Virus record (IMG/VR): IMGVR_UViG_3300048578_000420
Coordinates: 1 to 32,852 of that record
Origin: a virus
Taxonomy: Duplodnaviria; Caudoviricetes
DNA: 32,852 bases
Direction: 5' to 3' (one strand)
Part shown: one piece after another, positions 1 to 32,852 of the stretch
How positions within the stretch are numbered: the first letter of the stretch is position 1
How the letters are laid out: each line of letters begins with the position of its first letter
Notes under the pieces: model-generated
The model's input: the letters and a program-made list of their open reading frames with translations, nothing else
Database searches by the model: none
What the model was told of the DNA's origin: nothing
Program-made: the position numbers and the translations under genes

Positions 1-1164
1 ATGAGTGCTACAATTAAGGCTGAATTAGCCTATCGAAAAAAAAACAATGGGAAGCTTTCTATTCGTATTTCATATACGATAAAAGAACATACACTGTATT
101 TCACAACTGGATTAGAAATTGACGAATCACAGTGGGATATCAAGCAGGAAAAAATAAAAGGGAATAGTCCTGAGGTTAAGGATCAGAATTTAATTATCTC
201 AAGTTGCAAGTCTCGACTTAACGATATACTTGTACGTTACCGTTTGCTCCATACCGTGTTAACCCCTGATTTATTGCGAAAGGAGTGGAAACGACCTTCA
301 TTAATGATTGATGTACATAAGTTCATCGAAGAAGAAATGAAGCAGCAAGCAAAGGTCAAAGAGGCTTCTACAATAAAAAGCCATGGTTCAATGGCAACTC
401 ATTTAAAGGAGTTCAAACCTCATTTATCATTTACCGAATTTGACGAACAATGTTTAGAGGATTTTAGATATTATCTAAAAAGCAAAAAGCATCTAGCACA
501 AAGTAGTACACAGAAGTATCTTAAAAATCTTAACTTATATCTTAATATAGCTGTTCGTCGTAAGGTGATTCCTATCTCTCCTATGAAGGAATTTAAAATA
601 GGGCGAAGTAAAGGAACAATTGAATATTGTACAGAAAATGAATTGCGATCCTTATTCCATTTTTATCGCAAGCAATTACTGCCGGCTAACCTTCATAAAG
701 TATTGCGCGCTTATTTGTTCTCGTGTGTTACAGGATTGCGTTTAAGCGATATACAGCGAGTACAATGGAAAAACATTGTTGGATCTAAGTTGGTTTACGT
801 GCCTCACAAAACACGTAATATAAAAACAGATGTAATATATCTTCCTTTAAAAGCAGTTGCATGGGAGATCATTAATGAATCAAATGACGGAATAAAAAAA
901 GAAGGTAAGTTGATCGAGACATTTGCCGACCAGGTGATGCAACGCTATATCAAAAAGATATTTGATAATTGTGGAATTGGCAGGACGTTAAATTACCATA
1001 CCTCACGACATACTTTTGCAACTTATTTTTACAAACACACAAAAGACCTAATAGCCTTGCAAAAACTATTAGGTCATTCAGATGTTCGAGAAACGATGAT
1101 ATATGCGCACGTTGATGACGAAGAAATTGAGAGAGAAATGGATGTATTTGATAAATTGATTTAG
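1..1164 (+). CDS. int: Tyrosine recombinase / phage integrase with N-terminal arm-binding and SAM-like domains
   Basis: Catalytic motifs TGLRLSD (R), HTSRHT (HxxR), LGHS (H) and TMIYAHV (Y). 387 aa. N-terminus is of the Bacteroidota integrase type (FTTGLEIDESQWD). Confidence 0.95.
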   Translation: MSATIKAELAYRKKNNGKLSIRISYTIKEHTLYFTTGLEIDESQWDIKQEKIKGNSPEVKDQNLIISSCKSRLNDILVRYRLLHTVLTPDLLRKEWKRPSLMIDVHKFIEEEMKQQAKVKEASTIKSHGSMATHLKEFKPHLSFTEFDEQCLEDFRYYLKSKKHLAQSSTQKYLKNLNLYLNIAVRRKVIPISPMKEFKIGRSKGTIEYCTENELRSLFHFYRKQLLPANLHKVLRAYLFSCVTGLRLSDIQRVQWKNIVGSKLVYVPHKTRNIKTDVIYLPLKAVAWEIINESNDGIKKEGKLIETFADQVMQRYIKKIFDNCGIGRTLNYHTSRHTFATYFYKHTKDLIALQKLLGHSDVRETMIYAHVDDEEIEREMDVFDKLI

Positions 1165-3878
1165 ATTTTAATAAGCTCCGAATCTCCAAAAATCAGTTTG
1201 TTTTGACCAAAATCAAGGGTTTCTTCTATTTGCTTAACGATATAAGCATTGTCTTTTATTTTAAATAACCGAAGCCAATTACCTGAAGCGTATATTTCTT
1301 CAGTATAATCAATCTGAGATTTAATTGTTTTACCATGATTGATTTGCCAATCAATATACGCTTTCCACAATTTTTCATACAATCCATTTTCGCCTCCCAT
1401 TTCAATTGCAAATGGAACATTGTAATCAAATCCGGTAGGTGTTTTATCTGCGTAGTTGCTTTCAAATACTGAGTTTCTAAAACCTATAGCGCGGCAAAAT
1501 AACACCCCACTTTCTGGGCGTAGATCTTTCTCGTAAATACTAAATGTCCCCGGTTGCGAGATATATGGTAGATAAGCATCGATTGTTTCTTCTACAATTG
1601 AAAAGCTTACATTATAACAGCTGCCTAGCTGAATAGGAGTGTATTCATTTCTGTTTTTCATAATTATCCATCCGGCAAGATCTCCAACACCTGCCGTTAT
1701 TTCAAAATCTTTCAATTCTTTAGAGGCTTTTAATGCGTCTAAAATTGTCGATGATGTTTCGAATAGCCCTTGTGTATCAATGTCATATTCGTTTTGATAG
1801 ATGTCTGGAATAGCCGAGTATTTATATTTAACGGATGTGCCTCCAACTATTAATTCAAAACTAGATCCGACACTTCCACCTGACAGTACCTTTAATCGGG
1901 TTATTGTGTGACAAAATTGTAAAGGAACACCTGCGTCGCTTTCGATTGAAAGAACGTTGTTTTGCGCGCCTGTGTGCGATTTAATTGCTATGTAATTATA
2001 TGAGGCAAGTTTCCAATTGCCTAGGTTTGCCAAATAGTTCGACGAGTATTTATATAACGAATTATCCTTCACGCATTTATATAGAGCCTCATTGCTTATA
2101 TTATCGGATGGCGGATTATTCCCTTCTATTCCAATAACATAAGAATCAAGTTCTTTTATGTTTTTCGATAAATCGTTTTTCGTTCCTGTTAGACTCAATT
2201 TAAAAGAGTCGTAACCGTTTAATTGTGTTTCAGTTATAACGCCTGCTAATTCGCTTATGTCGATCGGAACTTGTGATAAAATGTAATTCCACGATTCGAG
2301 ATAAGCAGTGCGATTTTGAATATTCAGCGCTAAGGCAAAGGTGTTCTTTGTTGCTTTTAAAAACTCATTTACAGAAACATAAGGTAAATGCTTTGTTAAA
2401 TCAAATTCGAAAACATCGTTTACCTCACCTTTGAAAAATGGTTGAATAGGTACATGAAACACCTTGCATTTTTTAAACAATACATGAGTGGCGGGCATGG
2501 TAGGTAAACCGATTTTATACTCACACCTTATATTAGCTTCTTCTGATACTGCTGAAATAACTTTAATCGTTGCCCAATCATGATAATTCTCAATAAAATC
2601 ACCTTTTGTAAAGTCAAAATACTTTGAATAAGGCTTTTCGCGTACTGTTGCATCTGTATTTTTATTCAGCTCATAGGCAAGTTCACGCCTCAATATTCTA
2701 AAGCGTTTCTCATCAACAATCTGGTCTATAGTTGTTTCAATCAGGTTGTCAATGTATATCATCATGCCTGCAGTTAGTTTTGACGTGTCACTAACCGTAA
2801 TAAGCAAACTCGAATAACTCTTTAAATTATCTAACCAAGTTTGCCAATCACTGGCCGAAAGAATAAAATCTCCTGTGTAGTTTTTTACAAGAAAATCTTC
2901 ATAACCGCTTAAGTCAATGCCGTTTTCAAGTGTAATGCTTTCAATTTCAACACCGCAAACAATGTCTTTATCGATCGCTAAATTCTTTATTGAAAACTGG
3001 CCGTAATGTCTTAACGTACCTTCCTTTTTTGCCGACCGGGTTAAACCTGTTGCTTGAGTATTAATTTTTCGGCCATCGGCATCAATTGATACAAAGCAGT
3101 TATAAGGCATAGCAAGATCGCTACCAAAATAACCACCTGTTTGTTGGTACCGATAGCAAATAGTTGCTTTTGGTTCATCGCCTGCAGTAATAGAGACTAA
3201 CCAGGCATACCAATTATTATCCGGAACGCCAAAATATAACCACTTGGTATTTAGATTATTGTAAACCCAAATATCTTTTAAATTTGAGAGTGAGTTACTG
3301 GCTAGTGTTATTCCACTATTTTTAAAAAGCATTGCTAATGCTTTGTTTAACTTTAAAAAAGGAATAACAATAGGAGAATCTTTTGATTGATTTATTATTG
3401 AATAATCTATTCCGGCAATGTTGTCAAAATCGAGTCCGAGTTCTTTTCCAAAATTGGTTGTTTTACAAGGCGCAAAAATGAAAGGATATTTATCCGGATT
3501 AGTTAAGGTGTCGGCAATATCATTTTTGTTGAAACTAACGACTTCTGGCGATAAATCGGTGCATTTGGTCGCGTTTGCTAACGTATAAAAGTCAGTATTT
3601 TCGATAAATGAAAATTCAACTCCTTCTTCACTAACAGATGTAACGGTACATATTCCTTCATGATGTTTGAAACTTATTTCAATTATCATTTGAAATGATT
3701 TTCCGATCATATTGTAGCTCTCAGGTAAATGAATAAAACCAATTGCATCGGTAAGTTCATCGCAAAATGGAACTACAAAAGGGAAAGTCCATGTACTTTC
3801 ATCAACTACAGCCGTATTAACTTCTGTAAGTTGAATTATACCCGAAAATGGGATTTCTATATTGTTAATTTTTATCAT
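1161..3878 (-). CDS. Large minor tail / tail-tip protein (905 aa)
   Basis: Last gene of the tail operon. N-terminal TWTFPFVVP and C-terminal GENGLYEKLWKAYIDW...IVKQIE segments resemble Bacteroidota phage tail-tip proteins. Its stop overlaps the integrase stop. Confidence 0.6.
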   Translation of the reverse strand: MIKINNIEIPFSGIIQLTEVNTAVVDESTWTFPFVVPFCDELTDAIGFIHLPESYNMIGKSFQMIIEISFKHHEGICTVTSVSEEGVEFSFIENTDFYTLANATKCTDLSPEVVSFNKNDIADTLTNPDKYPFIFAPCKTTNFGKELGLDFDNIAGIDYSIINQSKDSPIVIPFLKLNKALAMLFKNSGITLASNSLSNLKDIWVYNNLNTKWLYFGVPDNNWYAWLVSITAGDEPKATICYRYQQTGGYFGSDLAMPYNCFVSIDADGRKINTQATGLTRSAKKEGTLRHYGQFSIKNLAIDKDIVCGVEIESITLENGIDLSGYEDFLVKNYTGDFILSASDWQTWLDNLKSYSSLLITVSDTSKLTAGMMIYIDNLIETTIDQIVDEKRFRILRRELAYELNKNTDATVREKPYSKYFDFTKGDFIENYHDWATIKVISAVSEEANIRCEYKIGLPTMPATHVLFKKCKVFHVPIQPFFKGEVNDVFEFDLTKHLPYVSVNEFLKATKNTFALALNIQNRTAYLESWNYILSQVPIDISELAGVITETQLNGYDSFKLSLTGTKNDLSKNIKELDSYVIGIEGNNPPSDNISNEALYKCVKDNSLYKYSSNYLANLGNWKLASYNYIAIKSHTGAQNNVLSIESDAGVPLQFCHTITRLKVLSGGSVGSSFELIVGGTSVKYKYSAIPDIYQNEYDIDTQGLFETSSTILDALKASKELKDFEITAGVGDLAGWIIMKNRNEYTPIQLGSCYNVSFSIVEETIDAYLPYISQPGTFSIYEKDLRPESGVLFCRAIGFRNSVFESNYADKTPTGFDYNVPFAIEMGGENGLYEKLWKAYIDWQINHGKTIKSQIDYTEEIYASGNWLRLFKIKDNAYIVKQIEETLDFGQNKLIFGDSELIKI

Positions 3879-5428
3879 GATAGATAATCGTCATTAAAGT
3901 CGTCGTCAAAATCACCGATGTCAATAGGAAGTAATGGTTGTGCCGCTACCATATAATCATCAGACTGAGCCAATTCAACTTCGAATTCGAGAAAAGGGAA
4001 ATCATCATCATCGGTTAAGATGTCGTAAGCTTTTGCGCTTACTTGTACCGGAGCTAATGTGCCGGATCTGATCCAATAGACTTCGCCAGAACGCAAAAAC
4101 TCTTGATATTCGATTGAGAGTGCAGCTTCTTCATAACCTGTGTTTATATTATACTTAATAGAGGCTGAATCACTTAACTGTCGAGTACTTGCATTTTGTT
4201 CGGTGAAATCATTCGGGAGCGAAACGCGAGATATTGATTTAACAACATCGAGAACTTGTTTTGCCTTTCCTGTTGTTCTTATAATATCGTAAGCTCCTAA
4301 TGAGTTACGATAAAGCCAATAGCGAGCAAATTGGTAGTAGTTGTAATCTATTTCGAAATGTCGTTTTTCTGATACGGCAATGCCAGCTTTCTCAATCCAA
4401 ACTTCGTAATCTCTTAATGCTGCATTATCATTTACTGTACGTACATCAGACCAAGCACAACATACTTCAATGGTTTGATAAGCTGCTGCCGAAATTGTAG
4501 CTAATTGCTCAATAACTGGCGCGGATCCATCAACATACCATTTTTGCACTTTAAGCACATAGGTGCCTGCACTTTGCGCAATGAAGTATAATTTTTGAGG
4601 CGAATAAATATCAGTTTGACGCGAGATATTGCGCCAGCTCAAGAACATTTTACTTGAATTAAGAACATCAGCAAAGCTTTTTGAAGCACTATTCATGCTT
4701 GCTAAACGTGTTTCGCTGAGCTTACCTGGTAAGCAATAAAATGTTGTCCCGGCAACATAGTCTTTTAAAACTGCAGGAATATTTTGTTGTAAAAAAACTT
4801 GAGGCGTGTACTTTTCTAAAATGCTGTGTAAAAACATTTTAGCCGTATTAGGAAAATTGTAAAATCCACGCCTTGACTTCGGTAATAATAGCGATACATT
4901 GAATGAGATCTCGCCAGTAAAACCATTCCCTGTTGCGCTTGGCAATGATTCAATAGGACCAATAAGTTTTGAACTTCCGTTTTTCTGCAAGCCTAATAAC
5001 CATCTGCTATTTTCTGCAATTTTTGGCATCCCGGAATAACTTTTATTGAATGTTAAAACGATATTGGTACAATCGCCTAATTCAATAGAAGGTATTTCGC
5101 CCGATCGGGTTGTGAGATAAATTGTATTGCCTGCTTTTGTTACGACAAAGTATCTAACGAGCACGGCCGTAACCGATAAGCAGGCAAATAAATCGGTTGA
5201 ATATTGACGATCGGTTAAAACAGGAGTAGCTGCGTATGTAAAGGTATATGTAACATCATTGATAATGAGATTAAACGACGATCCGGCACTAATACCCGAA
5301 GTTGGTGTAATAGATACCGATGATATTACGCCTGACGAAGAAAAGGCAGACGCATAACTAACTTTAATAACAGCATCGTTTCCTGAAGCTATTATTATTG
5401 GAACTTGTTTTATGATTGTTATTGCCAT
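3875..5428 (-). CDS. Minor tail / baseplate-like structural protein (517 aa)
   Basis: Beta-rich. Contains the motif WLYRNSLGAYDIIRTTG seen in Bacteroidota phage tail proteins. Acidic C-terminus GDFDDDFNDDY. Overlaps the next gene by 4 nt. Confidence 0.6.
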   Translation of the reverse strand: MAITIIKQVPIIIASGNDAVIKVSYASAFSSSGVISSVSITPTSGISAGSSFNLIINDVTYTFTYAATPVLTDRQYSTDLFACLSVTAVLVRYFVVTKAGNTIYLTTRSGEIPSIELGDCTNIVLTFNKSYSGMPKIAENSRWLLGLQKNGSSKLIGPIESLPSATGNGFTGEISFNVSLLLPKSRRGFYNFPNTAKMFLHSILEKYTPQVFLQQNIPAVLKDYVAGTTFYCLPGKLSETRLASMNSASKSFADVLNSSKMFLSWRNISRQTDIYSPQKLYFIAQSAGTYVLKVQKWYVDGSAPVIEQLATISAAAYQTIEVCCAWSDVRTVNDNAALRDYEVWIEKAGIAVSEKRHFEIDYNYYQFARYWLYRNSLGAYDIIRTTGKAKQVLDVVKSISRVSLPNDFTEQNASTRQLSDSASIKYNINTGYEEAALSIEYQEFLRSGEVYWIRSGTLAPVQVSAKAYDILTDDDDFPFLEFEVELAQSDDYMVAAQPLLPIDIGDFDDDFNDDYLS

Positions 5429-5439
5429 TTCTTAAATTT

Positions 5440-6726
5440 TTATACATAACTCTCATTGTTTTGATACGCACAACACGCAGGCGTTGTAAGGGCTGCCCAT
5501 TGCGCATCGGTATAGGTTGTTTGCGCGTTGATAACTGTGCCATTCCGGTACTTCAGCGATTTCCAACTCTGTTGCGTGAAAGTTTGTGAACCAATAGTTA
5601 CAATCGGATAAGCGTTTCCTTCAACGTCTGTTGGCGGTGTTGCGATATTCCAGTTTTTATTGCGTACAAAACGAACACTTCCCGAATAGTAGTAATCGTT
5701 CGCTCCATTGAGCGTAACATCTGTATAGCTATTAAGGATCGACATGTCATTGCTATAATTAGCCATGATGTCGGTTGCTGACCAAAAGTGAACCATTACG
5801 CCTAATTGCATAAATGCCCCGGCACTACCTCTATATCCTGCTCCAAGTGCTTTGAATCCGGATTCGGGAGTGAGTACCGTATTAACACCGCTCCAATGAA
5901 TCAGTCCCGGTTCTTTCAGCTTACCGCCCGCACTGTTGTAAGTGTTACTATCTACAAATGTACCCCCGGCATCGAGCGCCAATTGCGCTAATTCATCCTT
6001 TGTAGGCAAATGATATCCGGCAGGTGCAAGACTATATGAAGGAGCTAAATTGTACCATATACTTGCGCCTGTTGTAAGAGCTAAAAAAGAAGTAATAGAG
6101 GTGCTTAATGCAACTGTCGATCCATCTCTGTACTTCGATGTTTGAGCGTTTTCGGCTGTCCATACCTGTGTGCCGATTTTGACAGTCGGTAGCACATAGC
6201 CATCGTTTTCTACACAAAAACCTGTATCGTTTGAATCGTCCTTAATATATCTGACTCCCAACCCCCATTCGCGATTACCGTAAGTGTAATAAGTATAATT
6301 CGTATTTGGTTGAAAGTCCATATACCAAGCCTTTACACCATCGTAGTAGCTTGTCCATATCCCGGTATATTTTAAATCTGAAAATGCATCTGAACTAAAA
6401 AGCGATCCGGCAGCAAACACATTGAAACCAAATTCGTTAGTAGGTACAAGGTTTCCTCCATTACTTGTGTAAAATGAAGGTTCTCTCAATTTATATCCTA
6501 AATTTTCCCCACCAATAGCCGTAAGCAGTGCCGTTTTTTCTGCTTGAGTTGGGATATGCCAACCAACAGGTGCAAGTCCGCGTGCGTCGGCAACTGCATA
6601 GTAATTATACAGTCTACCTTTTGACCGTGCACGAGCAGCTAATACATTATACTGCCTTCCGTAAGTAAAAACAGGACCAGTAACGCGCTTTAAGTTGCGC
6701 GAATGAAAATCGAGCATCCTACTCAT
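5440..6726 (-). CDS. FISUMP (Fib_succ_major, C-type-lectin-like) domain protein, probable receptor-binding protein; two permuted domains
   Basis: Family motifs [32 protein letters not shown] and [13 protein letters not shown], then a second set [27 protein letters not shown] and [15 protein letters not shown]. Confidence 0.85.
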
Positions 6727-8830
6727 ATGCAGCTACGTTTACTTGTTTAATTGTACCGTCTACGTTCAAGAACGAAAACGTATTTGTTTTACCCGCTTCA
6801 ACTGCTGCAGTAGCAATTTTTTTCCAACCGGTTGGCATACTAACTGTAATGCCTGCGTTTACGGTTAGTATGAGCAAGCACGTATCTCCAACAGGTATAC
6901 CTGTTACTGTAAAATTCGTAATGTTGGCAGTCGCTGTAGCTATTATGATACCTCGATTTGTGAAATCGAACGTAGGTGTGCCGGATACATTTCCTTGAGC
7001 ATATGTTGCATATTTTTTAAAAAAATCAGTGTCTTTAAAGCCGTTAAGCAAATCGGCGTTAAGATTTGTAACAAGATTTGTATTAGCCATTGAGCCTCCT
7101 GTTTTTGGTAGTGCTTCGTTGGCTGTATCTTGAGCAGCTTTAATTAATGCCTCAGTATCTTCATATGCAACGATGTAATCTGTTGCTCTATTGCCACTTT
7201 CGAGCTTTAATTCAGAAATAGTTATGGTCTGACTTGAGTAAATTACAAAATGAGTCTGAGTATCGCGAGTGAAATTAACCTGCGCCGTGTAAATTAAATC
7301 CGTACCAGCGGGTAAGGTAGGCGTTAACTCAAAACTTCCATCAAAGCCTTCTATCGTGCCTAATGAAATTCCGATACTATTCCCGACCGAGCAAGTGTAT
7401 TTGAATTTTAAAATAAAACTACCAGTCACCATTTTATTTGAAATAGCCCAGATCATCCATCCTTCCCCATATCGCGACTTTGCTGTTCCAGTCCCTAAAA
7501 GCAAATTTCGCCCGCCTACTTGGATATTTTCGGCTGTGGCTTTTGCAGCATCGGCAGTAGTTTTAATGGCTGTAATTTGCGCCTGTAGCTTACCAAACGC
7601 TACAATAATTGAATCGGTTGCCGTTATTGCTAAATTACTTGCAAAAGATAAGCCTGAAAGTATTGTGTTAAGAACTCTACTCGTTGTGAAGTAAAGAAAA
7701 GAGGGGTCTTCTGTGACAGCAGCGGTAGAGCCGGGGCTCGCCGCTATATTCACGTATGTAGAGCCCGACCAACGATATATCTTGTCGGTAGCTAAATCGG
7801 TGTAAATTTTCCCCGATTCGCCAGTTGCCGGGAATGCCGATTTTGTAGCAAACTCAAGAACATCATCGACATACGAGGGTAGTAAGGTAGATGGAACCTT
7901 TCCTGTAGCATCGAGACCGGCATAGCCATTTGCAGTGTTTTTGTTAGCTACGTTTTCGGGGGTGTAACCAAGGTTGTCTTGCTTATTATTCTTAAGAAAT
8001 TGAAGTGAAGCATTTATCTTAGAAATGCCCTGAAGCAAGCTATCTGTTGGCAATGCTAATACAAATGACACTGCTGTATTTAATAACCCGGTAAGGAATC
8101 CTAAAACACCATCGGCACCAGTATCACCTTTTAATCCTTGAATACCTTGTATGCCTTGAGCGCCAGTTGCGCCTGTTGCTCCTTTTAATGAGCTTAAGAA
8201 ATTTGCAATTGTTCCGGAGTTTCCTGCTTCTAACCAGATTTGATATGCTGTTTTGCCATCGGCACCAGTATCACCTTTTACACCTTGAATACCTTGTATC
8301 CCTTGAGCTCCTGTTGCGCCAGTTGCGCCAATTGGACCTTGCGCACCTGTTGCGCCAATTTCACCTTTAAGTGAATTTAAAAAAACTAAAACAGAGCCAG
8401 AATTTCCTTGTTCTATCCAAAGCTGATATGCACTTTTACCATCAGCGCCAGTTGCACCAGTTGCACCAGTAAAGCCTTGTATCCCTTGTATGCCTTGTGC
8501 TCCTGTTGCACCAATTTCTCCTTGAGCTCCTGTTGCGCCTTTTTCGCCTTTTAACGAGTATAAGAAATCCGAAACTGATCCAGTATTACCTTGATCTAAC
8601 CAAACTTGATATGCACTTTTGCCATCAGGACCAGGTGTTAATTCTATTTCTGATAATTTTATATCAATATCTTTTGCTGTATAAAACAGTCCGAGAGCAG
8701 ATACTACGAATGAGGTAATGTTTCGTAAAACACCATTTAATATAATACCAGTGATATTACGCGCATTGTTCTTTTTTATCTTTTCGTCAATATTGCTTAA
8801 TACATTATCATGCAGTGTGTTAAGATCCAT
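6719..8830 (-). CDS. Collagen-like tail fibre protein (703 aa)
   Basis: Gly-X-Y runs alternate with three GKSAYQxW..GNxG..FLxSLKG units. Also has the fibre modules [31 protein letters not shown] and NLNADLLNG. Confidence 0.85.
8115..8630 (-). repeat. Intragenic collagen (GXY) and three-fold GKSAYQ-unit repeats
   Basis: Repeated gcgccagtt/gcaccagtt/ccttgtat 9-mers and three 'gatatgc(a/t)(c/g)tttt(g/a)ccatc' units in the DNA. Boundaries approximate. Confidence 0.85.
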
Positions 8831-8839
8831 AACTAGGGT

Positions 8840-9316
8840 TTAAAAGAATTTGAGTCGGATAAAAAATGCGGCACCTACAATAAGTAATATAAATGCGCTA
8901 ATAGTGTATTTATTAACCCAATTGGTTGTTTTTATATCCTTTGTTATTGTAGTATTTGATTTGTCTAAATTGATGTCAGTATGCTTGTTAGCATTTGTTT
9001 GAGCAATAATATTATCACTCTTTTTTATCGAATTGGTTTCTGTTTTAGTCGTTTTTTTACGATGTATCTGTTTTGTAGGTAGGCTCTTAATGCCTGCCGA
9101 ATCTTTGACAACAGAGAAGTCTGTAATTGTTTCTTCTTCAATTACAGTTTTCGACGAGTCATTCTGATTAATAGTTGTATTCGTTTCTACTTTTTGAGCA
9201 GCAGTAGAATCGATACTCATTGTTTTCGATTCTTTTTCAAGCTGTTTATCAATGTGTTTTGTTGTGCTGCACGATAGACAACACAACAATATCAAACTAA
9301 CAATAAAGGCTCTCAT
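8840..9316 (-). CDS. Unimolecular spanin-like lipoprotein (start reassigned to MRAFIV at 9316)
   Basis: N-terminal lipoprotein signal MRAFIVSLILLCCLSC, a Thr/Lys-rich middle and a C-terminal TM helix (ISAFILLIVGAAFFI). Directly follows the endolysin with a 4-nt ATGA overlap. Confidence 0.75.
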   Translation of the reverse strand: MRAFIVSLILLCCLSCSTTKHIDKQLEKESKTMSIDSTAAQKVETNTTINQNDSSKTVIEEETITDFSVVKDSAGIKSLPTKQIHRKKTTKTETNSIKKSDNIIAQTNANKHTDINLDKSNTTITKDIKTTNWVNKYTISAFILLIVGAAFFIRLKFF

Positions 9317-9831
9317 TTCTGAAAAGTGTAAGAGTTTATACGATTTTTCCAACCACTCAAAAACTTGTATTGCGAAGGATCCGCATTGCATATTTTCTCT
9401 ACAAAATTTAATCGTGAGGTTTTAATGAGGTTAAAGAACATTTCCGGATCAATTGAATTGACAGCTTTTAGCGTTATAGGTCCTACAAGACCATCTTGTT
9501 CAAGACCTAAAATGCGTTGTGGAATTTTTACTCCATACGAGCCACTACACCAAACCCAATCAACTAAAATATTGGCAATTGATTGATTTGCAATATTATC
9601 AGCTGCCCACCTTTTCCAAAAATGTTGGTAAATGCGAATAGCATCAGCGCGTGTAATGAGCATTAAATCGCGCGAATCAATATCCCCATCACCATCTAAA
9701 TCGTATCCGAATTGTTTCCAAGTAGTAAGCGTTACGCCCATTTTTGTAAGGCCTCCACGATCTATCTTATCATCAGATTTACCACCTTCCCATAGCAGCG
9801 ATTTAGCTGCAGCGAGTTCAACCTTCGCCAT
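9313..9831 (-). CDS. Endolysin, glycoside hydrolase family 108 with C-terminal peptidoglycan-binding domain (start reassigned to MAKVEL)
   Basis: EGG...DRGGLTKMGVT catalytic region, QDGLVGPITLKAVN, and C-terminal FLSGWKNRI. Confidence 0.9.
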   Translation of the reverse strand: MAKVELAAAKSLLWEGGKSDDKIDRGGLTKMGVTLTTWKQFGYDLDGDGDIDSRDLMLITRADAIRIYQHFWKRWAADNIANQSIANILVDWVWCSGSYGVKIPQRILGLEQDGLVGPITLKAVNSIDPEMFFNLIKTSRLNFVEKICNADPSQYKFLSGWKNRINSYTFQK

Positions 9832-10087
9832 TTTCTTTGTATTTTTTTTTGTACTTACATGCGCGGCATTTTTCTTCAAACTGCAGCGTTATTTCGTCAA
9901 TTTCAACTCTAAGTTTGTCAACCTCTTTTCGCAGATCTTCGGTTAATTCGCGCCATATTCTTACCGCTTTGGCTGTTGCATCAAGTTCTGTATTTTGAGC
10001 TTGAGCTTTTGTAAGCCGTTTTCCGGCAAAGAAGGAACCGATTGAGCTAATGAGCCCAATCGCTGCAATCCAATCGCTACTTAACAT
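9818..10087 (-). CDS. Single-TM coiled-coil protein in the lysis cassette (holin/antiholin-like)
   Basis: N-terminal hydrophobic helix WIAAIGLISSIGSFFAG followed by a coiled coil. Start reassigned to MLSSDW. Confidence 0.6.
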   Translation of the reverse strand: MLSSDWIAAIGLISSIGSFFAGKRLTKAQAQNTELDATAKAVRIWRELTEDLRKEVDKLRVEIDEITLQFEEKCRACKYKKKYKENGEG

Positions 10088-10262
10088 CAGTTTTGGAAAA
10101 TGGGAGTTTGTCTTTGCTGAATAAAAAACCAGCCCCAACGGGTATAATTAGAAGTAATCCATCGACGTTGACTTTGCCAAACCATAGCGCAATACATGCC
10201 CCAACGATTAAGCCAATACCGATAGCCGATGAGATCCAATTTTTAACTATTCTTTCTTTCAT
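10077..10262 (-). CDS. Small two-TM holin-like protein (61 aa, start MKERIV)
   Basis: KNWISSAIGIGLIVGACIALWFG and LLLIIPVGAGFLFSKD. First gene of the lysis cassette. Confidence 0.7.
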   Translation of the reverse strand: MKERIVKNWISSAIGIGLIVGACIALWFGKVNVDGLLLIIPVGAGFLFSKDKLPFSKTDVK

Positions 10263-10301
10263 GCTCTGGATTGTTAAGGGTTTAAATTTTGTTCTGTAGT
10301 T

Positions 10302-10335
10302 CAAAAATACCTTACGAGCATTGAGGGTAGGGGAC
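10302..10335 (-). promoter_or_regulatory. Putative late promoter copy A (lysis/tail fibre operon)
   Basis: Minus strand GTCCC-N21-TATTTTTG upstream of the holin. Confidence 0.65.
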
Positions 10336-10338
10336 AAA

Positions 10339-10365
10339 AAAAGCCTACCGGATAGGCAGGCTTTT
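10339..10365 (-). terminator. Intrinsic terminator
   Basis: AAAAGCCT...AGGCTTTT inverted repeat with a T-run on the minus strand. Confidence 0.7.
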
Positions 10366-10486
10366 AAAGCACAAGAGATATGAACTCTTTTAAATGAGAT
10401 TCGGCATACTCCTTTTGCTCGGGAGTGCCATTTTTAAGATGCTCAATATCTTCATTGAGCAATTCTTTTAATGTTTTTTGATTCAT
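10364..10486 (-). CDS. 40-aa small protein absent from the ORF track (MNQKTLKELLNEDIEHLKNGTPEQKEYAESHLKEFISLVL)
   Basis: Translated by hand. It has its own promoter and structured leader upstream and a terminator at its stop. Confidence 0.55.
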   Translation of the reverse strand: MNQKTLKELLNEDIEHLKNGTPEQKEYAESHLKEFISLVL

Positions 10487-10493
10487 ATGTAAA

Positions 10494-10565
10494 AGGGGCA
10501 GGTGGTACTAGAACTTCAATGCGGGGCATCGAGGTGCCGGGACTTTCACCCGTACTCCTGCCCCT
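10494..10565 (-). ncRNA. C4/CI-like cloverleaf antisense RNA candidate
   Basis: Outer stem AGGGGCAGG-A-GUAC / GUAC-CA-CCUGCCCCU encloses hairpins GGG(UGAAAGU)CCC and GGCA(CCUCGA)UGCC plus a single strand complementary to the upstream leader. Confidence 0.6.
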
Positions 10566-10627
10566 AAAGCATTGATATGTGACTCGAATAAGTTCACCAT
10601 AAATTATGTATTGAAGTTCTAGTTCTG

Positions 10628-10635
10628 CAAAGATA
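10628..10635 (-). promoter_or_regulatory. Bacteroidota sigma-A -7 box (TATCTTTG) driving the RNA/40-aa ORF cassette
   Basis: Exact TAnnTTTG match just downstream of a terminator. Confidence 0.6.
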
Positions 10636-10640
10636 TAAAA

Positions 10641-10666
10641 AAAGCCTGCAGGAGTCTGCAGGCTTT
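10641..10666 (-). terminator. Intrinsic terminator of the portal/neck operon
   Basis: AAAGCCTGCAG-GAGT-CTGCAGGCTTT followed by a T-run on the minus strand. Confidence 0.8.
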
Positions 10667-10687
10667 CCACAAATAGAAAATAACCAA

Positions 10688-11089
10688 TTATAAAACATCC
10701 AATGAAACCATATTAATAGGATTAGACCATCCACTGCTAATGATAAATGAACCTTTGAAAGCGTATTTTTCGGCCAGAATTTTGCTAAGCTGGTTAAGCT
10801 CAGCGTAAAAAGTAGCGGAATACCATCCTTTCTTTTTTCGTTTTGTATTACTGCCAAAAGCGGCTCCACGACCTACATTCATGTCTACAAAACGTCCGTA
10901 ATAGCGAAATGCAAACTCAACAAATTCAGGGTTCCCATTTGAATTGCTTACAATATGAAGTGCAAAGTCCTGAGCTAATTCACGCACAAGTGTATGCGTA
11001 TTAAGTACTTGCATCTTGTATATTTTGTCAATCCAATTTTGAATGACAATGTCTGCCCACGCTTTTACGGTAATATCTAATCCATCCAT
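10688..11089 (-). CDS. Neck / tail-completion protein (HK97 gp10-like)
   Basis: Motif FRYYGRFVDMNVGRG...RKKKGWYS. Last gene of the head-tail operon. Confidence 0.6.
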   Translation of the reverse strand: MDGLDITVKAWADIVIQNWIDKIYKMQVLNTHTLVRELAQDFALHIVSNSNGNPEFVEFAFRYYGRFVDMNVGRGAAFGSNTKRKKKGWYSATFYAELNQLSKILAEKYAFKGSFIISSGWSNPINMVSLDVL

Positions 11090-11598
11090 ACTTCAGGAGT
11101 GTCAACCATTGCCGATGGTGTTATTATTCGATAATTAACCTGTACACCAATGTACTGGTCGCCGATCGGAAGCTCATACGCTCTTATGTTAACTGTTAGC
11201 GGGTCGAAATTCATTAAGCTGGTTCTTTCTAATTCGCGTTGTTGCATCATTAGTCGATGCTTTCGCATTCGGCCAACGAAATTGTTGGCGATTGATTTAC
11301 ACACTTCTCGGGTTGCTTTTTTATCAGCAACATCACCTGATATAGCCTTTTTTACAACCCAAAATGTGTTGAATATATTGTCGGAAATAGTATCAGCATT
11401 TTCACCGACCGCGCTATAATCGTCTAGATTTACAGATAGTACTTGTAAACCATCGCAATTGTTCATTCGTGCTTCAAATTCTTCGAGGTTAAAAACCGAC
11501 GAAATAGTGTGAACACGTGGCGTTTCGGGTGTATGAAGTATTAGCTTGTGTTTGGCGGCAAGCTGTTGCAAATATTCGTATTGATTGAAATCTGTCAT
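11077..11598 (-). CDS. Putative tail terminator / head-tail joining protein
   Basis: 173 aa, coupled to its neighbours. Function inferred from position only. Confidence 0.4.
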   Translation of the reverse strand: MTDFNQYEYLQQLAAKHKLILHTPETPRVHTISSVFNLEEFEARMNNCDGLQVLSVNLDDYSAVGENADTISDNIFNTFWVVKKAISGDVADKKATREVCKSIANNFVGRMRKHRLMMQQRELERTSLMNFDPLTVNIRAYELPIGDQYIGVQVNYRIITPSAMVDTPEVWMD

Positions 11599-12446
11599 TT
11601 GTTTGTAAGTTCTTCCATTTTTTTATTCTGAACAATCAAATCTTCCCATGTGTATAGTGCGTCGTAAAGGAACTGGGCGCGAACTTCGGGTTTTTTCGTT
11701 ACGTCGTGATCTACCAACATTTCGAGAATATTCATAAATGAATCGAAAACTTGAGCGGCTATTACTCGTTGTGGTTTTTTATTTTCTTCCTCATTGGGTT
11801 TTGGAAAAATGAGAGAGAATTTATTTTGAAGTAAAATACAACACGAGTCATACCAATGCAATATTAATTGGGCTTTCCATGATTCAAGTTTTTTAAATTC
11901 TTGCCAAAAATCTTCGCTGTTTTCGGCCAACGGTTGGCGCCAGTTTTCTTTATCGCAGGTTCGCCATAGTGTAGCGAAAAAGCGAAGCAAGTATTCAACG
12001 TCATTTGTCTCGGCATAGCGAGCCATTAATGTTTCAGTAGCAACCCATTCGCCAAAAGTGAGGTTGGTAAATGCAGCTGCAGGACCATAATAGGCTTTTT
12101 TGAATCGCAACACGGTTAAAGGCATATTGGTAAGTCCAGGAGCGAAAAAACCTTCATCGGTAAAAAGAAAATTAAATGCCGATGTTATATGTGCAATATC
12201 TACTGCAGCTAACCATATCACGTTGTATTTGTATCGAAACGGATAGATGTACATCAAGTCGCGAACACGACGTTTCCATTTTAATTTGGCAATACCTGTT
12301 GTTTCCTTCAATAACTGAAGCTTCACATATTCGGGCGAAGGGTTGAGTTTGTGTGCGATAAAAACAACGCGAAGTTGTTCGTATGTTAATTCATTCCAGT
12401 TACCCGGTATCTGAAATGTGTACTTGTCGATAGTTAGTTTATGCAT
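11595..12446 (-). CDS. Phage morphogenesis protein, possibly a tail assembly chaperone
   Basis: IPGNWNELT and GPAAAFTNLTFGEW repeat-like motifs. Lies in the neck operon. Confidence 0.4.
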   Translation of the reverse strand: MHKLTIDKYTFQIPGNWNELTYEQLRVVFIAHKLNPSPEYVKLQLLKETTGIAKLKWKRRVRDLMYIYPFRYKYNVIWLAAVDIAHITSAFNFLFTDEGFFAPGLTNMPLTVLRFKKAYYGPAAAFTNLTFGEWVATETLMARYAETNDVEYLLRFFATLWRTCDKENWRQPLAENSEDFWQEFKKLESWKAQLILHWYDSCCILLQNKFSLIFPKPNEEENKKPQRVIAAQVFDSFMNILEMLVDHDVTKKPEVRAQFLYDALYTWEDLIVQNKKMEELTNK

Positions 12447-12447
12447 A

Positions 12448-13347
12448 TCAATAAAAGAAAAAAGCTTTTTTAGAAGAGTCGTTTTCGAATGAAGGCATGC
12501 CGATTTTGTCAGTAATATATGTTGAGCTTGCCTTGTAAGTAGGGTAATTATCAGGGCTTTTGTCGAGCACTTTGCGAGCTGCGGCCAAGAAGTTTTTACC
12601 AGCTATTTCAAATCTTGTAAACTGCTTACTGTCGTCAGGAAGATGATATTCGTACCATGTGAGATTAGCGACTGCTGCACATATCAATTTGTAAACTGCT
12701 TTGTTTGTTTGTGTTAGAGATTCCTCTCTAAGCTGTATTCGTAATTCCTCAGCAAATTCGGGCGAAATTACTGGTTCTACCTGTAACATTTCAACTGTGT
12801 CCATAACAGAACGTAACTTACTGAATGTTAAGCGTGAATTGCCTAAATCGTTGACGTAACTGTTAAATACTTCAGCTGAATTAATGAATGATTTAAATGA
12901 TAAAGTATATGCCTCTGATTCAACCCAATCAGGATATGCCTCCTTGTTTTGTTCCAAAAATCTGAGCATCTGTTCAATAGCATCCCATCCAAGCTGCTCG
13001 ATAGATGAATTAAACCGATCGACACGTTGAGCACTTGCCGGAGCTAAGGTTGTACTTGAGGATGTAGTAAAGCCCGATTCACCAAAATTAATGTCGTTGC
13101 TTGCCGATGCTAACATGACTGTGAAACGAGCAGATGCACGCGCTGCATATGGCAACAACGCGCGCAAACTCTCGTCTACTGAAGTGGTGGTTTTGTATGA
13201 GTCTAATTTTTTATAGAGATGTTCTCCAAGCCATGGGCGAACATATTTGCTTTCTGCATCAATAAAAAAGGGTTCAACAGCTTTAAAAGTTAAGCTTGAA
13301 TTAGCCTTTACGTATTGCTTAAGATCGTCGGTAGATGTGACTAACAT
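12448..13347 (-). CDS. Head-tail adaptor-like protein (DUF6712-like) with internal duplication
   Basis: Follows the portal. Has two related halves (AESKYVRPWLGEHLY and VEMLQVEPVISPEFA). Confidence 0.55.
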   Translation of the reverse strand: MLVTSTDDLKQYVKANSSLTFKAVEPFFIDAESKYVRPWLGEHLYKKLDSYKTTTSVDESLRALLPYAARASARFTVMLASASNDINFGESGFTTSSSTTLAPASAQRVDRFNSSIEQLGWDAIEQMLRFLEQNKEAYPDWVESEAYTLSFKSFINSAEVFNSYVNDLGNSRLTFSKLRSVMDTVEMLQVEPVISPEFAEELRIQLREESLTQTNKAVYKLICAAVANLTWYEYHLPDDSKQFTRFEIAGKNFLAAARKVLDKSPDNYPTYKASSTYITDKIGMPSFENDSSKKAFFFY

Positions 13348-13358
13348 AGTTGTATGAG

Positions 13359-14765
13359 TTAAGAGATTACGGCACCGCCTGCCACCTTTTGCGAGCCTTT
13401 TCCGGCATCTAACGTAGTAAGTTCAGTATCTACTATTTCAAAGCTTACTTCGGCAGGCCATTTGTTTATCACTTTTATAACTTCAAGAGGTTGCAATATA
13501 AGATCTCGATAAGCCTTCAACATAGCTTGTTTCATTATAAAGAGCTCACGTGCTTCGGTGCCGTTAATACTTTTAGTTGCACCAGGAGCGGCACCATTTA
13601 ACGAAGGATGTACATTTTGCGCATAGCAAAGCATGCTGTTTGCAATGTTGGTATCCTCGGTAAATTCACCGCCTTTCATTGTGTTTTCGAGAGTCGTGAT
13701 TTTAATGCGAGGATGTTCAGTGCCTTTTAAGTCAACAAAAAAAGTACTGAATACGGCTTTGCCTGTGTTTTCTGTTCCGGTTAACGTTTCCAGAATCATA
13801 TCATATTCGCGCTGTATTCGTTCTTTCTTCAATTCAGGATCAACGATGTTTTCACTTTTAAAAAGGTCTTCAAAGTATTTAGCATCAATTTCAATGATGT
13901 ATTTAAGCGTCATTTGATTGTTCATTAACGCTTTTTTAAATTCAGGAATAGCAACAGCCAAATCGTACCAGCCGCTTAAAAACACAGAGTACCATGGTGA
14001 TTCTGGATAATAGGCACGAGCGCCAATGGAAGGAAAATAGATTGGAATGATATAACTATATTTTTTTTCATCAACCTTTTTCCCTTTAATGTCGGGTTCA
14101 CGGCCTATTCTTCGCTGAAGATCTAACGAAGCGTTGAACGATTTAAGCATTGGAGTTCCTGAGCAATATTTTTTTTCCACAGATCCTTTATACCATTTAG
14201 CAGAATAGAAATGCATCTCTATGTCACCGTTGGCATTCATCGGACTAACTCTTGAAAACATTGCCTCTTTGTGATGTATTTCAAGTACTTTGCGCGATTC
14301 AGGAGCTTCCATATTTAGAACAAGCTCACAATATGAATGATGATAAGTATGTACATCAACACATTGTTCAAGGAGATAAAGCGGTATGTTATTGTTTTTT
14401 ATAAAAGCTTCAATTTCGGAGTATTCGCCAGGGGCAACATCTACTTTTTTTGTTTTCTTCGTTGTCGGATCCTGAATTGTTTTCATCAACTTTAATCCTC
14501 CGCCATAGGTCATGTAAGCATTAAACATGATATTAGCCGATAGCGTTTCGCTGACTTTTATTTTAGATTGAAGCTCATTTGGTTTTTTATTGTTTTTGCC
14601 CCAAGCTACAAATTGATGCTGTTCTTTATCTTCTGATATTTCAATATTATCAGGCGTTTCTTTATCGGCATCGGCAACAACTTCAGCATTTGCTTTAATG
14701 ATGAAGGCTGCCTGTTTGCCTGAGCAGTATGCAAGCCCATCAGAGGTAATCATTTGAATATTCAT
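13359..14765 (-). CDS. Portal protein
   Basis: 468 aa with WGKNNKKP, YYPESPWYS, GTENTGK, VHPSLNG and GTEARELF...RDLILQPL motifs typical of Bacteroidota phage portals. Confidence 0.8.
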   Translation of the reverse strand: MNIQMITSDGLAYCSGKQAAFIIKANAEVVADADKETPDNIEISEDKEQHQFVAWGKNNKKPNELQSKIKVSETLSANIMFNAYMTYGGGLKLMKTIQDPTTKKTKKVDVAPGEYSEIEAFIKNNNIPLYLLEQCVDVHTYHHSYCELVLNMEAPESRKVLEIHHKEAMFSRVSPMNANGDIEMHFYSAKWYKGSVEKKYCSGTPMLKSFNASLDLQRRIGREPDIKGKKVDEKKYSYIIPIYFPSIGARAYYPESPWYSVFLSGWYDLAVAIPEFKKALMNNQMTLKYIIEIDAKYFEDLFKSENIVDPELKKERIQREYDMILETLTGTENTGKAVFSTFFVDLKGTEHPRIKITTLENTMKGGEFTEDTNIANSMLCYAQNVHPSLNGAAPGATKSINGTEARELFIMKQAMLKAYRDLILQPLEVIKVINKWPAEVSFEIVDTELTTLDAGKGSQKVAGGAVIS

Positions 14766-14998
14766 ACAAATACCTCCTCTCCGTTGAAATTTATAATAGT
14801 CGATGTTCGTATTGTGCGAATTTCGCCGCCAGGAAGCTTGATGTCCATTGTCCTGTTAGGCTTATATTCATTTTGAAATATGCAAGATTGAATATTTACA
14901 ATCTCGCCCGATTCTTTAACAAACTCAAGCGAAAACGGCACGTATTCGCCTTTGACTTGCCGTTGTGCAACTAAATAAATTCGTGAACTGTGCAGCAT
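14762..14998 (-). CDS. Small conserved-looking phage protein upstream of the portal
   Basis: 78 aa, beta-rich (FSLEFVKESGEI...GEIRTIR...FNGEEV). ATGA overlap with the portal. Confidence 0.6.
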   Translation of the reverse strand: MLHSSRIYLVAQRQVKGEYVPFSLEFVKESGEIVNIQSCIFQNEYKPNRTMDIKLPGGEIRTIRTSTIINFNGEEVFV

Positions 14999-15016
14999 AA
15001 GAGGTTTCTTTTACTG

Positions 15017-15050
15017 CTAAGTTATTAAGCGAGGATAGGAGGTAGGGGAC
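15017..15050 (-). promoter_or_regulatory. Putative late promoter copy B (portal operon)
   Basis: GTCCC-N21-TAACTTAG. Shares TTTGTCCCCTACC with copy A. Confidence 0.65.
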
Positions 15051-15086
15051 AAAAGAAAAGCCTAGCTAATGCCAGGCTTTCTTTTT
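15051..15086 (-). terminator. Intrinsic terminator closing the accessory island
   Basis: AAAGCCTAGC-TAAT-GCCAGGCTTT flanked by A/T runs. Confidence 0.7.
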
Positions 15087-15104
15087 GTATTCAGCGAAAT
15101 AGTT

Positions 15105-15395
15105 TTATTCCGGAACATCTTTCGATTTTCCGTTTTGAAAACTTCGCCATTTGGCAATAAAATCGGCGAGTTGCCCCATCATCTTTGCCAGTTCCAGATC
15201 CGTTTTTTTGTTCAGCTCAATTTTATCAACTGTTATAAAGTGTTCATCGGTAATGTCTATCTCAGACTCTTTTATTTTAGCAACAAAAAGAGGGTGTTGT
15301 GTATGACTTATAAAATCATACGCAACACCTTCGTGCATTACTCGTCGCGCTATAAATCGAGGACATAAAGGTTTTTCGGGTGAAAAGTTGCTCAT
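15105..15395 (-). CDS. Hypothetical protein (96 aa), accessory island
   Basis: ORF lies between a hairpin and a terminator. No function recognised. Confidence 0.6.
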   Translation of the reverse strand: MSNFSPEKPLCPRFIARRVMHEGVAYDFISHTQHPLFVAKIKESEIDITDEHFITVDKIELNKKTDLELAKMMGQLADFIAKWRSFQNGKSKDVPE

Positions 15396-15409
15396 GGTTA
15401 TAATGATAA

Positions 15410-15429
15410 AGCCCCGATTGCTCGGGGCT
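15410..15429 (-). terminator. GC-rich hairpin / possible terminator
   Basis: AGCCCCGA-TTGC-TCGGGGCT. Confidence 0.55.
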
Positions 15430-15437
15430 AGTTAAAT

Positions 15438-15839
15438 TTATTTTTTAAAATAATTGAAATGAGATACTGCATTTTCAACATCTGATTTTAAAACTCCTTT
15501 TAAATTCATTTTGTTGATTAACAGCAATTTTTGTTCGAATTTAACAGCGTAATCTGCAGCTATCTGTTTACTGCGATCATCACTATTATGGATAAAATCG
15601 CTCATTGAGTGTGCATAGCTGTTTAATAAACGGACTTCGTCTTTGATGAAATCACATATTGCCTTATATGTTTTTTTGCTAATAGTGTAAGACACACCTG
15701 CACCGCCATTTTGATAATCGAAATGAATTGAACAAAATGCATTTCTAACTTCGTTTTTTTCAAAAGAAGAAACTGTAAAAGAAGTCATTCTTTCGTTTGC
15801 AATAAATTCTTTAGCTGTCTCAATTGATATTGTTTTCAT
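15438..15839 (-). CDS. Hypothetical protein (133 aa, start MKTISI), first gene behind repeat copy 1
   Basis: The ATG lies at the end of the duplicated promoter/leader. Confidence 0.7.
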   Translation of the reverse strand: MKTISIETAKEFIANERMTSFTVSSFEKNEVRNAFCSIHFDYQNGGAGVSYTISKKTYKAICDFIKDEVRLLNSYAHSMSDFIHNSDDRSKQIAADYAVKFEQKLLLINKMNLKGVLKSDVENAVSHFNYFKK

Positions 15840-15980
15840 AATCTTAATTTTTTTTGCCTTTATCAAACCGTAAAGGCTTCGGTGTATTGAAGTATTTCAA
15901 TAGCTCAAAGATACGCTAAAGCGTATTACCTTGCAAGCTTTAAATGTTAAATTTTACGCTAAAACGTATTTTTAACATTT
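15833..15980 (-). repeat. 148-bp direct repeat copy 1: promoter, operators and leader
   Basis: 5 mismatches against 16741..16888 by manual alignment. Contains CTTG-N20-TATCTTTG and several palindromes. Confidence 0.95.
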
Positions 15981-16436
15981 AGCGATAATGAAATTAATTA
16001 TTTTCTCAATATTATCGGCTGTCATCGACTTTTTATCGGTGATGAAATCGCTGATAGTTGCCTGCCGAATGCCTACTCCTTCAGCTATTTTTTGCTGTGT
16101 AACGTTGTTGTACTTGGCTGCAAAAAGTTGCTGGTCCAGAATTTTTTTTAACGAAACTTCGCCTTTTTTCGCGACAATAGAAAAAGCAAAATCGGCTAAC
16201 GAATTAGACGCTATTCCGTAGCGATTTACAAACTGATCTTCAAACCCTGGTTCCTTCATTTCTTCGGGTTGTTCTACCTGCTCGGCTTGAGCCAAAGCTG
16301 TACGAGATACTAAATCGTAACAGAAATTTAGCACATTCAGTAATTCTGTTTGATTGTCGGTTATGTTGCCAAAATCGCGCTCTGCTTCGAGTAGTGCGAT
16401 TTCTGTTGAAATGTTGTCGAGTGCTTGCATATCCAT
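15972..16436 (-). CDS. Protein with acidic N-terminal domain and C-terminal XRE/Cro-type HTH
   Basis: VTQQKIAEGVGIRQATISDFITDKKSMTADNIEKI matches the HTH_XRE pattern. Confidence 0.8.
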   Translation of the reverse strand: MDMQALDNISTEIALLEAERDFGNITDNQTELLNVLNFCYDLVSRTALAQAEQVEQPEEMKEPGFEDQFVNRYGIASNSLADFAFSIVAKKGEVSLKKILDQQLFAAKYNNVTQQKIAEGVGIRQATISDFITDKKSMTADNIEKIINFIIAKC

Positions 16437-16471
16437 TTGCCCGTCATGCCGATAGCGCAGCGTTTATTATT

Positions 16472-16747
16472 TTAGAAATTATTGTAATCAAAATTTTCAA
16501 CGTCGTAATCGAAATTATTACGCCACATATTTTGACAATCTTCAATTAACTTTTTATGTAATAAGCGACCGTCATGCATGAAGTCTGTACTTTCAATGTC
16601 TTCAATTTCTTCATCAGTAATAAATGAATATAAACTAAATTCATTGTTTTCTAGTTCGTTAATCATGTGATCTGCAATATTACCAGATATGAACTCACGA
16701 TTGTCATTAACGATTTGTTTTGCGATTTGTAATGCTGAATTTTTCAT
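16472..16747 (-). CDS. Small highly acidic protein (91 aa, start MKNSAL), first gene behind repeat copy 2
   Basis: Asp/Glu/Asn- and aromatic-rich (ITDEEIEDIESTDF, FDYDVENFDY). Confidence 0.7.
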   Translation of the reverse strand: MKNSALQIAKQIVNDNREFISGNIADHMINELENNEFSLYSFITDEEIEDIESTDFMHDGRLLHKKLIEDCQNMWRNNFDYDVENFDYNNF

Positions 16748-16888
16748 GATCTTATTTTTTTTTGCCTCTATCAAACCGTAAAGGCTTCGGTGTATTGAAC
16801 TGTTTCAATAGCTCAAAGATACGCTAAAGCGTATTACCTTGCAAGCTTTAAATGTTAAATTTTACGCTAAAACGTATTTTTAACATTT
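16741..16888 (-). repeat. 148-bp direct repeat copy 2: promoter, operators and leader
   Basis: Near-identical to 15833..15980. Confidence 0.95.
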
Positions 16889-17040
16889 GGAGCTAAAAAT
16901 CTTTCGAAACATGAATAGTTATAGAATGTTTAAGAAATAATAAACAGATGTAAATTATTGGTGTCTTAGGATTAGACACAACCGAGGAACGAGGCAGGAA
17001 TGTAATGACTGTATAATTTACTCCTTTTTAAGCGCGCCAA

Positions 17041-17062
17041 AAGCCTCTAATACAAGAGGCTT
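17041..17062 (-). terminator. Hairpin/terminator after the SymE-like gene
   Basis: AAGCCTCT-AATACA-AGAGGCTT. Confidence 0.55.
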
Positions 17063-17068
17063 AAAGCT

Positions 17069-17305
17069 TTATTCAAGTTCAAAACCAAATTTCTCAATTA
17101 GGTTTGTAAGAGCTGGGTTTTTAATCTGCATACGCTGCAAAACGTCAACCTTTGTAATTACTATACATTCGGGAGCGGTTAAAATCTGAACTTCATCGTT
17201 TATGTTAAAATTCAATTCGGTTAAATATTTGCCCGCTATTCTTACGCCTGGTACGTATTGTTTGCCCTGTGGCGTTTTAACAACATGTTGCGTTTTGGCG
17301 CTCAT
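17069..17305 (-). CDS. SymE-like (AbrB-fold) protein
   Basis: PGVRIAGKYLTELNFNINDEVQI...IVIT resembles the SymE pattern PxLxLxGxWLxxxGFxxGxxVxV. Confidence 0.6.
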   Translation of the reverse strand: MSAKTQHVVKTPQGKQYVPGVRIAGKYLTELNFNINDEVQILTAPECIVITKVDVLQRMQIKNPALTNLIEKFGFELE

Positions 17306-17652
17306 TTGTTGTTTTTAAAAGGTTCTACTTGCTTGTTGCTGAATAAATAGCACAACGGATAAAAGCTAAATTCGTCATCGTTCTGTTTTTCTTTATGCTC
17401 CGTTTTTTGTGCCTTCATTGGCGCTCCCCAAATGACAAAGGCGTGTTCTCCTTTTTTTACTTTAAAGCCCTTTTCTCGCCATTGAAAAAACGTGTTAAAC
17501 TCGGTGTTTTCGGGTGTTGTATAACACTCACGGATAACGTAATCGTTTACGTTTTGGTACCCTCCGTTAACTTTAATTGCTTGCTTTGCGACTTTAGAGA
17601 GCTGCTTTAATTTGTCGCGATTTTCTTGATATTTAGATTCTTGATTTTTCAT
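17302..17652 (-). CDS. Stand-alone ArdC-like N-terminal ssDNA-binding domain protein
   Basis: FNTFFQWREKGFKVKKGEHAFVIW...YLFSNKQVE matches the ArdC/DUF1738 motif TFxQWxxxGxxVxKGE...FxxxQ. No metalloprotease domain. Confidence 0.75.
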   Translation of the reverse strand: MKNQESKYQENRDKLKQLSKVAKQAIKVNGGYQNVNDYVIRECYTTPENTEFNTFFQWREKGFKVKKGEHAFVIWGAPMKAQKTEHKEKQNDDEFSFYPLCYLFSNKQVEPFKNNK

Positions 17653-17741
17653 ATCTTTGTAAAAGTTTCGAAATCCAATTTTGAAACGGTTAAGGAATCC
17701 CCAAAGCAGGTGCGAAACGAAGCTTTGGGGATTTGTTGTTT

Positions 17742-18167
17742 TTAATCCTCTAGCAATTCAGCTTCTAGGCTTGTTATTTTATCGCCTATCTCCTTATCAA
17801 TGAAATTGCAAAACCGTTGCAAAACAAAACTTGAAGAAACACTTACTACATTGTCATTTCTGTAACGACCTGCAGAAAGAACTAAACGAGCGTTTTCATT
17901 ATTGAAATCGTCTTTTTCCTCCTTCTTTGCTTCTGCTGCAAAACTTTTGATTTTCTCGCGTGTCTCAATGAAATTAACACGCTGTTGCGCTAACGTTGAT
18001 TTTCTATTTAAACGGTTGAGTTCCGCTTGAAGCTTTTCGCGTAAAATATCAATTTCTGATTTTTCTTTTACGTCTTTAGGCAGGGTTATTACTTTGCCTT
18101 TAGCTTCGTCTTTGGGTGTTGTTGCCCCATTAGCAACCTGAGCGGCTGCAGTTTCTTTTTTTTCCAT
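17742..18167 (-). CDS. Hypothetical helical/coiled-coil protein (141 aa), first gene of the accessory island
   Basis: Clean ORF, charged and helical. No function recognised. Confidence 0.7.
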   Translation of the reverse strand: MEKKETAAAQVANGATTPKDEAKGKVITLPKDVKEKSEIDILREKLQAELNRLNRKSTLAQQRVNFIETREKIKSFAAEAKKEEKDDFNNENARLVLSAGRYRNDNVVSVSSSFVLQRFCNFIDKEIGDKITSLEAELLED

Positions 18168-18446
18168 TTTGATAAAACAGTTAAGGTTATTAATTCAGAA
18201 ATAAAGAGGGTGCGAATCCCTTTAAATCATACGTAAATATAGTAAATATCAGCGAGTTAACCAAAAAAACACAGTGCTATTTTACATGTTTTCGAACAAA
18301 AAACGCATTATTTTTTTGTGTATCAGGTTTTTAAATGAGGTCAAGGGGAAATTATTTCCCTTTGTCTGCGAGTTGACCCCGCCCCCGCCCTGTCCTGAGA
18401 GTGTAGCTACACTCTTTTTTTCCTATTGTTATATGAAATGGGGTAC

Positions 18447-18474
18447 AAAAAAAGCCCCTCGAAAATCGAGAGGC
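18447..18474 (-). terminator. Intrinsic terminator of the terminase operon
   Basis: Minus strand GCCTCTCGA-TTT-TCGAGGGGC followed by T7. Confidence 0.75.
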
Positions 18475-18514
18475 CTCTCTATAGCGGATCGCCTGTGCGA
18501 TACCTCTTTTGATA

Positions 18515-20134
18515 CTAATACGTTGACAAAGGGATGAAGTATGAGCTCGCAGGATACTTATTGGCACCTACCCACAAAGTATCCCAGGCATCAGTGATAT
18601 GTGTCTTTGTTTCATCAGGCTTTTCGGGTGTGTCTTCTTCTTTCTCTGCACTCTTATCTTTTTGAAATCCATTTCTATCTATCTTAACACCAGTTGTTTG
18701 CATGGCTAGTAATAGATATTCGTTGTTGTGCTTGTTGAATGTCGGGAATAAATATTCTGGATCTCCTGCTAATGACTTGTTAATGATCTCATGCTTAACA
18801 TCATGGCGCATTGGGTTGCCTATATACTTCATGTCAACATTAAATCCGAATGTTGTAAGAACCTTCTTTACTGTCTCACAAAACGAATCTTCCTCTTGAG
18901 CGTCTTCAGCAATAGCAGTACTATCATAGTAATATATCACATCTCTATTAGGGAAGTGCAAGTAATACTTACAGAACGATTCGCATACATCTTTAAGTTT
19001 CTTAGGAGTCTTGACAAAGAAGCTGTTAACTGTCCTTAATTCACGTCCTACTGTTTGCCCTACTACCATTGTGTTAATGGCTGCATTGTAGTCATTTGCA
19101 ATCATTAATGGCTTATCTGGCATAAGATCACCATCCCATTGGCAATCCTGTTCTTTACTTCGTGCTAAGTCGTAATCAAGTGATTCTAAATAAGATATAT
19201 TACTATTAGGTTCGTAATAGTGAATAGACTCATTAAGTGAAGAATAAAAGCCGTTTGCTACTTTCTTTAATCGGTGGTTTAATACTGAGGTTCTGAATAT
19301 TAACGGCGGCAATGTTCTCTTTAGGTTGGCAAAGTATTTCTCGCCTAATTTCTCGGCATTCTCAAATGCGTCAAATTCTTCGTAGTATATAGCATTTGAC
19401 CTGAATAATTGAAGATCTTCTTCTAATGACCTTATTTTCTCAGTGAAATATAAGCTACCTGTTGAACGCTCATTTAGTTCATATATCTCATTGTAAGTTG
19501 CTTTAATGCAGGATATAAGTTCTTTGTCCATCATTTCCTCATATTTAAGGATCCAAGATCCTTCTTGAGTGGTTGGCATATCAGTAGAGTAATGTTCTGA
19601 ATGATGCCAAGGGCAATCAAACAATCCTTCATTACCACGATTGGCTTGCTTTACTTCATTTGTTAGTTTTGTATGATTGATAAATTTAGCTTCAAAGCCC
19701 ATAATCCAGTCAAGCGACATAGAGTTAGCCGACATTCCACGCTCAAATGATAAGAAATTTACAATAGTACCATTAAACCAGTACATGCAACCACTGTAAT
19801 CAAACGGTTCAGTGTAAGGCTTTGCATAGTTTAGCTTTTTATCGGGTTTCTTCCCAATCACATAATGAATGTCGCGATGATAGCCTAAACGCGACAATCC
19901 GGCGCATACTGCAGGCAAAGTGTTTTTAAGGAGCTTCGTGTAACTGGGGGTAACTAAGCCGCCCATCGAGCGCGGCATACTGAATACATTCCTTAGCAAA
20001 ATATTACAATCAATGCCTTCGCTCTTCCCAATACCACGCGCGCCTACAATTGTGCTTATGTTAGCGTTTATAATAAAACAAGGCATTATCTGTGCCTTGT
20101 TAAACCATATCTTATTGACTTCTGAGCTATTCAT
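18515..20134 (-). CDS. terL: Terminase large subunit
   Basis: Walker A GARGIGKS near the N-terminus. C-terminal RNase H-like acidic motifs ANDYN, YYDST and HITDAWD. 539 aa. Confidence 0.85.
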   Translation of the reverse strand: MNSSEVNKIWFNKAQIMPCFIINANISTIVGARGIGKSEGIDCNILLRNVFSMPRSMGGLVTPSYTKLLKNTLPAVCAGLSRLGYHRDIHYVIGKKPDKKLNYAKPYTEPFDYSGCMYWFNGTIVNFLSFERGMSANSMSLDWIMGFEAKFINHTKLTNEVKQANRGNEGLFDCPWHHSEHYSTDMPTTQEGSWILKYEEMMDKELISCIKATYNEIYELNERSTGSLYFTEKIRSLEEDLQLFRSNAIYYEEFDAFENAEKLGEKYFANLKRTLPPLIFRTSVLNHRLKKVANGFYSSLNESIHYYEPNSNISYLESLDYDLARSKEQDCQWDGDLMPDKPLMIANDYNAAINTMVVGQTVGRELRTVNSFFVKTPKKLKDVCESFCKYYLHFPNRDVIYYYDSTAIAEDAQEEDSFCETVKKVLTTFGFNVDMKYIGNPMRHDVKHEIINKSLAGDPEYLFPTFNKHNNEYLLLAMQTTGVKIDRNGFQKDKSAEKEEDTPEKPDETKTHITDAWDTLWVGANKYPASSYFIPLSTY

Positions 20135-20702
20135 TCTCTACAATTTTAGCATCATCAATCTGACCATATTTTTTGCGCATTTTTTCACGCCATCCATTCA
20201 GATCTTCAGGTCCTTTAAAGTTTGGTTCTACCTCACGAATATTAACAACAGGCTTCCATTCCTGTACATATACTTTGCTCCAGTCAATTTCTTCAGGATC
20301 GTTCTGATCTAGCCTGAAGTACTTGCCTAATTTGTCAATTGCTAAAATGAAATTCTTCCAATCACCTCGTTCTTCAGTAGCATTTAATGCTTTTTTTGAG
20401 GCTTCAAAAACCATATAACGAACAAATTCTTTTGATGCCGATTTAACGTTAGATAATAGCAGTTTTATTTTAGCTAGGTCACGATAAGCTTGCGATCGGT
20501 CGATGTCGTAGTGAGAAGTGAGGTAATTAATCCATTCCTTATCTTCGTTCCACGGCTTTTCTAACATTTGCGAATACACATCAAAATAGCGTTGATACAA
20601 CACCGATTCTTCAGGCGTAAAGACAACATCTTTATCACCTTTAAAGAGATGAGCGTTGATTTTTTCGGCTAGCGTCAAACGTCCACGGTCGCGATCGTTC
20701 AT
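20127..20702 (-). CDS. Putative terminase small subunit
   Basis: Overlaps the terL start. HTH-like segment IDRSQAYRDL. Helical. Confidence 0.55.
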   Translation of the reverse strand: MNDRDRGRLTLAEKINAHLFKGDKDVVFTPEESVLYQRYFDVYSQMLEKPWNEDKEWINYLTSHYDIDRSQAYRDLAKIKLLLSNVKSASKEFVRYMVFEASKKALNATEERGDWKNFILAIDKLGKYFRLDQNDPEEIDWSKVYVQEWKPVVNIREVEPNFKGPEDLNGWREKMRKKYGQIDDAKIVENE

Positions 20703-20968
20703 TTTATTAAGTCGTTAAAGATTTGTTCAGCTAAAGGAGAGCCTCGTTTTGCATTCTTCAATAGGTTTTCACGCAACACCATTTTTGTTTCCATTTTACC
20801 CCTCATATACATCATGTGTGCGTTTGTATGTTTATTGTTTAAGTCCGATTCAACTTGGTTTATGTCTAACTCAAGTACATATCCGACTTCATTAGGTCGT
20901 AAAAGAAGCTCGCCACATTTTCTAATTGTATTAAGCTGTTCCTCATTATATATCATATTCGTAAACAA
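20699..20968 (-). CDS. Small HTH-like packaging-region protein
   Basis: PNEVGYVLELD...YMRGK...AKRGSPLA. Coupled to its neighbours. Confidence 0.5.
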   Translation of the reverse strand: MFTNMIYNEEQLNTIRKCGELLLRPNEVGYVLELDINQVESDLNNKHTNAHMMYMRGKMETKMVLRENLLKNAKRGSPLAEQIFNDLIK

Positions 20969-21434
20969 CGGCTTTTGAAAAGATCTCTTGAAAACAATCA
21001 GCGTAATAATTATAATCTGAAGTAATGCTTGTAATTACACCTGCTTCTGTACGTTTATTAGGGGTGAAATTGGCGCTTGAATTGATCGCAACAGACCAAT
21101 TGTTATTTTTGATTAAAATAAGCTTCATATGGTTCTCTGAGAGCCGTATGTTTGATATTGATGCGCAATAAGTAAGTAGATCAAATTTTGTTCGTCTGCA
21201 ACTTTTATCAAATAAGCAATTAAGCGTAATTATCTTTTGTTCGTCAATAAGTTGAGCGAAGCTGCGTATAGCAACTTCGCTCAACGCAAATGAAGATATT
21301 TGAACATGTGCGCTACCGGTCTGTTTTAAAACATATTCAAGAAGCTCGTGTAAACTCCATGAACCATCGGTTACAAAGTGTCTGTTTTCCGATTGTTTTA
21401 AAATGCCTATTTCATTAATTAATGATTTATTCAT
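20946..21434 (-). CDS. Phospholipase D-fold (nuclease-like) protein
   Basis: NHMKLILI (HxK) plus SSANFT and a downstream E. Single domain. Confidence 0.7.
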   Translation of the reverse strand: MNKSLINEIGILKQSENRHFVTDGSWSLHELLEYVLKQTGSAHVQISSFALSEVAIRSFAQLIDEQKIITLNCLFDKSCRRTKFDLLTYCASISNIRLSENHMKLILIKNNNWSVAINSSANFTPNKRTEAGVITSITSDYNYYADCFQEIFSKAVVYEYDI

Positions 21435-22155
21435 CTATTTTGAGTGTTATTCGCAAATGTTCTAGCTCCTTTTTCATGTCTTCAATTTTAGATTGAAGTT
21501 CCTTGTACTTAGTGCTTTCTTTATCCTCAATATTTTCAAGTTTTCTTGTGTCGCGAGGTATGTATATGGTGAGATTGTCAGCACGTCGTTTCATTCGCAA
21601 GACATTCAACGCGTCGGTTTCTTCAGCTGTTTTGGGTTTCCAGTTCGTAGGATTTTTGATAAATTCATTTATTTTCTTCCAACCTGCAATGATAAAGTCT
21701 TCCGTTTTAATTAGTTCTTTGCGAAACATTGCGCGTTTTTCCTCAGACTCGGCACGCTTCATATTGGCGTGTAATGTTTTTAACTCGTCTTGTCCGGCTT
21801 TGTTGCTTTCAAAAACTATTTGTAATTCTTTTGGCAACGAGTCAACGTTTATATGCTGATTAAATGTAGTACTTACAATGCCAGGCGTTGGTGTTGCACC
21901 AATCGGTTTGTGAGTAATAGGAGGGAGTTCAGGTTTTTTTACTTCTTCAGTTTCAATGCTATCAACTAACCATCTGTGTTGTATAGTTAATTGAGATCTG
22001 AGCATGTTGTGATGTAAAGATTTAGGTCGAGATCCTTTTCCCGATTCTAAAAATTTATCGTACTCGGTATTTCTTTTTGTTTTGTGATATAATGCTAAGC
22101 CATCATCGTAATCAGAATTTGGGTTGGCCAGCCAATTTTTTACTGCATTTTTCAT
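21427..22155 (-). CDS. Hypothetical coiled-coil protein, first gene of the packaging operon
   Basis: 242-aa ORF with N-terminal WL...DYDDGLALY and a helical C-terminus. Confidence 0.65.
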   Translation of the reverse strand: MKNAVKNWLANPNSDYDDGLALYHKTKRNTEYDKFLESGKGSRPKSLHHNMLRSQLTIQHRWLVDSIETEEVKKPELPPITHKPIGATPTPGIVSTTFNQHINVDSLPKELQIVFESNKAGQDELKTLHANMKRAESEEKRAMFRKELIKTEDFIIAGWKKINEFIKNPTNWKPKTAEETDALNVLRMKRRADNLTIYIPRDTRKLENIEDKESTKYKELQSKIEDMKKELEHLRITLKIDE

Positions 22156-22177
22156 GGTCGTTTATTGTTTTGTTTAA

Positions 22178-22211
22178 TAAAAGTATTTATTGATTATTCT
22201 GATTCGGGGAC
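22178..22211 (-). promoter_or_regulatory. Putative late promoter copy E (packaging operon)
   Basis: GTCCC-N21-TACTTTTA, embedded in the 3' end of the glycosyltransferase gene. Confidence 0.5.
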
Positions 22212-22918
22212 TCGCTTGTGTTGAGTTTCCAATCAATTGTATTAACTACTTGTGTTTGAAATTCATCGTTCTTATTCAAGTAGTTGTGTATAGAATATCG
22301 GTCATCGTGCTGTTTTGCTATTGTAAAATCACCTGCATCGTGAGCTCTTATTAGTATCGGAATTTCATTTTGCTGCAGAAACATTGAGAAGTATATGTCA
22401 GTCATATTGATATATGGGAATATATCTAACTCAAAAAAAGGCACGGTATCGGTATGAAAAGTCATCGCTCCGGTACCTAACTCATGCGCAAACTTATCTT
22501 TGCACTGCTGCATCAATACGCCGTAAAAAGCCTCGCAATCGTTGTAATAGCTCGTTGTTTTTGGCTTCATTAGTCTTCCGTGACAACTTACTACCACTTC
22601 CCTGTTATGTCGCTCAATTGTCTTTATTTGAAGCTCTGCGTGATTCTTCGGATATACAATTTTATCGTCTATGGTAAAATGATAGCCGCGTTCCCAATTT
22701 TCGCAATTATAAAACTTACCAACATCGCCCAAATTGCCGTTTTCCTGCTGGCTTCGGTAAATCTTTATTTTGCTATTATTCAGATAATTAGGAGTGTGAC
22801 TCCATTCATTCATGTACACATGAATTTCATCCGCTTGGTTTATAACAGAGTCCAATACTTCTTTCAAAGCGGCTTCTCTTTGAGGAATCGTTGCTATGTG
22901 AAATATTCTTTTATCCAT
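22187..22918 (-). CDS. GT-A fold (GT2-like) glycosyltransferase
   Basis: IATIPQRE..LKEVLDSVINQAD, GDVGKF, FTIDDKIVYP, LGTG and NMTDIYFS motifs. Confidence 0.8.
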   Translation of the reverse strand: MDKRIFHIATIPQREAALKEVLDSVINQADEIHVYMNEWSHTPNYLNNSKIKIYRSQQENGNLGDVGKFYNCENWERGYHFTIDDKIVYPKNHAELQIKTIERHNREVVVSCHGRLMKPKTTSYYNDCEAFYGVLMQQCKDKFAHELGTGAMTFHTDTVPFFELDIFPYINMTDIYFSMFLQQNEIPILIRAHDAGDFTIAKQHDDRYSIHNYLNKNDEFQTQVVNTIDWKLNTSESPNQNNQ

Positions 22919-22935
22919 TTTTTAAGTTTTATAAA

Positions 22936-22961
22936 AAAAGCCAGGTATTATCCTGGCTTTT
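22936..22961 (-). terminator. Intrinsic terminator of the capsid operon
   Basis: AAAAGCCAGG-TATTAT-CCTGGCTTTT. Confidence 0.8.
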
Positions 22962-22990
22962 CAAACTACTAACTAAACGACTACAAAAAA

Positions 22991-23182
22991 CTACTCTTTT
23001 GTCGTAGATGGCTTTTTTGCTTCAGGAACTAATTCAATAAATGGACACCCTTGATCGAATAATTTCTGAGCTCTATCGTCATCAATACTTTCTAACTGTA
23101 TATTTTCAGATCTCTGCGTTTCTGGATTGTAAATATTTACTTGCCCTGGCGAACGAAGACCTTTTAGCCTGAATTTTTGCAT
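22991..23182 (-). CDS. Small hypothetical protein (63 aa) at the end of the capsid operon
   Basis: ORF fills the gap and sits 6 nt after the preceding gene. Confidence 0.65.
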   Translation of the reverse strand: MQKFRLKGLRSPGQVNIYNPETQRSENIQLESIDDDRAQKLFDQGCPFIELVPEAKKPSTTKE

Positions 23183-23188
23183 AATATA

Positions 23189-23902
23189 TTAGGTTAATGC
23201 GGGTAAAGTTCCTGTCGAAATTGGTATTGCGCCGGAATAATAGCCGGCAGGAGCATTACAAACTTCCTGCGAAACCTCAAGCTGCATGGTTGTTCCACTT
23301 GTGCCTTTATCACCTGTCGTAAAATCGAGTTTATCTATTCCTGCAGGATGCGTTGGCGAACCTATAATTTTTCGATCGCCATTGTTGTCAATGAAGACAA
23401 AAACAAAATCGCCATTTTTCGCAATACGCCCGAAATCGGTTGTTTTGCGAGCCCAGCTTGGATAAGTCAATGATCCTGTAGGCTTATAGCTTTTGGTCTT
23501 GGCTTCTCCCTGTAATTTAGAATCGACTTTAACCGATCCTGACACTCCGTATATAGGTAAAAATGTTTTGCCTGCAACCAGTGTCAATGTGCCGACTAAT
23601 TCTCCTGTTGTCAACGATAATGTTGGAAACGTTAAAATATCGGAGGTTGGTGCATAGTAGGCAATAACCTCACATCCTGCGGCATTGTCAACCGGGTTAT
23701 CCCAAACCAGAGGTGTAAAGGTTGTGAACAAAACACCCTTTACTTGAGGGATAAACGAAGCCCCAAATAAAAGAGCTGAAAAAAGGAACGGAGCAACAGT
23801 GCTGATTTTTACAAGTCCCGTTGCATATGCTATTGCGTTTCCTGCATAACAAGCTATAATTAACGCTGATAGCACAAAAAGAATTTGCTTTAATTTTTTC
23901 AC
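23189..23902 (-). CDS. Tail-tube-like major structural protein with N-terminal hydrophobic helices (probable GTG start at 23902)
   Basis: Beta-rich body with motifs DNAAG, LQGE and FVFVFIDNNGDRKIIGSPTHPA. The upstream ATGs lie inside a hairpin. Confidence 0.6.
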   Translation of the reverse strand: MKKLKQILFVLSALIIACYAGNAIAYATGLVKISTVAPFLFSALLFGASFIPQVKGVLFTTFTPLVWDNPVDNAAGCEVIAYYAPTSDILTFPTLSLTTGELVGTLTLVAGKTFLPIYGVSGSVKVDSKLQGEAKTKSYKPTGSLTYPSWARKTTDFGRIAKNGDFVFVFIDNNGDRKIIGSPTHPAGIDKLDFTTGDKGTSGTTMQLEVSQEVCNAPAGYYSGAIPISTGTLPALT

Positions 23903-23918
23903 GTTATAATTTTTTAAA

Positions 23919-23952
23919 GAGGTAGAATGCGCATTAAGCATCATTCTACCTC
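23919..23952 (-). terminator. Hairpin after the major capsid gene (attenuator or mRNA stabiliser)
   Basis: GAGGTAGAATG...CATTCTACCTC, an 11-bp perfect stem. Confidence 0.6.
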
Positions 23953-23972
23953 ACAGGGTTTGGGTTAAAGGT

Positions 23973-25001
23973 TTAGCTCACGTAGTCACCGCTCATTTCA
24001 GTTGCGGTGTTGGTTCCTGCATTGATTAAGAATACCTTTTCGTGAAACGAACGAATACGAGTACCTTGGTCGCTTTGCATCCAGAATTGAATCAAATTAG
24101 GGTTTTCCCATGGGTTGCGAATCTGAACAAATTCAGTATCACTCAGGTTGTTAAATCCGAAATCGAAATTACCCGGTACCGAAAGGTGAATACGATCTCC
24201 TGCACCCATCGATGCATCACTAATGATTGAAAGGTTTTGCAACCCTGATTTATCTTTCAGTTTTGCAAGGAAATCAACATCATTGCCTCTATGCGAATAC
24301 TTGTTTTCGCAAGCATCTTTAGCGTTATTCAACGTTTCGGGGGTAATACGAAGATCAACAGGACCTCTTAGTCTTTTATTATACCTTAAGAAATCAACAA
24401 GGTGGTCAAAAGCAGAGGTGTCAGCATCAGATGTAGGGGCGTTTAAATCACCACAATCAAAAAAGTTTCCGTTTTCAATAGATATGAGTCCGGCTGCAAT
24501 TGCAGTATCTATCTTCTTATCAAATCCATCAAAAGCATCAAGAGGCGAATGTCCATTTTTGTTGCGAACACCAGGAAACAAACAGTCCATAATATCTTCA
24601 CCATAGGTTTTGATTTTTTCGGCCATTATCATGGTTTGATAAGGATGCTCTTTGGTTTTGTTATTCGCAATTGAGCCTTTGCTTGGCACAATTTTCTTTT
24701 CTTCATACGATTTAATATCGTCCTGAAGCGAAGCATAACTGGTTTCGAGTCGTAATACAGATTCTACTGTCTTACCAATTTCTTTGTAAGAAATGGTTTG
24801 ATCTTTAGAATACGGCGCTAAAATTCCTCTTTTACGCAAGAAGGTTATAACGCTATCTTCTTTGTCATCTTGCTGATAAAAAGTGATGCCTAATGCGGCA
24901 AGTCTCTCTCTTAAAACAAGATAAGGAAGGTATTTTAAGTCGGTTTGATAGTTTTTTGCTAAGATAACCAACGATTCAAGGGTAATTGTATTTGTTGCCA
25001 T
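23973..25001 (-). CDS. Major capsid protein
   Basis: 342 aa, directly after protease and scaffold. Contains a DAFDGFDKKI motif. Confidence 0.75.
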   Translation of the reverse strand: MATNTITLESLVILAKNYQTDLKYLPYLVLRERLAALGITFYQQDDKEDSVITFLRKRGILAPYSKDQTISYKEIGKTVESVLRLETSYASLQDDIKSYEEKKIVPSKGSIANNKTKEHPYQTMIMAEKIKTYGEDIMDCLFPGVRNKNGHSPLDAFDGFDKKIDTAIAAGLISIENGNFFDCGDLNAPTSDADTSAFDHLVDFLRYNKRLRGPVDLRITPETLNNAKDACENKYSHRGNDVDFLAKLKDKSGLQNLSIISDASMGAGDRIHLSVPGNFDFGFNNLSDTEFVQIRNPWENPNLIQFWMQSDQGTRIRSFHEKVFLINAGTNTATEMSGDYVS

Positions 25002-25003
25002 TT

Positions 25004-25420
25004 TTATAATACTGATTTAAAGGCGTTTTCAACTGCATCAAGATTTTCGGCAAACGATTTAGATGCGCTTGCAACTCCTTTTTCTTGAGTTTCTGTTACT
25101 TCGGTTTCGGTGATAGCTGCAGCTCCTCTACTTCCTGCTTGTTTCTCAAGCGCTTGTACTTTTGTAGTAAGTGCCTGTTTTTCAGTTGTTAAAGTTTCTT
25201 TTTCAGTAGTCAAGGTTTTAACTTGATTTTTAAGATCAATAACTGCTTCGTCAGTATCTAAAGCATTTGTAGCTTCTTCAATTGCTTTTACTGCAGCTTC
25301 AGGAGTAAATGCAGATGCTTCTTCTACTGTCATTCCTTCAGTCATTTTTGACTGAAGATTGTCCCAATGGGCGGCTTTTGTTACAAGCTCTTTGTACTTG
25401 TCATCTTGTACGAATTTCAT
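25004..25420 (-). CDS. Scaffold-like coiled-coil protein
   Basis: Heptad repeats VKTLTTEKETLTTEKQALTTKVQALEK. Lies between protease and capsid genes. Confidence 0.6.
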   Translation of the reverse strand: MKFVQDDKYKELVTKAAHWDNLQSKMTEGMTVEEASAFTPEAAVKAIEEATNALDTDEAVIDLKNQVKTLTTEKETLTTEKQALTTKVQALEKQAGSRGAAAITETEVTETQEKGVASASKSFAENLDAVENAFKSVL

Positions 25421-25422
25421 TG

Positions 25423-26304
25423 CTAATTAATTAAGGGTTCCATCATCGAAAGGGCTTCCTCGAATGAGGCAATATCATCTATCAGACCAACATCTTTGGC
25501 TTCGTTTGCAAAATAGATCTTACCAGTTTTCCAAGATTCCGATTTTAATTTATCGGTTCGGTTTGTCGATACGAGCTCTAAAAATGCATCGTTGAATTTG
25601 TTAATGAATTTTTTTAGTTCTGTGTTATCTCCATTAATCGCATCGCGGTGCATCTTATTCTTCTCTGTCGAAGCATCGGCATATATTTCTTTTAAATCGA
25701 TGCCTTTGAGCTTGAAATATTGAGAATAATCGGCTAGTGTCACGTATGTTCCTATGCTGCCTACCTCTGCTAGTGGAGATCCTGCTACTATCAAATCGCA
25801 TGCGCTCGAAATCATATACGCTGCACTGGCCGATAAGTCGTTTTGAAATGCCATTACTGGCTTATTTCTTTGTCTTATTGTCGACTCGGCGAGCATCCCG
25901 GCATATCCTTCACCACCTCCCGAATCGACATTTAAGACTATTCCTTGTATGTTCTTATTGTTATAGCATTTTTGGAGCAACTGACATTTTGTAAGCATTC
26001 CGGATGGACCACAATCTTGATCGTACTTTGAAATTGCGCCAACAAAATCAATTATTGCAATTGAATTTTCAGGTGCGTTGTTCGGATCGCCTCGGTACCC
26101 ATAGTCCGATACAGAAAATACGTTGTGCTTAAGTGTTGCAAAACGAACGCCTTGTTTTTGTTCGTTTTGTTCGGATCCTGAACTTGTTTTTATTAAAATA
26201 GGCTGTGTTCCATTTAGCCATGCAACTATACTAGGCATATACCTTAGTGCATAGCGGCTGTCCATTGCCCATATACCTGTAAGAATGTCGTGTTGTTCGA
26301 GCAT
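25423..26304 (-). CDS. S49 (SppA/ClpP-like) prohead maturation protease
   Basis: DSGGG, SASAAYMISSACD, VGSIGT and GLIDDI motifs. Confidence 0.92.
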   Translation of the reverse strand: MLEQHDILTGIWAMDSRYALRYMPSIVAWLNGTQPILIKTSSGSEQNEQKQGVRFATLKHNVFSVSDYGYRGDPNNAPENSIAIIDFVGAISKYDQDCGPSGMLTKCQLLQKCYNNKNIQGIVLNVDSGGGEGYAGMLAESTIRQRNKPVMAFQNDLSASAAYMISSACDLIVAGSPLAEVGSIGTYVTLADYSQYFKLKGIDLKEIYADASTEKNKMHRDAINGDNTELKKFINKFNDAFLELVSTNRTDKLKSESWKTGKIYFANEAKDVGLIDDIASFEEALSMMEPLIN

Positions 26305-26323
26305 TTTGCTTTGTTTTTCAAAA

Positions 26324-26357
26324 CAAAAATGATCGAATCTTTAAAGAATTAGGGGAC
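26324..26357 (-). promoter_or_regulatory. Putative late promoter copy D (protease/capsid operon)
   Basis: GTCCC-N21-CATTTTTG, overlapping the stop codon of the upstream gene. Confidence 0.55.
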
Positions 26358-27380
26358 TATCGAAATTCGTACCCAGTCAATTTCTACAAAGTCATTTACC
26401 GGATAAGGTCCGTTTATACTGTATTTGCTCAAGCGAATACCCAATCTAATGTTTTGAATATCATTCGTTATAATTGGGCTTGTTTCTGATATTAATAGCG
26501 AGGATCCGGATTGCTGTGTTAAGTTGGCCGCTTGAAAATAGAGGCCGTAATTACGTGCCGGATAAGGATCGCTCGAAACGTCAAGCGACAAAAAACTATT
26601 AGTCGCGGCGTAACCTGTTATTTGAGCTTCCACTAATATTTGTTTACCTATCAGGTTATGTGCGTCAACATCAATGAATTTGCTTATTATTGGTTCTGCA
26701 TCCAAACCGTAACCTGATCCATTAATTGTAAATAAAGCCTTTGAGTTTTGAACGCTTACTATTCCATCGGCATAGGAAGTATTACCACCTAAAGCACGCC
26801 AGTTTACTGGAAAAACACCATCTAATCCGGAAACAAAATCATCATAAAACAAAACAGACGGTTCTACTACCGGTGGTTCTTCAATAATAGGAGGCGTTAT
26901 GATGATAGGTGCGGAAATAACAGGCGCAATGCCTGTGATATATTGAGGCTCATGTTTGTTTTTGCCTGTAAGAACAAGCTTATAAAGGTTGCCATCGCTG
27001 CTTGTTTCGCCTTCATTACTATTGAATGACAGGCGCATTTTTTTAACTAGTCGTTTCTGCCCATTGTTGGTAGTATAGATCACACCGATCTTTTTATTTC
27101 GAATGTAGTTGAGCAACTCTAATTTCTCAATTGAGCAATAAGCGTGCGATGATTCGAGCGTTACTTGTACTAATTCGCCAGCATCGCTTTGCTGTGGTTC
27201 AATTGTTGGCGATTTAATATTGGTTAAATCAATTGAGATCCATTCTGCATTTTCTTTTATTGAAGGCTCAAAACATCGTTCAATAGATATGTTGTTGTAA
27301 ACGAGATCCTGCTCTAAGGCTATTAATATTTGTTTATTAATTCCCGGAAGGTTGTCTATGTGTGAATGATGTAAATCCAT
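26349..27380 (-). CDS. Tail-tube-like domain, Pro-rich linker and C-terminal beta-sandwich domain
   Basis: The N-terminal ~150 aa share motifs with 23189..23902. Linker APVISAPIIITPPIIEEPPVVEP. C-terminal domain bounded by LFYDDF and EIDWVRI. Confidence 0.55.
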   Translation of the reverse strand: MDLHHSHIDNLPGINKQILIALEQDLVYNNISIERCFEPSIKENAEWISIDLTNIKSPTIEPQQSDAGELVQVTLESSHAYCSIEKLELLNYIRNKKIGVIYTTNNGQKRLVKKMRLSFNSNEGETSSDGNLYKLVLTGKNKHEPQYITGIAPVISAPIIITPPIIEEPPVVEPSVLFYDDFVSGLDGVFPVNWRALGGNTSYADGIVSVQNSKALFTINGSGYGLDAEPIISKFIDVDAHNLIGKQILVEAQITGYAATNSFLSLDVSSDPYPARNYGLYFQAANLTQQSGSSLLISETSPIITNDIQNIRLGIRLSKYSINGPYPVNDFVEIDWVRISIVP

Positions 27381-27428
27381 AATTACTAATATTTTGCGGT
27401 ACTATTTTATGCGTGCATTTAACATATA

Positions 27429-28040
27429 TTAACTAAATAGCGATAATTGTTTTGAACGCTTACTCAAGTCCGGTAATTTGAAATGTTTGCGAAGTGAAAT
27501 GACAGAACGATGGTTCGACATTGCCGATCGGCGTATATCATCAAAGTTTTCTTTAAAGAGAATTTCCTTTTCTTTAGACCGTTTCCAATTTTTGCGCAAG
27601 GTTTCGTAGTTCCTTTCTGTCATGTCAATATCATACAATGCTATAAAGGCAAGAATAGCCGTTTGCTGCATAACAGGATTGCCATTACTGTAAGCAGAAT
27701 GTAAGTAAGCATACATGAAATTTCGAAAGATATCATTCATCGCCGCACGTAACTCGCTGTTTACAAGTCTACAACCTTCGTTAGTTAAGTACTTGTATGT
27801 GCGAATATCGGTTATTTCATTATGCGTCAGGCGCACTTTTATCGTCTGCGTTTCGGCACAATTACCAGGTGTATATTTAGGTTTCGAGTTTGTTAAGTGT
27901 CTGAATAGTATTTTGTTAAACTGTTCGCCTCTGCGTGGCGCCAGTAGTTCAATGCCATTTGCCGCTTTCTCTCCATACCTCGACTTCCAAAATTGAGCTA
28001 CAATTTTTTCAATCTCTACATCTGTTGTTATAATTGCCAT
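27429..28040 (-). CDS. Basic hypothetical protein, possible transcriptional regulator
   Basis: C-terminal helical segment AILAFIALYDIDMTERNYETLRKNWKR. Immediately upstream of the late genes. Confidence 0.45.
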   Translation of the reverse strand: MAIITTDVEIEKIVAQFWKSRYGEKAANGIELLAPRRGEQFNKILFRHLTNSKPKYTPGNCAETQTIKVRLTHNEITDIRTYKYLTNEGCRLVNSELRAAMNDIFRNFMYAYLHSAYSNGNPVMQQTAILAFIALYDIDMTERNYETLRKNWKRSKEKEILFKENFDDIRRSAMSNHRSVISLRKHFKLPDLSKRSKQLSLFS

Positions 28041-28154
28041 ATCATCAATGTTTTACTCTATAAAAATACAGCATTTTCGTGCTATTTTATCATGTTTTAG
28101 TTGATTTATCAGCGTAAAAATGCTCATACCGACCAGCCATAAAACAGAAAAAAA

Positions 28155-28490
28155 ACGGAACTTTTGAACTTTTGAACGGATTTAGGTTTAAGTAAAACAT
28201 AATCAGACAGTTGTAAAAGTTCAAAAGTAAAACTGAACATTTCGAACATTTTCGTACTTTTTTTGAACGTATATAAATATCTGTCCCTCAATGAATAAAA
28301 ATCGTGCGCACGATTCGTACACTTTTTATACCATTTTTATATAAGTTACTTTTTAGTAATAAAAAGAGAGAATATATATATTTGAACACCCCCTATGCAC
28401 AAAAGTCCTGTTTTCTTATTTGTTAGAATGGGAGGGAACGGAGGGAAACGACATTCCGAAAAGTGCATAAGTACATTTCGAACGTTGAGC
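28155..28490. repeat. Cluster of TT(T/C)G(A/T)AC repeats and a 16-bp palindrome in a 560-bp non-coding region
   Basis: Copies at about 28162, 28170, 28219 (inverted), 28240, 28250, 28261, 28314, 28381 and 28476. AATCGTGCGCACGATT at 28300..28315. Confidence 0.65.
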
Positions 28491-28520
28491 AAACACCAAA
28501 TAATTGATTTGTAATTACTA

Positions 28521-28567
28521 CAAAAAGAGAGAGCGACCGGAATACCTCCGATCGCTCTCTCTTTTTG
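28521..28567. terminator. Long bidirectional terminator hairpin
   Basis: CAAAAAGAGAGAGCGA-C-CGG...CCG-A-TCGCTCTCTCTTTTTG. Confidence 0.8.
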
Positions 28568-28603
28568 GTCGCTTCGATTAAGCCTTGTAAAGCCTTCTAA
28601 GTC

Positions 28604-29125
28604 TTAAAAGTTAACAACTATACCATTTGCGCCTAATGACGCTCTTTTGATCCACTTGCGTGAGTCGAATGCTATGATTTCGCCAACGATAACAATTGCG
28701 CCTCCCGATAGCATTGTTGCGGGGGATTTTAGAACTATTCCGGCTGTCGATGTTATTAATCCTACAAGACTTACGCCAATGGCGGTGTTAGTCTGACTAT
28801 AGTATTTGCCTAGGCAATAGCGTACATACTCTACGTCTTTACAGCAATCTTTGGTTTTGTCAACGGCAATGTCGGTACTCATTCCACTCTTTAGTTCATT
28901 GTCTCGTTTTGCAAACTCTCGTTTCTTGCTGTTCTGTTCGTTTTCTATGTCCGATTTTTTTATTGTGACGTAGTTGTTGTTAGTCTTTACAATTATCGAA
29001 CTACCATCATCATCCATGACCTGCCCAGTTACGGATGTGCCATCTTGTAAGTAAATCGTTTCCTGCTTTTGTGCCTGAACGTTACATGCTATTACAAGCA
29101 AAAATAAAATGAAGAGTTGTTTCAT
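28604..29125 (-). CDS. Exported/membrane protein (moron-like)
   Basis: Signal peptide MKQLFILFLLVIACNVQA, a small beta domain (TIYLQDGTSVTGQV) and two C-terminal hydrophobic helices. Own -7 box TAGATTTG at 29149..29156. Confidence 0.7.
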   Translation of the reverse strand: MKQLFILFLLVIACNVQAQKQETIYLQDGTSVTGQVMDDDGSSIIVKTNNNYVTIKKSDIENEQNSKKREFAKRDNELKSGMSTDIAVDKTKDCCKDVEYVRYCLGKYYSQTNTAIGVSLVGLITSTAGIVLKSPATMLSGGAIVIVGEIIAFDSRKWIKRASLGANGIVVNF

Positions 29126-29174
29126 GTCTGTAAATCGTTTTTGATAGGCAAATCTATAAATGTTATAACAATTT

Positions 29175-32100
29175 TCAGCTTGTTTTGCGAGAAGATTGTA
29201 TTTGATTCATTTTATCGGTTGTTTCCTTTAGGTGAGAATAACTGATATATGCCTTCATATTGTCTACTTTTTTAGATAATTGGCTCAACGTTTGAATGTT
29301 AGCCATCAACATCTGTTTTAATTCAAGATCGCTGCTAGGCGCCTGGCTAATAGGTGTAACATAACCTCCTTGTACATAACCATGTTTTTGAAAGTTATCT
29401 AACTGACTTACCATTGCGGCGGCAATAGGATTCTTTAATAGCTTTTGCGAAGCTACCCATTCGCCTGCATGCACTATTCCTGCAGGTTTATATTTCGGTC
29501 CCGGAGTAGTATAACCTCCTTCTGCAAAACCATCAGACATTTTGCTCTTTAATTCAGATTTAGCAACGGCAAAGGCTCCTTTTATAAGCACTGCTAATCC
29601 GGCTGCCTTTATCGCTCCTAATAACCCATAAGAGGCAATAGACTCGGGCGAAGCTAACGATCCGGCTGTTGCAACAAATAAAGATTTCGTCAAAGTGGCT
29701 GTTATTTCCTTTTCAAGAAGATCAAGGAACATTATAAATATCTGAGAGCCAAATTCTTCAAAGCTTTTTAGTTGTCCTTGAGCAGCTGCGTCAACAATGC
29801 CTGATAATTGTTCCTGAAATTGATTGACTAAATCAGTTTTAGATTGCCACTCTAACATCGTAATTTCATTTCTGCGTTTTGCGGCTTCTTCTTCTGATAT
29901 AACTCCATTTTTTAAATCATTGTCTACGGCTTCTCGTTGTCGGGCACTACGAAATTCGATTCCGGCAAAAGTCTCATTTGCGTTTTTGTTTACGAAATCG
30001 TAATAATTAGCCTGATTGTCAGACTGCTGCTTTAGCATGCTTATCTCATCAGCCTTTGCCTTCTCTTTTATTTTTAGTTCTTCATCAGCAAGCTTCTTTT
30101 CAAGTTCAATAGTTTCAAGTCCGGCTGTTTTACGCATCGAAATTTCAGCTTTCAACCGTTGAATTTTAATATCAAGAATTTTGGCTTGATATTGCTTCTC
30201 TGAAATAATTCCATTAACGCGATCGGTTCGGGCGTCAAGTTCGAGTTGGTCGTATCCTTGTTGCTCTGTACGAATATATTCATCAACATATTCGCGCCGC
30301 ATTTGTAGTTTTTTATCGGCAATTTGTCGTTCTGTGTCTAACGTATCCTTGTTAAATGATTCTTGAACCATTCGTTTCGATTCCAGCTCAGAGAGATCTA
30401 TTGCCTTTAATTTTTCTAAATATTCTTTTTCGTCAAGTAGGCTGTTTAATCGCTGATCTTTAGCTTTGAGGCGCTGTTCTTCAGCTGCTTTCGAAACGCC
30501 TGCTAAGGCTTCGTCGTAGGGCGATTTTTCGGCTTTTGCAGGTTTGCCTTGAGTGCTTGTGTCTGGTTTATTGTCATTGTTGTTATTGCTGTCATCTTTG
30601 CTTAGTAATGCTCTCTTATGCGCACGAGCTTTTGCTAACAAAGCGGTCAATTCTTTCACCTTTGCAATTGATTCGCCATACCCGAATCCTGTATCGGCTT
30701 TCATTTGCGCTCCGAGTACTTCACGCTGTTCTCCTGCAGGCGCTTGCCTGGCTTTATTTATCGCATCAGTTTGATAATGTCTAAGGAGTACTACTTTTTT
30801 TGATAGTTCGTCAATATAAGCATCAATTTGAGTACTGTCCATCTTATCGATGTTCATTCCTGTTTTAATGATGTCTTGAATTGCTTTCTTTGTCTTTTCA
30901 ATTTCTTCTCTATGTCTGCGTTGAGCTTCAGCGGCTTCGTCAGATCTTCGTTTTAAATCGACTAATGCCCCAACAAGAAGCACAATACCTGCTATAATTG
31001 CAAATATTGGGTTTGCCATCATAGTTGCCCATAATTGAACAAATGAGGCTTTTACTACATTATTCCAAAATACGATAATGGCATCCCATACAATCTTCGC
31101 CTTTGCTGCTATTACTTGCGCATTTACGGCTATTGTTAACGCAACAATTACAACGGTTAATGAGATAATTGTGCCTGCCCATTTCTTTATAAATTCAGGC
31201 GCGCTGATAATTAGCTTGAGTAAAACGTTTACAATGTTTACCGACTTGGCCATTGCCGGATTAAGTCGTTCGCCAATCTCAATTGTTGTATTATGAAACT
31301 CGTTTTTTGCCTGAGCTAATTTTGCTTTAGCAATGTCGGTGTTTACATGCGCCTGTTCATATGCTACATTGGTTCCTGTTACTGCCTTCGTTAAATCTTC
31401 GTAGGCTGCTTTGTTTTGTAGCAAAATAGAACCAACAGTGATGTTTTCGGCACCGAATATTTTTTGTTTAAGGGCGTCTTTTTCGGCGGCCGAAGTGTGA
31501 GTGGCAAGCTTTTTGTTTACTTCGTCAATAGCATCGGCTAAATTGAATTGTCCTGAAGCATAACCTACACCTGCTTCTTTCATCTTGAGTAATGCACCGC
31601 GTAATTTTGTTCCGGCTTCTTCTCCTAATATTTGTTTGCTGGCCAGTACTTCGAGGGCTGCAGTAGTTTGCTCTAACGACATGTTAGAGTCCTTTGCTAC
31701 AGTTCCCACGTTTTTCATTGAGCCAGCTAAATCCGATATTTCAGCACTACCGGCCAACGACCCTGCGGCTAAGGTGTTTACTATTCGTTTGCTTTGATCG
31801 GCACCCAAATTAAATTGATTCATAGCTGCGGTTACGGCTTCAATAGAAGGAACCGTTTCCATTTTACCTGCTTCAGCAAGTATTAACGCTTCTTGAGTTA
31901 CTTGCTTTAAGGCTTCCTTGTTTCCAAGCAATTCGGGGCGCTTTGACCCAACTGTTGTAAATGCTTCAACGATATCGTCGGCACTTGAGGTAATGCGAAT
32001 GTTTCCGGCAACGGTAGAGGTTGACATCTCCTTTGCTTGGTCGCTCAACCATTTTAATTTGTCGCCTGTTAATCCGGTAAGGGCTGATAGGTTCGCAACC

Positions 32101-32639
32101 TTTTCTTCGTATTCATTAGACGCCTCAATTGCTCCTTTTACTCCTAGCGCAAATCCGGTAAATGAAGCAGCTGCAACGGCTATCATCCCGGCATATTTGT
32201 TTATGCCATCGGCCATGCGCCCGAACATGCTCGATTGCTCAACGCCAGACATTTGAGCCTTAACGCTGTTTATTTCTTTACCGATAGTTTTGAGCTGAGC
32301 CGATTTTGTATTAAAATCTTCGGTGTCGCGAGTTGCACCTTTTACTTCTTTCTTTAGCCTAGCGTATGCTGCTTCCATATCTCGCAGCGAGGCCGTTGAT
32401 AGATTATTTAAGACTGTTGAATAATCTTTTGTGCTTTGTCTGAGTTGGTTAAGGTCTTTTTGTGTTGACTTTATTTCGCGATCAACCATGCCCATTCCTA
32501 CAAGGTTATTGCTCGCTTCAAGCTCACGCTTCGTTTGTTTGAGCTCCTGCATTTTAGCATCGAGGCTCTTTATCTTAGCCTCTGCGCTGGTAGTATCGAG
32601 CTCTACTTTCGACCTGCCAATTTCTTCGTTATTAGCCAT
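29175..32639 (-). CDS. Tail tape measure protein (TP901-like core), 1154 aa
   Basis: Coiled coils, the core GEEAGTKLRGALL...KIFGAEN, hydrophobic middle segments, and C-terminal GFAEGGYT..GPKYKPAGIVHAGEWV. Confidence 0.92.
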   Translation of the reverse strand: MANNEEIGRSKVELDTTSAEAKIKSLDAKMQELKQTKRELEASNNLVGMGMVDREIKSTQKDLNQLRQSTKDYSTVLNNLSTASLRDMEAAYARLKKEVKGATRDTEDFNTKSAQLKTIGKEINSVKAQMSGVEQSSMFGRMADGINKYAGMIAVAAASFTGFALGVKGAIEASNEYEEKVANLSALTGLTGDKLKWLSDQAKEMSTSTVAGNIRITSSADDIVEAFTTVGSKRPELLGNKEALKQVTQEALILAEAGKMETVPSIEAVTAAMNQFNLGADQSKRIVNTLAAGSLAGSAEISDLAGSMKNVGTVAKDSNMSLEQTTAALEVLASKQILGEEAGTKLRGALLKMKEAGVGYASGQFNLADAIDEVNKKLATHTSAAEKDALKQKIFGAENITVGSILLQNKAAYEDLTKAVTGTNVAYEQAHVNTDIAKAKLAQAKNEFHNTTIEIGERLNPAMAKSVNIVNVLLKLIISAPEFIKKWAGTIISLTVVIVALTIAVNAQVIAAKAKIVWDAIIVFWNNVVKASFVQLWATMMANPIFAIIAGIVLLVGALVDLKRRSDEAAEAQRRHREEIEKTKKAIQDIIKTGMNIDKMDSTQIDAYIDELSKKVVLLRHYQTDAINKARQAPAGEQREVLGAQMKADTGFGYGESIAKVKELTALLAKARAHKRALLSKDDSNNNNDNKPDTSTQGKPAKAEKSPYDEALAGVSKAAEEQRLKAKDQRLNSLLDEKEYLEKLKAIDLSELESKRMVQESFNKDTLDTERQIADKKLQMRREYVDEYIRTEQQGYDQLELDARTDRVNGIISEKQYQAKILDIKIQRLKAEISMRKTAGLETIELEKKLADEELKIKEKAKADEISMLKQQSDNQANYYDFVNKNANETFAGIEFRSARQREAVDNDLKNGVISEEEAAKRRNEITMLEWQSKTDLVNQFQEQLSGIVDAAAQGQLKSFEEFGSQIFIMFLDLLEKEITATLTKSLFVATAGSLASPESIASYGLLGAIKAAGLAVLIKGAFAVAKSELKSKMSDGFAEGGYTTPGPKYKPAGIVHAGEWVASQKLLKNPIAAAMVSQLDNFQKHGYVQGGYVTPISQAPSSDLELKQMLMANIQTLSQLSKKVDNMKAYISYSHLKETTDKMNQIQSSRKTS

Positions 32640-32655
32640 TGCTTAGTGTTTTTAG

Positions 32656-32690
32656 CGAAAATACCTAAGCCGATAGGTCACAAATGGGAC
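32656..32690 (-). promoter_or_regulatory. Putative late promoter copy C (tape measure gene)
   Basis: GTCCC-N22-TATTTTCG between a terminator and the TMP start. Confidence 0.55.
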
Positions 32691-32693
32691 GAA

Positions 32694-32724
32694 AAAAGCC
32701 TGTATCTAAATGATACAGGCTTTT
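32694..32724. terminator. Intrinsic terminator
   Basis: AAAAGCCTGTATC-TAAAT-GATACAGGCTTTT. Confidence 0.85.
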
Positions 32725-32756
32725 GTTATTTCGTTTATTGGAGTGTTAGGCACAAG

Positions 32757-32852
32757 CTAATCAACGAGCTGGTCTTTTATGTAAAGTCTTTGTTTGAAAG
32801 TTAACTTTTGTTTTTCACCATCAATCCAATGATAATACCAATTTGTTGCCCA
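32757..32852 (-). CDS. 3' end of a gene truncated by the window edge (...WATNWYYHWIDGEKQKLTFKQRLYIKDQLVD*)
   Basis: Open frame from the window end to a TAG just before the terminator. Confidence 0.35.
   Translation of the reverse strand, partial: WATNWYYHWIDGEKQKLTFKQRLYIKDQLVD

Follow-up and report, generated by a model that had tools for sequence, protein, structure and literature searches.

What do the seven small genes between the large terminase gene (terL) and the portal operon of this Caudoviricetes genome do, and do they form one island directed against host defences? The window, which is the whole stretch of 32,852 nucleotides analysed (IMG/VR record IMGVR_UViG_3300048578_000420), had been interpreted from its letters as carrying there a terminator-insulated, co-oriented set of ORFs acting as a counter-defence hotspot. 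We found that, as this sequence-only reading had stated, all seven ORFs in the interval from terL to the pre-portal gene lie on the minus strand (18167-15105), and that a hairpin with a U-tract is predicted at both ends. The gap content, however, consists of two layers, a recurrent operon and rare cassettes, rather than a single island, and a 156-nt repeat, a likely cos motif and a 24-nt leader element are newly recognised. The features, from terL towards the portal, are as follows.

18515..20134, minus: terL, large terminase subunit, upstream boundary (tblastn to annotated terminases)
18447..18480, minus: predicted intrinsic terminator 3' of terL, hairpin of -20.2 kcal/mol and U-tract
18375..18392, minus: conserved GC-rich 18-mer at a conserved position in the gap, likely cos (cosN-like), then an inverted repeat
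18321-18333 and 18247-18259: two IHF-consensus-like sites, G141 side of the motif
18168..18241, minus: predicted -7-like promoter TATATTTA of G141 (18241-18234) and leader hairpin
17742..18167, minus: G141, conserved lead gene, no known family
17653..17741, minus: G-F intergenic hairpin region, with the 8-mer TTCGCACC common to the G leader
17652-17659, plus: antisense -7 match overlapping the F116 start
17302..17652, minus: F116, stand-alone ArdC-N domain, predicted ssDNA-binding (Pfam ArdcN, PHROG 7245)
17069..17305, minus: E78, SymE-like small protein (Pfam SymE), start overlapping the F116 stop
17035..17068, minus: predicted terminator (hairpin) closing the G141-F116-E78 unit
16741..16896, minus: 156-nt cassette copy 1, with a -33/-7 promoter match, a pair of TACGCT-WW-ARCGTA palindromes, a hairpin in the leader and a predicted pseudoknot
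16472..16774, minus: D100, small acidic protein, likely ATG 16747 (91 aa; 16472..16747)
16438..16461, minus: 24-nt element, predicted small pseudoknot, directly 5' of C154
15972..16436, minus: C154, conserved N-terminal domain and variable XRE HTH
15833..15988, minus: 156-nt cassette copy 2, 95% identical to copy 1, overlapping the C154 end
15438..15866, minus: B142, mildly basic, likely ATG 15839 (133 aa; 15438..15839)
15410..15429: further internal hairpin
15105..15395, minus: A96
15056..15081, minus: predicted hairpin and U-tract terminator ahead of the portal operon
14998-14762, minus: pre-portal 78-aa gene
13359..14998, minus: pre-portal gene and portal, downstream boundary

The interval in the window and in relatives

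By tblastn, terL is 35% identical to the annotated terL of Mea-Yong924-1 and 25% to that of a P. gingivalis phage, and it matched nothing in Pfam, PHROG or NCBIfam; the portal is 28% identical to the Leef_1 portal. The Duneviridae/Helgolandviridae phages laban6-1, 1H, Ingeline and Leef_1 have a homologous terL (Leef_1 a homologous portal too), although terL identity is just 25-28% and the likeness is not a family assignment. PADLOC and NCBIfam returned nothing specific for any of the seven ORFs, PADLOC, PDB sequence and fold searches gave no Acr-, Ocr- or Gam-like match for them, and Rfam had no credible match within 14900-18600. The earlier description of small acidic unknowns holds for D100, and C154 is also clearly acidic, but these are the only two; B142 and F116 are basic.

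Across 94 loci, a set that counts the present phage and many near-identical prophages of gut Bacteroides, the terL-portal gap ranged from 480 to 7683 bp (median 3471; <1 kb in 16) and its cargo was indeed variable, with G in 33, a small ArdcN in 30, SymE in 28 and a methyltransferase (MTase) in 26. Slots of relatives match the PADLOC profiles PDC-M11, PD-Lambda-2_A/HigB, TIR effector, PDC-S02 and HEPN (by sequence only), and HigBA or GNAT-ASCH pairs are also found. We conclude from these comparisons that the gap in these Bacteroidota prophages is an accessory slot for swapped-in genes, which surrounds a conserved GC-rich motif. Because of such defence-like and toxin-antitoxin cargo the slot resembles the cos-side hotspots of P2 and P4 and is not purely anti-defence; 'counter-defence hotspot' is therefore too narrow, although the variable cargo, and the G-ArdcN-SymE-(MTase) gene types of plasmid establishment regions, speak for that part of the earlier proposal.

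As described by Rousset 2022 (PMC9122126), the P2/P4 hotspots hold about 3 kb of variable cargo beside cos, including defence systems, with the P2 hotspot adjoining the portal gene and the P4 cargo occurring in either orientation. The present slot likewise has variable cargo at a fixed position and defence-like cargo in relatives, though none in the window. It differs in phylum and phage clade, its cos is a predicted one, its commonest cargo is establishment-like, and the motif changes orientation with respect to terL.

The conserved GC-rich motif

The 18-mer at 18375-18392 is the top-scoring motif site of the whole window. A matrix trained on G-upstream regions, part of which belong to the scored loci, placed the best motif site between terL and the portal in 68 of 81 loci, against an expectation of 15.4 (cross-validation 24/26 and 19/23); the 13/81 loci with the best site outside the gap are mostly short-gap rumen-type loci. 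Motif strand agreed with the G gene in 31/32 loci and is thus tied to G141, not terL, at a spacing to G of 200-430 nt in fixed orientation. One atypical G locus (L182) was excluded from the orientation counts and from the G-promoter counts given below. The sequence comparison suggests that the predicted cos can change orientation with respect to the structural genes, its cargo turning with it.

The records of two cultured relatives, Leef_1 and Ingeline, break at a stretch similar to the motif. That of Leef_1 terminates 83 nt past terL in a GC-rich stretch labelled Cos 3' (PhageTerm-predicted), where the junction has a motif score of just 6.9, a value that 6 sites of that genome reach; the Ingeline junction is the rank 2 motif site, but on the opposite strand, and the ends of that record are given as 'n.d.'. 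Given that the 18-mer is conserved in the gap and looks like the cos end that PhageTerm predicts for Leef_1, we regard it as likely to be the cos of this phage. Contigs ending at 18384 and 18398, close to the motif, were not counted as cos evidence, since contigs cannot reveal molecule ends.

IHF-like sites lay on the G side of the motif in 16/51 clustered loci and on the other side in 2/51, and the inverted repeat in 27/51 and 4/51, respectively. In phage lambda the cosB side is the end that is packaged first and enters last. By this analogy packaging would start from the G-side end, and that end would be the last to enter, contrary to a 'first-injected' reading.

The recurrent operon and the rare cassettes

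Counting gene families by profile searches, we conclude that G141-F116(ArdC-N only)-E78(SymE-like) is a recurrent, widespread clade-level operon and not a private island. When viral loci were searched with F116 only, the best 80 of 289 loci had G in 76, terL at <=5 kb in 69, SymE in 47 and MTase in 44; for 60 distinct F sequences terL was nearby in 50, on the same strand in 18 and on the opposite strand in 32. Homologous units are often joined by a methyltransferase, DUF932 or SSB gene, and the window copy is one without methyltransferase. Among cultured phages, the inducible laban6-1 carries a G-X-SymE-ArdcN-MTase unit adjoining terL, and 1H a G-X-SymE-DUF932 unit in the same setting. Some G copies adjoin relaxase, T4CP, RadC or integrase genes, and the G141 family is also found in ICE/IME-like elements, without motif or terL there. 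One fusion protein joins ArdcN and RadC. Rfam gave no credible match in 7 operon loci, and a search of mainly open-access literature turned up no title or abstract on the operon or the slot.

A TAnnTTTR element precedes 42/58 G genes vs 15.8 in shuffled sequence. G141 itself is predicted to have a disordered N-terminus followed by a helix-hairpin-helix coiled coil; Foldseek found no match at E<=0.001, and the Atlas holds unnamed clusters only. Its top VIA matches, ESCRT-III (Z 10.1) and prefoldin (Z 9.7), tie with many helical hairpins and are therefore generic, and both assignments were rejected.

The claim of an ArdC-like protein stands for the N-terminal domain of F116 (Pfam ArdcN, 26.9 bits, cut-off 22.6, 6e-6; 2/5 homologues tested pass), but the 116-aa protein lacks the C-terminal metalloprotease domain of ArdC. 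The F116 profile did not recover the ArdC structure (top match Rad4, E 0.35), and 72,556 plasmids yielded no match to F116. ArdC of plasmid R388 is described as protecting conjugating ssDNA, its metalloprotease activity, as distinct from the domain as a whole, being dispensable for anti-restriction (PMC7213743); F116 shares the N-terminal ssDNA-binding domain family, whereas the phage here is a dsDNA one. The SymE assignment of E78 is tentative, as its 23.7 bits (5e-5) fall under the Pfam cut-off of 29 while its homologue in locus L020, at 42.6 bits, lies above it.

Plasmid leading regions are described as marked by orphan MTases, SSBs and toxin-antitoxin (TA) genes (Samuel 2024, PMC11541004). 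Judged against the accounts of these islands and of the pLS20 establishment regulons (PMC11541004, PMC8708921), our loci have in common an anti-restriction-type domain, orphan MTase, SSB and TA-like genes, and repeated regulatory sequences upstream. Unlike the leading-region islands, they have ordinary dsDNA promoter matches and no known oriT or ssDNA stage, and of the anti-restriction proteins only the ArdcN domain was recognised in the profile and PDB sequence searches, which picked up no known Acr, Ard or Psi protein.

The second layer comprises two rare cassettes, D100-C154(HTH) and B142-A96, each of which follows one copy of a duplicated 156-nt promoter/palindrome/leader. The exact host-type promoters proposed earlier for at least two units correspond to two -33/-7 matches at 16844-16814 and 15936-15906 (0.23 expected; 4/300 shuffles reach 2); they are not independent, however, because both lie within copies of one repeat. 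TAnnTTTG on its own occurs no more often than chance predicts (2 vs 1.95), and in the pseudoknot prediction covariation is drawn from only two sequence types. Assembled contigs of relatives carry other sequences behind the same leader (X3 record 19; X2 loose ends 15820, 15826, 15832), and A96 occurs in relatives' contigs adjoining the pre-portal gene. Leader patterns in viral contigs recovered only a second record of this same phage; the sole metagenome match (L236) arose by chance in GC-rich DNA of bacterial origin.

The HTH assignment was borne out, the C-terminus of C154 matching HTH_3 at 24 against a cut-off of 23, with no match beyond HTH level (E>=0.16) and with the C154 profile absent from the 401 genomes searched. 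C154 homologues come after 83-100 aa ORFs in 4/4 other viral loci, two of them near-identical. Just one further homologue of D100 was found and the Atlas gave no usable match; its resemblance to one small acidic family fell short of significance, the portal scoring higher. B142 had no family match, and PDB sequence searches were blank for D100, B142 and A96. The 24-nt element is widespread ahead of small phage genes, with no credible Rfam match in 15 loci; the DUF805b RNA (RF02914) was rejected, having no hit over 16438-16461 and at most 8.2 bits in other places (cut-off 35.6), and RF02913, which is pemK, was uninformative.

An acr-aca operon has a palindromic promoter, a small acidic gene and then an HTH gene. 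D100-C154 is alike in its HTH gene 3' of a small acidic gene and in its promoter palindromes, but it has no Acr/Aca family match and C154 carries an extra conserved N-terminal domain. C154 is a candidate repressor of the duplicated predicted promoter. The repeat also recalls the PeSL cassettes of T4-type phages, described as a duplicated promoter-plus-stem-loop before swappable ORFans (PMC2839356), in that different ORFs lie behind a repeated promoter cassette in the contigs of relatives. It differs in having two copies only, palindromes with a predicted pseudoknot, and a temperate Bacteroidota phage as its carrier; in PeSL cassettes mini-circles form and the stem-loop is a terminator, whereas a U-tract terminator is not evident in the 156-nt repeat.

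Weighing the explanations

The explanation that we narrowly favour is a variable slot by a likely cos, holding an establishment-type G141-ArdcN-SymE-like operon and two rare cassettes likely repressed by C154. The operon would probably help incoming DNA survive host restriction. It is an even chance that F116 is an ssDNA binder that blunts restriction together with the methyltransferase added in many homologues. We consider it likely that host RNA polymerase would transcribe these units unaided by phage factors, at entry or upon induction; a little less firmly, the 156-nt copies may well recombine to swap genes in the PeSL manner, and, by a small balance of probability, C154 would bind the palindromes and shut off its own cassette, acr-aca style. 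A defence-inhibiting role for any of D100, B142 and A96 is doubtful.

Three other accounts have to be set against this. The units could be lysogen-expressed morons for prophage maintenance or defence, with E78 a toxin under an antisense RNA, in a P2-like defence hotspot involving no counter-defence. The PADLOC matches in relatives' cargo, the predicted terminators bounding the units and the host-type promoter matches agree with this, as does the antisense -7 match at the F start, seen in the window and in 12/65 F genes vs 2.6 shuffled. The match lies over the start of F116, not that of E78, and Rfam gave no hit there. Against this account, 33 of the best 80 F loci lack SymE while nearly all have G; PADLOC matched none of the seven ORFs; and the partners ArdcN, MTase, DUF932, SSB and RadC are establishment-type genes. 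We regard this account as improbable.

Slightly less probable still is an operon for DNA-end processing or packaging, with G141 and F116 acting on cohesive ends or on resected ssDNA to shield or handle them, Gam-like or as packaging accessories. Such a role would explain the fixed position and strand of the operon relative to the motif (orientation constant, 200-430 nt away) and suits the predicted coiled coil of G; yet G is absent from 36 of the 68 loci with an in-gap motif, near-empty gaps included, it occurs in ICE/IME-like elements that have neither motif nor terL, and no Gam-type fold match was found. Were the motif instead a site for regulation, or for mobilisation (oriT-like) or recombination, that is linked to the operon, and the operon a passenger from conjugative elements, the inversion of the motif along with the operon and the sharing of G with ICE/IME-like elements would follow. 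But the motif is retained in those G-less phages, it scored <10 upstream of 15/16 G copies of a further set (the exception being a prophage operon), and the records of two cultured relatives break at a similar stretch, so that we hold this to be very unlikely.

Returning to the favoured explanation, its furthest extension is an unlikely one. In it, a large clade of temperate Bacteroidota phages would retain, at a constant position and strand next to cos, an establishment operon that conjugative elements also carry. G141 would represent an undescribed coiled-coil family, a novel inhibitor acting on a host machine for DNA defence or end processing, and the repeat-driven cassettes would add other new inhibitors as an array that can be shuffled and is under Aca-like regulation. 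To our knowledge, few counter-defence proteins have been described for Bacteroidota phages. terL together with the 18-nt motif gives a positional handle for mining defence and counter-defence cargo in gut, rumen and aquatic prophages, the recurrent operon is available in the cultured, inducible phage laban6-1, and a packaging site is predicted in a clade with mostly unmapped ends.

The interval between terL and the portal gene

We found that the features described for this interval in the sequence-only reading were borne out by sequence analysis, namely seven minus-strand ORFs (G141, F116, E78, D100, C154, B142 and A96, in order from terL), predicted terminators on both flanks and two matches to a −33/−7 promoter consensus. 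The ORFs are predicted to form the transcription units G141-F116-E78, D100-C154 and B142-A96, and GC content is lower in the island (0.350) than in the window as a whole (0.379). The window is a 32.9 kb provirus record (completeness 63% by CheckV) with integrase, tail, lysis and head genes all present, including, at 5440–8830, a tail fibre with collagen repeats and, after it, a protein with a Fib_succ_major domain. Its terL and portal have their relatives in temperate Bacteroidota phages, with terL identities of 53–55% (Bacteroidales-type and one Ignavibacterium MAG), 42–44% (gut Bacteroides prophages) and 25–28% (Duneviridae, Helgolandviridae). A second record (L001), essentially identical to the window, represents this phage again rather than an independent locus.

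When the interval was compared across relatives, as that reading had proposed, both cargo and length were seen to vary. At 94 loci with the portal downstream of terL, a set that counts the window's own copy and many near-identical gut prophages, the gap spanned 480–7683 bp (median 3471) and was below 1 kb in 16. Selections of 103 and 40 proteins from the 744 interval ORFs were scanned for cargo, and these included HigB/HigA, GNAT-ASCH (PDC-M11), a TIR effector, PDC-S02 and HEPN, along with RadC with PRTase, DUF932, KilA-N and lysis genes. In the gut Bacteroides prophage loci L053, L055, L072 and L145 the gap holds inverted alternative cargo, a PRTase (weakly ShosT/ComF-like) with RadC, and that of L134 contains a reverse transcriptase (12908–13876). 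After a terL-adjacent G-DUF932 unit at L397:128–9657 comes a full type I RM system together with AIPR, either phage cargo or host DNA.

A recurrent operon led by G141

A search with the alignment of F116, an ArdC-N-domain protein, alone gave 289 relatives in viral contigs. Among the best 80 of these, the window's copy included, a G141 homologue (G) was present at 76 loci, terL lay within 5 kb at 69 and either terL or a portal/pre-portal gene was found at 74; SymE-like genes occurred at 47 and an N6-methyltransferase at 44. Across 60 distinct F116 homologues (F), terL shared the strand of F in 18 and lay on the opposite one in 32. DUF932, SSB or RadC is found in other G-led units. The unit is also present in the cultured phages laban6-1 and 1H; the available part of the laban6-1 paper does not discuss it.

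A −7-like TAnnTTTR lies upstream of 42 of 58 distinct G genes (15.8 in shuffles, maximum 24), and a hairpin is found 3′ of G. This hairpin and the G leader have in common a GC-rich word of at least six letters in 13 of 58 operons, compared with 7.3% of cross pairs (window copies at 18209–18216 and 17709–17716). The word varies among operons yet agrees within these 13, which suggests a co-varying binder or local duplication. An antisense −33/−7 match overlaps the F116 start (17626–17659, plus strand) and recurs in 12 of 65 F genes.

G141 is predicted to have a disordered N-terminus followed by a helix-hairpin-helix (pLDDT 75.5), and structure searches gave no specific fold match for it. Among 401 Bacteroidota genomes, 8 encode the family, with up to seven copies per genome. 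Of four genome contexts opened, two had conjugative coupling proteins and serine recombinases as neighbours, in one case with relaxase and RadC as well; another was beside a tyrosine integrase and the last beside terL with DUF932. Because of these contexts we regard G141 as a mobile-element gene common to phages and ICE/IME-like elements. F116 comprises an ArdC-N domain without a protease domain. Its weak Rad4 match agrees with the link between ArdC-N and Rad4 drawn by Iyer et al., and an ArdcN-like/RadC fusion in L019 is in line with the RadC fusion noted there.

Repeat-borne cassettes and a 24-nt element

The repeated elements of the interval are as follows.

16741–16896: 156-nt repeat, first copy
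15833–15988: 156-nt repeat, second copy
16438–16461: 24-nt element with predicted pseudoknot, just before C154
15855–15883: predicted pseudoknot before a start codon
16763–16791: predicted pseudoknot before a start codon

The two −33/−7 promoter matches first described are copies of the 156-nt repeat (95% identical). Each copy contains two 14-nt palindromes, one of which overlaps the −7 element, and its leader has a hairpin and is predicted to form a pseudoknot. Some 200 viral stretches carry the 24-nt element, before unrelated small genes; in 66 of 103 distinct contexts an ATG lies 5–9 nt 3′ of it. The element is widespread in phages, apparently of more than one host phylum, and the pseudoknot in the 156-nt leader looks like a longer version of it with compensatory changes. 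The 24-nt element had no Rfam match, and its sequence was not found in a literature search. A DUF805b identity was rejected. Near one such element, L275:1039–1106 matches Hammerhead type II just below the gathering score.

D100, C154, B142 and A96 were absent from all 93 other terL-portal loci. The HTH protein C154 has 29 database homologues, in which the N-terminal domain is conserved and the HTH variable. A homologue is placed after a small ORF in four other viral loci; in two of these, the near-identical L240 and L241, it again occupies the terL-portal slot, alongside SymE and G. The D100-C154 cassette resembles acr-aca operons in layout; nothing was found that supports identification of D100 as an inhibitor. 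In relatives' contigs 497 other letters replace D100 between leader and C154, and three different sequences were found behind the leader, which resembles PeSL shuffling. In the slot of L240 (3700–6810) and L241 a long structured leader is repeated 4–5 times (families of 57–158 nt), in front of separate small ORFs and of SymE and G, in a manner that resembles the regulatory repeats of plasmid establishment genes.

A GC-rich motif and the role of the slot

A search for shared motifs upstream of G in 53 regions yielded the consensus CAGGGCGGGGCGGGGTCT, whose top site in the window is 18375–18392. The best site fell inside the terL-portal gap in 68 of 81 non-redundant loci, compared with 15.4 expected by length, and 36 of the 68 are without G; of the 32 loci with G, 31 have the motif on the G strand. 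Cross-validation between the two orientation classes, each tested with a motif trained on the other, gave 24/26 and 19/23. PhageTerm classes the ends of the cultured phage Leef_1 as Cos 3′, a call not verified by experiment. The Leef_1 record stops in a GC-rich stretch, 83 nt past terL, and that of the cultured phage Ingeline breaks in a motif-like stretch, 132 nt past terL. The two junctions score modestly, at rank 6 of 75,100 and rank 2 of 85,254 positions respectively, and the one in Ingeline is on the opposite strand. IHF-like sites (16/51 against 2/51) and an inverted repeat (27/51 against 4/51) lie on the G side of the motif rather than the other, which fits cos architecture. Judged from sequence, the motif is likely to be cos. 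The closest precedent for the slot is the cos-adjacent hotspot of P2/P4. By analogy with lambda, the G-side operon would sit at the last-entering DNA end, and we therefore do not claim that it is injected first.

The proposal of an anti-defence island holds in part. Counter-defence is the best single reading of the slot genes, on the basis of gene neighbourhood; such a role is an evenly balanced prospect for the G-led operon and a doubtful one for the orphan ORFs. However, the slot in relatives also carries defence-like cargo, and since both kinds occur there we regard it as a general accessory site. We conclude that the feature is real and richer in structure than was proposed: a likely cos-side hotspot that carries an establishment-type operon shared across the clade, together with cassettes driven by repeats.

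Follow-up and report, generated by a model that had tools for sequence, protein, structure and literature searches.

In acr-aca operons (Aca1, Aca2 and Aca10-Aca14), the gene of a helix-turn-helix (HTH) protein follows a small cargo gene, one palindrome lies over the promoter and a second upstream of it, and a hairpin forms behind the start site. PMC13551039 describes control of neighbouring operons by Aca proteins via the promoter palindrome and leader hairpin, including the prediction that one regulator controls a neighbouring operon. The PeSL cassettes of T4-type phages illustrate another design, in which genes are shuffled at repeated promoter-stem-loop units, about 50 copies in all, that end at the start codon before ORFans (PMC2839356). 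The Acr-HTH fusions AcrIF24 and AcrIIA15 have a self-repressing HTH joined to a second domain. In Cluster K mycobacteriophages, the Start-Associated Sequence (SAS) is a short, oriented, phage-specific motif located a few bases ahead of the start codons of unrelated non-structural genes (PMC3203893).

We analysed a stretch of 32,852 nucleotides, the window, which is a provirus record in IMG/VR (IMGVR_UViG_3300048578_000420), about 63% complete and carrying integrase, tail, lysis and head genes. It contains a unit that shares the acr-aca features listed above: an HTH protein is encoded behind a small cargo gene in one predicted operon, and an inverted repeat overlaps the promoter. It differs from acr-aca operons in that it has no known acr gene, its two-domain regulator does not match the solved Aca proteins, its promoter is of Bacteroidota type, and a whole unit of 148 bp is duplicated; the main text of PMC13551039 does not contain the strings "Bacteroid", "duplicat" or "recombination". 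With PeSL cassettes it has in common the repeated promoter and stem-loop ending at a start codon and the replacement of a gene at the repeat, here in one sister strain. PeSL units, as PMC2839356 describes them, differ from the window, a temperate phage of Bacteroidales type with two copies, operators and a dedicated putative repressor. Instead of a sigma-70-type promoter in a T4-type phage, we found TTG/TAnnTTTG boxes in an integrase-bearing provirus. In the way it would work, the unit resembles both an acr-aca locus and a PeSL pair, a likeness of design that we do not extend to membership of either group. It would combine Aca-type autoregulation, as predicted here, with PeSL-type shuffling.

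Those homologs of the HTH protein that carry a taxon name were recovered from Prolixibacteraceae bins, which makes a Bacteroidales host likely. The unit sits among small minus-strand ORFs in an interval (13359..20134, minus strand) framed by a likely terminase large subunit (18515-20134), which has no family match and was assigned by its gene order and an ATPase-like motif, and a likely portal (13359-14765; weak PHROG match, E 7e-4). All features of this interval given below are on the minus strand. Upstream of the unit are accessory genes (17069..18167) that comprise a 141-aa ORF, a protein with an ArdC N-terminal domain (17302-17652; ArdcN, E 6e-6) and a SymE-like ORF (17069-17305) with a SymE score below the family cut-off. 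Downstream are a terminator-like hairpin (15410-15429), a 96-aa ORF to which no family was assigned (15105-15395) and a second terminator-like hairpin (15056-15081) that closes the cassette ahead of the structural genes. A likeness by eye between the 96-aa ORF and a 112-aa ORF of L012 was dropped when tblastn gave no match. A search with the portal found three distant relatives, and the only one covering the interval, L031, has other small ORFs there and lacks the repeat. Elsewhere in the window, the tail region (5440-8830) has two copies of a gene with a Fib_succ_major domain and a fibre gene with collagen repeats, and a 21-bp inverted repeat, 95% complementary, lies downstream of a 173-aa gene (28521-28567) and is likely a strong terminator.

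The first-pass annotation had described a duplicated promoter/operator, and the duplication was borne out. Copy 1 (15833..15980) and copy 2 (16741..16888), each of 148 bp, differ at five positions (15840/16748, 15847/16755, 15860/16768, 15892/16800 and 15894/16802), and their identity stops right behind ATGAAAA, as had been claimed. Apart from the collagen-like tail gene, this pair is the only long two-copy repeat of the window. The copies have the same parts, and copy 1 in addition contains the stop codon of the HTH gene (15972-15974), again as annotated. The promoter, TTG-N20-TATCTTTG, was found in both copies, in agreement with the earlier claim, at 15906-15936 in copy 1 and 16814-16844 in copy 2, and the minus strand of the window has no further site of this kind; its assignment to the Bacteroidota type is based on what we take to be the -33/-7 consensus of that phylum. 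The annotated palindrome over the -7 box and its near-copy upstream are present in both repeats: the operator over the -7 box occupies 15911-15926 in copy 1 and 16819-16834 in copy 2, and the upstream operator 15955-15968 and 16863-16876, respectively. When up to three mismatches were allowed, the palindrome pattern matched eight times in the window against 1.46 expected, a number reached in 0 of 100 shuffles. Exact TACG-N6-CGTA occurs at four sites only, one pair in each repeat copy, with 43 bp between the members of a pair.

Between promoter and start codon lies a leader with two hairpins per copy (15885-15902 and 15856-15877 in copy 1; 16793-16810 and 16764-16785 in copy 2) and a folding energy of about -11.7 kcal/mol (z -2.1 and -2.6). 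The loop of the 5' hairpin contains two of the five differences, as the annotation stated. In the second hairpin, found in the present analysis, the 15860/16768 difference turns a U-A pair into U-G, so that pairing is kept, and two further differences lie in the A-rich stretch ahead of the ATG. All five thus belong to the leader, where they leave both hairpins intact, and the 86 bp with promoter and operators have none. These observations support the interpretation of the repeat as a putative promoter/operator/leader unit. An origin of the leader from a CRISPR repeat was also considered, as a solitary CRISPR repeat acting as an RNA anti-CRISPR. This candidate was rejected at the sensitivity used: with up to three mismatches, a leader 23-mer gave single matches in 4 of 301 genomes of the order and in none of three genomes of a smaller set, and no array.

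The gene located between cargo 1 and copy 1 (15972..16430) encodes a protein of 152 amino acids, or 154 if counted from the ATG at 16436. The start at 16430 is likely the correct one: the sister strain described below lacks the ATG at 16436 (16435 A>C), and P0001 starts at the second Met. The protein consists of an N-terminal domain of about 90 amino acids and a C-terminal XRE HTH with the recognition helix GIRQATISDF. Pfam HTH_3 matched above the cut-off (E 4e-5), and XRE fold matches cover residues 91-153. The N-terminal domain is unclassified and acidic (17 D+E, 5 K+R); in an alignment of 28 of the 29 homologs found (A1, the 90-aa P0027 being excluded) it is better conserved than the HTH, and it occurs without the HTH in P0027, L012, L013 and L020. 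A wider family search gave 219 matches, among which 55 clusters reached E 1e-10 or better. Searches with the structural model of the regulator (pLDDT 87.6, pTM 0.56) returned the XRE HTH and, for residues 1-53, generic helical hairpins only (best Z 7.7). Among solved structures, the family profile matched HipB best (E 2.6e-5), in the HTH part only, and matched Aca11 (E 0.28) and the HTH of AcrIIA15 (E 0.039) more weakly. Like AcrIF24 and AcrIIA15, the regulator joins a second domain to an HTH for which self-repression is predicted; its second domain does not resemble theirs, and the weak score against AcrIIA15 given above comes from the HTH alone.

The first-pass annotation had proposed Aca-like repression of the duplicated promoter by this protein. 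One part of that claim gained support, since operator and recognition helix were found together in unrelated phages; binding itself is a prediction. The search with A1 gave 22 loci, many of which are duplicates or end before the promoter, and six distinct fused loci retain the promoter region. L011, L027 and L028 have exact TACG-N6-CGTA over the -7 box and helices of the form R-x-A-T-[IL]-S, and L014 combines such a helix with a one-base operator variant at the same place. In L009, a different helix is paired with a different palindrome, TAGT-N6-ACTA. L018 is the exception, with near-matching operators and a different helix (GVSVSSLSEY). The reverse approach started from the DNA. L004, from an unrelated phage selected in this way, carries the two operators at a distance of 44 bp, together with an unfused HTH whose helix is GVRKATISDF. 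The operator-promoter pattern gave 20 loci, which became 17 after removal of one duplicate and two sister-contig loci and, because eight belong to one family, ten groups by our own grouping. In three of the ten groups an HTH with the same helix was found within 2.5 kb (42-59 bits). In the remaining seven, some of which are likely chance matches or cut-short sequences, there was no such HTH within that distance. None of 245 control loci (232 kb) had a match of at least 12 bits, an imperfect contrast since the controls are mostly stretches of 820 bp; for this reason, the co-occurrence is taken as support and not as proof. In L289 the operator-promoter is present twice (39 identical bp, 1712 bp apart), each time before a different ORF, which indicates that the two-copy design recurs. 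This recognition helix is carried by only 15 of 57 close family representatives, and other members therefore likely read other operators. Taken together, it is highly probable that the HTH protein represses both promoters, its own included.

Several arrangements were observed around these loci. In L004, two promoters share one outline but differ in their palindromes (2940-3021 and 3760-3840), and each is followed by its own HTH gene, a pair that corresponds to two parallel autoregulated units in the portal-terminase interval. L292, L297, L299, L300, L301, L303, L306 and L307 belong to one family with TACG-N6-CGTA over a promoter before variable genes, and no regulator of this helix type lies within 2.5 kb of them. 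Closely similar 100-aa acidic ORFs precede the regulator in L009 (5637-5939) and L027 (3582-3884), the helices and operators of which differ. L009 also has, in the terminase-portal interval, three copies of another repeat of about 250 bp (4240-4470, 4670-5030 and 6500-6800), each before a small ORF.

Repeats of this length can be mis-joined, and an assembly artefact had been named as one outcome that would undo the annotation. The 148-mer was also to be searched for other cargo genes behind it. In IMG/VR this search found one further record only, the near-identical contig L008, which has the same repeat pair, differs by a 38-bp gap elsewhere and is no independent witness, as it may come from the same population. 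The missing 38 bp correspond to window positions 15005-15042, just upstream of a 78-aa pre-portal gene. Run X1 holds a diverged sister strain with the layout repeat-cargo-HTH-repeat and 35 differences in the 524 bases of the HTH gene. A first contig of this run spans 15104-15890. A 120-bp contig corresponds to a single repeat core with two changes absent from both window copies. A contig of 1079 bp starts with the repeat 3' end, continues with 497 other letters and then with 16474-15951, and another contig extends from the repeat upstream into other DNA. The simplest reading of these contigs is that the sister has a two-copy layout in which the 91-aa gene would have been replaced between ATGAAAA and its stop and the copies homogenised. 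Contig order was derived from 30-letter overlaps in a single run, and deletion, circle and tandem forms are consequently indistinguishable; the same applies to a linear two-copy layout and a circle of the kind known as PeSL mini-circles. Depth in this run was 29.1 for the unit against 20.6 and 21 for the flanks, values that are not taken as copy number. Runs X3, X16 and X14 had no long piece across the unit (X16 and X14 had no contig at all), and no RNA dataset is among the listed holders of the sequence.

A sister strain with the same layout and a different 497-bp insert argues that the repeat is not an assembly artefact. With five differences between the copies and intact ORFs behind both, we consider a mis-joined repeat extremely unlikely. 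The duplication could also be a recent and neutral by-product of recombination, with the HTH protein regulating something else. The 97% identity of the copies and the restriction of the repeat in IMG/VR to the window and its near-identical contig agree with such an origin. However, the sister retains two copies despite the divergence of its HTH gene, with the shared core changed in both, all differences in the window spare the motifs, and its exact operators are confined to the repeats, so that a neutral origin is very improbable. The exchange of genes at the repeat, which the first-pass annotation had envisaged, is supported by the one sister strain, and exchange of cargo at the boundaries formed by ATGAAAA and the 23-nt element described next is very probable from the contigs compared.

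The loose contig ends in the sister comparison led to region 16435-16466, and thus to a conserved intergenic element of 23 nt (16439..16461) between cargo 1 and the HTH gene. It is present in one copy in the window and had been overlooked in the first-pass annotation. It is predicted to form an H-type pseudoknot, in which positions 1-4 pair with 11-14 and 6-8 with 21-23. Other small pseudoknots near the start codons of accessory genes include RAGATH motifs. A 20-mer from the element was found in 121 IMG/VR stretches, and 120 of 124 matches had enough flank to define 87 distinct contexts, the first class. In these, three further bases are invariant and an ATG lies 6-8 nt downstream in 70. The flanking ORFs form 27 downstream and 30 upstream groups, numbers that are overcounted owing to partial sequences, and nine and six of these groups, respectively, have two or more partners. 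A variant class adds some 230 stretches by the estimate of the tool; its 114 contexts have 69 downstream groups among 96 ORFs. An ATG at 6-8 nt is found in only five of them, and many have an AG-rich run resembling a ribosome site before the ATG, from which we infer hosts outside Bacteroidota. A role as a substitute for the Shine-Dalgarno sequence was rejected, as it fits the spacing of the first class and not that of the variant class. Variants of the element also stand before the regulator homologs of L009 and L014, and others were seen in Bacteroides phage BU2-1 and in a record with the name Methanosarcina virus MetMV. The element was absent from the 151 host genomes searched. Five phage records have one to six copies. 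There are three tandem copies with a 33-bp period in L243 (401-489), and six copies on both strands among small ORFs in G308:C1:53500-62523 (L400).

To follow stem 1, contexts were collected with position 14 forced away from C. Among the 72 obtained, 45 have AT-rich flanks, and in 42 of these positions 1 and 14 can pair (C-G in 31, G-U in six, A-U in three and U-A in two). The shuffle mean was 26.8 and none of 10000 shuffles reached 42, with related phages inflating the counts. In the 27 GC-flanked contexts, mostly chance matches, the pair is possible in nine. In stem 2, G6-C23 becomes C6-G23 in five contexts. L399 has both C6-G23 and C8-G21, the last two bases having been predicted before they were seen, and the stem is broken in two contexts (L061 and L224). 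Covariation thus shows the pairing in both stems of the predicted knot. Its nearest-neighbour fold is not stable (z +1.1) under an energy model that leaves out pseudoknots. The invariant 3' hexamer (16439-16444) may complement the decoding-site region of 16S rRNA, a six-base match that could easily arise by chance, and three of its bases pair within the predicted knot. No Rfam family matches the element; DUF805b (RF02914) gave three matches of at most 8.2 bits, none of them at the element, against a cut-off of 35.6. A full-text literature search for the letters of the motif did not find it, nor did searches of the supplementary files covered for PMC10690425 and of the covered passages of bioRxiv 10.64898/2026.09.22.753630. 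With SAS the element shares its shortness, its orientation, its restriction to phages and its place a few bases before the starts of unrelated non-structural genes. SAS contains a Shine-Dalgarno core (PMC3203893), whereas the 23-nt element lacks one, covaries as a pseudoknot and is often upstream of a separate Shine-Dalgarno-like run.

Two genes follow the repeats. Cargo 1 (16472..16747), which matched no known family and is replaced by the 497 letters in the sister, encodes 91 amino acids and is acidic as annotated (20 D+E, 7 K+R). It has one homolog, with 47% identity, and weakly resembles the N-terminus of a 285-aa protein preceding the HTH homolog of L018. Its membership of an acidic family of L014 was rejected, since a profile built without L014 misses it. 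Cargo 2 (15438..15839) encodes a near-neutral protein of 133 amino acids (16 D+E, 19 K+R) with no homolog beyond its own 90% cluster, in which the sole relative is identical at 130 of 133 positions. Neither ORF matched Pfam, PHROG or PADLOC families. A single-sequence model of the 133-aa protein (pLDDT 78) had no fold match in the PDB or a viral library at E 0.001, and the Atlas models of both proteins gave no usable or nameable fold match.

The first-pass annotation had nominated these ORFs as anti-CRISPR candidates and the acidic one as a possible DNA mimic, proposals that are so far unsupported: there is no family or nameable fold match, and the HTH protein does not match a solved Aca family. 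With no match of the cargo to a known Acr, "acr-aca" holds as a description of the architecture only. The HTH protein had been proposed as a guilt-by-association marker. The gene preceding the regulator differs from phage to phage, in genomes that are themselves laid out differently, and is often small and acidic. No Acr family was found in the ORFs of the window or in 30 neighbour proteins scanned with Pfam, the libraries covering few Acrs of Bacteroidota. The regulator neighbourhoods contain ArdC in L018, L027 and L028 (full-length and upstream of the regulator homolog in L018 and L028), RadC/JAB in L027 and recurrent SymE-like genes. Type IV Cas genes are located downstream of regulator homologs, namely Cas8 in L018 and L028, Cas11 in L028 and Cas7 in L026. 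They occupy L018:3482-4299, L026:1313-3709 and L028:3536-4994, and L026 also has a gene with a PAPS-reductase domain.

The ArdC and type IV Cas neighbours suggest cargo of a general anti-defence kind. Anti-defence is the likeliest role of the cargo, with an even chance of being correct, and anti-CRISPR activity is one option among such roles and a doubtful one when taken by itself. A true acr-aca locus would imply that the 91-aa protein, perhaps together with the acidic N-terminal domain of the regulator, inhibits the host CRISPR-Cas. The small acidic cargo, the occurrence of that domain without an HTH and its conservation, which exceeds that of the HTH, point in this direction, as does a layout that fits the acr-aca1 operons of PMC13551039 (promoter palindrome, upstream palindrome and hairpin). 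On the other hand, cargo and domain resemble no known Acr in sequence or fold and the known neighbours are genes of anti-restriction type and type IV Cas genes rather than acr genes, which makes such a locus rather unlikely. We assign a similarly low probability to an autoregulated early or lysogenic cargo with no relation to defence, serving takeover, superinfection exclusion or a toxin-antitoxin-like function with a HipB-type repressor. HipB is indeed the best solved match of the regulator, a SymE-like ORF lies upstream, and the cargo has no defence-related match. However, the HipB similarity is limited to 45 residues of a generic XRE domain, and neither a HipA-like gene nor any other constant partner accompanies the regulator, the gene before which varies by phage.

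The reading that we favour, and consider probable, is that of an exchangeable accessory cassette of a Bacteroidales-type prophage, in which a duplicated, predicted early promoter is likely silenced by the HTH protein encoded between its copies and the cargo is likely anti-defence. Transcription of cargo 1 and the regulator would start in copy 2, and that of cargo 2 in copy 1. Both promoters would fire before the regulator accumulates; the regulator would then bind the paired TACG-N6-CGTA sites, as their co-occurrence with its helix suggests, one of each pair covering the -7 box. Cargo 1 would be a replaceable module between ATGAAAA and the 23-nt element, judging from the one sister strain, and homologous recombination is the likely route of exchange. 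The element itself may act at the mRNA level, most likely by safeguarding expression of the gene behind it, either through re-initiation past the preceding stop codon or by blocking 5'-to-3' decay, and its conservation would also make it a joint for gene exchange. Of the autoregulated burst module proposed in the first-pass annotation, the promoter/operator/leader unit, the likely repressor and cargo exchange are retained, and an anti-CRISPR or DNA-mimic cargo is so far unsupported. A more ambitious version is only tentatively put forward: a knot shared by phages of at least two bacterial phyla that safeguards expression of the following gene in early accessory operons and serves as a universal exchange joint, a duplicated and self-repressed promoter, and a new two-domain Aca-like family with an anti-defence N-terminal effector.

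In the literature searched, no description was found of this regulator family, of its operator or of the 23-nt knot, and markers of Aca type for phages of Bacteroidota are scarce there. The exact module boundaries in the sister strain make the mechanism of exchange testable. The knot, a predicted RNA fold of very small size whose pairs covary, has no counterpart in Rfam and is located ahead of dozens of gene families that are unrelated to one another. In the sister the first slot holds a different gene, and this slot ends at a predicted knot common to hundreds of phage sequences, so that the cassette likely serves as a plug-in platform for genes with a possible role in disarming host defences. 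Each of the three, regulator family, operator and 23-nt element, leads to sets of small uncharacterised genes on which screens for anti-CRISPR or anti-restriction activity can be run and, if the more ambitious version is true, they would be independent baits for hundreds of undiscovered anti-defence genes of Bacteroidota.
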